Positions 1 through 64,000 of a stretch of DNA of 64,000 nt are shown here, in pieces (positions within the stretch are counted from its first letter, which is position 1; each line of letters opens with the position of its first letter). The DNA lies in contig CAXXVS010000003.1 in the NCBI GenBank assembly GCA_963674755.2, positions 1,888,001 through 1,952,000 on the forward strand, written 5' to 3'. Source of the stretch: Desulfobacterales bacterium (lineage in GTDB: Bacteria; Desulfobacterota; Desulfobacteria; Desulfobacterales; UBA5852). A program made the position numbers and the translations under genes. The notes beneath the pieces were generated by a model that saw only the letters and a list, made by a program, of their open reading frames with translations, searched no databases and was not told the origin of the DNA.

Positions 1-204
1 ATTTGTGCGGGGATGATAAAACTAAGTGCCTGAAAATGCGAAAAGTCAGGTTGCGGATGCTTGACGTTGGTTTACACGAGGGGGTTTTCGGGGGGATTTT
101 CAAAGATGGTTTGATGGGATGATAGTTGGTTGAGAACCATTAGCCCACCATATTGGATATGGATGCTTGGTTTTTTTTGGGGGGGGGGGTGACACATAAA
201 GTTG

Positions 205-249
205 CCGGCTGCCAATGTTGCATACTATTTTTGCGACATTGGCAGCCGG
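205..249. terminator. Long stem-loop downstream of ORF 290-778, likely terminator
   Basis: CCGGCTGCCAATGTTGCA ... TGCGACATTGGCAGCCGG inverted repeat, ~18 bp arms with one mismatch. Confidence 0.5.
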
Positions 250-289
250 GTTCGACAAGGTGATTAATTGATTGTGTGGCTCCTAATTT

Positions 290-778
290 TTATGCCTCCG
301 GGAATTTCAAACAATTCTCAATCAACCACTTTTCGCACTCTGCTTTTGAAGCCGGGCCATAAACGGATGAATATATACCAAGGTAGAGTGCATCAGCCGG
401 TATTACAGAACATCCTTCATAATTGTCCCCGGTAGAGGCAGTGAGAGCAATCACTATGAAATTTTCCGGTTCCTTCTGTACTTGGGCCTTTGCAACGGGA
501 TCCCCATTAATAAAAACTGTAACCGTGTCATGAGTATCGTCGGGAATTTTAGAATGCCCTACCCAAGGAACTAAATACATTAGGCACATTTCGAGTCCTG
601 TTCTTGCGGATTCTTCAATGAACACCTGCGCGGATCCAGGATCAGTGACATAAGCAATATTTCCCCCTGGGTACTTGTCTACAACTTTAGCTTCGTAGCA
701 TGAATTCGGAAGACTCCCTGTGACTGTAATGTTTATTATCCCGTTTTTTCTAGCCGCATACGCTTTGACATGATACAT
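290..778 (-). CDS. Hypothetical protein (162 aa), Cys-containing C-terminal subdomain
   Basis: Clean ORF with AAGGAG RBS upstream; low GC; no recognised family. Confidence 0.65.
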   Translation of the reverse strand: MYHVKAYAARKNGIINITVTGSLPNSCYEAKVVDKYPGGNIAYVTDPGSAQVFIEESARTGLEMCLMYLVPWVGHSKIPDDTHDTVTVFINGDPVAKAQVQKEPENFIVIALTASTGDNYEGCSVIPADALYLGIYSSVYGPASKAECEKWLIENCLKFPEA

Positions 779-1241
779 GGCCTTATCTCCTTATTGTATA
801 AATCATGATTTGTAGAAGTTAGCCGCTTTCGGATCAGCGTAGGGGAGGTGTTCTGAGAATCATACAGGAATTGGAATGCGACTTTTCTCAGGTTATTCAA
901 CGCGATTTTAAATCAGAACTGAAAAACTACCTGAAAGATACTCTTTGCGCCATTGCGGCTAAAGGTGGAGGGACCGGCTTGTGTGCGGATCGTAAGATTT
1001 AGAATAAGGCGAAATTCAATGATTGCAAGTGGTCAGGTGATATCCTTGAAATATAGGTAATCCTGATTTTGGGGGCATTTTTGGGGTGTGTGGAGGCGGG
1101 ATCTATTTGAAGATGGGCTGCTGGATGGGTTGGCCTACTTTTTTAATTCGTTTGCGGGGAGTTGGATGATTTCGTCGATGTCGGTTTCGAGGTAATATGT
1201 GATCCAGGCGGCCTCGCGCGTAAGGCTCGCCTTCGACTCAA

Positions 1242-1270
1242 TTGAACATCATGGCTGAAAATGGTATTGT
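1242..1270 (+). promoter_or_regulatory. Putative sigma70 promoter of the DUF488 gene
   Basis: TTGAAC-17 bp-TATTGT with TG extended -10, 24 bp upstream of ATG 1295. Confidence 0.45.
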
Positions 1271-1294
1271 TCCCTAAACTGTGAGGACACGACC

Positions 1295-1741
1295 ATGACA
1301 TTATTTACCATCGGCTACGAGGGGCTCGATCAGCGGCAATTCATGGCACACCTGACCCACCATGATGTGGATGTGGTGGCAGATGTGCGCAAGCTTCCGG
1401 TGAGCCGAAAACGTGGCTTTTCAAAAACAGCGCTGGGGGAAATGCTCAAAGCGCACAATATCAGCTATCTTAATTTCCAGGATTTGGGCGCCCCCAAGCA
1501 TCTCCGGGAGGAACTCTATCGATCTGGTGACTACCAGAGCTTCTTTCTACAATACCGGGACAGCATTGCCGATAATCAGGACGATCTCAAGGCGATCCAC
1601 GCTCTAATTTGTTCCGGCCGAAACGTCACTCTGCTCTGCTTTGAGCGGGATCCCAAAAAATGCCACCGCAAAGTGGTGGCTCAAGAGATAAAAAAAATCG
1701 ACGGAAATGGCCTGAAGGTTAATCACATCGTCCCTATCTAA
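1295..1741 (+). CDS. DUF488 family protein
   Basis: N-terminal FTIGYEG, DVRKLPVSRKRGFSK and C-terminal LLCFERDPKKCHR motifs typical of DUF488; GAGG RBS. Confidence 0.85.
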   Translation: MTLFTIGYEGLDQRQFMAHLTHHDVDVVADVRKLPVSRKRGFSKTALGEMLKAHNISYLNFQDLGAPKHLREELYRSGDYQSFFLQYRDSIADNQDDLKAIHALICSGRNVTLLCFERDPKKCHRKVVAQEIKKIDGNGLKVNHIVPI

Positions 1742-2535
1742 GTGAATAGAGCCATCTGCGCGGTCGCGCGTTTGGGCGGGTAAAAAAATCCAAGGGCACA
1801 GAATATCTTTGGGTATTTAGCCATATTGCCCAGAATGATATGAGTATCACGATTCTCATTGAAAATGTCTCTGTGGATCTTATCCTTGATTTTCGCCTCC
1901 CAATTAGGGTCATACCTTACCCGCCTGTATAGCTGACCAAACTCCCAGTCGAGGATGCTCATTTTGTGCCCTCCGCAAGCAGGGTCGCTGCATGAAAATT
2001 CGATCGATATCCGAATGGGTAGGATATAAAGATCCTTTTTTTCCTCAAACATATCGATCTGACTTATTACACTATCCTTCTTAGTGGTCGCCCCGGCCAC
2101 TTCGTCCTCTTTCCTGGGTTCTATCAACACTCGTTTGAGCATCTTCGGCTTGACCAGTCCCAGGGAGGTCCTTTTATCGACCTGGGCATCACGAAGGGCC
2201 TCAACCGATGGATAAATATTATGCTCATTAAGAATATATGTGGATCGTTCGCTCCAATCATTACCTGGCTCAATAATATCGCCTAGTTCAATGGAGTCCG
2301 GATCAATCGTGTAACTTTCGGGTCGGGGATCCGCTGTTGCCTTATAAATGGTTGCCCTAATCCACTGGTATTTTTTAAACTGTTGTTTTCCTTCAAGATA
2401 GCGGAACCTGATGGGATAAAGGCGTACCAGCGACCGTGACTCAGCCAAAATGCCGGCAGTGCAAACGGTTTCAGTATATTTCCGGCTAATTTCGGGATAC
2501 GTTTTGACAACGATCAGAATGTCCTTTTTGGCCAT
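1738..2535 (-). CDS. Conserved hypothetical protein of the type often found next to DUF488 genes
   Basis: KTYP..S.KY.ETVCTAG, RLYPIRFR, FKKYQWI, DPRPESY and DWEFG motifs; convergent with DUF488, stop codons overlap. Confidence 0.75.
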   Translation of the reverse strand: MAKKDILIVVKTYPEISRKYTETVCTAGILAESRSLVRLYPIRFRYLEGKQQFKKYQWIRATIYKATADPRPESYTIDPDSIELGDIIEPGNDWSERSTYILNEHNIYPSVEALRDAQVDKRTSLGLVKPKMLKRVLIEPRKEDEVAGATTKKDSVISQIDMFEEKKDLYILPIRISIEFSCSDPACGGHKMSILDWEFGQLYRRVRYDPNWEAKIKDKIHRDIFNENRDTHIILGNMAKYPKIFCALGFFYPPKRATAQMALFT

Positions 2536-2604
2536 AGCAACCTTTCCTGGTGACCCACAGAGGAGAGTGGTGAGTTAATTAATAACAATTAAGGTGCGAC
2601 CCTC

Positions 2605-3632
2605 TTAGTCCTCTATTTTTTCTTCTGCCGACACAACAACTTCGGTGACTTCGTATGTCCGTGATCCTTTGAAACTTAGCCATGGACCAACCTCTTTTTG
2701 TGAAACCAACGGTCCAGTATTTTTTGACGGCAAGGATATTTCTGGGCCCCTGAATAGAACAACGTTTTTTCCGCCATATCGTAGGCTGCTGCTAAACTGC
2801 ATTCCGTTGATATAGAAAGGATTGTTTTCCGTATGACACATCAGGTCTTTGAAGTCCCATAATCGCAAAAATTCAGTGAATGCTTGTGTTGGTACATATT
2901 CGATTTCTTGGTCCATTGGTCTTATCGGTCTCGAAATATCGGCGACGAAATCGCGGATAAATGAGACCCATCTTTCATAATTATATGAGTAGTCCTCACA
3001 GAAAATGCTTGGTGCCTCTTGTGTCTTTCCTGACAAATCAATAACTGTTAGAGTCTCATTTGTCTCGAATTCTCCAACAACGACAGCTTCCCCAACGCTT
3101 GGCCTTAATTCGCTTATACAAGTCTCTGGTTCTAATGCACCATAAAAAAATGATATTCCAGCAGGGCTCATCCTGTTATTACAGGCAATCATAGGTGGTG
3201 GGCTTGTTAAGTCTTCATGCTCATATTTTTTGTCGGATTTTAGTATTCTCGCCCTGTAAATCGTTCTGCCTTGATCGAGCATGTTGAAATGTGTGTTGGC
3301 CAAATCGCTGACCAAAGATTTCATGAATTCTGATGGCTTAAATAAATCATAATCGGGCTCAACTTCATTCAAGAACGCGGTGTACCTTCGATTGGTCTTT
3401 ATTATTTTACAGAATTTTTCCCAATGATATATTTCATCTGATTCGCCCCTTGAAGGGCCATATGGGTCTCTTTGAACATAGTGCCCTATCTCATCCGGGA
3501 CAGCCTCGTTAATGAATTTGGCTGAGTCATTTATTTTTTCGCTGAATATCTCTTCTTCCCACATTAAAATCTCGTAAAGAGTATCTGGTGTAATATCGTA
3601 TCCATCATCAGCCGAACAATAGCCAACCTGGT
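2605..3632 (-). pseudogene. RES-domain protein (HEPN/RES N-terminal domain type), probably 5'-truncated
   Basis: IYRARI, NNRMSPAGISFFYGA, EYVPTQAFTEF and GMQFSSS RES motifs. The first ~20 codons of the predicted ORF (3633-3693) are GC-rich and belong to a different gene in another frame. Confidence 0.7.
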
Positions 3633-3772
3633 TTACCGACCACGACCTGGTTGGCCTGGCCGGCGATATCGCCGATATCGACGGTCTTACCATTCCCGCT
3701 CGGTTGACCTAATGCGGGTTCGGCGTCTTTCAGGATTCTTTCGAGTCTTTCCCTGCGGTCTCCTTCGCTCAT
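3608..3772 (-). pseudogene. Truncated small phage-like ORF (MSEGDRRERLERILKDAEPALGQPSGNGKTVDIGDIAGQANQVVVG...), fused to the RES remnant
   Basis: Manual translation, 54 codons; GC drops abruptly at ~3632 and the frame stops a few codons later. Confidence 0.45.
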
Positions 3773-3806
3773 GGGGCCCCCTTTGCAAGGGCAGCGCGAT
3801 GCGCGA

Positions 3807-3983
3807 TCACGCCACGAGCTTCAACAGCCTCTCCACTGTTGCGGTTTCCGGCTTTTCCTCTTTATCCAGATACTCCTCGTACAGATACAGAATCACCTCG
3901 GCTTTCTTCTCGGGCGCCAGGCGGCGCTTGTGGCGCTCCAGCCAGTCCTCCACAACCCGGATCGTGTCGGCCAATAGAGCCAT
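3807..3983 (-). pseudogene. 58-aa ORF resembling the C-terminal part of phage repressor-like proteins (MALLADTIRVVEDWLERHKRRLAPEKKAEVILYLYEEY...VERLLKLVA); no HTH domain
   Basis: Manual translation, below the ORF-track cutoff; in-frame stop 5 codons upstream. Confidence 0.45.
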
Positions 3984-4265
3984 GTCGACTATGGCCTAAT
4001 CTCCCGTCCCCCATATTTATTTCAGGAGCTATTGCCTTGATGGATCAATGACTTGCTATGATTCTTTAGCGAGGCAACTTGAGAATGTCAATGTCTAATA
4101 AATTCAAGATGTCGGGCTATAATACTATCACTAACCCATTTTGCCAATTGAGGAGTCTGCAATATCCAATTATGGATAGCTGGTTGAATATTCACTGTCT
4201 TAGTTGGATGCTATACTAAGCAGAGCGGTCGAAATCATTAAAAATCCATTACCTATTAAACACGT

Positions 4266-4299
4266 AAAAAATCCCCCTCGCCACTTCAGGACGAGGGGG
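4266..4299 (-). terminator. Rho-independent terminator of the leftward AAA/vWA operon
   Basis: CCCCCTCG/CGAGGGGG stem followed by a T-run on the minus strand, just after the ORF ending at 4321. Confidence 0.65.
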
Positions 4300-4320
4300 T
4301 ATGTCATCGCGATTACGGGC

Positions 4321-4512
4321 TCACCGTGCCGAAAAGAACCCGGCCACCTTCTCACCATCCTTGTAGGCCCCATAGCCAATCCCAACCGCCAAGGCGGCTA
4401 ATCCCGTCGCTACGCCGACGGCCACGATCTGGGCAGGGCTTCCCTTGGCGTGCACGATCACCTTTTTGAAGGCCTCCACGGCCACCTGGATCACTTCCAC
4501 CTCGCCTGCCAA
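4321..4512 (-). CDS. Small single-pass membrane protein (63 aa)
   Basis: AAGGAGG RBS then TTG start; hydrophobic segment IVAVGVATGLAALAVGIGYGAY; last gene before the terminator. Confidence 0.55.
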   Translation of the reverse strand: MAGEVEVIQVAVEAFKKVIVHAKGSPAQIVAVGVATGLAALAVGIGYGAYKDGEKVAGFFSAR

Positions 4513-4523
4513 TGGACACCTCC

Positions 4524-5639
4524 TTACGCGTCTATGAGAACCACCTCGCCAAAGGGCACCGAGTGTTGGGCCCGGCCCCACTGCACCCACAGCACCGGAT
4601 AATCCGGGCCAATGTCGGGATAAAGGTTGCACTCAAGGTCCGTTAGGTAGATCAGGCAAGAGGGGTCGATGCCTTCCTTCTCGACCCACTCGAACACGGG
4701 CCTGAAGTCCGTGCCGCCGCCACCTATGAGATCGAGGCCCAGGGGCAGGTCCTGCCTGGTGACATGCTCGTGGCATTGGACCTGGTTGTCGCAGTAAAGG
4801 ATGTCGACTTCGGTGTCGTACTCCTCCAGGATTGATGAGACTTCGACGGCAAAGTGGTCGAGGGTCAAGGCGTCGATGCTGCCCGAGGTGTCCAGGGCGA
4901 TCACGAGACGCCCCAACTCCCGGGAGTTCAAGCCCGGCAGGCAGAGCCCATAGGCGAGATAACGGCGCGCGGGCGGAAGCCAGCTATAATTGTTCCGGGA
5001 GACCCGCTCGATAAACAACCTCAGGTACTCCTGCCAGTCCACGACGGGATCGAGCATGTTTTTTACAAGCCGCCGGATGGCCCGGGGGAGGTTGCCGGCC
5101 GCGCGGGCCTGCTGGGCCGCCTGGGCGATGTTCACCCGCCAGTGCGCCGATACCTGCTTGAACGCGGCTTCTGTATTAACAGGTGCGTCGCGCACCTCGC
5201 CGTCTCCCGCCGGATCCGAAGGCCAGCCGTCGAGCTCCTTCATCTTGGCCGGCAGCCGGTCATAGATCCACTCGGCAGAGTGTCCGGTGTATATCGGATG
5301 CACCAGTTTGCCGTCAGGCAATTTAAGACCGGTCTCCTCCAGGATGGGGTTGATGGCCAGGTCGCAGGCGATGTTCCACCGAAGGGGGTCCCGCTCCTCC
5401 CGGCGGGTGTGGTGCAGACAGGCCAGGTGCATCACCTCATGGGCCACCAGGCCAACGGTGGCCCTTTTGGACAGGCTTTCCGCAAATTCCGGGTTTACCG
5501 CGAGCACCACGCCGTCCGTGTAGGCGGTCTCCATGGAGTCGTCCTCGATGATGACCAAACGCAGCGCCAGGCTTCCTAAGAAGGGCGCATCCAACAGCAG
5601 CTGGGTCCTTGCCCAGGATATTTTGTTTATCGTTCTCAT
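4524..5639 (-). CDS. Metallopeptidase-like (HExxH) plus vWA domain protein (DUF2201-like)
   Basis: TAYTDG, AHEVMH, WNIACDLAIN, vWA DTSGS, GGGGTDFRPVF and YLTDL motifs; ATG 5639 overlaps the upstream stop (ATGA). Confidence 0.85.
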   Translation of the reverse strand: MRTINKISWARTQLLLDAPFLGSLALRLVIIEDDSMETAYTDGVVLAVNPEFAESLSKRATVGLVAHEVMHLACLHHTRREERDPLRWNIACDLAINPILEETGLKLPDGKLVHPIYTGHSAEWIYDRLPAKMKELDGWPSDPAGDGEVRDAPVNTEAAFKQVSAHWRVNIAQAAQQARAAGNLPRAIRRLVKNMLDPVVDWQEYLRLFIERVSRNNYSWLPPARRYLAYGLCLPGLNSRELGRLVIALDTSGSIDALTLDHFAVEVSSILEEYDTEVDILYCDNQVQCHEHVTRQDLPLGLDLIGGGGTDFRPVFEWVEKEGIDPSCLIYLTDLECNLYPDIGPDYPVLWVQWGRAQHSVPFGEVVLIDA

Positions 5640-6493
5640 GCCGCCTCCATGTATCCGTTCATGGCATCGAGGACACCCAGGGCTGCCTGGGCGGTCTGCT
5701 GCCGTACCTGGTGATCCCGGCGAAGCTCCTCCGGGGTGAACCGGCAAAGGTCGGACTCGATCTGCCGGCGCATGTCCTCAAGCTGGGGGTCGTCATACAG
5801 GTTCAACCGGGGAAGCAACTCGGTCAGCCGCACGATGTTGCCGACGAGCGAGTCCCTGAACACCGCGTCCGGATCCGAGAGGCGCTCCACCATGTGACCG
5901 ACCACGGCAAAGAGCCGCTGCCAAAGATCCCGGTGGGCCACGGCATTGGCCGCATCCAGGCGCTCCTCGATGTCCTGCTGAATGGCGGCCACCTCGTCGG
6001 CTGCCAGGTTGACCCGGAAGTCATCGACCTCGGGCACGGGGGTGATCACGGTGCGGAAGGCGAACTTGTCCCGGATCTCGGAGGCCTCCGGGTAGTCCTC
6101 ACGGTTGAAGAGACCGCCCAGCATGCGGCGGGCTTCAAAAATCACCTCGGGATAGCCCCTGACGAAGTTGTCCACCGCGGCTTCGAACTCGGCTTTAAGG
6201 GCCCGCATCTGCCGGGCGTATTCACTGTAGTTGCGGCTGGGGAGGAGCCGTTCGCCTCGTTCACCCCAGGGCAGGGTCTGCTCCTGGTGAAATACACGGG
6301 CGCTGCATACAGCCGTCTGGATGTCCTTCAGGGCCTCTTTTGCGGCCAGCACCTTGTTGAAACGGCCGGCATCGACCTCGCCGCCGTACTGGGCGTTCAC
6401 CTCGCGTGAGACGTTCTTGTCGTGTTTTCTTGCGGACCACTGCTGGATCTGCAAGGCGGCCAGCATGGCCTTTTCCGATATGTCATATGGCAT
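5636..6493 (-). CDS. DUF3150-like helical protein
   Basis: 285 aa; WSARKHD, TLPW...G.RLLP and FNREDYP....IRDKF pattern; lies between AAA and vWA genes. Confidence 0.65.
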   Translation of the reverse strand: MPYDISEKAMLAALQIQQWSARKHDKNVSREVNAQYGGEVDAGRFNKVLAAKEALKDIQTAVCSARVFHQEQTLPWGERGERLLPSRNYSEYARQMRALKAEFEAAVDNFVRGYPEVIFEARRMLGGLFNREDYPEASEIRDKFAFRTVITPVPEVDDFRVNLAADEVAAIQQDIEERLDAANAVAHRDLWQRLFAVVGHMVERLSDPDAVFRDSLVGNIVRLTELLPRLNLYDDPQLEDMRRQIESDLCRFTPEELRRDHQVRQQTAQAALGVLDAMNGYMEAA

Positions 6494-6520
6494 GGTGTAT
6501 ATATCCTTTCTGTTTAGTAA

Positions 6521-7516
6521 TCAGGTCATGACGTTGTGGTGCCGGGCCGCCCACGTGGCATAGGCCCGGGTGTTGACGATGGAAGAATTAAGCCGCTCGC
6601 TATCGGTCAACAGCAGCACCGAGAACTCCTCGGGCAGGTGCGCGGCATAGGTAACCAGCCTATCCATGTTCTCGGGCCTTGCCAGAAGGGCCAGGGCGGC
6701 GCAGACGGCATAGAGCGTTGCCGGGTCCTCCGGCACGAAGGCTTCTTCGGGTTTCATCAGGATGAGCCGCGGGTCCGGCAGCTGACGGCTGATTTTAAGA
6801 AAGCCCATCAGCTCGGCGGCAAAGCCCTCTCCTGCCGCACCGGCATAGGCTTCGAACTCGAGCGTCTCGGGAAGGCCCATCTTCATCAGATGCCCCACGT
6901 TGGCCACCGTGCGGGGGCAGGGGGAGTTCTTCATCTCGGAGGTGGGGTTGAAGTCGAACAGGAGCTGCGGCCGGAACCGGATAAAGGCGATCAGCTCGGG
7001 GGGCAGGTGGTGGGATGTGGCCCAGGCGGCCCACTCCTCCACATCCGGGTCGAGCTCCACGATGGAGACGAAGCGGGACTTCACGGGTTCCAGGATACCG
7101 GCAACACCGGCCTTGTCCCGTTTACGGTTGGTGGCGGCCATGAAGCAGACCTGGTCCGCCACGGCAAAGCCGTTGATGCGGCGTGCCAGAATAAGCTGCA
7201 TGGTCGCGGCCTGGACCGCCGGCGGGGCCTGGCCCAGATCGTCCATGAAGTAGACCGTGGGCTGGTCCGCATCGATCAGCTTCCTCAACGACCCAAAGGG
7301 CAGAAACTCGGCATGGTCCTCCCGGATGGCGGGGAGGCCCTTGTAGTCGATGGGCTCGTCCACCACCGGGTGGCTGATGACAAGATCGGCGCGGGCCGCT
7401 CGCGCAGCCTGGGCGACGAGGTCGGTCTTGCCAACCCCGGGGGGCCCTTTGATTAAGACCGGCAGGCGCGCCGTGATGGCGCCTTCCAGAAGTTCTTGCA
7501 GTTGACTTGGTTTCAT
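6521..7516 (-). CDS. MoxR-like AAA+ ATPase
   Basis: Walker A GPPGVGKT, Walker B YFMDDLGQA, AATNR sensor, KSRF Arg finger, PCPRT; GGAGG RBS. Confidence 0.88.
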   Translation of the reverse strand: MKPSQLQELLEGAITARLPVLIKGPPGVGKTDLVAQAARAARADLVISHPVVDEPIDYKGLPAIREDHAEFLPFGSLRKLIDADQPTVYFMDDLGQAPPAVQAATMQLILARRINGFAVADQVCFMAATNRKRDKAGVAGILEPVKSRFVSIVELDPDVEEWAAWATSHHLPPELIAFIRFRPQLLFDFNPTSEMKNSPCPRTVANVGHLMKMGLPETLEFEAYAGAAGEGFAAELMGFLKISRQLPDPRLILMKPEEAFVPEDPATLYAVCAALALLARPENMDRLVTYAAHLPEEFSVLLLTDSERLNSSIVNTRAYATWAARHHNVMT

Positions 7517-7606
7517 GTGGTGTGTTCCCTCCAGAAACAAAAATACCCGCAGCCATCGTTGATGACCCGGGCGGTTAGGGTAGGGGGTTATGGTTGGTAA
7601 CTTTGG

Positions 7607-8013
7607 CTATGCCGTGTGCCACCTGCTGCAGGCATCGGCATACTCGCAGTCGGTGCACATCCAGCCGCGGTTCGGGATAAAGACACTCGAATCGATGCCG
7701 TGCAGTACGCGGGCGGCGAAGTCGTTCGACAGGGATACCACCTCGCCGGTCTCCTTGGCCCGGGTGATGGCGCTCGATCCGAACTGGGTCTTGGTGATGG
7801 CACCGGTGGAAAGCCGCCCAGCACCAGGATCTCGTTGTGCTGCTCCAGCACGCCGTGCTCGACAACTTCGAAGCTCCAGGCGCCGTCCAGGGCGTCGTTT
7901 AAGCGCTGGATCACGGCATGGCCCTCGACATAGTCGAGTCGGTTGCCGAAGGGGCCCTGCCGCTGGCGGATCTGGGCGGGGTCGAAGGGTTGTTCCAGTA
8001 GGTCACGGTTCAT
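7607..8013 (-). pseudogene. Frameshifted Rad52/Sak-like single-strand annealing gene fused to a PD-(D/E)XK nuclease-like C-terminus
   Basis: LDYVEGHAVIQRLNDALDGAWSFEVV, a frameshift near 7817, then RLSTGAITKTQFGSSAITRAKETGEVVSL joined to ...VFIPNRGWMCTDCEYADACSRW. Confidence 0.7.
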
Positions 8014-8109
8014 GGATGGGTCTCCTTTCTGGGCTAAAAAGCGGGCATGGCGATAGACGTCGCAAGTGGGGTTGGTCAGAGGTGGCGAGCTGTTAAGGGG
8101 CCATGCGGC

Positions 8110-8370
8110 AAGTCCCGGATGAAGGCTTCCTTGAACCCGCCGGCCTTCTTGCCGCGGTAGCGCAGGGCCAGGCGCAGGAACCCGCCGCGGGTCATGACGT
8201 AGGCCCTGCGGGTTTCGTTCTTTTTGTCCCGATAATCAACCGGTCCAAAATTGGATCGGTTAAAATCGTTAGAAACATCAAGTGCTTAGATATCTCGGAT
8301 GACATGTCCGTGCTTCTTGCCAAAGGACTCGGCCACGGCCAGGCTGGTGGTGACGGGGGTGTTGTGGTCC
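8110..8370 (-). pseudogene. Third, degenerate Rha domain
   Basis: NTPVTTSLAVAESFGKKHGHVIRDI*ALDVSNDFNRSNFGPVDYRDKKNETRRAYVMTRGGF...; in-frame TAA at 8286-8288 and out of frame with unit 2. Confidence 0.8.
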
Positions 8371-8962
8371 TGAACCGACTACGCTCATTCCTTCGATTGG
8401 ATTCCTGGTTGAACTGCTCCGCGAACCGAGCGGGTTATTTGCCGCGGTAGCGCAGGGCCAGCTCCAGGAACCCGTCGCGGGTCATGACGTAGGCCTTCTG
8501 CGGACGGTTCCATTGGTCCGTGTAGGAGGTCGCTCCAAAATTGGAGCGACCAAAATCCTCTGTAACATCAAGCCCTTCGATGTCACGAAGGACATGCCCG
8601 TGCTGCTTGCTGAAGGACTCGGCCACGGCCAGGCTGGTGGTGACGGGGGTGTTGTCGGCGTCTAAAACGACGAGCTTCTCCATCCGGTTGAACTCCCGGA
8701 TGAAGCTCTCCCGGAACCGCTTGGCCTTCTTGCCGCGGTAGCGCAGGGCCAGGTCCAGGAACCCGTCGCGGGTCATGATGTAGGCCTTCTTCTGACGGTT
8801 CCATTTATCCGTGTAGGAGATGAGCCCAAATTTGGGCTCACCTATATCCTCTGTAACATCAATAGCTTCGATGTCACGTAGGACATGCGTGTGCCGCTTG
8901 CCGAAGGACTCGGCCACGGCCAGGCTGGTGGTGACGGGGGTGTTGTCGGCGTCTAAGGTGAC
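8110..8962 (-). repeat. Three tandem ~290-bp Rha-domain units
   Basis: Identical 41-mer GGACTCGGCCACGGCCAGGCTGGTGGTGACGGGGGTGTTGT at 8325, 8615 and 8906; GCCGCGGTAGCGCAGGGCCAG at 8151, 8441 and 8732. Confidence 0.92.
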
Positions 8963-8989
8963 CAAGGAACATAGGGGATCCTGGGTCAC
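8435..8989 (-). CDS. Rha family phage regulatory protein with two tandem Rha domains (second one truncated)
   Basis: TTSLAVAESFGKRH.HVLRDI...Y.MTRDGF..L...Y.GKKA..F...FI.EFNRME Rha signature, present twice. Confidence 0.85.
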   Translation of the reverse strand: MTQDPLCSLVTLDADNTPVTTSLAVAESFGKRHTHVLRDIEAIDVTEDIGEPKFGLISYTDKWNRQKKAYIMTRDGFLDLALRYRGKKAKRFRESFIREFNRMEKLVVLDADNTPVTTSLAVAESFSKQHGHVLRDIEGLDVTEDFGRSNFGATSYTDQWNRPQKAYVMTRDGFLELALRYRGK

Positions 8990-9223
8990 GAGGAAGGTTC
9001 TGGGCTGGTTTTGTCGGCACAGATGGATTCATGGACCAACTGCGCGGTTCTTCGTAATCTTATAACCAAAACTGGCCAAATTTTTGACGGGGCAGTACTT
9101 TAGGTTTTCGCGATCTCGGTTGCAGAAATGGCGGAATTGGCATAGCCTCCAGCATCTTTGAGTGCACCCCGCTGACGACTTCCCGATTGGGACCGATCAT
9201 CAAGAATATGGAGGGCAAAGATA

Positions 9224-9571
9224 ATGGCCCAACACACGCGGATTGATCTACAAATCATCAAGAGAAACGGGAAGCCGCTATTCGCGGTGATCCCGTATGA
9301 AGAATACCTCGGCCTCGTTTCTGAATGCGGCCGCGAGGGCGAGGCGCTAATCCCCCACGAAGTCGTGGGAATGGTCATCAAGCATGAAATCGGCCTCGTG
9401 AAGGCTTGGCGTCAGTATCTGGGCCTTAGCCAGCAGCAGGTTGCCGAGCGTGCTGGCCTTAGTCGGTCGACCGTTTCACGAATCGAAAACTCCTACAGCA
9501 CCCCGCAAGGCCGTGTATTGGACAAACTGGCCGCAGCAATGGGGATCTCAGCCAAGCAGTTGATCGATTGA
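9224..9571 (+). CDS. XRE-family HTH regulator, HigA-antitoxin-like; no cognate toxin seen
   Basis: QIIKRNGKPLFAVIPYEEY N-terminus plus WRQYLGLSQQQVAERAGLSRSTVSRIE HTH; GGAGG RBS. Confidence 0.8.
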   Translation: MAQHTRIDLQIIKRNGKPLFAVIPYEEYLGLVSECGREGEALIPHEVVGMVIKHEIGLVKAWRQYLGLSQQQVAERAGLSRSTVSRIENSYSTPQGRVLDKLAAAMGISAKQLID

Positions 9572-9667
9572 CCGGCGATAGTGCATACTAGTGCGGGTGC
9601 CCATTTGTTAATCAATCCTCCGCCAGCCTTCCCACTAAATGCTTCTAATTCCGCGATCAAAAAGTGG

Positions 9668-12600
9668 TTATCCAAAAACTACATCAACGGATTTTACCGC
9701 TGGGATTTCGAGTAAATCGCTTTTGAGCTTCTCGCCCACGTCAACCCTCAAATCATCGACAAGGAGGGCAATATTTTGTGAGCAGTTATCCCCACCATTA
9801 TCATCATGTAAAAAAACTTTAACGGCACCCGGGTGTTCTTCAAGTACCTTGATCAGTTCTTCGGCTGAGGATTGCACGAGGCCTTCTTTTTGGTCTATAA
9901 ATACGTGCAAGCTTTGGGCAATGTCTGATACAGCCTCATCTATGGTCTTAACGGTCCTTACCACCATTTGGTTCCTGCCATTGCGATGCTCTACTGCTCC
10001 AGAAAAATACAGCGTTTCGCTGAGACTTAGCTTAGGGCGAAATAAATAATAACTTGGCATGAACATTACGGCCTCGATCGTCCCAAGCGCATCTTCGAGG
10101 GTTATAAAACACATGTTTTTCCCTGTTTTTGTCTTTATGTCTTTAACAGCTTGGACGTTTCCGATAAATCGAACAGTCGCCCTGTCGCGTGCGAGAGCGA
10201 ATTCCTTGCTCCCAGTACACCCCATCGTTTTGATAATCCCCTGAAGCGCGCGATTAGGATGGTCTGATAGATAGAACCCCAAGGCTTCTTTTTCAGCCTG
10301 CATAAAATCAGACACTTTCACGCTGTCATTCGTTTTGCTCAGCTCTGATAAAAGAACTTGCCGTGAAAAACCCGTTGAATCGAAAGCCCCGCTTTTAACA
10401 AGGGATTCGATAACCCGTTTGTTTACAAGTCTACTATCCGTGCGTTTTCTAAAATCAGTTAGTGTCCTAAAAGGAGCGTCCTCCCTCGCCTTTAGGATGT
10501 TCTGCACAGCGGGTTCTCCTACATGTCTGATTGCCGTAAGGCCATAGCGAATTGCGCCGTCATCGATGGAAAACTGTTCACCGCTAAAGTTAACGTCGGG
10601 GGGTAAAACCGGAATTTCGTGGCTGCGACACTCGGCCATGTATTTGACGACGCCGTCGGTGGAATGCATTTCACTGGTCAGCAGGGCGGCCAGAAACTCC
10701 ACCGGGTAGTGGGCTTTCAGGTAAGCCGTCTGATAGGCAATCAGCGCATACGCGGCGCTGTGGGACTTGTTGAACCCGTAGCCGCCGAACTTCTCCATGA
10801 GGTCGAAGATGCGCTTGGCTTTGTCCTCGGGGATCTGGTTCTCCTGGGCTCCGGCCATGAAGGAGTCCCGGTGCTCAGCCATTTTCTCAGCGATTTTCTT
10901 GCCCATGGCCTTGCGCAGGTCGTCGGCCCTATCCATCGAGTAATTGGCCAGTTCGGCCGCGATTTTCATGACCTGTTCCTGATAGAGAATGACCCCATAG
11001 GTCTCCTTCAGGATCGGTTCCAGTTGTGGAACGCTGTAGACCACCGGCTTGCGACCGCGCTTGCACTCCACGAAATCGTCCACCATGCCGCTGTCCAAGG
11101 GACCCGGCCGGTAAAGAGCCAAAAGCGCCGTGATATCCTCGAATGAGGCCGGCTTCAGGCGCACCACCAGCTCCTTCATGCCCGTGCTTTCCAATTGGAA
11201 TACCCCCGTGGTGTCGCCGTTGCACAGGAGGTTGTAGGTCTCCCGGTCGTCGAGATCGAGGTCGGCCATGTCCGGTATGGGCTTGCCCTGGTCAGCCAGC
11301 AGCGAGAGGGTCTTGGCAATTACCGTTAGGTTGCGCAGCCCCAGGAAGTCAAACTTCACGAGCCCCGTCTTCTCGACATGCTTCATGTCGAACTGGGTAA
11401 CGACTTCCCCCTTTTTCCCCCGGTATAATGGAAGGTACTCAGTCAGCGGCTTGTCGCCAATGACGGCCCCGGCGGCATGGGTGGAAGCATGCCGCGGCAG
11501 TCCCTCCAGAACCCGACAAATTTGAAGCAACTCTTTGATTTCCGGACGGGTGGCGGCCAGTTCGTTGAACTTGGGCTCATGGAGAATCGCGTCGTCCAGG
11601 CTGATGTTGAGGACATCCGGCACCATCTTGGCGATGGCGTCAACCTCCCGCAAGGAAATCCCTAAAGCACGTCCCACATCGCGAATGACCGCACGGGCTT
11701 TAAGATTACCAAAGGTGATGATCTGGGCGACGTAGTCGCCGCCGCCGTACTTATCCACGACATACTTGTAGACCTGGTCGCGGCCGTTGATGCAGAAGTC
11801 CACGTCGATATCCGGCATGCTGATGCGGGCCGGATTGAGAAACCGTTCGAAGATCAACCCGTGCTCAATGGGGTCCAGATCGGTGATGCCCATGGCATAA
11901 GCCACCATACTGCCTGCGGCCGAGCCGCGCCCGGGTCCCACCGGGATGCCGTTGTCCTTGGCGTAGCGGATGAAGTCGGCCACGATCAGGAAATAGCCGG
12001 AAAACCCCATTTCCTTTATAACTGATATCTCGTAGTCCAGCCGCTCGTTGTAGACGGATTGATCGAGGTCCGCCTGTTTTTCGAGGATCTTGGCCATGCG
12101 GCCGCGAAACCCCTCGCGCACCGTGTGCTCGAAGAGGTCCTCGGGGGGAATGTCTTCAGGGGCCTGGAATTTGGGAAAGTGGTAGGAAAAATCGAATTCG
12201 TAGGCGCAGCGCCGGGCGATATCGAGTGTGTTGGAGACGGCGCCGGGATAATCGGCGAAGGAAGCCGCCATCTCCTCGGGCGACTTGAAATAGAGCTGGT
12301 CCGTGCTGAAGCGAAAGCGGTTGGTCTCGTTGACGGTTTTGCCGGTCTGGATGCACAGCAGGACGTCGTGGGCGCGCACGTCCTCTTTATGGAGGTAGTG
12401 GCAGTCGTTGCTGGCCACCAGCGGAATGGAAAGCCGCTGACTCATGTCCCACAACGTCCGGTTGACCGTCTCCTGGATGTCGATGCCATTGTTTTGGACC
12501 TCGAGGTAGAAGCGGTTCTCTCCGAACAGTGCCTGGTACCAGCGCGCCGCCGCATCGGCCTGGTCAATGTGGCCGTTTTTGATGTGCATGGGAATTTCCC

Positions 12601-13033
12601 CGCGCAGACAGGCGGAAAGCGCGATAAGCCCCTCGTGATGGGCTTCCAGAAGCTGCTTGTCAATGCGTGGGCGATAATAGAACCCCTCCATCTGGGCGAT
12701 TGAAACCAGGCGGCAGAGATTGCGATAACCTTCCTGGTTTTCGGCGATCAGAACGAGGTGCGTCAGCCCCTTGGCGTCCTCGGGGGTCTTGTCGTTGATC
12801 GTGCGCGGGGCCACATAGACCTCGCAACCGAGGACGGGACGCAATCCCGCTTTTTTAGCCTTGGTGTATAACGTCATTACCCCGAACATGGTGCCGTGAT
12901 CCGTAATCGAAACGGCCTCCATTCCAAAAGCCTGCGCTTGGGCGATTAGCGGATCAATCCCGATCGCGCCGTCGAGCAGGCTGTACTGGGTGTGGACGTG
13001 GAGGTGGACGAAACTGCTTCTGATACCGGGCAT
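9668..13033 (-). CDS. dnaE: DNA polymerase III alpha subunit (element-borne copy)
   Basis: PHP HLHVHTQYSLLDGA, GRGSAAGS, catalytic PDIDVDF, KFDFLGL, YGFNKSHSAAY, EKEALGFYLSDHP, OB-fold FITLED; AAGGAG RBS. Confidence 0.95.
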   Translation of the reverse strand: MPGIRSSFVHLHVHTQYSLLDGAIGIDPLIAQAQAFGMEAVSITDHGTMFGVMTLYTKAKKAGLRPVLGCEVYVAPRTINDKTPEDAKGLTHLVLIAENQEGYRNLCRLVSIAQMEGFYYRPRIDKQLLEAHHEGLIALSACLRGEIPMHIKNGHIDQADAAARWYQALFGENRFYLEVQNNGIDIQETVNRTLWDMSQRLSIPLVASNDCHYLHKEDVRAHDVLLCIQTGKTVNETNRFRFSTDQLYFKSPEEMAASFADYPGAVSNTLDIARRCAYEFDFSYHFPKFQAPEDIPPEDLFEHTVREGFRGRMAKILEKQADLDQSVYNERLDYEISVIKEMGFSGYFLIVADFIRYAKDNGIPVGPGRGSAAGSMVAYAMGITDLDPIEHGLIFERFLNPARISMPDIDVDFCINGRDQVYKYVVDKYGGGDYVAQIITFGNLKARAVIRDVGRALGISLREVDAIAKMVPDVLNISLDDAILHEPKFNELAATRPEIKELLQICRVLEGLPRHASTHAAGAVIGDKPLTEYLPLYRGKKGEVVTQFDMKHVEKTGLVKFDFLGLRNLTVIAKTLSLLADQGKPIPDMADLDLDDRETYNLLCNGDTTGVFQLESTGMKELVVRLKPASFEDITALLALYRPGPLDSGMVDDFVECKRGRKPVVYSVPQLEPILKETYGVILYQEQVMKIAAELANYSMDRADDLRKAMGKKIAEKMAEHRDSFMAGAQENQIPEDKAKRIFDLMEKFGGYGFNKSHSAAYALIAYQTAYLKAHYPVEFLAALLTSEMHSTDGVVKYMAECRSHEIPVLPPDVNFSGEQFSIDDGAIRYGLTAIRHVGEPAVQNILKAREDAPFRTLTDFRKRTDSRLVNKRVIESLVKSGAFDSTGFSRQVLLSELSKTNDSVKVSDFMQAEKEALGFYLSDHPNRALQGIIKTMGCTGSKEFALARDRATVRFIGNVQAVKDIKTKTGKNMCFITLEDALGTIEAVMFMPSYYLFRPKLSLSETLYFSGAVEHRNGRNQMVVRTVKTIDEAVSDIAQSLHVFIDQKEGLVQSSAEELIKVLEEHPGAVKVFLHDDNGGDNCSQNIALLVDDLRVDVGEKLKSDLLEIPAVKSVDVVFG

Positions 13034-13111
13034 GTCGGCTCCTTTTCCAAAGTAGGTGTATTAGCGCGGTTCTTCATACTATATTGTGGAACCTAAGCAA
13101 CCGTTTTTTAA

Positions 13112-13131
13112 GGCGAAAAAATTTTTTCGCC
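13112..13131. promoter_or_regulatory. Perfect 20-bp palindrome in the dnaE/primase divergent promoter region; candidate operator
   Basis: GGCGAAAAAATTTTTTCGCC. Confidence 0.5.
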
Positions 13132-13235
13132 ATTCACTTAAAAAATCGGCCCTCCCAATCCATCTATTCAATAGGTGTACTTAAATAAATACCTTTTTGA
13201 ATCGCGACCCAGCGAGGTCGGGAAAGGGAGGACAA

Positions 13236-13478
13236 ATGCTCAAGCGTATCGTTAGTCTCGGCAAAGAAAACAAGGTCAGGCAGGAAAAAGTAGTCTCGGT
13301 AACTGAACTTGCGTTGGCGGTGTCCCGGACGCTGAAAGACGTGCACTACACCAAGGAGAGGGTGCTTGTGACCAACCGGGGCAAAATCTTCGTGGCCATC
13401 GTGCCAGTGTCCGACGATGAAGCCCGGCGTACGATCGTTGTCCCGCAGAATCCGGGGGAGGAAGTTGATAGTGAGTAA
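13236..13478 (+). CDS. Phd/YefM-like small DNA-binding protein
   Basis: VSVTEL...SRTLKDV....ERVLVTNRGKIFVAIVP pattern; GGAGG RBS before ATG 13236; overlaps the primase start. Confidence 0.6.
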   Translation: MLKRIVSLGKENKVRQEKVVSVTELALAVSRTLKDVHYTKERVLVTNRGKIFVAIVPVSDDEARRTIVVPQNPGEEVDSE

Positions 13479-16008
13479 CAACTACCTCACCGAGAAATGC
13501 CTCGAACTCCTGCAAAGCAGCGAGTTCTGGGGGGCAACTACCTATACGAACGACCGCTACGTTGGCAACGTAATTTGTCCGGTGTGCAGGGAACCTGAAG
13601 CCTTTCTATACCTCGATAACCTAGGGGTGCTTGCCTGCAATCGCAAAAATAAGTGCGGGGCGGTTACAGCCATCAAGGAGCTTTTCCCCAACCTATATGC
13701 TGGGATCGAGGAAGAAAACCCCCCGACCGAGGATGATCCAAAGCGTCCAGCTATGGCCTACCTGGAATCACGGGGATTCCACAAAGCCCTTGAGGGCCTC
13801 TCCTACGAATACCGACAGAACGTTCGCGGCACCGGAAAGGGTGCGGTCATGATCCCCGTCGAGGCTGTGGGGGAAGACACCGTTTATAACGGGCGCATTT
13901 TCGATCCGCCGAAGAACGAGGGCAAGACCCACAACATCGGGTCTACATCAGGCAAAATCTGGCGTCACCCCGGAATCGCCTACGATCCAAACCGGGAAAC
14001 CATCATCACGGAGGGCATCTTCGACGCATTGTCATTGGTCGAGATGGGTTTTCAGGCCATCGCCGTTTTGTCAGCCGGTGTCGATCCGAATAAGCTTGAC
14101 TTAACATGGATAAGAAGACCCGTGCTGGCGTTCGATAACGACAAGGCGGGTATAAAGGCGCTTAAACGGTTCGCCGACTATTTCGAAGGCAAGGATCCCA
14201 ACGGCGGGCGGCCGGCCGCCATTTTGTGCCCGCGGGGGGATTGGAATGACTTCCTGCTCGCGGGTCCGGTGGGTGAGGCGATAGATCGCTTCGAAAAACA
14301 ACGCCCCGCCATGGAGGCCCATGCTGCCCTGGCTCTGGCCAAGACCGCCCAAGAATACGCCCAAATTTATTACAACGAGTTTAGGCGTTCGGGATTCTTT
14401 CCCTTTAATGGGAACTATTACTATTCCACCGTTAAAGAGAGTAAACAAGGTACCGAGGTCAAGACCAAGCACGTCGCTGACTTCACAATCGAAGTCCACC
14501 ACTTCAAGGTAAACGACTCTGACTCCGACGATACCTTTACCTACCACCTTCAGGTTACCAAGTGTAACGGGGAGACGCGGCACATTACTGTAACCGCTAA
14601 AGAGCTGAGTACACCATATGCCATGAAGGCGATGTTCCTGGGGCGTGCAAAAGCGCATTGGAAGGGCGATACCGCTGCGACCGAGGCGCTCATAGACCTT
14701 ATTGTAAGCGCAAAAGCCAAGGAAGTTCGGCAGCTTGAATTTACCGGATATGATCGCGAATCCGGCTGCTATGTGTATCCGACGCATATGGTTGCCACCA
14801 ACGGAGAATTGGTCCTGCCAAATAAGAAAGGGTTCTTCGACGTTGCAGGCAACAAGAGTGTACATCCGGCCCCATACAACTTTGCAATTTTACCGTCCAA
14901 CGGTGTGCAGGTGAGCAGGCTATACGAGTTGATGTTGGCGGCCTGGGGTTCTAAGGCCGCACTGGCGATCGCATGGGTCGTGGCAAGCTGGTTCGTAAAC
15001 CAGATCAAGAAGGAGATAGGTTTTTTCCCTTTTCTGTCGCTCTACGGTGACTCCCAGACGGGTAAATCCAACATGGTGAGGATCCTGAATGCGTTTCAGT
15101 GCATGGACGAAGAAGGCATGCCAATGTCGAAAACGAATACGGCAAAAGGCGAGCTCCGGAAGATCGCCCAGCGCTCAGGTAATTTCATTGCCATGCTGGA
15201 GTGGCCTCAGGATCCCAAAATGGCGCGTTTCGACATCGAGAAAATCCTGACGATGTTCAACAATAGCCCGCTGCAAGTTCGTGCTTTGAAGACAGCGGAC
15301 ATCCGCACTCACGAAATCCCGTTCTACGGGGCCTTAATGTTCGTCCAGAACGTAGAACCGCTTAAAACTAAGCCCCAGAAGGAGCGTGTTATCTCCTGCG
15401 CGTTCAAGGCCGATGATCTCGATGAAAATACCCGACGGGCCTTCATGACATTGGAAAAGATCTCGCTTAATGACAAGGCAAGCTTTTTTCGCGAGGTCAT
15501 GTCGCACCGGCAGACCATCGAATCCGAGTGGCATACGGCATATGGAAGGGCTCAAGAAGAGCTTCAGGACCTGGACATCAGCTCACGGATCCGTGAAACC
15601 CATGGCCTGATCCTGGGCTTTCACTACCTGCTTTGCACGTTTTTTGGGTTCGACGTCGATCTTATGCCGTATCTAACTGAAATTATGCGGAAAAAAGAAC
15701 TTGCGTGTGCAACCGAGCCTGAAACTGTCGCGGATCACTTCCTCGGCATCCTTCTCTCCTTGCCAGAGCCGGACTCCAACAAGGATTTTATACATATTGC
15801 CGGCAACGAGCTCTGGGTTCAGAAGGCGAATGCGGAGAAGGCGATACGGGAGCAGGGATACACCTTGAACGCGTCCGAGATGGCGCTCGCCACCGCCCTT
15901 AGCAATCACCCCGCGTTTATTCGGCGAAATACACACCGGTTTAACGGCACACCGATGAATGGTCACCTCTTCGACTACCGTAAACTGCGGGAGGCCTACG
16001 CTTCCTAA
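13471..16008 (+). CDS. Zn-finger/TOPRIM primase fused to a P-loop helicase-like domain (replication protein)
   Basis: CPVC...CNRKNKCG Zn finger, ITEGIFDALS and AFDNDKAG TOPRIM, DWND, Walker A GDSQTGKS; GTG start at 13471 inferred. Confidence 0.88.
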   Translation: MSNNYLTEKCLELLQSSEFWGATTYTNDRYVGNVICPVCREPEAFLYLDNLGVLACNRKNKCGAVTAIKELFPNLYAGIEEENPPTEDDPKRPAMAYLESRGFHKALEGLSYEYRQNVRGTGKGAVMIPVEAVGEDTVYNGRIFDPPKNEGKTHNIGSTSGKIWRHPGIAYDPNRETIITEGIFDALSLVEMGFQAIAVLSAGVDPNKLDLTWIRRPVLAFDNDKAGIKALKRFADYFEGKDPNGGRPAAILCPRGDWNDFLLAGPVGEAIDRFEKQRPAMEAHAALALAKTAQEYAQIYYNEFRRSGFFPFNGNYYYSTVKESKQGTEVKTKHVADFTIEVHHFKVNDSDSDDTFTYHLQVTKCNGETRHITVTAKELSTPYAMKAMFLGRAKAHWKGDTAATEALIDLIVSAKAKEVRQLEFTGYDRESGCYVYPTHMVATNGELVLPNKKGFFDVAGNKSVHPAPYNFAILPSNGVQVSRLYELMLAAWGSKAALAIAWVVASWFVNQIKKEIGFFPFLSLYGDSQTGKSNMVRILNAFQCMDEEGMPMSKTNTAKGELRKIAQRSGNFIAMLEWPQDPKMARFDIEKILTMFNNSPLQVRALKTADIRTHEIPFYGALMFVQNVEPLKTKPQKERVISCAFKADDLDENTRRAFMTLEKISLNDKASFFREVMSHRQTIESEWHTAYGRAQEELQDLDISSRIRETHGLILGFHYLLCTFFGFDVDLMPYLTEIMRKKELACATEPETVADHFLGILLSLPEPDSNKDFIHIAGNELWVQKANAEKAIREQGYTLNASEMALATALSNHPAFIRRNTHRFNGTPMNGHLFDYRKLREAYAS

Positions 16009-16016
16009 ACGGCGGA

Positions 16017-16302
16017 GGTTACGGATATTACACCGTGTTACTACAGGATTACATAAAAATAATAATAATTTTAGTATCTTATAATATATGTAATCTTGTA
16101 ACAAAAAAAATATAGGAGGACCCAATGGCAATCAATATGCGTGAACCGCGCGTCGAATCAGACGTGCCCATACAAAGTGCAGATAGGTATAAAAATCGAA
16201 TTACATCGGTTACACAGGTTACAGAATATCTAAGGTACATAAATAAAAAGGAAAATTATGTAATCTCAGGCGTTGGCCGTAAGGTTACCCCGAGCTTACA
16301 CA
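16017..16302. other. Putative replication origin: AT-rich tract with clustered (G/A)TTAC and GTAA(C/T) repeats
   Basis: About ten copies of GGTTAC/GATTAC/TGTAAT/TGTAAC in both orientations around very AT-rich spacers, directly downstream of the primase stop. Confidence 0.55.
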
Positions 16303-16676
16303 CCGTCTCGACCCTCGGTGTCGTAGCCCCGGCCGAGGAGTACCTGTTATGTATGGGGGTGCATTGTCCATCTTTGGTTCCGGGAAATGCGCCCTCATGT
16401 AAGGAGACAGGGCTGACCGTATACCAGATATTCGAGGTCAACGGAGGGTGTCCACATGGACAATGGCGCCGCTACAAATCGACATCGACCGAAGCCCAAT
16501 TGCCAAGCACCTGCAATGTCTGCGGAGGTAGAGACTGGTGGCAACCGAAAATCAGTAACACACGAATTTGCGCCCGGTGCCATCCACCGGTCGTTCCGGA
16601 GAGCCAACTGCTCAGAGCGAGTGTTGAAGCCGTCACCCTGTCACTTAATAACCAAGGAGATCAAGACGATGAATAA
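16125..16676 (+). CDS. Hypothetical protein with C-terminal Zn-ribbon
   Basis: GGAGG RBS; CNVCGGRDWW...ICARCHPP; the 5' part overlaps the repeat tract. Confidence 0.5.
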   Translation: MAINMREPRVESDVPIQSADRYKNRITSVTQVTEYLRYINKKENYVISGVGRKVTPSLHTVSTLGVVAPAEEYLLCMGVHCPSLVPGNAPSCKETGLTVYQIFEVNGGCPHGQWRRYKSTSTEAQLPSTCNVCGGRDWWQPKISNTRICARCHPPVVPESQLLRASVEAVTLSLNNQGDQDDE

Positions 16677-17220
16677 CAACAATTTCCCAGTTTCTTTAGA
16701 GACGCCACATGTGCCTCGATTTGAGGCCCAGAACGGGGAGATCACCCCGGATACAGGCGGCACCGACGACCTTGAAACGTTTTACCAAGCTGCCATGCTG
16801 ATCACCGGCACGCGCAACAAGGAACTGGCGATCACCCTGTTGAACCAGGTGGCTATGTCTCAGGGAGAGCTTACGGCCTCCTCCTTACCAAAAATCAATG
16901 GTGCATTAGCAGCGGTGGCAGAGTTCGCGCCTAGGGATGTTACAGAGACGCTGCTGGTGTCCCAGATGGTCGCTTCTCACAACTTGAGTATGAAATTCAT
17001 GTCCCGTGCGGCCAAGGTCTCCAGCGTCGATCTGCAGAAGAGCTATCTTAACAGCGCCTCGAAGCTGTCCCGGCTGTTTGTCTCACAGGTCGAAACGCTT
17101 CGTCGGTATCGCCAGAAAGGTAGTCAAAAAATGACCGTAGAGCACGTTCACGTCCATGAAGGCGGCCAAGCCATAGTAGGCAGTGTGACCCAAGAAAAAA
17201 AGGGGGGGGCGGGTGAATGA
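16669..17220 (+). CDS. Conserved mobile-element hypothetical protein
   Basis: AAGGAG RBS before ATG 16669; ETLLVSQMVASH and LRRYRQKGSQKMTVEHVHVHEGGQAIVG motifs; translationally coupled to the next gene. Confidence 0.75.
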   Translation: MNNNNFPVSLETPHVPRFEAQNGEITPDTGGTDDLETFYQAAMLITGTRNKELAITLLNQVAMSQGELTASSLPKINGALAAVAEFAPRDVTETLLVSQMVASHNLSMKFMSRAAKVSSVDLQKSYLNSASKLSRLFVSQVETLRRYRQKGSQKMTVEHVHVHEGGQAIVGSVTQEKKGGAGE

Positions 17221-17492
17221 AAAAGCACGAGGAACAACCCCATGCACGCATCTGCGGCGCCATGACCCGCAGCGGCTCCCCTTGCAAGAACCGATCGGTC
17301 ACTGGGAGGCGCCGCTGCCGCATGCACGGCGGTGCACCGGGATCGGGTGCTCCACTGGGCAATTCGAACGCTTTAAGACACGGCTTCTACACGGAGGAGG
17401 CCAAGGCCGAACGACGTGAAGTCCGGCGCCTGATTGAGGACAGCGAAGCCCTGCTCAAGAGCTTGACGGAAGCAGTTAACCGCAGAAGGTAG
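17217..17492 (+). CDS. HGGxSTG-type domain protein
   Basis: CGAMTRSGSPC....GRRRCRMHGG...GAPLGNSNALRHGFYT. Confidence 0.8.
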   Translation: MKKHEEQPHARICGAMTRSGSPCKNRSVTGRRRCRMHGGAPGSGAPLGNSNALRHGFYTEEAKAERREVRRLIEDSEALLKSLTEAVNRRR

Positions 17493-17825
17493 AGCCCACC
17501 ACGGCCAAGCGCGCGACAATCGATGCCACACCCCACCCATCAATCCATCCATACCGCGCGCCAACATTCAGCATAGTCGGGAATCAGCATAGCGTGGTCG
17601 ACTTTTCCGCGTGCGTGACGCGCAGGTCGTCCTATCGGCTTTTGCTGTCTTAAACAAATCGCAATTTTTTTTATCGGTTTACTTAACTTTTCCCCCCGTT
17701 TTTCCATTATTTGGTCAACCTCCCGGAACAGGAGAATCTCGGTGCGATCAAGGCGCCACACCGGGATTCGACGACCGGGGTAACTTTCGCTCCGGAGGCA
17801 CATCCAGGAGCTCAAAGACAAGCCC

Positions 17826-18149
17826 TTGAAGGGCATGGAGAACACTATGCTTAACACAGAGCAAATTGACCGGGAACTGATGGAGATGGCGAGATCATCG
17901 GATTATTCTCTTCTTTGGGATGACCTTTTAACGGAAGGAAAGCCGGACATGAAGGCTTGGCTTCAACGGATAGCGCTCTATATCGCCCAAAACAACGACG
18001 AGATAACGTTGCACCAGTTCGTTGAAATAGTCGCCATGGCCCGTACGGGCATTCTGCAGGAGATCATGAGCCGGGCCAGCCTTTCCGACGTTTTTGAAAA
18101 CGCCATTGCGGCGCACTATCAGAGCCGAACAGCCGCTGAGGTGGGCTAA
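17826..18149 (+). CDS. Hypothetical protein (start may be 17835 or 17847)
   Basis: Co-oriented ORF with plausible helical composition. Confidence 0.5.
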   Translation: MKGMENTMLNTEQIDRELMEMARSSDYSLLWDDLLTEGKPDMKAWLQRIALYIAQNNDEITLHQFVEIVAMARTGILQEIMSRASLSDVFENAIAAHYQSRTAAEVG

Positions 18150-18371
18150 CTCAATCGCCATGTTACCCTCCGCCTATTCTCAGCACAAACCGAGTCCCTG
18201 TCTCCAACGCATCAATCGATCAAATTATCCATCCGGACAGGGGCTCGGCCACACCAAAAAAAACCGCGAAAGTCGCCCGGCTGGTTGGCGCCGGGTGGAC
18301 ATCGCGGCACGGATGGAGTCGATGCGGATATGACGTTGGATGTTACCAGACCTGAGAGAAGCGAAGTCGTT

Positions 18372-18701
18372 ATGAACACGCCGAAAGGCCGGGAAGGCCA
18401 GGTCGCCGGGCGCAAGCGTCCGCGCAAGGGGCGGCCGGCAGCAGACAAAATGCCTCCAATGTATTATACTCAACGCGAAGTGGCCGACCTGTTCCGGGTG
18501 AGCCAGGGCACCGTCATCAAGTGGCGCGGCCTGGGCTACCTGGAATACCTGCGGCCGCCGGGGTCCAACCGGGTGCTCTACACCGTAGCGAGCGTGGAGC
18601 GCTTCCAGGACCAATTCACCCGCCGGGAGGAGGTGACCAAGCCACCGATTGATATCAGCAGTTGCAGGCGTGTCGCTCCAGCTAAGGACTGGAGGTTATG
18701 A
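18372..18701 (+). CDS. Excisionase-like MerR/HTH_17 protein
   Basis: YYTQREVADLFRVSQGTVIKWR...RVLYT; stop overlaps the integrase start. Confidence 0.78.
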   Translation: MNTPKGREGQVAGRKRPRKGRPAADKMPPMYYTQREVADLFRVSQGTVIKWRGLGYLEYLRPPGSNRVLYTVASVERFQDQFTRREEVTKPPIDISSCRRVAPAKDWRL

Positions 18702-19843
18702 TGGCCAAAAAGAACCTGAATCACCACATGTTCAAGCGGAGCGGCACATGGTATTTTCAGATGATGGTCAAGGGACGGCCCTACAAGAAGGCCCTGAGCA
18801 CGGACGTCTCCCAGGCGAGGCTGCTGCGGGACCAGTTCCTGCACAAGATCCGCTGGGGGCATCTGGACGTCCAGCGCGAGCGCAAGGTCTTGGGGGAGGT
18901 CGCCAAGCAGTGGATCCGGCTTGAGGAGATGAAGTTGCAGCCGTCCACCCTGAGGGACTACCGCGGCATCATGAACTGTCACGTGCTGCCGCATTTTGGT
19001 AACTGGTACATCGACGAGATCCGGCCGGTCGATGTGGAGGAGTTCATGGCCACCCGGACCTGCGGCGCCAAGCGGATCAACAACATCCTGTGCCCGCTGC
19101 GCTCGCTTTTTCGCATGGCCAAGAAGAACGACTATGTCGAGCGCAACATCATGCTCGATGTGGAAAACCTCTCCGTGGACAGGCCGCACATCAGCCCACT
19201 GTCGATGAAGGAGGCCGCAAGCTTTCTTGATGCGATCGAGGACACCATCTACCGCAACTTCTTCGTGGTCGCGTTTTTCACCGGCATGCGGCTGGGGGAG
19301 CAGACGGCGCTCAAGTGGCGCGAGGTGGACTGGGAGCGCAAGTCCATCTCGATCGTGGAGTCACGCGTGATGGGTATCGAGGGCCGGCCCAAGACCAAGG
19401 GGTCCTATCGAGACATCGACATGCTGCCCGTGGTCGAGGCGGCGCTCAAGGACCAGCGCAAGCAGAACCGGGCCAAGTCGCGCTACGTATTCCTCAATAA
19501 CGACGGCAAGCCCGTCGACGGCGAGACGCTGCGGAAGACCACCTGGACGCCGGGGTTGAATCGCGCCGGTTTGGAATACCGCTCCATGTACCACACGCGG
19601 CACACCTTCGCGACCTTGATGCTGTCTTCCGGGGAGAACATGGGCTGGGTGCAGCGGATGATGGGGCATGCGTCGCTCAAGATGATCCAGGAGCGCTACT
19701 ACCGGTACATCCCGAATCTGACCCATGCCGACGGCAGCGCGTTTGCGAAAAAGTTCGGCACGGACCTTGCTCGAGTTACCCCAAATCTACCCCATAACGA
19801 CGAAAGGGAACACCTCGCCCAGGTAATCCCCTTAAATCGTTAG
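18698..19843 (+). CDS. Tyrosine recombinase/integrase
   Basis: TGMRLGE (R), PKT (K), YHTRHTFA (HxxR), MGH and catalytic Y in ERYYRY; abuts the tmRNA 3' end. Confidence 0.95.
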   Translation: MMAKKNLNHHMFKRSGTWYFQMMVKGRPYKKALSTDVSQARLLRDQFLHKIRWGHLDVQRERKVLGEVAKQWIRLEEMKLQPSTLRDYRGIMNCHVLPHFGNWYIDEIRPVDVEEFMATRTCGAKRINNILCPLRSLFRMAKKNDYVERNIMLDVENLSVDRPHISPLSMKEAASFLDAIEDTIYRNFFVVAFFTGMRLGEQTALKWREVDWERKSISIVESRVMGIEGRPKTKGSYRDIDMLPVVEAALKDQRKQNRAKSRYVFLNNDGKPVDGETLRKTTWTPGLNRAGLEYRSMYHTRHTFATLMLSSGENMGWVQRMMGHASLKMIQERYYRYIPNLTHADGSAFAKKFGTDLARVTPNLPHNDEREHLAQVIPLNR

Positions 19844-19860
19844 TAATTTTTGTCGAGAAA

Positions 19861-20212
19861 TGGTGGAGGCGGCGGGAGTCGAACCCGCGTCCGAAAGCAT
19901 TCCACATGGGCATCTACATGCTTATCCCGAACTTTGAGTGTCAGCCCTCGGGGCCCTTTCGGGCGAGGTCCCTTCGGACTTATCCTGATTAGAGTTTCGC
20001 GCCTGTCCCATCAGGCAAGGACAATTGCTATCCCGCTAGTCGACGCCCTTTCCAGACCCGCAGGAGTAGCCTGGAAGGACGGTAGCTATGCAGCTACGGC
20101 GTAGTTATAATCGTCTGCGATTATATTTAGTTTTCCCGTCGTTTTACGAGCGGACAGGAAGCTCGACATGCAGCCGACGCTTCTTTGCCCCCGTCGAACC
20201 CGTTTCGCCCCC
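19861..20212 (-). ncRNA. ssrA: tmRNA; tag peptide (A)DDYNYAVAA* encoded at 20086-20118
   Basis: 5' GGGGGCGAAACGGGTTCGACG; 3' GCGGGTTCGACTCCCGCCGCCTCCACCA; resume codon after ATAATC; smpB nearby. Confidence 0.97.
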
Positions 20213-20319
20213 ATATTCTCAAAGATCCGCACCGCCCGAGAGCGGTTGTCCCCCCATGGAAAGGGAAGCCTGCTTGTAGCACAGCGCAGGTCGATAAACA
20301 AGCGCCTTCACATACTGTT

Positions 20320-20347
20320 ATAATAAGGACATTTACTGAATCGTCAA
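20320..20347 (-). promoter_or_regulatory. Putative sigma70 promoter of ssrA
   Basis: TTGACG-16 bp-TATTAT on the minus strand, ~100 bp upstream of the mature 5' end. Confidence 0.5.
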
Positions 20348-20380
20348 TGAGTTAGACACTTTCAGGCCGTCATCAAAGGA

Positions 20381-21358
20381 TTACCGGCCTTGCTTGTGCT
20401 TGAGCAGCCGGCCGTCGATGGCGATGAGTCCCGCGAAGATCAAGAGCATGCCACCTACGGCATTCCAGCCGAATCGTTCCCCCAGGATCAGGACCCCGAG
20501 CAGAATGGCGCTGACGGGAATCAGGAAGGTCACCAGGAGGATATTGGTGGCGCCGGCCCGGGCCAGTATCCGGAAGTAGATCATATAAGCGGCGGCGGTG
20601 CTGATGAGTGACAACCCCAGGATGGCCCCCCACGCGGCAAGGCCGGGGTGCAGGGCGAGGGGCTGCTCGAACATCAGGACCAGGGGCACCAGCATCACGC
20701 TGCTGCAGACGAGCATGCCCGTGGTGACGGTGACCGGGGGCAGACCCCGGAAGCGGCGCCCGAAGATGGCGGCGCAGGCATAGCACATGGCGGCGCCCAA
20801 CACTGCCAGATAGCCCAGGATCTGTAAATCGAAGCCTTTCAGGGATTCGATCCCGATCAGGAGCGCCACGCCCAGCCAGCCCAGGAGAACGCCGATCCCG
20901 CGGTTGAGCGTGAACCGCTCCTCCCGGGTCAGGAAATGGGCCAGCACGACGCTGAAAATGGGGGTGGTGGCATTCAGGATGGAGGCCAGGCTGCTCTGGA
21001 TGTATTGCTGGCTCCAGGCGATCAGGCTGAACGGGATCAGGTTGTTGAGCAGACCCATGATCAGGAAGGCGCCCCACAGGGAAAGATCTGCGGGCAGCCG
21101 CCGGTCGGTCAGGAAGCATACCCCCAGCAGAATGACGGCCGCCAGTCCCACCCGGCAGAAGACCAGGGTGAAGGGCGTGATCTCGCGCACGGCCACCTCG
21201 ATGAAGAAAAAGGAGCCGCCCCAGATCACGGACAGCAGCCAAAGGAGCAGCCATTCCGAAAGCCCCATGGCGACATTCAGTTCCGGCCGGGGCGGATGCG
21301 GGAGAGCGGCCGCTGCGAGCGGCTTGGATGGCGGCGAAATGCCGGGCGTTGGTTTCAC
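20381..21358 (-). CDS. DMT/EamA family transporter
   Basis: Ten hydrophobic segments, IWGGSFFFI and LASILNATTP; start uncertain (GTG 21358 or ATG 21268). Confidence 0.88.
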   Translation of the reverse strand: MKPTPGISPPSKPLAAAALPHPPRPELNVAMGLSEWLLLWLLSVIWGGSFFFIEVAVREITPFTLVFCRVGLAAVILLGVCFLTDRRLPADLSLWGAFLIMGLLNNLIPFSLIAWSQQYIQSSLASILNATTPIFSVVLAHFLTREERFTLNRGIGVLLGWLGVALLIGIESLKGFDLQILGYLAVLGAAMCYACAAIFGRRFRGLPPVTVTTGMLVCSSVMLVPLVLMFEQPLALHPGLAAWGAILGLSLISTAAAYMIYFRILARAGATNILLVTFLIPVSAILLGVLILGERFGWNAVGGMLLIFAGLIAIDGRLLKHKQGR

Positions 21359-21476
21359 GGTGCCCCCTTTCGTTTTAACGTTTCGTGCGTCAGGGGCACT
21401 ACGCTTAGCACCTGCCGGGGGAGGCAAGCCACCCGATTGTTGCGCTCAGCAGCCATAAATGGGGCGTTGCCAAGGT

Positions 21477-21953
21477 CTACTTGTGGCCGGCGCTGGGTTG
21501 GATAAACGAGGTGAACGCGATCGCGGCGGCGCCGGGCGGCAGGGCCAGGGTGGTGTCGAAGCTCTCGGGCCGGCGGATGTAGGTCGGGGGCCTGAATCCC
21601 GAAGCATAGAGTACGGACGTATCCATCACATGTCCGGCACTGTCCAAAAGGTGGAGATAGACGGTCGTTTTGTCCGCCCTGGTTCGGGCGCTGAGCACCC
21701 TGCCGCTGAGATGGAGCCGCCGGGCGGGGGCGAAGGTGACCGCGAGGGCATAGGACAGCACAAGATCACCGGTGTCGATCGTGCCCTGGACGGGTTCCCT
21801 GGGCTGCAGGGCAATGCCGTTTGCGGGAACGTGGGGGCGGGGCGAAAGACTGAAACTCCGGCAGCCGGCCAGGCCGGCTGCCAGCATGGCAACCATCGCT
21901 GTGGCGTAGAGGAAAGTCGGCACAGGGCGAATGGGTTTCATGGTGATATCCAT
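21477..21953 (-). CDS. Putative lipoprotein
   Basis: Signal peptide with lipobox LAGC. Confidence 0.65.
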   Translation of the reverse strand: MDITMKPIRPVPTFLYATAMVAMLAAGLAGCRSFSLSPRPHVPANGIALQPREPVQGTIDTGDLVLSYALAVTFAPARRLHLSGRVLSARTRADKTTVYLHLLDSAGHVMDTSVLYASGFRPPTYIRRPESFDTTLALPPGAAAIAFTSFIQPSAGHK

Positions 21954-22321
21954 CGGTTAGGAATTGGCAGAACCACACGCCCCTTCAATCCGGGTGAAAA
22001 TTGGGACGCGTAATGCCTCAATACAATGACGATAAGACGGGATTGCGGGGTGGCAATCGAAAAAGGCTTCCGGCCCGTTAAGGCAGGATTCAACGACGGC
22101 ACGTTGTTTCACGGTCCTGGTTTTGTTTCACCGCTTATATCGATGGTGGGGAATCCGGAGAGGTGCTGCCGATCCGGGGGGGCTTTTTTCATAGAAGGTT
22201 TCTTCATTTTCAAGGGTGGGATTTAGGGCTCTAATCGAGGCCGCACCAGGTTTTCCGCTGCATCGGATGTAAATGGAAAAGGTTCTTTCCCTTCCCCTTG
22301 ACGCCTTGACCCCTCGGATCC

Positions 22322-22780
22322 TCAGTAATTGCGCATCGCCCGATCCAGATCCCGCTGCTCGTCCCGGCGGCGGATGGTCTCGCGTTTATCGTGCTTCTTC
22401 TTGCCCTTGGCCAGGGCCAGCTGGATCTTGGCTTTGCCGTTTTTGAAGTAGACCCGCAGGGGGATCAGGCTGTAGCCCGATTCATTGATCTTGCCATAGA
22501 GCTTTTTGATCTCGTACTTGTGCAGCAGGAGTTTGCGCTGCCGGCGGGGCTCGTGGTTGTTGTAGTAGGCGAAGGGGTAGGGGCCGATGTGCATGTTGAG
22601 CACCCAGATCTCGCCGTTGATGATGCGGCCGTAGCTGTCCTTGAGGTTGCAGCGCCCCCGGCGCAGGGATTTGACTTCGGTGCCCCGCAGGGCCATGCCG
22701 GCCTCGAACTTGTCTTCGATGTGGTAGTCGTAGCGGGCCTTGCGGTTTTCCGCGACGATCTTGATGCCTTCCGTACCCAT
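22322..22780 (-). CDS. smpB: SsrA-binding protein
   Basis: NRKARYDY, EAGMAL.GTEVKSLR, RKLLLHK, GKKKHDKRE. Confidence 0.97.
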   Translation of the reverse strand: MGTEGIKIVAENRKARYDYHIEDKFEAGMALRGTEVKSLRRGRCNLKDSYGRIINGEIWVLNMHIGPYPFAYYNNHEPRRQRKLLLHKYEIKKLYGKINESGYSLIPLRVYFKNGKAKIQLALAKGKKKHDKRETIRRRDEQRDLDRAMRNY

Positions 22781-22844
22781 GGTGCTCTAAGGCCTCTGGT
22801 GACGTTGGACGGGAGCGAAGGGCGGCGCCCGCCGGGTGGATAAT

Positions 22845-24620
22845 CTAACCCTGCTGAAGGATCAATCCGCTGTCGATGTGGACTCTGAAGCGCTCCCGCG
22901 CCAGGCGGTTGATCTCTTCGGCGCTCGTGAGGTCCACGATTTCCTTGACGAATTTACGGGCGTCGATGGCGGACAGGCCGCGCACCATCCGTTTGACGAT
23001 GGGGATGGTGTGGGGCACCATGCTCCATTCGGTGATGCCCAGCCCCAGCAGGATCGGGATGTAGATCGGTTCGCCGGCCATTTCGCCGCACATGGCGACG
23101 CGGATTTTCTTGCGGCGGGCCATGTCCGCCACGTGTTTTATCATCCGGATAATGGCCGGATTGAGCGGGTCGTAGAGATAGGCCACGTTGCGGTTGCCGC
23201 GGTCGATGGCCAGGGCGTACTGAATCAGGTCGTTGGTGCCGATGCTGAAGAAATCGCACAGCTCCGCCAACTGGTCGGCCATCACCACGGCCGAGGGCAC
23301 TTCGATCATGACACCGATTTCAATGTCCGGGTTATGCTCCACGCTTTCCGCGGCCAGGGATTCGGCCGCCTCCCGCAGGGCGCGCCGGGCCTCCAGCAGT
23401 TCGCCGCAGCCGGTGATCATGGGGAAGAGAATGCGCACATTCCCGTAGGCGGCCGCCCGCAGGATGGCGCGCAGCTGGGTGTGGAAGACCTCCGGGTTTT
23501 GCAGGCAGTAGCGGATGGCCCGCAGCCCCAGCACCGGATTGACCTCGTTGCCGTTACCGGCATAGCTCAGGGCCTTGTCGCCATTGATGTCCAAGGTGCG
23601 GATGGTTACGGGGTTGGGCGCCATAAGCTCCACCACCTCACGGTATTTGTCGAACAGATCGAACTCGCTGGGGAACTCCGTGCGCCCCATGTACTGGAAC
23701 TCGGTGCGGTAGAGGCCGATGCCGTCGCCGCCGTTGTCGATGACCGAGACCACTTCCTCGGGCAGTTCGATGTTGCCCTGGACATGGATGACCTGCCCGT
23801 CGGCCGTGCGGGCGGGCAGATGGCTTTCACGCGTGACGCGGGCCCGGTAGGCTTCGTAGCTGGCCTGGCGCTCCTCATATTCCACCAGGGTCTTCTCATC
23901 GGGGTTGATGATCACGACGCCGTCGGTGCCGTCCACGACCAGGATGTCGTCATTGCGGATCAGGGAGGTCGCATTCATCAGGCCCAGCACCGCCGGGATG
24001 TCCAACGTCCGGGCGATGATGCCGGTGTGGGAGGTCTTACCGCCGACGTCGGTGAGGAAGCCCTTGACACGCTCGAGCTGGATCTGGCTGGTGTCGGCCG
24101 GCGACAGGTCCCGGGCTACCAGAATGACCCGTTTGTCGATGTCCGAAATCTTGATGCTCTCGGCGCCGGTCAGGTGGTGCATGATGCGGTCCGAGACATG
24201 GATGATGTCGGCGGCCCGCTCCTTGAGGTAGGGGTCCTCCATACTCTGGAACATGCTCTTGATCTGGCCCACGACCGTCTTGAGCGCCCATTCCGCATTG
24301 ACCTTGTCTTCCTGGATCAGGTTGATGGTGCGGCCGAAGAGCATCTTGTCGTCGAACAGGAGCAGATGGGTCTCCAGGATGTTGGTCTGCTGCTGGAGGT
24401 CCTCGGGCATGCCGCTGATGATCTGCCGCAGGTCGTCCTTGGCTGTGATGACGGCTTTTTTAAACCGGTTGATCTCGTTGGCGGCCCGGTCGGGGTTGAT
24501 AAAATATTTGGGGACCACTTTGACGCCTTCCCGATCCACCAGGTAGGCTTTGCCGATGCAAATACCGGGCGAGGCGCCGATTCCCTGCAGTTTGAATTCT
24601 TTGGCTTCGGTGGGCAACAT
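22845..24620 (-). CDS. ptsI: PTS enzyme I
   Basis: GGKTSHTGI phospho-His motif, GIGLYRTEF, IRTLD.NGDK, FSIGTNDLIQY, MCGEMAG. Confidence 0.95.
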   Translation of the reverse strand: MLPTEAKEFKLQGIGASPGICIGKAYLVDREGVKVVPKYFINPDRAANEINRFKKAVITAKDDLRQIISGMPEDLQQQTNILETHLLLFDDKMLFGRTINLIQEDKVNAEWALKTVVGQIKSMFQSMEDPYLKERAADIIHVSDRIMHHLTGAESIKISDIDKRVILVARDLSPADTSQIQLERVKGFLTDVGGKTSHTGIIARTLDIPAVLGLMNATSLIRNDDILVVDGTDGVVIINPDEKTLVEYEERQASYEAYRARVTRESHLPARTADGQVIHVQGNIELPEEVVSVIDNGGDGIGLYRTEFQYMGRTEFPSEFDLFDKYREVVELMAPNPVTIRTLDINGDKALSYAGNGNEVNPVLGLRAIRYCLQNPEVFHTQLRAILRAAAYGNVRILFPMITGCGELLEARRALREAAESLAAESVEHNPDIEIGVMIEVPSAVVMADQLAELCDFFSIGTNDLIQYALAIDRGNRNVAYLYDPLNPAIIRMIKHVADMARRKKIRVAMCGEMAGEPIYIPILLGLGITEWSMVPHTIPIVKRMVRGLSAIDARKFVKEIVDLTSAEEINRLARERFRVHIDSGLILQQG

Positions 24621-24626
24621 GGCCGC

Positions 24627-24908
24627 CTATTCTCCAAACCCGGCTTCCACCAGGTCGATGATCTGATTCAATATGGGGCGGTCCGCCGCATTTTCAATGC
24701 GCACCACGATTTCGGTGCCTTGGTTGCAGCCCAGGGTCAGCAGGTCGATGATGCTGGCGGCATCCACTTCCTCGATATCGCGCGCGACCCAGACCTTATA
24801 CCTTGCTTTCTGGGCCACTTCCGCTATTTTGGCAGCGGAACGGGCATGCAGGCCAAGCTCGTTGATAATCGTCGCGGGACGAAGCAGTTTTGCGTCGGAG
24901 TTATTCAT
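24627..24908 (-). CDS. ptsH: HPr phosphocarrier
   Basis: NELGLHARSAA (His15) and DAASII (Ser46). Confidence 0.92.
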   Translation of the reverse strand: MNNSDAKLLRPATIINELGLHARSAAKIAEVAQKARYKVWVARDIEEVDAASIIDLLTLGCNQGTEIVVRIENAADRPILNQIIDLVEAGFGE

Positions 24909-25039
24909 GGGTACGTTGTCAAGGATTCCTTTGAAAAAGCCCTTATCTATATATTAAATTCATCGTGTTGGCAATATCCCGCCCAAATCGGCGGTGCCTG
25001 CCGGCCGATGGCCGTTGACCCTGAATGAAAGGAATGTGA

Positions 25040-25690
25040 ATGGAAAAACAGTTCATTATCGATGACTTGAAACTGGGCGAGTCCTGGCGTTTGTTTCGCA
25101 TCCTAGGGGAGTTTGTGGAAGGGGTCGAAAAGTTGCACGACCTGGGACCGGCGGTGAGCATTTTCGGATCGGCCCGCACGGATCCCAAAGATCCGGCCTA
25201 CGCCATGGCGGCGCACACGGCCGCCCTGTTTGCCAAAGAGAACTTTGCCGTGATCACCGGCGGGGGCGGCGGGGTCATGGAAGCGGCCAACAAGGGGGCG
25301 GCCGAGGCGGGCGGTGTTTCCGTGGGACTCAACATCAGCCTGCCCTTCGAGCAGAAGCCCAACCCCTATGCCAACATCCAGCTCCAATTCCACTATTTCT
25401 TCGTTCGCAAGGTCATGTTCGTCAAATACGCCATGGCCTACATCATCATGCCGGGCGGGTTCGGCACCCTGGACGAGTTGTTCGAGGCGATGACCCTTAT
25501 CCAGACCCACCGCATCCGCCCGCTGCCGGTATTCCTCATGGGCTCCGACTACTGGAAGGGGCTGGTGGACTGGATCCGGGACCGCCTGCTCAAGGAAAAC
25601 CGCATATCGCCGGAAGATATCGACATATTCCAGGTGATCGATGAACCCGAGGAAGTGGTGAAAGCCGTCAAGAAAGTGGTCATCATCTGA
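25040..25690 (+). CDS. LOG family nucleotide phosphoribohydrolase (TIGR00730-like)
   Basis: VSIFGSAR, TGGGGGVMEAANKGA, PGGFGTLDE. Confidence 0.93.
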   Translation: MEKQFIIDDLKLGESWRLFRILGEFVEGVEKLHDLGPAVSIFGSARTDPKDPAYAMAAHTAALFAKENFAVITGGGGGVMEAANKGAAEAGGVSVGLNISLPFEQKPNPYANIQLQFHYFFVRKVMFVKYAMAYIIMPGGFGTLDELFEAMTLIQTHRIRPLPVFLMGSDYWKGLVDWIRDRLLKENRISPEDIDIFQVIDEPEEVVKAVKKVVII

Positions 25691-25730
25691 CCGGCCCGGC
25701 AGCGCCGGGCCATCCTCGCCTTCCAGACCG

Positions 25731-25790
25731 GCCTCCCAACCGGCTGGACTAACGTCCGGTCGGTTGGGAGGCGCTTTTCCTCTTTTCCTT
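25731..25790 (+). terminator. Rho-independent terminator after the LOG gene
   Basis: GCCTCCCAACCGGCTGGAC/GTCCGGTCGGTTGGGAGGC stem followed by a T-rich tract. Confidence 0.6.
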
Positions 25791-26234
25791 ATGAGTATTC
25801 TCCAATAATTTTATAATCTAAAATAATTTTATAATGTTATCGAATATATGCAAGGGGCGAGAAAGCTCTTGACTAAACGAAAACTAAAATATAGAGAGTG
25901 ATATACCAAATGAATATTATTCATTTGGTTTGTTTGATCGTACGAGGGGAGCATCTGAAGCGGCACCAAATTCCGAAAAAAAGACCGATCGCCCCGCCTT
26001 GCATGACCGCATGCAAGGGGGGGACCGCCCAAAAAGGCAAGACAGGCATGACAGATCCCAATACGGGGCAATTCCCGATACATCGCAACCCTGATGAAGC
26101 CCGACCAACCCATGCGGCGGTTCATCGGGGTTTTTCAATGGCATCCCGGAAGTCGACCCCAACCCCCGCGTACCGTTGTGCTGGAGGGGTGGTGGGGTGG
26201 ACGAGTCGACTGAACTAGGGGAACCAACGCGGCC

Positions 26235-27002
26235 ATGTCACAAGACAACCTTCGCATCGAATCGGCCACACTGGACTTTGGCGGGTTGCGCGCCCTGTCC
26301 AATGTCGACATTACCATCGAGTCGGGCTTGATCACCTCGGTCATCGGCCCCAACGGGGCCGGCAAAACCAGCCTGCTGAACTGCATTTCCGGTTTTTATC
26401 ACCCCACCCGGGGCGAAATCCATTTCGGCGCGCGCCGCCTGACCCACGCCTCGCCCCACCAGGTTTCCAGCCTCGGTATAGCGCGGGCTTTCCAGAACAT
26501 CGAACTTTTCAGCGGCATGACCGTGCTCGACAACCTCATGCTGGCCCGGCATCAGAAGCTGCGCTACAACTTTTTGCAGGCCCTGCTCTATTTCGGCGCC
26601 GCTTCCCGGCTGGAGGCCGAAAACCGCGGCTTTGTGGAAGACATTATCGATTTCATGGAGCTGGAGCCTTACCGCAAAAGCACGGTGGGCAGCTTGAGCT
26701 ACGGGGTTCAGAAGCGGGTCGAGGTGGCCCGGGCGCTCACCATGGGACCCCGGATCCTGCTGTTGGACGAGCCCATGGCGGGCATGAACATCGAGGAGAA
26801 GGAAGACATGGTGCGCTTCATCCTCGATATCCAGAAAGAGCGCGATATCACTGTCGTCCTGGTGGAGCACGACCTGGGGGTGGTCATGGATATCTCCGAC
26901 CGGATCTATGTGCTCGATTTCGGCCAGTTGATCGGCGCCGGACGGCCGGAGGAGGTGGCGGGGAATGCGGCGGTCATCGAAGCCTACATCGGCGAAGAGT
27001 GA
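26235..27002 (+). CDS. Liv-type ABC transporter ATP-binding protein (LivG-like)
   Basis: GPNGAGKT, LSYGVQKRVE, LLLDEP, VEHD. Confidence 0.92.
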   Translation: MSQDNLRIESATLDFGGLRALSNVDITIESGLITSVIGPNGAGKTSLLNCISGFYHPTRGEIHFGARRLTHASPHQVSSLGIARAFQNIELFSGMTVLDNLMLARHQKLRYNFLQALLYFGAASRLEAENRGFVEDIIDFMELEPYRKSTVGSLSYGVQKRVEVARALTMGPRILLLDEPMAGMNIEEKEDMVRFILDIQKERDITVVLVEHDLGVVMDISDRIYVLDFGQLIGAGRPEEVAGNAAVIEAYIGEE

Positions 27003-27122
27003 CGGATGCGGCATTGGGCCAATATCGGCGTTGCCCGGCATGCTTCGTCGCTGCGGCGTACCTGGTGTACGCCTCACTTCTCAGCATTTGGGCGCCGTAT
27101 CTTGGACCAATGCCGCATCCGT
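27002..27122. repeat. Palindromic intergenic repeat, subfamily B
   Basis: 16-bp terminal IR ACGGATGCGGCATTGG; core TCGTCGCTGCGGCGTAC-N-GTACGCCTC shared with 41897-42020. Confidence 0.8.
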
Positions 27123-27193
27123 TACGTCGGGAGAGCACGATACGAGGCAATTTTTTCGGTAACCATGACAAGGAAAGATTGACGACTTCATAA

Positions 27194-29122
27194 ATGGAAG
27201 ACCGCGACGACCTGTTAAAGTACACGATCCCCCAGCTGCTGCGCTGGCGGGTGCGGCAATCCGGCGACAAGGTGGCCCTGCGGGAAAAGGATTTCGGCCG
27301 CTGGAACACCTTCACCTGGAAAGATTACTACGACCACGTGCGCAAGTCCGGATTGGGCCTGGCCCGACTCGGCCTGGAGAAGGGCGACCGGATTGCCCTC
27401 ATCGGGGACAATATCCCCGAGCTGCTGTTCGTGGCTGTCGGGGCCCAGGCTCTGGGGGGCATCTCGGCCGGGCTCTACCAGTCCAGCCTGCCCAAGGAGA
27501 TCGCCGGCATCCTGAACTACCTGGGGGTCAGCATCGTCTTTTGCGACGACCAGGAGCAGGTGGACAAGCTGATCGAGGTCCGTCAGGAAATCCCCCAGGT
27601 GCGCAAGGTGATCTTCGAAGATCCGCGTGGCATGCGCAGCTACCGTTCGGATGACTGGTTCATGTCCATCGAGGAGCTCTACCGCATGGGTGATGCGGTG
27701 CACGCCGAGGCCCCCGAGCGCTTCGAGCAGTTGGTGGACCAGGGCGCACCGGACGACATCTGCCATCTCTGCCTCACGTCGGGCACCACCGGGCTGCCCA
27801 AGGGGGCCGAGATGATGCACCGCAACTACATCAACATGGGGTTGCAGATCACCAAGGTCGATCCCCTGGAAGAAACGGACGAATATCTCTCCTTTCTGCC
27901 CTTCGCCTGGATTGGCGAGCAGATGAACTCCTTCGGGGTGGCGCTGGCCACGGGCATCACCGTCAATTTCCCGGAATCCGTGGAAACCGCCATGGAAGAC
28001 CTGAAGGAGATCGGGCCGCACTTCGTCTTCGGGGCCCCGCGCATCTATGAGACCATCCGCTCCCAGATCTGGCTCAAGATCGACGAATCCTATCGTCTGA
28101 ACCAGGCCTTCTACCGCTATTTCATGACGGTGGGGGAGGTGGCGGCCACCTACCGCATGTCCGGCAAGGCCATGCCACCCTTGCTGCGTTTCAAGGCCTG
28201 GCTCGGCCAGACCCTGGTATTCCGGCCCCTGATCAACCAAATCGGTTTTCTCCGGCTGCGGCGGGCTTATACCGGCGGCGCGGCCCTGGGGCCGGAGCTG
28301 TTCACTTTTTACCAGGCCATCGGCATCAACCTGAAGCAGATCTATGGCCAGACCGAGATTACAGGCATCGCCTACATGCACTCGGACGGCGACGTGACCC
28401 CGGATACGGTGGGCATCCCGCTGCCCAGGACCGAGTGCAAGATCTCCGAGGAAGGGGAGATCCTCTCCCGTTCGCCCTCGGTCTGCCGGGGCTACTACAA
28501 ACTGCCCGAAAAGACCGCCGAACTGTTGACCGAGGGCTGGCTGCACTCCGGCGATGCGGGCTACATCGACGACAAGGGGCATCTGGTGGTGATCGACCGG
28601 CTGACGGACGTGATGCACAACCGCACCGGGGAGATGTTCAGCCCCCAGTTTCTGGAGAACAAGCTCAAGTTCAGTCCCTACATCAAGGAGGCCGTGATTT
28701 TCGGCGACCAGCGCGACTTTGTCTCCGCCCTGATCAATATCGATCCGATCATCGTGGGCAAATGGGCCGAGGACCGGGGCATCTCCTTTACGACCTTCAT
28801 GGACCTGTCCCTCAGGCCGGAGGTGGCCGAGTTGATCGGCCAGCAGATCGGCGACTTCAACCGCAACGTGGAAAAACCCCACTTCCGCATCCGGCGCTGG
28901 GCCATGCTCTACAAGCTCCTGGATGTGGACGACGGCGAATTGACCAAAACCGGCAAGATTCGGCGCAAGTACGTCCGTGAAAAGTACGAAGAACTCTACC
29001 AGGCGCTCTACGACGAGACGGTGGGGGAGAAAAAGGTTCAGGCCCAGTTCCAATACCAGGACGGCCAAATCACCACCGTGGAAACCCTGCTGCCGTTTTA
29101 CACGATGGAAGAGGTGTCATGA
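27194..29122 (+). CDS. Long-chain acyl-CoA synthetase (AMP-binding)
   Basis: LTSGTTGLPKG, YGQTE, GWLHSGDAG. Confidence 0.92.
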   Translation: MEDRDDLLKYTIPQLLRWRVRQSGDKVALREKDFGRWNTFTWKDYYDHVRKSGLGLARLGLEKGDRIALIGDNIPELLFVAVGAQALGGISAGLYQSSLPKEIAGILNYLGVSIVFCDDQEQVDKLIEVRQEIPQVRKVIFEDPRGMRSYRSDDWFMSIEELYRMGDAVHAEAPERFEQLVDQGAPDDICHLCLTSGTTGLPKGAEMMHRNYINMGLQITKVDPLEETDEYLSFLPFAWIGEQMNSFGVALATGITVNFPESVETAMEDLKEIGPHFVFGAPRIYETIRSQIWLKIDESYRLNQAFYRYFMTVGEVAATYRMSGKAMPPLLRFKAWLGQTLVFRPLINQIGFLRLRRAYTGGAALGPELFTFYQAIGINLKQIYGQTEITGIAYMHSDGDVTPDTVGIPLPRTECKISEEGEILSRSPSVCRGYYKLPEKTAELLTEGWLHSGDAGYIDDKGHLVVIDRLTDVMHNRTGEMFSPQFLENKLKFSPYIKEAVIFGDQRDFVSALINIDPIIVGKWAEDRGISFTTFMDLSLRPEVAELIGQQIGDFNRNVEKPHFRIRRWAMLYKLLDVDDGELTKTGKIRRKYVREKYEELYQALYDETVGEKKVQAQFQYQDGQITTVETLLPFYTMEEVS

Positions 29123-30012
29123 GTTATTTTTTTCAGCTGGTCGTCAGCGGCATCGTCGTGGGGTCGATCTATGCCCTGTCGGCGTTGGGATTCGTTCTGA
29201 TCTACAAATCCAGCCGGGTGCTGAACATCGCCCACGGGCAAATCATCGCCGGCGGCGCTTTTATCACTTACGCCCTCACCGTCTGGATCGGCCTTCCCAT
29301 CCTCCTCTCGTTTGTGGCCAGCATGGTGATCACCTTTTTTCTGGCCATGAGTGTCGAGCGGGTCTTCCTGCGCCGGCTGATCGGGGAGCCCATCATTTCG
29401 GTCATCATGGTGACCATCGGCCTGATGTCCATCCTGGACGGGGTCATTTACCTGACCCCCTTCGGCTCGATGAACTATTCCTTCCCGGAGTTTCTGCCGA
29501 CCACCCCCATCAGCCTGGGAGACGTATCCATCTCCTGGACCCAATTGATGGGGGTGATCATTACCGCCATTCTGATCGGGGCCTTTTCGTGGTTTTTCAA
29601 ACGCGCCACCCTGGGGATCAGCATGCGTGCGGTATCCGACGACCAGTTGGCTTCCATGAGCGTGGGCATTTCCGTGCCGCGGGTCTTCGGCCTGGCCTGG
29701 GCCATGGCCGGCCTCAGCGCGGCCGCGGCCGGCGGCATCATCGGCAACATTACCGGGCTGAACTTCGAAACCTTGCAGGCTTTTGGCATTACCGTATTTC
29801 CGGTGGTCATCCTGGGGGGGCTGGATTCCATCATCGGCGCCGTGGTGGCGGGCATCATCATGGGGCTTATCCAGCAATTCGCCTCGGGCTATCTGGACGG
29901 CAACTGGGGGCTCAACGGGACCGCCGATGTGCTGCCTTATATCATTCTTCTGATTATTCTCCTGTTCAAGCCCCACGGCCTGTTCGGGACGCATGAAATC
30001 GAGCGAGTCTGA
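29119..30012 (+). CDS. ABC permease (LivH-like)
   Basis: GSIYALSALGFVLIY, LNIAHG, VILGGLDS. Confidence 0.92.
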   Translation: MSYFFQLVVSGIVVGSIYALSALGFVLIYKSSRVLNIAHGQIIAGGAFITYALTVWIGLPILLSFVASMVITFFLAMSVERVFLRRLIGEPIISVIMVTIGLMSILDGVIYLTPFGSMNYSFPEFLPTTPISLGDVSISWTQLMGVIITAILIGAFSWFFKRATLGISMRAVSDDQLASMSVGISVPRVFGLAWAMAGLSAAAAGGIIGNITGLNFETLQAFGITVFPVVILGGLDSIIGAVVAGIIMGLIQQFASGYLDGNWGLNGTADVLPYIILLIILLFKPHGLFGTHEIERV

Positions 30013-30015
30013 ACC

Positions 30016-31110
30016 ATGTCGACCAATCGATGGTTTGCCACAGGGAATTTTTTCACCAGCTACCGGGAAGAGCAGCGGATCTTCAAGACGCACGTCGACC
30101 GGCTGTTTTTTATCGCCTTCATCGTCAGCCTCTTCGTCTGGCCGCTCTTCATCGCCACCAGCAACCGCAATATGCTCGTGATCAACAACATGCTGATCGC
30201 CGTGGTGGCGGTTTACGGCCTGAATCTGGTGACCGGATTCGCCGGACTGATCTCCATCGGCCACGCCGCCTTTGTGGGCATCGGCGCCTATACCCTGGCC
30301 GCAACGGCCCGCACCATCGGTGACAGCCATGTCCTGATCACCCATGCCTGGCCCCTCATGATCATCGTTTCCGGTCTGGTGGGGGCGGCCTTCGGCGCCT
30401 TCGTGGGGCTGCCGGCCATGCGTCTCAAACATCTCTATCTGGCCATCGCGACCCTCTCGTTTCAGATGATTTTCACCTGGACCATCAAATTCATGACCTT
30501 TTTCAACCAGGGCCAGATGATACCGGTGGGCCGGGTCTACTGGATTACGGGCCGTATCGGGCGCAGCAACCATTATTTCTTCTGGTACTATGTGATTTTA
30601 GTGACGGCGGTGATCTGCGGTCTGGCCGTCCGCAACCTGCTGCGCACCCGCTATGGGCGCTGCCTGGTGGCGGTCCGGGACAACGACCGGGCCGCGGACG
30701 CCATGGGGATGCACCCGGGGCTGACCAAAGTCTATGCCTTTGCCCTGGCGGGGTTTTTCGCCGGAGTCGCCGGAGCGTTGCATACCTATATGTATCGCGG
30801 GGCCGGCTTCGAGTCGTTCACCCTGCACCACTCGATCATCTACCTGGCCATGGCCATCGTGGGGGGGCTGGGCACCCTGCCGGGGAGTTTTCTGGGTCCG
30901 GTGGCCATTCAGGCCCTCCAGCTGCAGATGGAACATCTTTCCGAATGGGCCGGCCACTATCTGCCCGCCAGCATGAATCTGGCCACGGCCCTGAAGCCCC
31001 TCGGATTCGGCCTGGTGATCGTCCTGTTTTTGATGTTCGAACCGCGGGGAGTGGCCAACTGGTGGCGTATTTGCCGTTCGTATGTCAAGCTCTGGCCCTT
31101 CCGTTATTAA
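30016..31110 (+). CDS. ABC permease (LivM-like)
   Basis: GLNLVTGFAGLISIGHAAF, YLAIATL, AVRDND.AA. Confidence 0.92.
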   Translation: MSTNRWFATGNFFTSYREEQRIFKTHVDRLFFIAFIVSLFVWPLFIATSNRNMLVINNMLIAVVAVYGLNLVTGFAGLISIGHAAFVGIGAYTLAATARTIGDSHVLITHAWPLMIIVSGLVGAAFGAFVGLPAMRLKHLYLAIATLSFQMIFTWTIKFMTFFNQGQMIPVGRVYWITGRIGRSNHYFFWYYVILVTAVICGLAVRNLLRTRYGRCLVAVRDNDRAADAMGMHPGLTKVYAFALAGFFAGVAGALHTYMYRGAGFESFTLHHSIIYLAMAIVGGLGTLPGSFLGPVAIQALQLQMEHLSEWAGHYLPASMNLATALKPLGFGLVIVLFLMFEPRGVANWWRICRSYVKLWPFRY

Positions 31111-31112
31111 GG

Positions 31113-31303
31113 AGTGATCATCCATAAATGGTAGAATTCGGTTCCTGGCAAGGCTCGAGCGCGTTTTCCCATTTCGCGGGACTTCCCATCCGATTGATTC
31201 CGAACGGTGGGTGTCAACCGGAGGAATAGCGCGCGATTTCGAGGATTGAAAACAAGCGCGAACGCGGCCAGGGGCCGAAGGATGCCATCTACGGATGGGC
31301 ACT
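31113..31303. repeat. Palindromic intergenic repeat, subfamily A (reverse orientation, expanded interior)
   Basis: Ends AGTGATCATCC/GGATGGGCACT; GGTAGAATTCGGTTCCTGGCAAGGC ... GCGGCCAGGGGCCGAAGGATGCC matches the reverse complement of the 57532 and 51818 copies. Confidence 0.7.
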
Positions 31304-31388
31304 AGGGAGGTTCCGGGATATCGGGCGGCCCGCGATAAGCCGCGGCGCCGCCGAACGAGGTTCACCCATCACCAATAAAGGGGGAGAA

Positions 31389-32609
31389 ATGAAAAGAAAT
31401 CTTCATCGGCTATGGGTTGTTGCAATAGCACTTGGGTTGGCCGTCATGCTCACGGTACCGGCCCAGGCCGCCGAAACCTACCAGCTCGGTTTGTCGCTGG
31501 CCATAACCGGTCCCACCTCGGATGCCGGCAATCCTTACTCCAAGGGCGTGGAAGACTATATCAATTTCGCCAACGAGACCAAGATCCTGGGGGATGCCAA
31601 GATCGACTGCCCCATCCGCGACGACATGTACGAGACCGCCGTGACCAAACGCAACTTCGAGGATTTCCTCGATCAGGGCATGGTGCTCTTCCTGAGCTAT
31701 GCCACGGGTGCCAACCAGGCCCTGGCCCAGGACTACAACGAGGTCAAGATTCCGGTAATCCCGGCCTCCATGGATAGTTCGCTGGTGAAGGCCTCCCCGT
31801 ACATTTTTCTCCCCATTCTCTCCTATTCCCACCAGTATGTCGGCGCGGCCGAATACGTGGCGAAACATCACAAGGGGAGCGGTGTGCCCAAGGTGGCCGC
31901 GTTTATTCATCCTTCGGCCTTTGGGCGGGCGCCCCTGGCGGATTTCAAGGCGGCTCTGGCCGCGGGATTGAAGCTGGATCTGGTCGAGGTCGTCGAACAC
32001 GGCAAAGATCTGGACAACAGCGCTCTTCTGCAGCGGCTCAAGAGCAAAGGGGTCCAGTATGTGCTGTGCCAGACGGTCCAGTCGCCGGTGGCCACCCTGC
32101 TCAACGATGCCCAGCGCCTGGGCATGACGGCCAAGACCTTCGGCGAACCCGGGAAGATCACCTTCCTGGGCGCCCACTATACCGGCGGCAACGACTTGAT
32201 CGCCCTGGCCGGTTCCGCGGCGGAAGGGTATTACTGGACCACCGCCTACCATGTGACCTCCGAACCGGGCCCCTGGAGAGACTGGCAGCTCGATATGGCC
32301 AAAAGATTCGGACGCGACGAGAAGACGGCCAACTCCCACAACTATGCCTGCGGCATGATGGCGGCCCAGATCGCCGTGGAGGCCATCCGCCGCACCCGTG
32401 ACGCCGGCCAGGAAGTCACGATGGCGTCGCTTTACGATACCCTTAACCAGATGAACGGGGACAAAGCTTTTAGCACGGTGCTCGCCGTCGGGCCGGTGAC
32501 GTATTCCCCGACCGACCGCATGGGGGTTGATGTCGTCCAACTCTACGGCGTCAAGGACGGGGCATTCATGTCCGTGGGCAAGCCGTTCAAGCCGGAATTC
32601 ATGAAATAG
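31389..32609 (+). CDS. ABC substrate-binding protein (LivK-like)
   Basis: Signal peptide ending AQA; periplasmic binding protein pattern AITGPTSD; operon context. Confidence 0.88.
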   Translation: MKRNLHRLWVVAIALGLAVMLTVPAQAAETYQLGLSLAITGPTSDAGNPYSKGVEDYINFANETKILGDAKIDCPIRDDMYETAVTKRNFEDFLDQGMVLFLSYATGANQALAQDYNEVKIPVIPASMDSSLVKASPYIFLPILSYSHQYVGAAEYVAKHHKGSGVPKVAAFIHPSAFGRAPLADFKAALAAGLKLDLVEVVEHGKDLDNSALLQRLKSKGVQYVLCQTVQSPVATLLNDAQRLGMTAKTFGEPGKITFLGAHYTGGNDLIALAGSAAEGYYWTTAYHVTSEPGPWRDWQLDMAKRFGRDEKTANSHNYACGMMAAQIAVEAIRRTRDAGQEVTMASLYDTLNQMNGDKAFSTVLAVGPVTYSPTDRMGVDVVQLYGVKDGAFMSVGKPFKPEFMK

Positions 32610-32672
32610 GAAAGGGATCGCTCTCCCGGCGTTTTTCTTCAAAAGTAACCCTGTACGAATCGAATCGAGGCC

Positions 32673-33494
32673 ATGGAAACGAATGCCCCGGACCGTCCGC
32701 TTCTGGAAGTCAACAACATCGAAGTGGTTTACAACGACATCATTCAGGTATTGCGGGGCGTAAGCCTGTCGGTGCCCAAGGGCCGCATCGTGGCCCTGTT
32801 GGGCACCAACGGGGCCGGCAAGACCACCACGCTGCGCGCCATCAGCGGCCTGCTCAAGCCGGAAAACGGATTCATCCGGGACGGCTACATCAAGTTCAAC
32901 GGCCATGATGTGACCAACCGTCTGGGGACCGAGGTAGTGAAACAGGGAGCGGTGATGGTGCCCGAAGGGCGGCGCGTTTTCAAACACCTGACCGTGGACG
33001 AGAACATCCTGGTGGGATCCATCACCCGCACCGACGGCGGCCGCAAGATTCGCGCCGACCACGAGCAGATGTACAAACACTTCCCGCGGCTGGCGGAAAT
33101 CACCAACCGCATGGCGGGCTACTGCTCCGGCGGCGAGCAGCAGATGATCGCCATCGCCCGGGCTCTCATGGCGGCCCCCCAGATGCTGATGCTGGACGAG
33201 CCCTCCCTGGGCCTGGCGCCCCTGCTGGTGAAGGAGATCTTCCGCAATATCGAGATCATCAACCAGGAATTGCAGACCACGATTCTGGTGGTGGAGCAGA
33301 ATGCCAAGATCGCCCTGAAGATCTCCGACTACGCCTACATCATGGAATCGGGCAAGATCGTCATGGAAGGGTCCTCCCAGGAACTGCAGAACAATCCGGA
33401 TGTCAAAGAGTTCTACATGGGGGTTACCCAGGGCGGGGGACGGAAGTCGTTTAAAGAGGTGAAGTCGTATAAACGCCGGAAGCGCTGGATGTAG
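32673..33494 (+). CDS. ABC ATP-binding protein (LivF-like)
   Basis: GTNGAGKT, SGGEQQM, LDEPSLGLAP, VEQNA. Confidence 0.92.
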   Translation: METNAPDRPLLEVNNIEVVYNDIIQVLRGVSLSVPKGRIVALLGTNGAGKTTTLRAISGLLKPENGFIRDGYIKFNGHDVTNRLGTEVVKQGAVMVPEGRRVFKHLTVDENILVGSITRTDGGRKIRADHEQMYKHFPRLAEITNRMAGYCSGGEQQMIAIARALMAAPQMLMLDEPSLGLAPLLVKEIFRNIEIINQELQTTILVVEQNAKIALKISDYAYIMESGKIVMEGSSQELQNNPDVKEFYMGVTQGGGRKSFKEVKSYKRRKRWM

Positions 33495-33496
33495 CC

Positions 33497-34043
33497 GTTG
33501 GGCTTATCAGACGGCGCTTTTTGGCCCCTGCCGGCGTTCTCGCCCTTTTGGCGCCGCAGGCGTAGCCCACGCTACGTCGAGGACGGCAAAAGGGTCTGCG
33601 GCCTTGGCAGGGAACCAAAATTCACCGCCTGATAAGCCCAACAGGTACTGCAGGCGGCGCCTTTTGGCCCCCTGCCGGCGTTCTCGCCCTTTTGCCGTCC
33701 TCGACGTAGCGTGAGCTACGCCTGCGGCGCCAAAAGGGTCTGCGGCCTTGGCAGGGAACCAAAAGGCGCCGTCTGATAAGCCCAACAGGGACTGCAGGCG
33801 ACACCTTTGGCCCCCTGCCGGCGTTTTCGCCCTTTTGCCGTCCTCGACGTAGCGTGAGCTACGCCTGGGGCGCCAAAAGGGTCTGCGGCCTTGGCAGGGA
33901 ACCAAAATTCACCGCCTGATAAGCCCAACAGGGACTGCAGGCGACACCTTTGGCCCCCTGCCGGCTTCTCGTCCTATTGCCGTCCTCGACGTAGCGTGAG
34001 CTACGCCTGGGGCGCCAAAAGGGTCTGCGGCCTTGGCAGGAAC
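33497..34043. repeat. Tandem array of four ~143-bp palindromic units (subfamily A), last unit partial
   Basis: Units at 33497-33642, 33643-33786, 33787-33929 and 33930-34043; each has TTTGGCCCC..GCCGGC ... GCGGCCTTGGCAGG. Confidence 0.93.
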
Positions 34044-34168
34044 AAGTTGAGCTACCCCGGGCGCATCACGTATTGGCCTGATGGGCGCGCTTCTTTTTCC
34101 TGTTGATCTAAATCAGTGTTTTTGGCACATGTAAGGTTGCGAAAAAGCCTGTCGATGAGAGGGGGGCG

Positions 34169-34576
34169 TTGACCGTGCAGAAAAAATATCTAGTAGCATA
34201 CAACGGGTCGGAGGCTTCCAGGGTGGCTTTGGAATTGGCCAAGCATCAGGCCGTGCTGCGGGGATCCCATGTGGACATCGTGACATCCATGGAGGGCGGC
34301 CCCAAGGAAAAGCCCGAGGCCATCAGTGAGGCCAATTTTCTTCTGGAAGAGGCCGGCAAAGACCTCAAGGCGGCCGGTGTCGTCTGCGCGGTGCACCAAC
34401 TTGTGCGGGGCTTGTCGCCGGGCGAGGATGTCGTTAAATTCGCCGAAGACAATGAGACCGATTTTATCTTCGTGGGCATCGAGAAGAAGTCCCGCGCCCA
34501 GAAAATCCTCCTGGGCTCCACAGCCCAGTACATCATCCTCAAGGCGGGCTGCCCGGTGGTGACGGTCAAGCCCTGA
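34169..34576 (+). CDS. Universal stress protein
   Basis: YLVAYNGSEAS..AL and ILLGSTAQYIILKAGCPVVTV. Confidence 0.9.
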   Translation: MTVQKKYLVAYNGSEASRVALELAKHQAVLRGSHVDIVTSMEGGPKEKPEAISEANFLLEEAGKDLKAAGVVCAVHQLVRGLSPGEDVVKFAEDNETDFIFVGIEKKSRAQKILLGSTAQYIILKAGCPVVTVKP

Positions 34577-34689
34577 GCTTGGCCCCGGACAGCGCATCCC
34601 ACCCTCCGCGGCTTTCCCACCGATTCTCTTTGGGGCCGGATCCCGTCGGATCACGATCCGGCCGCCTACGGTTTGTCTGCCGGCCGGCC

Positions 34690-35610
34690 TCACAGGGGCA
34701 GACGGCGCAGGAAAGGCCGGACGCCCAGCTGATCTTCGAGCTGACGGCGAACCGCAAGGGCCTTGTTCTCGTCGTTATAGGGGCCGACCGTGACCTTGTG
34801 CCAGGCGGTTTGTTGGCGCATTTCCGTATGAATGGCGGCCGGGAATCCTTGTGCGGAAAGGATATCCCGCTGCTCCAGGGCCAACTGGCGGTCCAAATAG
34901 GCACCGACCTGCAGTTCGTAATGCCAGGTAGCGGCCGGGGGGGCAGACCCGTCGGGGCCGGGAATACGATCGGCCAGAAAGCGGGTAAGCTCATCCACCG
35001 CCCGGACGATCTGGCTGTCGCGCAGATTCCATCCCGTGCGGGCGCTGCTCAGGGGGATGCCCAGGGGGGTCAGGGGCAGGCTGCCGTCCTGCAGGAGGGC
35101 CACATAACGGTCCGACCAGAGACGCCGACCGTCCTGGGTGCTGTAAATCATGATCGTGGCCCCGACGCTTACGTGGGAGTAGATTCCCATATACAAGCGT
35201 TCATATTCGGTCACCGTGCCGGATACGACGGCATCGCAGCCCAGCCGGCCCCCCAGCCGGCGGAGACTCTGCGGGGTCAGTGCGCCGGCCGCTAAATCTT
35301 TTTCGTCTTCCAATACACGATCCACCTGAAACAACTCCACATCCTGGAACGGACGATGGCTGAGGTGGCCGTACAGGCCTTCCCGGACCATCCGGCCCAG
35401 TTCCGGCATGTCGGTCTGGTTGGCGAAAGGGAGGATCGCGATGGACCGCGGGGCCGCACCGTCGTGGAGGGTGCTCATCTCCTGGTAGACGACCTGCGGT
35501 CGGGAGAGGCAGCCGGTGATCGTCATCACGAGGACCAGCAGGATCATTGTCATCGGCGGCGTCCGCGGATGCTGTCGGGCCCGTTGGCTCTGGGATTCTT
35601 GATGTGTCAT
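34690..35610 (-). CDS. Lipoprotein with C-terminal SPOR domain
   Basis: Lipobox ITGC; SIAILPF.N; YELQVGAY...WHKVTVGPY SPOR pattern; start uncertain. Confidence 0.75.
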   Translation of the reverse strand: MTHQESQSQRARQHPRTPPMTMILLVLVMTITGCLSRPQVVYQEMSTLHDGAAPRSIAILPFANQTDMPELGRMVREGLYGHLSHRPFQDVELFQVDRVLEDEKDLAAGALTPQSLRRLGGRLGCDAVVSGTVTEYERLYMGIYSHVSVGATIMIYSTQDGRRLWSDRYVALLQDGSLPLTPLGIPLSSARTGWNLRDSQIVRAVDELTRFLADRIPGPDGSAPPAATWHYELQVGAYLDRQLALEQRDILSAQGFPAAIHTEMRQQTAWHKVTVGPYNDENKALAVRRQLEDQLGVRPFLRRLPL

Positions 35611-35762
35611 GGCGGCCTTGAAAAAATAATCGCGGGTGCCTTTGGCGCTGCTCTACAGGAAAATCCTCCGCGCTTCGCTGCGTCTGGCGGTGACCAAAAG
35701 AAGCACAAGTCATTTAACGCGCCGTTGGCGCGAATGTCAAAACCAACCCGGGGGCCTGCTGA

Positions 35763-35791
35763 TTGACTCGGCAAGGAGGATAACGTATAGT
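35763..35791 (+). promoter_or_regulatory. sigma70 promoter of the ACT-domain gene
   Basis: TTGACT-17 bp-TATAGT. Confidence 0.65.
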
Positions 35792-35888
35792 GACTCACTC
35801 TGGAAAGCGACATTATTGCGAGGCCTTTGTAAGATAAGGATGTCTGGCAGAGGCCGTTCCCCTTGCCCCCCAAGGAGGATAGATCGTC

Positions 35889-36383
35889 ATGATCAGGACC
35901 GAAATCTCTCTTTTTTTGCAGAATGCGCCGGGTGCGCTGGCCAAGCTTTCGACGCTTTTTTCCGAAACCGGCATCAACATCGACGCCATCACGATCCAGG
36001 ATGCGTCCAGCTACGTGCAGGAACTCTTCCGGGCCCGGGGCAAATCCCTCAAGCGCATCGCTTCGGCCGCCAGCTACAACTCCATGCGCAAGGATTCCGC
36101 CGAATATGCCCTGATCCGCCTTCTGCCGGCCGACGGCAAAACAAATGCCGCCATCGACCTGCTTTCCAAGAACGACTATCTCTTCGACATGCTGCCGGTC
36201 ATCGCGTTGGAGCTGGAAAATCGTCCGGGGGCTATGGCGGAGGTGACCGCCAAGTTCGGCGAAGCCGGCATCAACATCAACTATGTATACGGATCGGTGT
36301 CCTCTCCGGAGGAAAAATGCCTGTTCGTTTTTTGTCCGGAAGATATCGATCTGGCATCGAAAATTTTTAGCGATCACCCCTAA
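35889..36383 (+). CDS. Tandem ACT-domain protein
   Basis: ISLFLQNAPGAL...GINI and ENRPGAM...AGININYVYGS; AGGAGG RBS. Confidence 0.87.
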   Translation: MIRTEISLFLQNAPGALAKLSTLFSETGINIDAITIQDASSYVQELFRARGKSLKRIASAASYNSMRKDSAEYALIRLLPADGKTNAAIDLLSKNDYLFDMLPVIALELENRPGAMAEVTAKFGEAGININYVYGSVSSPEEKCLFVFCPEDIDLASKIFSDHP

Positions 36384-36628
36384 AACAGCCCAGGGCTCAT
36401 GGCAAGGCGCGCGACCCCGGAGTCCTGCCATGAGTCTGCGTTACCACAGACGGCGCTGATAAGCCGTCGCCCATCCCTGCGTCACTTTCCCGGGCAAACC
36501 GGTCCCCCCCGCTCCTCTTGCTGAAATGCCATGCCCGCTGCCCGGGCACGACCACCCAATTATTTCCTCCAAACCCATAAACTTTTGCGGCGGCGTGCCG
36601 ATAATGAGGGCAGGAGGACGTTAGACTC

Positions 36629-37756
36629 ATGTACCAACAAAGCGATTGTGCTGAAAAAATTAGAGAAATCAAACACGAGGCCCAGGAAAGGGGCGTCGAA
36701 GCGTCGTCTCCCAGCGACCAGGTGCGCAAGCAGATCCTGATCGTTGACGACGAACGCCCGATCCGGATGCTCTTGCAAAAGATCCTGGAGACCAATGGCT
36801 ACGACTGCCGGGCCGCCGAAAACGCGGCCGAGGCACGCGTCCTGATGTCCGCCCAGGCCAGTGATCTGATCCTGTGCGACATCAACATGCCCGGGGAATC
36901 CGGTCTGGACTTCATCCGCCATGTGCTCAAGGCGTTCCCCGACACGGCGGCCATCATGGTGTCGGCCATCGGCGATCCCCTGTTGGCGGAGTCCATGCTC
37001 CAGTTAGGCGTTTATGACTACATCATCAAACCCATGGACCGCAACGGCATCCTGATCAGTGTGGCCAATGCCTTCCGCCGGCGCGACCTGGAAATTGCCA
37101 ACCGTTCCTACCGGCGCAATCTCGAAGAAATGGTGGATGAGCGCACCGACTCCCTCCAGCGCAGTATGAAAAAACTGGAAAACGCCATGAACGGCATCGT
37201 GCGGGCCATTGCCCACACGGTTGAGACGCGTGATCCGTACACCGCCGGCCATCAGCGCCGGGTGGCCGATCTGGCCGTGGCGCTGGCCCAGGCCGTGGGG
37301 TTTGAGGCGGAAATGATCGAAGCCGTGCGCATGGCCGCCATTATCCACGATTTGGGCAAGATCAGCGTCCCGGCCGAGATCCTGAGCAAGCCCAGCCGAT
37401 TGACGGTCAACGAGTTCAACCTGATCAAGGAACACCCCCAGGTGGGCTACAATATTCTCAAGGATATCGAATTCCCCTGGGAAATTGCCACCATGGTCTA
37501 CCAGCACCACGAGAAGCTGGATGGCAGCGGCTATCCCTTAGGCCTTTCCGGGGACGAGATCCTGCCTGAGTCGCGCGTGCTGACCGTGGCCGATGTGGTC
37601 GAGGCCATGGCCTCCCACCGCCCCTACCGGCCGGGGTTGGGCATTGACATCGCCCTGGAGGAAATCCAGAAGAACCAGGGCCGGCTCTATGATCCGAAAG
37701 TGGCCGCCGCCTGCCAGAGCCTTTTCAAGGAGGAGCGCTTTTCTTTCGAGAAGTAA
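36629..37756 (+). CDS. Response regulator with HD-GYP phosphodiesterase domain
   Basis: ILIVDDE, CDINMPG, RDPYTAGH, HDLGK, HHEKLDGSGYP. Confidence 0.93.
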   Translation: MYQQSDCAEKIREIKHEAQERGVEASSPSDQVRKQILIVDDERPIRMLLQKILETNGYDCRAAENAAEARVLMSAQASDLILCDINMPGESGLDFIRHVLKAFPDTAAIMVSAIGDPLLAESMLQLGVYDYIIKPMDRNGILISVANAFRRRDLEIANRSYRRNLEEMVDERTDSLQRSMKKLENAMNGIVRAIAHTVETRDPYTAGHQRRVADLAVALAQAVGFEAEMIEAVRMAAIIHDLGKISVPAEILSKPSRLTVNEFNLIKEHPQVGYNILKDIEFPWEIATMVYQHHEKLDGSGYPLGLSGDEILPESRVLTVADVVEAMASHRPYRPGLGIDIALEEIQKNQGRLYDPKVAAACQSLFKEERFSFEK

Positions 37757-37914
37757 AGCGGTTGGTTTCAAACGTGCCCTTGCGGCGTCGTGCCGCCTGA
37801 CGCATTCCTTCAGCAGATGCCATCCCCTCAAGAACCCATCAGATGGGAAATCCTGTTCTGCGGGATATCCCGGCTTCGTCTCGATTTCGAGCGCCCCCCA
37901 TTTTGAGATGGGTC

Positions 37915-39084
37915 CTAGGCCATGTGGGTCTTGGGCGTGCGCTTGTCTTTGAGCAGATGGTTGCTGATGACCACGCGCTGAATTTCCGAGGTGCCCTCAT
38001 AGATGGTAAAAACCCGGGCATCCCGATAATAGCGTTCCACCGGATAATCCTTGGTGAAGCCGTAGCCGCCGTGGATCTGAATGGCCTTGGCCGTGAGGCG
38101 ATTGACCATTTCCGAGGCAAAGAGTTTGGCCATGGAGGCCTGGCGGGTATATTTGGCTTTCTGGTCCTTCATGGCCGCGGCGGACATGGCCAATTGGCGG
38201 GCAGCTTCCAATTCGGTGGCCATGTCGGCCAGCATCCAGCGCAGCCCTTGAAACTTGGCGATTTTCTGCCCGAATTGGACCCGTTCCTGGGCGTATTTGA
38301 TGGAGGCGTCCAAGGCGGCCTGGGCCACGCCGATGGATTGGGCGGCGATGCCGATACGTCCGCCATCCAGGGCCGTCATGGCCAGTTTGAAGCCCTCGCC
38401 CTCCTGCCCCAGAAGGTTTTCGGCCGGCACCCGGCAATCGTCGAAGATCAGGTCAGTGGTGTCCGAGGCCCGCAGCCCCATCTTGTCTTCCTCGTGACCC
38501 ACCTTGAAGCCGGGGGTGCCCTTCTCCACGATGAAGGCGCTGATGCCCCGGTGACGCTGGGCTTCGTCGGTCTTGGCGGTGACGATCACCAGACCGGAGT
38601 TCTTGCCGGTGGTGGTAAAGCGCTTGGTGCCGTTGATCACATAGGCGTCCCCGTCCCGGACGGCGGAGGTGATCTGGCTGACCGGGTCGGAGCCGGCTTC
38701 CGGTTCCGTCAGGGCGAAGGCGCCGATTATTTTGCCCGCCGTCAGTTGGGGCAGGTATTTGGCTTTCTGCCCCTCCGAGCCATAGCGCAGGATGCTTTCG
38801 CAGACGATGGAATTGTGGACGGACATGACCACGGCGGTGGCGGCGCAGGCGTAGGCGATTTCCGACAAGGCCAGGACGTAGCTGATGGTGTCGGCTCCCT
38901 CGCCGCCGTATTCGGGGGGCACCATCATGCCCATGAGCCCCAGTTCGGCCATCTTTTTGAGGTTGCCGGCCGGGAATTCCTTGGTACGGTCGCGTTCCGC
39001 TGCGGTCGGGGCGATGACTTTGCGGGCAAATTCCCGCACCATGGCCTGGATCATCAACTGCTCGTCGGTAAACCGGAAAAGCAT
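37915..39084 (-). CDS. Acyl-CoA dehydrogenase (short/branched chain)
   Basis: FALTEPEAGSD, GRIGIAAQ, QIHGGYG, IYEGTSEIQR. Confidence 0.93.
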   Translation of the reverse strand: MLFRFTDEQLMIQAMVREFARKVIAPTAAERDRTKEFPAGNLKKMAELGLMGMMVPPEYGGEGADTISYVLALSEIAYACAATAVVMSVHNSIVCESILRYGSEGQKAKYLPQLTAGKIIGAFALTEPEAGSDPVSQITSAVRDGDAYVINGTKRFTTTGKNSGLVIVTAKTDEAQRHRGISAFIVEKGTPGFKVGHEEDKMGLRASDTTDLIFDDCRVPAENLLGQEGEGFKLAMTALDGGRIGIAAQSIGVAQAALDASIKYAQERVQFGQKIAKFQGLRWMLADMATELEAARQLAMSAAAMKDQKAKYTRQASMAKLFASEMVNRLTAKAIQIHGGYGFTKDYPVERYYRDARVFTIYEGTSEIQRVVISNHLLKDKRTPKTHMA

Positions 39085-39139
39085 GCCGTCCTCCTGTTCA
39101 TCCATTTGGGGCTAAAATGGCGAGGGGTCTCTGAGCGGG

Positions 39140-39691
39140 TCAGGGGCCGTAGACCACCACCAGCATCTCGACGCGCCGATCGCTGATATTGCGCATACGG
39201 TGGCGAATGCCGGAATTGAAGTGCAGGGAGTCGCCCTCTTCCAGAACGTTGATATGCTCCCCCACGGCGATTTCGACGGCGCCTTGCAGCACGTAGACGA
39301 ATTCTTCGCCCTCATGCTGGTAGCCCACCCCCTCGTGGTCCTGCCGCGGCTCGATGGCCACCTTGAAGGCCTTGAGGTGTTTGTTTTCGGCGCCCGGCGT
39401 CAGGGTGGCGTAGGCGTAGTTGTCCGTCCGTTTGGTATAGGCCTGCACCCGGTCCTGTACGGCCGAGGCCTGCTCCCGCAGAAAGAACGTGGAGTCGATT
39501 TCCAGGGCGCGGGCGATCTGCAGCAGGGCACCCACCGGGGGAATTTTCTTGCCGGCTTCGATCTCTTTCAGATAGTCGATGGCAAACCCGGTATCGTTGG
39601 CCATGGCCTCCAGCGTAATGTTCTTCTTGGAGCGCACCTTTTTGATCTTCTGACCTACGGTTTCCATTTCGCTTTTCTTCTTTTGCGCCAT
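39140..39691 (-). CDS. XRE-HTH/cupin transcriptional regulator
   Basis: N-terminal HTH; HEGEEFVYVL and GDSLHFNS..H cupin motifs. Confidence 0.9.
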   Translation of the reverse strand: MAQKKKSEMETVGQKIKKVRSKKNITLEAMANDTGFAIDYLKEIEAGKKIPPVGALLQIARALEIDSTFFLREQASAVQDRVQAYTKRTDNYAYATLTPGAENKHLKAFKVAIEPRQDHEGVGYQHEGEEFVYVLQGAVEIAVGEHINVLEEGDSLHFNSGIRHRMRNISDRRVEMLVVVYGP

Positions 39692-39726
39692 GACGCCTCC
39701 TTAGTTCCTGCTTTGTTACAATCCGA

Positions 39727-40590
39727 TCATTTCGATCCCCGATCGTAGCGGTAGAACCCCTGTCCGCTCTTGTGGCCCAGCCAGCCGGCTTCCACGTATT
39801 TGCGCAGCAGGGGACAGGGCCGGTATTTGGAATCGCTGAAGCCGTTGTAAAGGGTCTCCATGATGGCCAGGCAGGTATCCAGACCGATCAGGTCCGCCAG
39901 GGCCAGGGGCCCCATGGGGTGGTTCATGCCCAGCTTCATGACCGTATCGATAGCCTCGGCCTCCCCCACCCCGTGGTAGAGGCAGAAAACAGCCTCGTTG
40001 ATCATGGGCATGAGGATGCGGTTGGCGATGAAGCCGGGGAAATCGTTGGCTTCGGCCGGGATTTTGCCGAAGCGCTCGGAAAGGGACCAGGTGAGCGCAA
40101 AGGTCTCCTCCGAGGTGGCCAGCCCCCGGATGACTTCCACCAGTTTCATGACCGGCACGGGGTTCATGAAATGCATGCCGATCACCTTGTCCGGCCGGCC
40201 GGTCTGGGCGGCGATGCGGCCGATGGGAATCGAGGAGGTGTTGGTGGCCAGAATCGTGTCCGGCGGGCAGATGCGGTCCAGATCACGGAAGATGCCGAAT
40301 TTCAGGTCTTCCCGTTCGGTGGCTGCTTCCACCACAACATCCGCTTCGGCCATATCCTTGAGATCGGTGCTGGGCTTGATGCGCCCCAGGATGGCGCTTT
40401 TTTCATCGGCGCCCAGGCGCCCCTTGGCAACACCGCGCTCCAGGTTGGCGGCGATAACGCCCAGGCCCCTGTCGACGAATTCCGGCTTGATGTCGTTCAT
40501 GATCACTTGCAGCCCGCTGGCGGCCGCCACCTGGGCGATGCCGTTGCCCATCTGGCCCGCGCCCACCACACCGAAGACTTTGACTTCCAT
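39727..40590 (-). CDS. hbd: 3-hydroxybutyryl-CoA dehydrogenase
   Basis: GAGQMGNGIA, TNTSSI, GMHFMNPVP, HPMGPL.LADLIGLD. Confidence 0.92.
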   Translation of the reverse strand: MEVKVFGVVGAGQMGNGIAQVAAASGLQVIMNDIKPEFVDRGLGVIAANLERGVAKGRLGADEKSAILGRIKPSTDLKDMAEADVVVEAATEREDLKFGIFRDLDRICPPDTILATNTSSIPIGRIAAQTGRPDKVIGMHFMNPVPVMKLVEVIRGLATSEETFALTWSLSERFGKIPAEANDFPGFIANRILMPMINEAVFCLYHGVGEAEAIDTVMKLGMNHPMGPLALADLIGLDTCLAIMETLYNGFSDSKYRPCPLLRKYVEAGWLGHKSGQGFYRYDRGSK

Positions 40591-40611
40591 GCTTTCCTCC
40601 TAGTGAAAAAC

Positions 40612-40700
40612 GGTTCAAGGATTCTGGGATTCAAGGGCCGAGGGTATAAAGGCGGTTCACGTTCACTTGAACCCTTGACCCCTCGGATCCTTGGTCCCTT
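40612..40700. repeat. Short 8-nt-period repeats in inverted arrangement
   Basis: GGTTCAAG/GATTCTGG/GATTCAAG facing CTTGAACC/CTTGACCC/CTCGGATC; the 19-mer CCTTGACCCCTCGGATCCT also occurs at 22304-22322. Confidence 0.6.
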
Positions 40701-40704
40701 GTCG

Positions 40705-41883
40705 TTATGGTCTCGTTACCACCAGCGCCACGGCTTCGCCGCCGCCCAGGCAGAGGGAGGCCAGGCCGGTCTTGCTGCCCCGGCGCTCCATTTCGTACAA
40801 CAGGGTCACCAGCACCCGGCCGCCGCTGGCCCCGATGGGATGTCCCAGGGACACGGCCCCGCCGTTGACGTTTACCTTGGCCGGATCCATGTCCAGTTCC
40901 CGCAGCACCGCCAGGGTGGAACCGCTGAAGGCTTCGTTGATCTCGAAGAGGTCTACGTCTGCGATGCCGATCCCCTGTTTGGCCAGGCATTTGGGAACGG
41001 CCCAGATGGGCGCCACCAGCACGTATTTCATGTCAATCCCGTAGGATGCCTGGGCCCCGACGCGGGCCAGGATCCGGCAGCCGGCCGCCTCGGCCTTTTC
41101 CCGGGCCATGACCACCAGGGCGGCGGCGCCGTCGCTGATGATGGAAGCGTTGCCGGCCGTGGCCGTGCCGGTTTTCTGGAAGGCCGGCCGCATGGCGGCC
41201 AGGGCGTCATAAGAGGTTTCACGGACGCATTCGTCCTGATCAAAGACCTTTGCCGGGCCCTTGCGCTGGGGGATCTCCACCGGCAGGATCTCATCCTTGA
41301 ACCGGCCCGCGGCGATGGCGTCCAGGGCACGGCGGTAGGACTCGGCTGCGTAGCGGTCCTGGTCTTCCCGGGAGACCCCGTATTTTTCGGCGCACAGGTC
41401 GTTGGAGATGCCCATGTGGAAGTCGTTGACATGGTCCCACAAGCCGTCGTTGATCATGCTGTCCTTGAGAACGCCGCTGCCCATCCGGTAGCCGGTGCGG
41501 GCTTTATCCAGATAATGGGGGGCCATGCTCATGGTTTCCATGCCGCCCGCCACCACCACGTCGGCATCGCCCACCTGGATGGCCTGGGTTGCCAGCATGA
41601 CGGCTTTGAGGCCCGAACCGCAAACCTTGTTGACCGTGATGCATTCCACCGCGTCGGGCAGGCCGGCCTTGACCGCGGCCTGTTTGGCCGGGTTCTGGCC
41701 GTAGCCCAGGGGCAGCACCTGGCCCATGATGGCCTCGTCCACGTCCTCTTTGGCGATGCCGGCCCGTTTTACGGCTTCGGCGATTACGAGGCCGCCCAAC
41801 GTCGTGGCCCCCGTGGTGCTCAGGGTGCCGCCGAAGCTTCCCAGCGGCGTTCGCACCGCGCTGACAATGACAACCTCTCTCAT
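40705..41883 (-). CDS. Acetyl-CoA acetyltransferase (thiolase)
   Basis: NKVCGSGL, EINEAF, GHPIGASG, LCLGGGE; AGGAGG RBS before ATG 41883. Confidence 0.94.
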   Translation of the reverse strand: MREVVIVSAVRTPLGSFGGTLSTTGATTLGGLVIAEAVKRAGIAKEDVDEAIMGQVLPLGYGQNPAKQAAVKAGLPDAVECITVNKVCGSGLKAVMLATQAIQVGDADVVVAGGMETMSMAPHYLDKARTGYRMGSGVLKDSMINDGLWDHVNDFHMGISNDLCAEKYGVSREDQDRYAAESYRRALDAIAAGRFKDEILPVEIPQRKGPAKVFDQDECVRETSYDALAAMRPAFQKTGTATAGNASIISDGAAALVVMAREKAEAAGCRILARVGAQASYGIDMKYVLVAPIWAVPKCLAKQGIGIADVDLFEINEAFSGSTLAVLRELDMDPAKVNVNGGAVSLGHPIGASGGRVLVTLLYEMERRGSKTGLASLCLGGGEAVALVVTRP

Positions 41884-41896
41884 ATCTCCTCCTTGT

Positions 41897-42020
41897 GGGC
41901 GGATGCGTAAAACGCCCGATAGCGGCGTTACGCGAATTTCTCGTCGCTGCGGCGTACTTGAGTACGCCTCTCTCCTCAAAATCCGCAAGCCTTGTTCTCG
42001 AACGTTTTACGCATCCGCCC
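41897..42020. repeat. Palindromic intergenic repeat, subfamily B
   Basis: 18-bp perfect terminal IR GGGCGGATGCGTAAAACG; same core as 27002-27122. Confidence 0.82.
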
Positions 42021-42252
42021 GAGTTGAATTGAACATTCACATTTCGATATTTAGGCGACTTTATAGATCGCAGCTTGGTGATTTGCGATGTATTTTTCAG
42101 TCTAAGCGAGTCTTGTTCTCGATGGCCTTTCTATATCCTGCGATTCAAGAAGCATGTCATAGGAAGTCATCCCGTTGTTGCCGCGGCCTGCAAAAATTCA
42201 CTACACTCCTCGGGCACCGCAAGCCGTGGAGTCTTAAATGCTCCCTCTCGAT

Positions 42253-42379
42253 AAAGGCTGCTGTCAGGCGGTAGATTTTCGATCCCGGCAAGGCCGCAGC
42301 CGATTGGCCCCCGCAGGCGCAGCGGCGCTGCGTCGAGGACGGACAAGGGGCGAAAAGATGCTGTCTGACGGCGGCCTTT
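42253..42379. repeat. Palindromic intergenic repeat, subfamily A (reverse orientation, internally shortened)
   Basis: GGTAGATTTT...GGCAAGGCCGCAG...CGCAGGCGCAGC-GGC-GCTGCGTCGAGGAC. Confidence 0.75.
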
Positions 42380-45300
42380 TACATGTTGCGGCGGTATTTT
42401 CCGCCAACCTCATACAGCGCCCCGGTGATCTGGCCCAGGGAGCAGGTCTTCACAGCCTCCATGAGCTCGGCGAAGATGTTCCCGCCGGACAGGGCGGCCT
42501 GCTGCAGGCGTTCCAGGGCCTGGGGCGCCTCGTCCTGGTGGCGGGCGTGAAAGTCGGCCAGACGCTTGAGCTGGGAGGATTTCTCTTCTTCCGTGGCCCG
42601 GGCCAGCTCGACGCCCTCCGAGAGTTCGTCCTCGTGGGCATCCGGGTCGCGAAAAGTGTTGACCCCGATGATGGGCAGATCGCCGGTATGCTTCAGGGTT
42701 TCATAATAAATGGATTCCTCCTGGATCTGGCCCCGCTGGTAGCCGGTTTCCATGGCGCCCAGGACGCCGCCGCGTTCGGTGATGCGGTCGAATTCCAGCA
42801 GGACGGCCTCCTCCACCAGGTCGGTCAATTCGTCCACGATGAAGCTGCCCTGCAGCGGATTTTCGTTCTTGGCCAGGCCCCACTCCCGGTTGATGATCAT
42901 CTGGATGGCCAGGGCCCGGCGCACCGATTCCTTGGACGGGGTGGTGATGGCCTCGTCGAAGGCGTTGGTGTGCAGGCTGTTGCAATTGTCGTAGATGGCG
43001 CACAGGGCCTGCAGGGTGGTGCGGATGTCGTTGAACTGGATGTCCTGGCTGTGCAGGGAGCGGCCCGAGGTCTGGATGTGGTACTTGAGCATCTGGGAGC
43101 GGGCCGAGGCGCCGTATTTATCCCGCAGGGCCACGGACCAGATGCGCCGTGCCACGCGGCCGATGACGGTGTACTCGGGATCCATGCCGTTGGAGAAGAA
43201 GAAGGAGAGATTCGGTCCGAAATGGTCCAGCGGCATGCCCCGGGAGAGATAGTATTCCAGATAGGTGAACCCGTTGGCCAGGGTGAAGGCCAGCTGGGAG
43301 ATGGGGTTCGCGCCGGCCTCGGCGATATGGTAGCCCGAGATGGAGACGGAGTAGAAATTGCGGACGTTGTTTTCGATGAAAAAGGCCTGGATGTCGCCCA
43401 TCATCTTGAGGGCGAAATCGATGGAGAAGATGCAGGTGTTCTGCCCCTGGTCCTCCTTGAGGATGTCGGCCTGGACCGTGCCGCGCACGTTGGCCAGGAC
43501 GTCGACCCGGATCTGATGATAGACGTCTTGGGATGGTGCTTTGCCGTTTTCGGCCCGGTAGCGTTCCACCTGCTGATCGATGGCCGTATTGAGAAACATG
43601 GCCAGGACGATGGGGGCCGGCCCGTTGATGGTCATGGAGACCGATGTGCTCGGCGCGCAGAGCTCGAAGCCGCCGTAGAGCACCTTGACGTCGTCCAAAG
43701 TGCAGACGCTCACCCCGGAAGTCCCCACCTTGCCGTAGATATCGGGCCGCGGGTCCGGGTCGTAGCCGTAGAGGGTGACGGAATCGAAGGCCGTGGAAAG
43801 GCGTTTGGCGGCGCTTTCGGCCGAGAGCAGCTTGAAGCGGCGGTTGGTGCGGGCCGGGTCGCCCTCGCCGGCGAACATGCGGGTGGGGTCTTCGCCCACC
43901 CGTTTGATGGGGAAGACGCCGGCCGTGTAGGGAAAGTAGCCGGGCAGGTTTTCGCGCCGCAGCCAGCGGTAGATCTCGCCGGGGTCCTTGAAATGGGGCA
44001 GGGCGATTTTGGGAATCTTTTTGCGACACAGGGATTCGGAAAAGAGCGGGACGCGGATCTCCCGGTCGCGGACCTGATAGACCAGCTCGTCCTGTTGATA
44101 CGCCTTTTGGGTCTTTTTCCAGCCCTCCACCAGGGCGGTGGTTTCCGGATCCAGGGCCTGACGGGCCTTAGCGGTGGCCTGGTTCAATGGCGCCAGCAAC
44201 TCCCCGGTGGTATCGCCCGGGGTTTCAGCGGATAGGGTGCGGGCGGTTTCCTCCAGGTGCCATACCCGGCGCAACAGATCGGCCTGATCGTCGGTGCGGC
44301 GATGGTAGTGGCGTACGGTGTCCGCGATTTCGGCCAGGTAGCGGGTGCGTTCGGGCGGAATGATGATGGTCTTGGAGGAGGAGACCCGGGTGGCCGGGCG
44401 GGACAGCTGGGAGGCGAAAGCCACTCCGGTCTTTTCACTGATGGTGTCCAGTAGGCCGTGGTAGAGGGCGGTCACCCCGTCGTCGTTGAACTTGGAGGCG
44501 ATGGTGCCGTAGACGGGCATTTCCTCCGGCGCCTTTTCAAAGGCCATCCGGTTGCGCTGCACCTGTTTACGCACGTCGCGCACGGCATCTTCGCCGCCGC
44601 GCTTTTCGAATTTGTTGACCACCACGATGTCGGCGAAATCGAGCATGTCGATTTTTTCGAGCTGGGAAGCCGCCCCGAATTCGGCGGTCATGACGTAGAC
44701 GGAAATGTCTACCATATCGACGATGAGGGAGTCGCCCTGGCCGATGCCGGCGGTTTCGGCAATGATCAGATCGAAACCGGCCGCCTTGGCCACCTGGACG
44801 ATGTCGCTCATGGCCTCGGGAATCTCGGTGTGGGAGCGCCGGGTGGCCAGCGAGCGCATATAGACCCGGGAATTGCCGATGGCATTCATGCGGATGCGGT
44901 CCCCCAGCAGGGCGCCGCCCGTCTTGCGGCGGGAAGGATCGGCGCTGATGATGGCCACGCGGAGGTCCTTGAGATCGAGGAGCATGCGCTGGATCAGCTC
45001 GTCGGTCAGCGACGACTTGCCCGAGCCGCCCGTACCGGTGATGCCGATCACCGGAATGGTGCGCTGGGGCGTGCGGGCCTGGAGTTCTTCCCGCAGTTGG
45101 GCCAGATGGCCGTTTTGCATGGCCTTGGCCTGCTCCACAGTGGTAATCAGATTGGCTACGAGCAGTTTGTTGTCAGGATCCAGCCGGCTCAGGTCGGGCG
45201 CCTGGCCGCTGGCCCGGGGAAAATCCATGGTTTTCACCATGTGGTTGATGATGCCTTGCAGCCCCAGGTGTGCGCCGTCTTCCGGGGAGTAGATCTTGGC

Positions 45301-45657
45301 CACGCCATAGGCCTCCAGCTCCCGGATTTCCTCCGGCACGATGACGCCCCCCCCGCCGCCGAAGACCTTGACGTGATCCGCTCCAGCCTCCTTGAGAAGA
45401 TCCACCATGTACTTGAAGTATTCCACATGGCCGCCCTGATAGCTGGAAACGGCGATGCCCTGGACATCCTCCTCCACGGCGGCATCCACGATTTCCTGCA
45501 CCGCGCGGTTGTGGCCCAGGTGGATCACTTCCACGCCGGTGCTCTGCAGGATGCGCCGGAAGATGTTGATGGAGGCATCGTGGCCGTCGAAAAGCGAGGT
45601 GGCCGTGACGACCCGGATGCTGTTTTGGGGCTGGTATACTTCAGTGGCTGCGGTCAT
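42379..45657 (-). CDS. icmF: Fused isobutyryl-CoA mutase/GTPase
   Basis: B12-binding [10 protein letters not shown], MeaB-like GTGGSGKSS and DRIRMN, mutase [20 protein letters not shown]; 1092 aa. Confidence 0.93.
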
Positions 45658-45724
45658 AAACCCTCCTTACATCCACCATGGAAGGGCGCTGCAGGCCAGC
45701 GCCCTTTCTGGGACAAGAGATCTT

Positions 45725-46879
45725 CTATTTCAATTTTCCGATAAGGGCGCTGGCGATGGTGTTTTTCTGGATTTCGCGGGTGCCCTCATAGAGTTCGGTG
45801 ATCTTGGCATCGCGGTAGAAGCGCTCCACCTCGTACTCGCTCATGTAGCCGTAGCCCCCATGGAGCTGGATGGCCTCGTCACAGACCTCCACCGCCGTTC
45901 TGGCCGCCACCATCTTGGCCATGGAGGTCAGCTTGGGGTCGATACGCCCCTGGTCGAAATTCCAGGCCGCCTTGTAGGTCATCAGCCGCGCCAGCTCGAT
46001 CTTGGTGGCCATCTCGGCCAGCTTGTGCTGGGTCACCTGGAACTGGGCGATCTTCTTGCCGAACTGCTCGCGCTGCTTCACATAGGCCAGCGCTCGGTCA
46101 TAGGCCCCCTGGGCCGTACCCAGGGCCTGGGCCGCCACCTGGATGCGGCTCTCGTCAAAGAAATGCAGCACCTGGTAAAACCCCCGGCCCTCCTCGCCCA
46201 GGAGATTCTCCACGGGCACGCGCACGTCCTTGAAGTTCACCTCGGCCGTGGCCATCATGCGGATGCCCATCTTGCGGCCCACATCGGCCGTCGTCAATCC
46301 CTCACGGCCGGCCTCCACCAGAATCACGCTCATGCCCCGGTGGCTGGGGACAATCTCCCCGTCGGTCTGGCAGAGCACGCAGTACACGCTGGCCAGCCCC
46401 CCGTTGGTGATAAAGGTCTTGGTGCCGTTGATCACCCATTCGTTGCCGTCTTTCACCGCCGTGGTGTTCATGCGGGTGATGTCCGAACCGTGGTCGGGTT
46501 CGGTGAAGGCCCCGGCCGAAAGGGCCTGGCCCTCGGCGATCTTGGGCAGCCAGGCCTGCTTCTGGGCCTCGGTGCCGTTGTGCAAAATCAGCTCCGAGGC
46601 AAAGGCCGCCAAAGCCACCGCGCTGCCGATGGTGGAATCCCCCCGGCAAAGCTCCTCGATGACCAGAATGTCTTCCAGAGACCCCAGCCCCTGGCCGGAA
46701 TATGCTTCCGGAAAATGCACCCCGATCAGCCCCAGGTCACCGGCCTTCTGCCAGATCTTCCTGGGGAATTCGTGGGCCTCCTCCAGCTCCAGGGCCAGAT
46801 CCTTGTCAAACTCCCCCTTGGTGAAATCACGAACGGCCTTCACGATCTCCTGCTGTGTGCGATTTAACTCAAAGTCCAT
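45725..46879 (-). CDS. Acyl-CoA dehydrogenase
   Basis: FTEPDHGSD, QLHGGYGY, LYEGTREIQK. Confidence 0.92.
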   Translation of the reverse strand: MDFELNRTQQEIVKAVRDFTKGEFDKDLALELEEAHEFPRKIWQKAGDLGLIGVHFPEAYSGQGLGSLEDILVIEELCRGDSTIGSAVALAAFASELILHNGTEAQKQAWLPKIAEGQALSAGAFTEPDHGSDITRMNTTAVKDGNEWVINGTKTFITNGGLASVYCVLCQTDGEIVPSHRGMSVILVEAGREGLTTADVGRKMGIRMMATAEVNFKDVRVPVENLLGEEGRGFYQVLHFFDESRIQVAAQALGTAQGAYDRALAYVKQREQFGKKIAQFQVTQHKLAEMATKIELARLMTYKAAWNFDQGRIDPKLTSMAKMVAARTAVEVCDEAIQLHGGYGYMSEYEVERFYRDAKITELYEGTREIQKNTIASALIGKLK

Positions 46880-46921
46880 TGTGCGTCCCCATGTGTTGTT
46901 GCTGTGGTTAACGATAACGGT

Positions 46922-47605
46922 TTATCCCGTGTCGCCGCCGGCACGGACGGCCGGGGCGGGTTCCTCGGTATGGCACATGCTCAGAATGAAGGCGGTCTGG
47001 TGCCGGATATAATCCTCGATGGTGTAATGGCGCCCCAGAAACCAGCGCCGGAAGGTCCACATGTGTCCCATCACGGCGATGTTGTGGGCGATGAGGTCCA
47101 TGGCGGTTTCCGAGAGCAGCGGAATGTCTCCGGAGGCCATCAGCTGGGCCAGGGCGCGGGTGAACAGGCCGGTGATGCGCACATCGTTTTCCAGCACCAT
47201 CCGCCGCCATTTACCCGGCAGGGACTGGGTTTCCTGATAGATCAGGAGGATGTGGTCGCTCATGCGGTGGCAGACCAGCAGGTACTCCCGAACGACTTCG
47301 GTCAGGGGATTATCCTGGCGGGAGACCCGCTGCAGGGCATCCGCCATGCCGCGCTCCATTTCGGCATGGATGGCGTCGCAGACCAGGTAGAGCACGTCTT
47401 CCTTATTGGCGATGTACTCGTAGAGCGAACCGATGGAAATGCCGGCCGCCCGGGCAATCTGGCGGGTGGTGGTCTTGTGGAAGCCGTTTTGGATAAAGAG
47501 CTCCACGGCCGCATCGACGATCTGCCGGCGGCGGCGCTGCACGAGGTCCTGATTCTTGACCAGCGTGGGGATCGGCTGATGGGTGTCACGCGGGACGATG
47601 CCCAT
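46922..47605 (-). CDS. TetR family regulator
   Basis: AAVELFIQNGFHKTTTRQIARAAGISIGSLYEY..NKEDVL. Confidence 0.92.
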   Translation of the reverse strand: MGIVPRDTHQPIPTLVKNQDLVQRRRRQIVDAAVELFIQNGFHKTTTRQIARAAGISIGSLYEYIANKEDVLYLVCDAIHAEMERGMADALQRVSRQDNPLTEVVREYLLVCHRMSDHILLIYQETQSLPGKWRRMVLENDVRITGLFTRALAQLMASGDIPLLSETAMDLIAHNIAVMGHMWTFRRWFLGRHYTIEDYIRHQTAFILSMCHTEEPAPAVRAGGDTG

Positions 47606-47664
47606 GATGATCGCATCCTTTTCGGAATACAGGGAAGCCCGTCAGGCCATGGTGTCGAACAAAT

Positions 47665-47680
47665 CTGAACGAGCGCTCAG
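47665..47680. promoter_or_regulatory. Candidate TetR operator
   Basis: Imperfect palindrome CTGAACGAGCGCTCAG 60 bp upstream of tetR; half site AGCGCTCA repeated at ~47734. Confidence 0.55.
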
Positions 47681-48010
47681 TCGGAAATACATCCTCCAGA
47701 CGAAAGTTGTCAATATTTTTTTGGGGGTCGCAAAGCGCTCATTAACATCTGAAAAATGCTGGGATTTAATGCCCGTGCGAACCGGCTCCCGCAAGTTTTC
47801 CCCAAACGGAGGAACCCATTAAGGGGTTGTCAGATATCAAAATTTGACATAGGGACAGCTGGCGTTGTCATGAATTGTTTTAGCGATAATTATAAAAACG
47901 GCATTCATTAAATCGGGTTGATTAATCATATCGGTCCGGTGGTCGGGTCGGCCAAAGATACGCCGCCAGGCCCCGGCCTTATCCATGGGAAAGGGAGGAA
48001 CGTTCGCGCA

Positions 48011-49648
48011 ATGAGCAGCACAACGATGATGAACATGACCGACTATGACAAGGAATACGCTGCATTCAAATGGGAGGTGCCGGAGTATTTCAATTTCGCC
48101 GGCGACGTGATCGACAAATGGGCTGAGAACCCGGACAAACTGGCCATGCTGTGGGTCGACGACGACGGCCATGAGGTGCGCAAGACCTTTCGCGACCTGA
48201 GCCAGGCCTCCAATCGCCTGGCCAATGTCCTTACCGCGCAGGGGGTCCGGCGGGACGACGTGGTCCTCGTGATCCTGCCGCGCAACATCGAATGGTGGGA
48301 GACCTTCACAGCCTGCATCCGCATGGGGGCGGTGGTGGCGCCGGGCACCACCCAGCTGACGGCCAAGGATATCAAATACCGCGCCAACACGGCCGAGGCC
48401 ACCTGCATCATCACCAATCCCGAGATCGCCGCCCGGTTCGACGAAGTGGCCGGCGAATGCCCCACGGTGAAGAGCCGCATCGTGATTACCGAACCCCGCG
48501 ACAGCTGGCTTTTTTACACAGATGCCGTGACAGCGGCCTCCGGGGACTTCGAGACGGCCAAGACCCGCAGCGGCGACAACTGCATCGTCTACTTCACCTC
48601 CGGCACCACCGGCTTTCCCAAGATGGCGTTGCACACCCACGCCTCCTATCCCATCGGCCACCAGGTGACCGGCAAATACTGGCTGGACCTGCGGGAAGAC
48701 GACATGCACTGGAACGTGAGCGACACCGGCTGGGCCAAGGCCGCCTGGAGCAGCTATTTCGGCCCCTGGAACATGGGCGCGGCCCAGTTCATCCACCATA
48801 CCGACCGCTTCGATCCCAAGAAGACCCTCGAGCTCCTCGGCCAGTACCCCGTCACCACCATGTGCGGGGCCCCCACCATCTACCGCATGCTGGTGCTGCA
48901 GGATCTCGGTCAGTACAAGTTCCCGCACCTGCGCCACTGCGTGGGGGCCGGAGAACCGCTCAACCCGGAGATCATCGAGGTCTGGAAAAAGGCCACCGGC
49001 TGCACCATCCGCGACGGCTACGGCCAGACCGAAACCGTGTGTCTGTGCGGCAGCTTCCCCTGCCTGGAACCCAAATTCGGCTCCATGGGCAAACCCATGC
49101 CGGGCATCGATTTGCAGGTGATCGACGAGACGGGTGCAGTTCTGCCCCCCAACAAGGAAGGCGACATCGCCGTGCGGGTCAAGCCGGAACGCCCGGTGGG
49201 GTTGTTCAAGGAATACTGGAAGGAGCCGGAACGCACGGCCGCAACCTACCGCAATGATTGGTATCTGACCGGGGATCGGGCCTTTGTGGACGAGGACGGC
49301 TATTTCTGGTTCGTGGGCCGGGCGGATGACGTGATTTTGACTTCGGGCTACCGCATCGGTCCCTTCGAGGTGGAAAGCGCGCTCATCGAACACCCGGCCG
49401 TGGCCGAATCGGCCGTGGTCTCCAGCCCGGACGAAACCCGGGGCGAAGTGGTCAAGGCCTTTGTCATCCTGGCGCCGGGCTACACCGGCAGCGACGAACT
49501 GGCCAAGGAGCTGCAGGACTACGTCAAAAAGGTCACGGCGCCCTACAAGTATCCGCGCAAGATCGATTTCGTGATGGAGCTGCCCAAGACCGTGAGCGGC
49601 AAGATCCGCCGCATCGAACTGCGCGACAGGGAATGGGGCAAGGCCTAA
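48011..49648 (+). CDS. Medium-chain acyl-CoA synthetase
   Basis: YFTSGTTGFPK, DTGWAKAAW, YGQTET, GYRIGPFEVES, APYKYPR. Confidence 0.92.
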   Translation: MSSTTMMNMTDYDKEYAAFKWEVPEYFNFAGDVIDKWAENPDKLAMLWVDDDGHEVRKTFRDLSQASNRLANVLTAQGVRRDDVVLVILPRNIEWWETFTACIRMGAVVAPGTTQLTAKDIKYRANTAEATCIITNPEIAARFDEVAGECPTVKSRIVITEPRDSWLFYTDAVTAASGDFETAKTRSGDNCIVYFTSGTTGFPKMALHTHASYPIGHQVTGKYWLDLREDDMHWNVSDTGWAKAAWSSYFGPWNMGAAQFIHHTDRFDPKKTLELLGQYPVTTMCGAPTIYRMLVLQDLGQYKFPHLRHCVGAGEPLNPEIIEVWKKATGCTIRDGYGQTETVCLCGSFPCLEPKFGSMGKPMPGIDLQVIDETGAVLPPNKEGDIAVRVKPERPVGLFKEYWKEPERTAATYRNDWYLTGDRAFVDEDGYFWFVGRADDVILTSGYRIGPFEVESALIEHPAVAESAVVSSPDETRGEVVKAFVILAPGYTGSDELAKELQDYVKKVTAPYKYPRKIDFVMELPKTVSGKIRRIELRDREWGKA

Positions 49649-49922
49649 GGCCCGGTCTCTTCTCTTTGTCTGTCAATGCGGCCGCTGCCGGTGAGGGCGA
49701 CACCGGGCCGGCGGCGGCCGCTCCTCCCCCCTCCCTCCCTACCCCCGGTCATCGGCAAGTCGATGGCGGTCATCCCAAAACAGCGGAGGCGTTTTCAGCC
49801 CATCATCCTTTCCCCAGATCTGACGAGAATTCCGCGCTTTCTTTAGGGACCGGTTGCCGACCGCCGTGTCGAATTCTGCCATTGCTTCCACGCCGTCTTC
49901 GGGGCAGCCGCTAAAAATGCAC

Positions 49923-49975
49923 TTGACAAGCCATCCTGATCCTCGGTAGAAGGGAGCAGCCTACCGTCCGGTAGG
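49923..49975 (+). promoter_or_regulatory. Promoter and palindromic operator of the second tetR operon
   Basis: TTGACA at 49923, TAGAAG at 49947; palindrome CCTACCG-TC-CGGTAGG at 49960-49975. Confidence 0.6.
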
Positions 49976-49997
49976 TAGGGAGTGGCGTTCATCCCCC

Positions 49998-50609
49998 ATG
50001 AGGTCTGCAATGCCCCACATGAAAGACACCATCACCGATGCGGCCGTCGATCTGTTCTACCAGAAGGGCTATTTCGCCACCAGCGTGAGCGAGATCGCCC
50101 GCCAGTGCGGCATTCAGAAAGCCAGCCTCTACTACCACTACCCGAGCAAGGAAAACATCCTCTTCCAGATTCAAAAGGTCACCATGGATGAGCTCACGGA
50201 CTACCTGCGCAGCAACCTGGACGGTCTCACCGATGTGGAAACGCGTATGCGGGCCGCGGTGCACAGCCACGTGCGCTTCCACCTCAACCGGCAGAAGGAA
50301 ACCTTCATCGCCAACAGCGAGTTGCGCGGCCTGACCCCGGACCATTACCGGGAGATCGTCAGCCGGCGCGATGCCTACGAGCAGATCTTTCAGAATATCA
50401 TCCGGGAGGGCTGTGAGGCCGGCGTTTTTGCGCCGGTCGACGTGAAAATTCTCTCCTATGCCATATTGACCCTGTGCAATGCGGGGGCGATCTGGTTCAA
50501 GCCGAAAGGCCGCATGCCGGTGGATGCCATCGCCGCCATTTACGAAGCTTTCGTCCTGCAGGGACTCAAAACCGGGCGTCCGGGGCTGGCGCCGATGCCT
50601 GCCGGATAA
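49998..50609 (+). CDS. TetR family regulator
   Basis: AAVDLFYQKGY.ATSVSEIA...GIQKASLYYHYPSKE. Confidence 0.92.
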   Translation: MRSAMPHMKDTITDAAVDLFYQKGYFATSVSEIARQCGIQKASLYYHYPSKENILFQIQKVTMDELTDYLRSNLDGLTDVETRMRAAVHSHVRFHLNRQKETFIANSELRGLTPDHYREIVSRRDAYEQIFQNIIREGCEAGVFAPVDVKILSYAILTLCNAGAIWFKPKGRMPVDAIAAIYEAFVLQGLKTGRPGLAPMPAG

Positions 50610-50662
50610 AGGGGTTTACGGCCAAGGGAAAAAAACAACGTTGGTGAAATGCAAAGGAGGTC

Positions 50663-51814
50663 GTGGTGGACTTCGATCTGACCCGAGAGCAGGAAATGAT
50701 CCGCAAAGAGGTGCGCCTGTTTGCCGAAAAGGAGATTGCACCGATTGCCCTGGAGCTGGATGAAACCGAGACGTTTTCGCCCGAGCTGACCCGCAAGATG
50801 GGCGAGATCGGGTTGTTCGGCATGTTCGTGCCCGAAGTTTACGAGGGGCAGCAGATGGACTATCTGGCCTATATCATCGCCGTGGAGGAGATCGCCCGGG
50901 TGGACGGCTCCCAGGCCGCCACCATCGCGGCCGGCAACTCCCTGGGCATCGGGCCCATCTACTATTTCGGCTCCGAAGAGCAGAAGCGCAAATACCTCCC
51001 CCCCCTGTGCCGGGGCGAAGGCCTGTGGGGCTTCGGGCTGACCGAGCCCACGGCAGGCAGCGATGCCGGCGGCAGCAAGACCACAGCCGTGCGGGACGGC
51101 GACAGCTGGGTCCTCAACGGGTCCAAAATTTTCATCACCAATGCGGCCAGCCCCATCTCCATGGGGGTCACCGTGCAGGCCATCACCGGGACCCGCGCCA
51201 ACGGACGGCCCGAATACACCTGCTTCCTGGTGGAGCACGGCACCCCGGGGTTCAAGGCGGTGGAGATGCACCGCAAGATGATGTGGCGCGCTTCCAACAC
51301 GGCCGAACTTTATTTCGACGACGTGCGTGTGCCCGCGGCCAATGTGCTGGGCAATATCGGCGACGGATTCCATCAGATGCTCCAGACCCTGGACGGCGGG
51401 CGCCTCTCCATCGGGGCCATGGGGCTGGGCGGCGCCCAGGGGGCCTATGACGCGGCCCTCAAATACGCCACCCAGCGGGAGCAGTTCGGCCAGCCGATCT
51501 CGAAGTTCCAGGCCGTGGCCTTTAAACTGGCCGACTGCGCCATGGAAATCGAGTGCGGCCGCAACCTGCTTTACAAGGCCTGCTGGCTGCGGGACCGGAA
51601 GCGTGACTTTGGCAAGGAGGCCGCCATGGCCAAGCTCTACTGCTCGGAGCTGATGGGGCGGGTGACCAACCACGCCGTCCAGATCCACGGGGGCTACGGC
51701 CTGATGAAAGAGTACAACGTGGAGCGTTTTTACCGCGACCAGAAACTGCTCGACATCGGGGAAGGGACGTCCGAGGTGCAGCGGATCGTTATCTCACGGT
51801 TTCTGGGGTGCTAA
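50663..51814 (+). CDS. Acyl-CoA dehydrogenase (isovaleryl-CoA dehydrogenase-like by context)
   Basis: FGLTEPTAGSD, GGRLSIGA, QIHGGYG, IGEGTSEVQR. Confidence 0.9.
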   Translation: MVDFDLTREQEMIRKEVRLFAEKEIAPIALELDETETFSPELTRKMGEIGLFGMFVPEVYEGQQMDYLAYIIAVEEIARVDGSQAATIAAGNSLGIGPIYYFGSEEQKRKYLPPLCRGEGLWGFGLTEPTAGSDAGGSKTTAVRDGDSWVLNGSKIFITNAASPISMGVTVQAITGTRANGRPEYTCFLVEHGTPGFKAVEMHRKMMWRASNTAELYFDDVRVPAANVLGNIGDGFHQMLQTLDGGRLSIGAMGLGGAQGAYDAALKYATQREQFGQPISKFQAVAFKLADCAMEIECGRNLLYKACWLRDRKRDFGKEAAMAKLYCSELMGRVTNHAVQIHGGYGLMKEYNVERFYRDQKLLDIGEGTSEVQRIVISRFLGC

Positions 51815-51817
51815 CCC

Positions 51818-52014
51818 GTGTCCACCCCTAAACGGCATCTTTTGGCCCCTGGCGGCGTTCTCGCCTCCTGTCGGTCCTCGGCGTAGCCGGGCTACGCCTG
51901 TGGGCGCCCGTCGGCTGCGATTTGTTGAACACCGATGTGTTTAAGACTCAGACGTGAAATCCCGCGCTGTGCGGCGGGACCAGGAACCAAAATCTACCAT
52001 TTAGGGATGGACAC
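51818..52014. repeat. Palindromic intergenic repeat, subfamily A, with ~60-bp insert
   Basis: Ends GTGTCCA.CCCTAAA/TTTAGGGATGGACAC; GGCATCTTTTGGCCCC...CGTAGC-CGG-GCTACG...GAACCAAAATCTACC. Confidence 0.8.
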
Positions 52015-52134
52015 TGATTTCTTATCGATGAGCACTAAATAGTGCGTTTGACAGGGGTACGGGGGACCGTATTCGGCCAACCATTTTTAACCGATTCCAT
52101 TCGAACCACCGCAACTGATGAGGAGGAGAGCTCG

Positions 52135-53814
<1,680 letters not shown>

Positions 53815-53907
53815 TGACCGCTTAACCGTTTCAAAGGGCCGGCGCTCTTAACGCCGGCCCTCCAAGAAATCGCCCCCCACTTGGGGGCGATGCCAAAGGA
53901 GATGGCG

Positions 53908-54690
53908 ATGGAAGAAAAAGCCCTTCGCATTGAGGAAAAGGATGCGGTGGCCGTCTTGACCCTCAATCGGCCCGAGACCATGAATGCCTTCAATTTTGCA
54001 CTTCTTCTGGAACTGAAGGCGGCGGTGGAGGAACTGCGGTTTCGGCCGGAGATCCGGGTGGTGATCATTACCGGGGCGGGGCCCAAGGCCTTTTGCGCCG
54101 GCGCCGACTTGAAAGAGCGGGCCACTCTGGCGCCGTTGGACGTTAAGCGCTTCATCTATACGATCCGCAATCTTTTTACCGCCATTGAGGACCTCAACAA
54201 GCCGGTCATTGCCGCCATCAACGGCGTGGCCCTGGGGGGCGGCACCGAGCTGGCCCTGGCCTGCGACATCCGTCTGGCCGCGGAAACCGCCAGCATGGGG
54301 TTGACCGAAACCCGCCTGGCCATCATTCCCGGGGCGGGGGGCACCCAGCGCCTGCCGCGCCTGATCGGCCGCGGCAAAGCCAAGGAGCTCATCTTCACGG
54401 GCCAACGGGTACCGGCCGCCGAGGCCCTGGCCATGGGGCTGGTCAACCAGGTCTGCCCACCCGACAACCTGCTGGACGCTTGCCACGCCATGGCGGCCCA
54501 GATTTGCGAAACCGGCCCCATTGCCATCGAGCAGGCCAAATACGCCATCAATCACGGGCTGGAAACCGATCTTCACACCGGGCTGGCCATCGAGTCCAAT
54601 GCCTATTGGGTGACCATTCCCACCCAGGACCGGCTGGAGGGGCTGGCCGCGTTCCGTGAAAAACGAAAACCCGTCTACAAGGGGGAGTAG
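53908..54690 (+). CDS. Enoyl-CoA hydratase (methylglutaconyl-CoA hydratase-like)
   Basis: AFCAGADLKER, ALGGGTELALACD, PGAGGTQRLPRLIG. Confidence 0.9.
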   Translation: MEEKALRIEEKDAVAVLTLNRPETMNAFNFALLLELKAAVEELRFRPEIRVVIITGAGPKAFCAGADLKERATLAPLDVKRFIYTIRNLFTAIEDLNKPVIAAINGVALGGGTELALACDIRLAAETASMGLTETRLAIIPGAGGTQRLPRLIGRGKAKELIFTGQRVPAAEALAMGLVNQVCPPDNLLDACHAMAAQICETGPIAIEQAKYAINHGLETDLHTGLAIESNAYWVTIPTQDRLEGLAAFREKRKPVYKGE

Positions 54691-54695
54691 CCATC

Positions 54696-56309
54696 ATGAC
54701 CGCAACGGCCACGACGCCGACCGTCGACAACCGTACCTTCTGGTTGAATGAAGAGCAGAAGCTGGATCAGCAGGCCCAGGCCGCCATCTACCCCGGCGGA
54801 CAGAAGGCCATCGACCGCCTGGTCAAGCAGGGCAAACGGCCGGTCCGGGAACTTATCGGGCAGTTGATCGACCCCGGCACGGAATTTTTCGAGCTGAGCC
54901 GCATCGCCGGTTTCGGCATGGGCTATCCCGGGGTGGAAGACGTGCCCTGCGGCGGCGTCGTCACCGGGATCGGCAAGATTTACAACAACTGGACCATGAT
55001 TGTCGCCAACGACAGCCGGGTCAAGGCGGGCACCTATTTCCCTATCACGCTCAAAAAGCACATGCGGGCCCAGGCCATCGCCGAGCGCTGCGGGCTGAAC
55101 TGCGTCTACATCGCCGACAGCGGGGGCGCTTTTTTACCCATGCAGGCCGATGTCTTTCCCGACGACCAGCATTTCGGTTCCATGTTCTACAACATGGCCC
55201 GCATGTCGGCCATGGGACTCAAACAGATCACCCTCAGCACCGGAGGCAACACGGCCGGCGGGGCCTACATCGTCTTCATGGCCTGCCAGTCGGTCATGAT
55301 CGACCAGAAGGCCTATTCCTTCCTGGGCGGTCCGCCGCTGGTGAAGATGGCCACCGGCGAGGTGATTTCGGCCGAGGACCTGGGGGGCGCCCGGGTTCAC
55401 ACCCAGGTTTCCGGCGGGGCGGACCATTTCTGCACCTCCCAGGAGGAAGCCATTGCCCGGGTGCGCGAGATCCTGTGCCTGGAAAAACCCCAGCAGGTCA
55501 GGATTCAGCGTTTCGAAGAGCGTCCGCCTGCCGTCCCGCTGGAGACCCTCTACGATGGCATGCCGGCGGTCATCCACAAGGGGATCGACGTGCGCAACGT
55601 GCTCCAGTGCCTGGCGGACGACAGCATGTTTTCCGAGTACAAACGGGACTACGCCCCGGGGCGCGGCGACAACATCGTGGCCGGCAAGCTGCGCATCAAG
55701 GGCCTGCCGGTGGGGGTGATCGCCTCCAACGGGGTGGGCATCATTTTCGTGGAGGCCGCCCGCAAGGCCACCGAGTGGATCGTGCGCTGCAGTCAGGAGA
55801 AGATCCCCCTGCTCTTCATCCAGAGTTCGCCGGGCTACATGGTGGGCTCCGAATCGGAGCACATGGGCATCGGCAAATACGGGGCCGACATGGTGCGGGC
55901 CGTTTCCTGCGCCCAGGTACCGCGCATCCAACTGGTGATCGGGCCGGACAACGGGGCCGCCAACTACGGCATGTGCGGAAGGGCCTATCGGCCGCACTTT
56001 CTCTTTCATACCATGCGCTCGCGCACCTCGGTCATGAGCGGGCGCAGCGCCGCCGGCGTGCTGCTTTCCATTGAAGAACGCAAGCGCGAAGCCAAGGGCA
56101 ATCCCATGAGCGAGGAAGAAAAGCAGGCTTTTCGCGACAAGATGATCGAAAAGTACGACGGCGAGGCCCATCCGTTTTACTGCGGTGCCCGCCTGCTGAG
56201 CGACCGGGTGCTCAAGTTTGCCGAAATCCGCGACTGGCTGGCCATGGCCTTCGAGGTCAGCACCCTGCGGGAGATCGGCGAGCCGGCTTTCGGGAATTTC
56301 CGTTTTTAG
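54696..56309 (+). CDS. Acyl-CoA carboxylase carboxyltransferase subunit (methylcrotonyl-CoA carboxylase beta-like)
   Basis: AND..VKAGTYFPIT.KKH.RAQ, DSGGAFLP.Q, AGGAY, GAANYGMCGRAY. Confidence 0.88.
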   Translation: MTATATTPTVDNRTFWLNEEQKLDQQAQAAIYPGGQKAIDRLVKQGKRPVRELIGQLIDPGTEFFELSRIAGFGMGYPGVEDVPCGGVVTGIGKIYNNWTMIVANDSRVKAGTYFPITLKKHMRAQAIAERCGLNCVYIADSGGAFLPMQADVFPDDQHFGSMFYNMARMSAMGLKQITLSTGGNTAGGAYIVFMACQSVMIDQKAYSFLGGPPLVKMATGEVISAEDLGGARVHTQVSGGADHFCTSQEEAIARVREILCLEKPQQVRIQRFEERPPAVPLETLYDGMPAVIHKGIDVRNVLQCLADDSMFSEYKRDYAPGRGDNIVAGKLRIKGLPVGVIASNGVGIIFVEAARKATEWIVRCSQEKIPLLFIQSSPGYMVGSESEHMGIGKYGADMVRAVSCAQVPRIQLVIGPDNGAANYGMCGRAYRPHFLFHTMRSRTSVMSGRSAAGVLLSIEERKREAKGNPMSEEEKQAFRDKMIEKYDGEAHPFYCGARLLSDRVLKFAEIRDWLAMAFEVSTLREIGEPAFGNFRF

Positions 56310-56357
56310 CAGGCCCATCGAATCGAAATGGTAAAGCCATTGAAGGAGGATGACCCC

Positions 56358-57533
56358 ATGACCGAATATGACTACTGGAAAATTTTCCCCCGCATGCCGC
56401 GCAAGGTGACCCTCGGCGACATTACGGTGCGGGACGGTTTTCAGCACCTGGAGAAATTCATTTCCACGCGGGCCAAGATCTTTTACGCCGAGGAGATGAT
56501 TTTTGCCGGCTGCCGCAACATCGAAGTCACCAATCTGGGCAACCCTTATCTCATGCCCCAGTTCAGCGATGCCGAAGATCTGCTGGGCTACCTGCGCGGG
56601 GACCGCTTCCGCAGCAAGTGCGCCAAGCGCGGCATCAATTATGACGACATCACCATCACGGCCGTCACCATCCGGGAGAAGTCGGTGGACCGGGCCATCC
56701 AGCTGCGGGAGCAGGGGATCGGTCCCGACCGCTGCCTGATGATGGTCTCCACCGAGGAGGAGCACCACTTCGCCAATTCGGGCACCTCGCTGCCCGACTA
56801 TTGGAAAGAGTGCGAACGCGCCATCCGCAAATGCCGGGATGCCGGTATGAAGATGTGCGGCACGGTGAGCACCATCTGGGGCAGTCCCATCGCCGGGGCC
56901 ACCGAGCTGAAGGATGCCGTGGAGTTCACCAAGCGCTTCCTTGAGATCGGCGCTTCGGACATCGAGCACGCCGACCACGACGGCAGTGCCTCGGCGCCGG
57001 AGGTCTACCGCTATTTTTCCATGATCCTGGATGAAATCCCGGACACCAGCGTCCACATCGCCCATTTTCACGAAACCAAGCGGGTGGCCTCGGCCTCGGT
57101 TCTGGCGGCCCTGCAGGCCGGGATTACTCATTTCGAGGCGGTTTTGGGAGGCATGGGCGGCCAGCCCGCCAATTTCCTGGACGATTGCCCGGTGCCGGGC
57201 ACCGGCGATTATTATTACGAGGACCCCCGCTACGTAGGACTTGTCTGCCTGGAGGATACCCTGGTACAAATCGACGAAATGGGTATCGCACACGGCTATG
57301 ACGTGGACCGCGTGCTCTGGCTGGGCCGCCAGATGGAGCGCACCGTGGGCCACCGGCTGCGCAGCGAAGCGGCCATCAACGGCCGGACCCTCAAGGGGGG
57401 GCATCCCAGGTTCGCCCGGCCCGGCCTAGCCAAGGTCAAGACCCGCCTCGGCGAAGCGCCGGATCAGAATCTGCCCGCGGACTGGGGGCCCAAGGCGGTG
57501 CTCCCCGAGCATTTGCGCCCCAAGGTTAAGTAG
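56358..57533 (+). CDS. HMG-CoA lyase-like protein (DRE-TIM fold)
   Basis: DITVRDGFQ, HFHET, LGGMGGQP; AAGGAGG RBS; leucine/isovalerate-type cluster context. Confidence 0.8.
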   Translation: MTEYDYWKIFPRMPRKVTLGDITVRDGFQHLEKFISTRAKIFYAEEMIFAGCRNIEVTNLGNPYLMPQFSDAEDLLGYLRGDRFRSKCAKRGINYDDITITAVTIREKSVDRAIQLREQGIGPDRCLMMVSTEEEHHFANSGTSLPDYWKECERAIRKCRDAGMKMCGTVSTIWGSPIAGATELKDAVEFTKRFLEIGASDIEHADHDGSASAPEVYRYFSMILDEIPDTSVHIAHFHETKRVASASVLAALQAGITHFEAVLGGMGGQPANFLDDCPVPGTGDYYYEDPRYVGLVCLEDTLVQIDEMGIAHGYDVDRVLWLGRQMERTVGHRLRSEAAINGRTLKGGHPRFARPGLAKVKTRLGEAPDQNLPADWGPKAVLPEHLRPKVK

Positions 57534-57676
57534 TGCCCATCCGGAGGTGGCATCTTTTGGCTCCGGCCGGCGTTCTCGCTCTTTGGAAATCCTCGCCGTA
57601 GCCCAGCTACGCCTGCGGTTTCCAAATCACTGCGGCCTTGGCCGAAACCAAAATCTACCACCGCTGGATCGACACT
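57532..57676. repeat. Palindromic intergenic repeat, subfamily A
   Basis: Ends AGTGCCCATCC/GGATCGACACT; GGCATCTTTTGGC...CGTAGC-CCA-GCTACG...GCGGCCTTGGCCGAAACCAAAATCTACC. Confidence 0.82.
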
Positions 57677-57723
57677 CTGTTCGAACCGAAACACGGTGGA
57701 CGACCACCATCGAGGAGTGATCC

Positions 57724-58362
57724 ATGAAAAGCAAAGAGGACAAACCGCACATCAACGTGGACTATTTCGAGGATTTGACGGGCAAGATCGACGCCCCCGA
57801 AACCGAAGGGATGGAAGAGATCGGCAGCCGGGTGCGCAAGCTGCGGGAATCCAAGGGCCTGTCCCTGGCGGAGCTTTCCAACCTGACCGGGTTCGATGAG
57901 GCCCTGCTGGACAAGATCGAGCAGCAGGAAGTCTACCCCCAGCTGGGGACGGCCATCCGCCTGTCCAAGGCCCTGGACAGCGCTTTCGGCCGGCTGGTCT
58001 CCGGGGTGGGCGACCGGCTTTACTCCATTACCCGCCGCCAGGAGGAGCGGGTCGTGGCACGCTCCACCGGCCGGGCCGGCACCCAGAAGCTCTATACCTA
58101 CAAGAGCCTGGCCCCGGAAGTGAAGGGCCGCCATATGGAGGCCCTTCTGGTGCAGTTGGAGGAAAATCCCAGCGGCGAGCTGTCCGTGCATGACGGAGAA
58201 GAGTTCATCTACGTACTGGAAGGCACGGTGGCGATGCAGGTGGGCGAGGACCGCTTCGATCTCGCCCCGGGCGACAGCGTCTACTACCTGTCGACCACCC
58301 CGCATCTGATTGCCGCCAAATCCGGGCAGGCCCGAATCCTGGCGGTGCTTTACGGGCATTGA
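57724..58362 (+). CDS. XRE-HTH/cupin transcriptional regulator
   Basis: IGSRVRKLRESKGLSLAELS HTH; HDGEEFIYVLEG cupin motif. Confidence 0.9.
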   Translation: MKSKEDKPHINVDYFEDLTGKIDAPETEGMEEIGSRVRKLRESKGLSLAELSNLTGFDEALLDKIEQQEVYPQLGTAIRLSKALDSAFGRLVSGVGDRLYSITRRQEERVVARSTGRAGTQKLYTYKSLAPEVKGRHMEALLVQLEENPSGELSVHDGEEFIYVLEGTVAMQVGEDRFDLAPGDSVYYLSTTPHLIAAKSGQARILAVLYGH

Positions 58363-58460
58363 TGGATCGCGGCCGTCTTCCCGGACGCTTTCGATGACCG
58401 GAGTGTCCGGGAGATGCACCGCAGGCCGGGCCTGTGCCCGAACGAGGAAGGGAGCGTGTC

Positions 58461-60416
<1,956 letters not shown>

Positions 60417-60458
60417 GAATTTTTTGAACCTATAAACGGCATCGGGAAGGGAGCCTCT

Positions 60459-61211
60459 ATGACATCGCAATCTGTAACCGGCATCGACGATCTGGCTCAT
60501 AAGGACAAAGCGCGCCTCGTGATGGACTACCTCCACCGCACGATGATGCACTCTGCCATGTGGTACGGAGAGGTGCGCCATCAGCTGCCGGCCGACTTGG
60601 CCTACGCGGTTTTGGCGGAGGCCTCCCAGCGCAGCATCGGCATCCAGCTCAAGCGCCTGGGGAAAGTCCTGGGATTCGACCTGGAAGACGGTCTGCCCAA
60701 ACCCCTTCTGGACCTGGCGCCCGAGGACATGGAAGGCCTGCTGGACAGCGTGGCCTTCAATTGGCTGGCCAACGACGGAGTCTGGTTCCAGGCCGTGGAA
60801 TTTACGCACGGCATGAACGATGCCAAGCGCTGCAACGATTCCTGCTGGGCCCAGTTCTCGCCTTTCGAGGCCTGGTCCATTCGGCGTTTTCTGGGATCCG
60901 ACCTGAAACCGGGACTGGAAGGCCTTAAACAGGCGCTCAATTTCAGAGTCTACGGGCGCATCAACCGTCAGTCCTTTGAGGACGACGGCCCCCGGGCCTT
61001 CATCTTCCGGATGGACGAATGCCGGGTTCAGGCCGCCCGCAAACGCAAGGATCTGGATGACTATCCCTGCAAATCGGGAGGGCTTGTGGAGTATACTTAT
61101 TTTGCGCGGGCCTTCGACGCCCGCATTCAAACGGAATGTATCGGGTGCCCGCCCGATCCCCATCCGGAGAACTGGTACTGTGCCTGGCGCTTTTCCCTGC
61201 CGGAGGATTGA
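60459..61211 (+). CDS. DUF6125-like protein with conserved Cys cluster
   Basis: NWLANDGVWFQAVE, CRVQ.AR.RK....PCK, CIGCPPD......CAW. Confidence 0.7.
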   Translation: MTSQSVTGIDDLAHKDKARLVMDYLHRTMMHSAMWYGEVRHQLPADLAYAVLAEASQRSIGIQLKRLGKVLGFDLEDGLPKPLLDLAPEDMEGLLDSVAFNWLANDGVWFQAVEFTHGMNDAKRCNDSCWAQFSPFEAWSIRRFLGSDLKPGLEGLKQALNFRVYGRINRQSFEDDGPRAFIFRMDECRVQAARKRKDLDDYPCKSGGLVEYTYFARAFDARIQTECIGCPPDPHPENWYCAWRFSLPED

Positions 61212-61282
61212 CGCCTCTTCGGTTGGAAAACGCATGACACTAAAGCGGCCGGTCGGCCGCTTTCTCTTTGTAAAGGAGTAGG

Positions 61283-62134
61283 ATGACCATGACGCTGCGC
61301 AAGATCACCTCTTTGACCGCCCTGCTGGCCTTTGTCGGCATGGTGGTGACAAGCCTCGTACTCTACATCGTTCCCCAAGGCCGGGTGGCCTATTGGTCGG
61401 ACTGGACCCTGCTGGGGCTGGACAAGACCCGCTGGGGCGATCTCCATATCAATATGGGGCTGCTCTTCCTGCTGTCCTTGAGCCTGCACATTTATTACAA
61501 CTGGAAGGCCATTGTGACCTATCTCAGGAACAAGGCCCGTCAGGTGCGTATTTTTACACCGGACTTCAGCGTGGCCCTCGTCCTGACCCTGGCCATCCTG
61601 GTGGGCACCCTGCTGGCGGTGCCGCCTTTCAACTGGCCGCTTCTGCTCAATACCCATTTCAAGGATGCCGCGGCGGCCAAGTACGGTGAGCCGCCATACG
61701 GGCATGCCGAATTGTCCCCCCTGCGCCAGCTGGCCCGCCGAACCGATCTGGACCTCCCGGCGGCGCTCGCCGCCCTCAAGGCCGCCGGCATCCGTTTCGA
61801 CAGCGAGCAGGCCACCGTGCAGGACATTGCGCGCCAGAACAATCGTTCCCCCCAGGACATCTTTCAGATGATGCAGAAGGCCGCTGCGCCTGCCCCGGCG
61901 CAAGGCCTCCCGATCAATCCGCCCCCGGGAACCGGCAACAAGACCCTGGCCGGCCTGTGTGAAAGCTATGGCCTGCCAGCCGCCGAACTAATCCAGGCGC
62001 TTCAGGGCGGTGGGATCGAGGCCCAGCCGGAATTGACGATCAAGGCCATCGGCGCTAATAATGGGCTCAGTCCGATGGCCGTCTACGATGCCATCCGGGA
62101 AGCCGCGGCGGCCTTGGGTGCCAGAACCCCCTGA
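61283..62134 (+). CDS. DUF4405-like membrane protein
   Basis: RKITSL...TS.VLYIVPQGRVAYW...W.DLH......HIYYNWK, three TM segments with conserved His. Confidence 0.75.
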   Translation: MTMTLRKITSLTALLAFVGMVVTSLVLYIVPQGRVAYWSDWTLLGLDKTRWGDLHINMGLLFLLSLSLHIYYNWKAIVTYLRNKARQVRIFTPDFSVALVLTLAILVGTLLAVPPFNWPLLLNTHFKDAAAAKYGEPPYGHAELSPLRQLARRTDLDLPAALAALKAAGIRFDSEQATVQDIARQNNRSPQDIFQMMQKAAAPAPAQGLPINPPPGTGNKTLAGLCESYGLPAAELIQALQGGGIEAQPELTIKAIGANNGLSPMAVYDAIREAAAALGARTP

Positions 62135-62171
62135 CCGCCATTACGATGCATCTCAGCGATTGGAAGACCGT

Positions 62172-63320
62172 GTGTCCATTACCCTGACCAGCAAACTGCC
62201 CGACGTCGGCCTGACCATCTTTTCGGCCATGTCCCAGCTGGCGGCCGAACACGGTGCCGTCAATCTTTCCCAGGGATTTCCGGATTTCGCGGTCAGCCTG
62301 GCCCTGATCGACCGGGTGGTCCACTACATGCGCAAGGGGTGCAACCAATACGCCCCCATGACCGGAGCGGCCTCCCTGCGGGCGGCGATTGCCGCCAAAA
62401 CGGCCGACCTGTATGACGCCCCCTACGATCCGGAAAGCGAAGTCACCGTCACCTCGGGGGCCACGGAAGCCGTCTTCGCCGCTATCACGGCGGTGGTGCG
62501 CCCCGGCGATGAGGTGATCATCATCGAGCCGGCCTACGATGCCTACGAGCCGGCGGTGCGCTTGAGCGGCGGCCGTCCGGTGTTCGTCCCCCTGACCTTT
62601 CCCGGCTACCGCCTGGATTGGGATCGGGTGCGTGGGGTCCTCAACGCCCGGACGCGGCTGCTGATCCTCAATTCGCCCCACAACCCCACCGGTACCGTCC
62701 TGGGCGCCGAAGACATCCTGCAATTGAAAGCACTTGTGGCCGGCACCGACGTGCTGATTTTAAGCGATGAAGTCTACGAACACATTCTCTTTGACGGACG
62801 CCGCCACGAGAGCATGGCCCGCTATCCCGAACTGCGCCGGCGCAGTTTCGTGGTCAGCTCCTTCGGGAAGACCTATCACGCTACCGGCTGGAAGATCGGC
62901 TACTGTCTGGCGCCGGCCGATCTGAGCAGCGAATTGCGCAAGATCCACCAGTATCTGACCTTTGCTTCCAACACACCAATCCAGTTGGCCCTGGCCGATT
63001 ATCTGCAACATACCACCGACCATCTGGAACTGTCCGCTTTCTACCAGAAGAAAAGAGACCACTTCCGCTCGCTCCTGCGCCCCTCCCGGCTACGGCCCCT
63101 GGCCTGTGAAGGAACCTATTTCCAGATGGTGGACTATACCGCCGTCAGCGACGAGCCCGACACGGCCTTTGCGCGCCGGATGACCATCGAATACGGCGTG
63201 GCCGCCATTCCGCCCTCGGTGTTTTATCACGGACGGGACGACCACCGTGTGCTGCGGTTTTGTTTCGCCAAGAACGACACCACTCTAAAGGAGGCCGCCG
63301 ACAAGCTATGCCGCATCTGA
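62172..63320 (+). CDS. ybdL: Methionine aminotransferase (class I PLP)
   Basis: SKLPDVGLTIFS.MS, NLSQGFPDF, SDEVYEH, SFGKTYHATGWKIGY. Confidence 0.88.
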   Translation: MSITLTSKLPDVGLTIFSAMSQLAAEHGAVNLSQGFPDFAVSLALIDRVVHYMRKGCNQYAPMTGAASLRAAIAAKTADLYDAPYDPESEVTVTSGATEAVFAAITAVVRPGDEVIIIEPAYDAYEPAVRLSGGRPVFVPLTFPGYRLDWDRVRGVLNARTRLLILNSPHNPTGTVLGAEDILQLKALVAGTDVLILSDEVYEHILFDGRRHESMARYPELRRRSFVVSSFGKTYHATGWKIGYCLAPADLSSELRKIHQYLTFASNTPIQLALADYLQHTTDHLELSAFYQKKRDHFRSLLRPSRLRPLACEGTYFQMVDYTAVSDEPDTAFARRMTIEYGVAAIPPSVFYHGRDDHRVLRFCFAKNDTTLKEAADKLCRI

Positions 63321-64000
63321 AGATCGCCCTTGTGCAGACGGAACTGGTCTGGGAAGATCCCGCGGCGAACCGGATCCGCTTCGATGAGCGCTTGGCCGCC
63401 CTGGATGGCGCGGCCGATGTCGTGGTGCTGCCGGAGATGTTTACGACGGGATTCACCATGGCCGGTCCCCGTCTGGCGGAACCCATGGACGGCCCCTCGG
63501 TGGAATGGCTGCGCAGCAAAGCCGTTCAGATGAAGGTTCACCTGACGGGCAGTCTCATTATCGGCGAGGCCGGCGCGGTCTACAATCGGTTGCTGTGGGC
63601 CACGCCGGAGGGGACGCTCGACTATTATGACAAACGTCATCTATTCCGGATGAGCGGCGAGCACCACGTCTACGGTGCCGGCCGCCGTCATCTGACGGTC
63701 ACCATCGGTCCGTGGCGCGTGCGCCCCTTCATCTGCTACGATCTGCGTTTTCCGGTCTGGACCCGCAATGTCGGGCCCGCTTACGATGCGGCTCTTTTCG
63801 TGGCCAACTGGCCGGCCGCCCGGGCGGCCCACTGGATGGCCCTGTTAAAAGCCCGAGCTATCGAAAACCAGGCCTATGTGATCGGAGTCAACCGGGTGGG
63901 GCGCGACGGCAAAGGCCACGCTTACGCCGGGGATTCCATTGTGCTGGATCCCCTGGGAGAGATCATCTATCACGCCGCAGACCGTGAGGTCGTCCATACG
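63308..64000 (+). CDS. Omega-amidase / carbon-nitrogen hydrolase (YafV-like), runs off the window end
   Basis: Manual translation MPHLKIALVQTELVWEDP...LPEMFTTGF...YDKRHLF...ICYDLRFPVW...NWP..R...ARAIENQ; missing from the ORF track because there is no stop in the window. Confidence 0.9.
   Translation, partial: MPHLKIALVQTELVWEDPAANRIRFDERLAALDGAADVVVLPEMFTTGFTMAGPRLAEPMDGPSVEWLRSKAVQMKVHLTGSLIIGEAGAVYNRLLWATPEGTLDYYDKRHLFRMSGEHHVYGAGRRHLTVTIGPWRVRPFICYDLRFPVWTRNVGPAYDAALFVANWPAARAAHWMALLKARAIENQAYVIGVNRVGRDGKGHAYAGDSIVLDPLGEIIYHAADREVVHT

Follow-up and report, generated by a model that had tools for sequence, protein, structure and literature searches.

A candidate operator inside rha genes whose bases follow the DNA-reading residues of the encoded domain

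Introduction

Each of the three Rha units in a 64,000-nucleotide stretch of DNA from a Desulfobacterales bacterium (the window, by which we mean this whole stretch) carries a palindrome inside its coding sequence. We propose, with a probability of about 0.88, that each palindrome is a double-stranded DNA site of the Rha domain encoded around it, with one domain bound per half-site. The proposal comes from sequence comparison, in which the bases of the palindrome are predicted by the helix and wing residues of the encoded protein, a relationship that we consider new. A preliminary description of the window had suggested that something acts on this symmetry, and the finding that the palindrome bases track the helix and wing residues of the encoded protein bears this out. 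Among the options that it offered, the covariation of helix and wing with the site points to the self-encoded operator. That the mechanism is undescribed, as was also suggested, stands only in part. Clerget and Boccard reportedly found in 1996 that Roi of phage HK022 binds a site inside its own gene, beside a site for IHF; their work is said to concern this one protein, with neither a family-wide palindrome nor a residue-base code. In the literature covered by our search, which excluded most subscription papers, nothing was found on an intragenic Rha palindrome or on such a code. What seems to be new is the location of a putative helix-turn-helix (HTH) operator within the coding sequence of the domain itself, together with a readable and apparently fast-switching code.

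Results and Discussion

The rha array is a tandem repeat with a period of 291 and 2.9 copies, and every copy codes for a single Rha domain, read from the minus strand. The profile PF09669 is matched above its cut-off in all three units and, in a profile search, nowhere else in the genome. The rha ORF (8435..8989, minus strand, 184 aa) fuses unit 1, the only intact unit of the three, to unit 2; its translation matches PF09669 over two stretches (E 9.9e-44, 148.3 bits, cut-off 29.9) and TIGR02681 with 149.8 bits (cut-off 45.95). Unit 2 is in frame with unit 1 and ends at a premature stop (8435-8437) without the C-terminal helix. Unit 3 (8115..8351, minus strand) is a pseudogene according to its translation and the profile search, frameshifted with respect to unit 2 and interrupted by an internal stop at 8286-8288. 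The window array is decaying.

The operator-like palindromes extend over 8818..8843 in unit 1 (perfect core 8821-8840, dyad 8830/8831, outer triplets ±10 to ±12), 8527..8552 in unit 2 (8528-8551, dyad 8539/8540) and 8237..8262 in unit 3 (8238-8261, dyad 8249/8250). All three sequences were confirmed at the coordinates first reported for them: the palindrome of unit 1 is perfect over 20 bp, that of unit 2 has 11-bp arms flanking an unpaired 2-nt centre and that of unit 3 has the same layout with one mismatched pair. They also occupy the same codon position, each dyad lying between an N/K codon and an F codon of the minus strand, which is the gene strand. A constant period between the centres, which had been described as well, was not found, as the frameshift of unit 3 makes the spacings of the actual centres (8830.5, 8539.5 and 8249.5) unequal, namely 291 and 290 bp. 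In the 64-kb window the exact core CCAANNTTGG is present three times, once in each of the three palindromes. As had been noticed, the core is kept while the outer arms differ, the identity between units 1 and 2 being 90% in the core, 38% in the outer arms and 89% in the rest. Compared with 200 synonymous recodings per gene, the palindromes of units 1–3 gave p = 0.005, 0.005 and 0.01. In the contigs of sequencing run X1, which drop rare variants, no variant was seen in the three palindromes.

Named phages, viral contigs, genomes and metagenomes served as sources of rha genes for comparison; we scanned genomes and metagenomes with the narrower alignment A2 since the diverse alignment A1 was too varied. 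The 317 domain hits corresponded to 159 distinct DNA stretches and to 108 genes after collapse at 90% protein identity. When the best palindrome in the region behind the helix was scored, the 108 genes reached 13.47 compared to 10.75 after synonymous recoding (Wilcoxon p 7e-19), and 67 of them were individually significant (p <= 0.05). The symmetry thus exceeds that of synonymous shuffles throughout the family, while for a control region of equal width, located another 29 codons along the gene, the scores were 10.04 vs 9.83 (p 0.047). A comparison of this kind had been asked for in the preliminary description, and it turned out in favour of the symmetry. Using a site-calling rule that is blind to the helix, a palindrome was called in 95 of the 108 non-redundant genes and the remaining 13 were left out of all later tests. 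As the rule fixed ±3 and scored ±2 to ±12, it lifts the observed fractions of paired arms, which were 0.85, 1.0, 0.93, 0.97, 0.95 and 0.92 for ±2 to ±7 and 0.61, 0.33, 0.95, 0.93, 0.66 and 0.33 for ±8 to ±13. The expectation from column composition was 0.86, 1.0, 0.52, 0.35, 0.68 and 0.46 for the first six and 0.31, 0.41, 0.37, 0.32, 0.33 and 0.29 for the last six positions. The site therefore has two paired blocks, an inner and an outer one, separated by a hole at ±9, where the base is free; the A/T core at ±1 to ±3 is nearly constant. Judged from this pattern, the shape of the palindrome is that of a protein-binding site.

A different use of the symmetry would be as a hairpin, formed by the mRNA or by single-stranded DNA, to which Rha or a host factor binds so as to control translation or decay. 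Each window copy does fold stably as RNA (z -2.85 to -5.35), and the unpaired A/T centre present in most called sites could serve as the loop. However, the antisense strand folds equally well, the core is found in either direction with respect to the mRNA (AATTTT in 44/95 sites, AAAATT in 33/95), and among the mismatches over the 95 sites G·T (52) is not favoured over A·C (48). Together with the pairing of ±9, which is at or below chance between positions paired at 92–95%, the balance of G·T and A·C speaks against both an RNA hairpin and the copying of one arm to the other, and we consider the hairpin very unlikely.

Evidence for a DNA site also comes from the comparison of each of its bases with the profile columns outside the site region, with helix and wing residues numbered from a histidine (His0). 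Mutual information, expressed as z values that ignore kinship, connects ±5 with His+2 (z 41), ±4 with His+5 (z 35) and ±7 with His+1 (z 19) in the helix, and ±10 and ±11 with His+32 and His+34 (z 27 and 17) in the wing, whereas the neighbouring variable residue +6 carries little signal. On the strand on which TTT runs outward, H at +2 goes with G at ±5 (29/29 per arm), as do K (6/6) and R (4/4), while D goes with C (18/18) and N with A (32/35 and 35/35 by arm). In the same way ±4 is G with R+5 (55/56 and 56/56 by arm) and C with E+5 (13/13) or Q+5 (16/16 and 14/16), and ±7 is C with K+1 (78/80 half-sites) and G with D+1 (34/36). The two wing residues match ±10 to ±12, the pair E..R being found with the outer triplet GTT (23/26), R..Q with AT(T/C) (30/40) and K..N with AG(T/C) (29/38). 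It is textbook knowledge that Asn reads A, that Asp and Glu read C and that Arg, His and Lys read G. The observed pairings N-A, D/E-C and H/R/K-G agree with these preferences, which we count in favour of self-binding. The rha gene of phage ICP1 located beside a CRISPR cas1 gene (L148) also carries the palindrome and obeys the D+2/R+5 rule.

Applied to the window, the rules account for much of what differs between the units and for what is kept. The predicted recognition-helix codons of unit 1 (8876..8893, minus strand), assigned from helix 26-35 of an AlphaFold2 model and from the family rules, encode Thr at +1, His at +2 and Arg at +5; the bases expected from the rules, G at both ±5 and ±4 and C at ±7, are the ones present. 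The corresponding codons of unit 2 (8585..8602, minus strand) and unit 3 (8295..8312, minus strand) both encode Gly at +1, His at +2 and Arg at +5, and unit 2 has the predicted G at ±5 and ±4. The putative wing residues His+32 and His+34 are Arg and Lys in unit 1 (8789..8797, minus strand; outer triplets ATC/ACC), Arg and Gln in unit 2 (8498..8506, minus strand; ACC/ACC) and Glu and Arg in unit 3 (8208..8216, minus strand; GTT/GTT). GTT in unit 3 is the family's commonest partner of its wing pair, and units 1 and 2, with Arg at the first wing position, share A at ±10. On the reading as a Rha-binding site, the CCAA..TTGG core is common to the whole array because all three units have H+2 and R+5, and the outer arms differ because the +1 and wing residues differ. 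A relative of unit 2 (L115, 93% identical) has N instead of H at +2 and A instead of G at ±5 on both arms.

In order to leave the window's reading frame, we trained the rules on the 55 genes that share it and applied them to the 40 genes in which the palindrome lies in another frame. There, 79/80 half-sites were correct for +2, 53/54 for +5 (skipping 13 of the 40 genes with E, which is absent from the training set) and 66/72 for +1 (skipping 4). Permutations gave means of 27.0, 27.2 and 51.7, and the best of 5000 reached 49, 47 and 64. A further control is provided by 22 genes that encode the same peptide A-E-N-S over the site. The synonymous bases follow the +2 residue in 22/22, the Ala/Ser codons being GCT/TCA in 10/10 genes with N+2, GCC/TCG in 6/6 with H+2 and GCG/TCC in 6/6 with D+2. 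As the peptide is identical and its codons still track the residue, a contact between the helix and the peptide cannot explain the code.

Such a contact is one form of an explanation by linkage only, the other being that ancient blocks of helix plus palindrome are inherited together. The short distance between helix and site, the swapping of blocks described below and residue pairs in the window's frame that resemble salt bridges (R+5 with E, D+2 with R) would be in line with it. Against it stand the same rules in another frame and orientation with other peptides, the A-E-N-S genes, the near-silent neighbouring residue +6 and the genes L253 and L251, which are 96% identical and in which a change from D to H at +2 is accompanied by different ±5 bases on both arms. 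Taken together we find it very unlikely that linkage alone produced the pattern.

Kinship nevertheless has to be considered, as helix and site are about 60 nt apart and are swapped as blocks in HK022-type genes, so that kin are not independent. On a tree calculated from columns outside the helix, site and wing tip, which is poorly supported and whose classes come from the same data, the base at ±5 needs 41 changes (43.2 when shuffled), and residue and base jointly need 48, the residue by itself 46. In a set of 31 sister pairs, a difference in +2 class goes with a different base at ±5 in 18/19 cases, and an unchanged class with an unchanged base in 11/12; the corresponding counts for +5 and ±4 are 9/9 and 21/22. 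A strict test restricted to independent pairs on supported branches left 3–5 pairs per trait with p 0.06–0.25 among the traits listed, nearly all of them in the expected direction and none opposite. Close pairs, with an identity of 85% or more outside the site, number 21. Seven of them have changed ±5 bases on both arms, each time accompanied by a change at +2, and represent about four independent events, while 0/12 pairs with the same +2 residue change at ±5. Two close pairs involve L238, in which the +2 residue is new and one arm has changed, a half-way state.

The double changes on both arms in close pairs could also be expected if template switching copied one arm to the other, in which case the symmetry would be a mutational by-product that diversifies the protein without any cognate binding. 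Units 1 and 2 fit this idea in that they are perfectly paired even at ±8 and ±9, positions that are loose in the family, with outer arms just 38% identical. But template switching cannot tie bases to residues encoded 60 nt away, it does not predict the half-way state of L238, and there is neither an excess of sites jointly perfect at ±8 and ±9 (Fisher p 0.82) nor any pairing of ±9 beyond expectation (0.33 vs 0.41). We therefore regard it as extremely unlikely, and the strand-switch hotspot of the preliminary description is disfavoured as the main cause by the same unpaired ±9 between paired positions and by bases that follow such distant residues. Part of the outer-arm difference between units 1 and 2 stays unexplained because of their perfect ±8 and ±9; occasional arm copying may have contributed there and may be a route for some second-arm changes.

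The rules were also compared with a protein-only set of 200 dereplicated domains, in which the residue after F was checked. The +2 rule was compatible with 167/185 and the +5 rule with 165/195 (permutation means 82 and 100, maxima 107 and 118), and the wing pair E..R was followed by Val in 85/87. As the pattern was first noticed in part of this set, the test is not wholly blind. The exceptions amount to 18/185 for +2 and 30/195 for +5, many of the latter being Q with A or K with T. P0003 and P0004, close relatives of each other, combine N+2 with a G-type site, the second unit of L406 combines K+5 with C, one short contig apparently pairs H+2 with an A-type site, and the HK022-type allele K+2/Q+5 has an imperfect site that misfits the +5 rule. 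Several of them (P0003, P0004 and the contig) belong to the closest relatives of the window and may be chimeras of decaying arrays.

HK022-type roi genes (L151–L230) contain four allelic blocks of about 120 nt, each comprising helix, palindrome, IHF match and wing, inside otherwise near-identical genes; the IHF consensus is perfect in all four. In sequencing run X3 contig 11 (window 8045/8846) the rha gene of a relative is apparently cut right after another variant of the palindrome and joined to the 3' non-coding region, the contig being 203 nt long with a depth of 2.6. Both observations, as well as the tandem triplication of the window array, could be taken to mean that the site is a recombination or nicking point for the exchange of helix-site-wing cassettes. 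In the swapped blocks, however, the palindrome is located in the middle and not at the borders, the site of a separate enzyme would not track Rha residues, and the truncation at the palindrome edge comes from a single low-depth contig. With this short contig as the sole trace of a nuclease or recombinase, the recombination or nicking site that had been listed as an option is not favoured as the main cause, and as an explanation of the palindromes it is most improbable.

The AlphaFold2 model of Rha (pLDDT 88) shows helices 15–22 and 26–35, strands 47–53 and 59–65 and a long C-terminal helix, so that the domain models as a winged HTH, in which two helices precede a wing made of a beta-hairpin, an arrangement expected of KilA-N, MerR or Xis-like DNA-binding domains. 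The palindrome lies over the codons for the loop that leads into the hairpin and for the first hairpin residues. Fold matches were weak, with DdrC (Z 6.2, rmsd 3.4, 82 aligned), pSK1 Par (Z 5.4, rmsd 2.2, 51 aligned) and Mbp1 (Z 4.6, rmsd 3.0, 64 aligned), the top ones being DNA binders of the winged HTH kind. Foldseek gave no match to the model at E <= 0.001, a sequence search of solved structures found no Rha relative, and the predicted Rha homodimer scored 0.12 (mark 0.42). On the preferred reading as a protein-binding DNA site, two Rha domains would occupy the dyad, each contacting one half-site through its helix in the major groove and its wing on the flanking bases. Selection would hold the two arms to a sequence that fits the protein and let the peptide encoded there, namely the loop and the start of the beta-strand, drift.

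As the closest known case we looked at HK022, where the gene between P and Q, unannotated in the record, is presumably roi. The N-terminal domain of its product is weakly Rha-like (PF09669, 25.2 bits, below the cut-off). Like the window rha, the HK022 gene has an intragenic palindrome; a perfect IHF consensus lies about 17 bp from it. It differs from the window genes in its 1-bp centre, in the KilAC domain behind and in the position of the IHF match downstream on the sense strand, whereas the IHF-like match in the window is upstream, on the other strand, 27 bp away and imperfect. A Roi-type profile yielded no further usable members among L016–L033.

IHF sites were scored against an IHF consensus in a set that includes hosts probably without IHF. 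In the window, IHF-consensus-like sites are located on the plus strand at 8857..8869 in unit 1 (27 bp from the dyad, 2 mismatches), at 8566..8578 in unit 2 (2 mismatches) and at 8276..8288 in unit 3 (1 mismatch), compared to 3.4–4.3 mismatches expected with the same consensus. The 38 genes in the window's frame show a modest shift (3.16 vs 3.96 mismatches, p 3e-5). Their match lies on the strand opposite to the gene and at 27 bp one helical turn further out than in P22-type genes, for which a perfect consensus on the sense strand 17 bp from the dyad was found in 5/5 representatives with a called site. The last three bases of the site in unit 3 are the internal stop of the other strand, and the base change that created the stop at 8286-8288 is the one that improves this site to one mismatch. 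Unit 3 may thus persist solely as a DNA site, although this is a single case.

Autoregulatory HTH proteins in which helix and operator co-vary are well known from the 434 and P22 repressors and the LacI family. The C proteins of restriction systems are reported to behave likewise (PMC2632904). With all of these Rha would share a dyad site, recognition-helix residues that set the base preference and self-regulation. Their operators are located in promoters, however, whereas the Rha site is inside the coding sequence of its own DNA-binding domain, also encodes a loop of this domain, is the only cognate site nearby and very often switches specificity.

The Rha proteins of phi80 and P22 belong to the same family as the window gene (PF09669, TIGR02681). 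They block phage growth in IHF mutants, the Rha phenotype, and their gene is IHF-regulated, as stated in PMC4936722. P22-type rha has its palindrome in a shifted frame and obeys the +2 and +5 rules. Unlike the phi80 and P22 genes, the window rha is triplicated and decaying, has no C-terminal partner domain and is accompanied by no virion genes among those scanned. According to PMC9043618, AntA/AntB and Bro-N are interchangeable with pRha as N-terminal domains of phage antirepressors, and the AntA/AntB domain of Listeria AriS acts on its own phage but not on a co-resident element; no binding site is named there, and 'palindrom' has 0 occurrences. Searching AntA/AntB genes (PF08346; L410–L491) gave 89 hits and 59 representatives, with a palindrome called in 54 of them in three frames. 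In a single pass, their inner bases track the residues 5, 4, 2 and 1 before a conserved Trp (z 13–15), and their outer bases track the wing (z 4–7). AntA/AntB thus resembles Rha in the intragenic palindrome and in the pattern of helix with inner and wing with outer bases, but it has no unpaired ±9 and uses other helix positions.

What the binding would do can be approached from the distribution of sites. Within 1.1 kb of the 95 rha genes no other cognate site was enriched (best match 9.45 vs 9.48 for non-cognate sites), and a role in promoter repression is therefore unsupported. In the genome that carries the array the intragenic sites are the best or joint-best matches to the cognate site, and the other matches listed with 12–13/14 mostly lack the A/T core. 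Since no other cognate site is nearby, we propose that occupancy of this one site, inside the first gene of a transcription unit, would either limit the expression of rha and of the downstream genes, as a roadblock or by autorepression, or park the protein, together with its C-terminal partner domain, on the genome from which it comes. We hold this to be about an even bet. In hosts with IHF, bending of the DNA beside the site could alter the complex, which would fit the failure of rha phages in IHF mutants as described in PMC4936722. Tethering or self-limitation would also fit the phage-specific action of the AriS AntA/AntB domain (PMC9043618).

From these data the rha genes resemble a library of DNA-binding proteins, provided by nature, in which each protein is addressed to itself. 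The Rha profile matched 14,602 clusters at 50% identity (E <= 0.001), and Rha-type proteins so far labelled 'antirepressor' or 'regulator' would each gain a predicted site and a residue-base code. With site and reader within the same 150 bases, they represent an unusually clean natural case of co-evolution in a protein-DNA code, and the old question why Rha and Roi block phage growth without IHF becomes testable. More tentatively, and with slightly less than even confidence, Rha, AntA/AntB and probably other interchangeable antirepressor N-terminal domains might be self-addressing modules, in which the address is held by the codons of a tolerant loop and read almost one-to-one by five residues, so that the protein, along with any domain fused behind, recognises its own genome and not a co-resident one. 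With self-addressing there would be a reason for the restriction of such N-terminal domains to their own phage (PMC9043618). If true, the fast switching of helix, site and wing would create new addresses as in an incompatibility system, the targets of thousands of such proteins could be read from their own genes and the code could be used to build small programmable DNA binders.

The rha array heads a minus-strand run with a broken Rad52-like gene, an AAA ATPase and a DUF2201 protein. To its right follow DnaE, a Toprim protein and a tyrosine integrase (18698-19843, plus strand), which adjoins the tmRNA gene (19861-20212, minus strand) at the right end, and we read the whole as an island integrated at tmRNA. 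No match to virion families was found among the 25 ORFs scanned. The island has its own gene for DnaE, the alpha subunit of DNA polymerase III (9668-13033), and its Rad52-like gene (7588-8013) is broken by a deletion, the counterpart in L115 having 202 aa. The island of L115, which shares its contig with L404, is related and holds a single Rha unit in the corresponding position, but the palindrome differs. Close rha genes were found in 3/16 other genomes of the family, one of them with two in tandem, and as two or more Rha domains are present in 58 of the 250 fetched proteins, there is nothing unusual about tandem units.

No sigma-70-like promoter was found in 7400-9700. A copy of the core with one mismatch is located upstream of the rha start at 9066-9075, but upstream copies of this kind are not enriched in the rha family. 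Two further perfect palindromes were noticed, one with 10-bp arms between the divergent dnaE and Toprim genes (13112-13131) and one with 12-bp arms at 25905-25929. Outside the island, an intergenic tandem repeat (33520-34040, 143 bp x 3.7, 91% matches) contains internal inverted repeats and its first copy is partly inverted.
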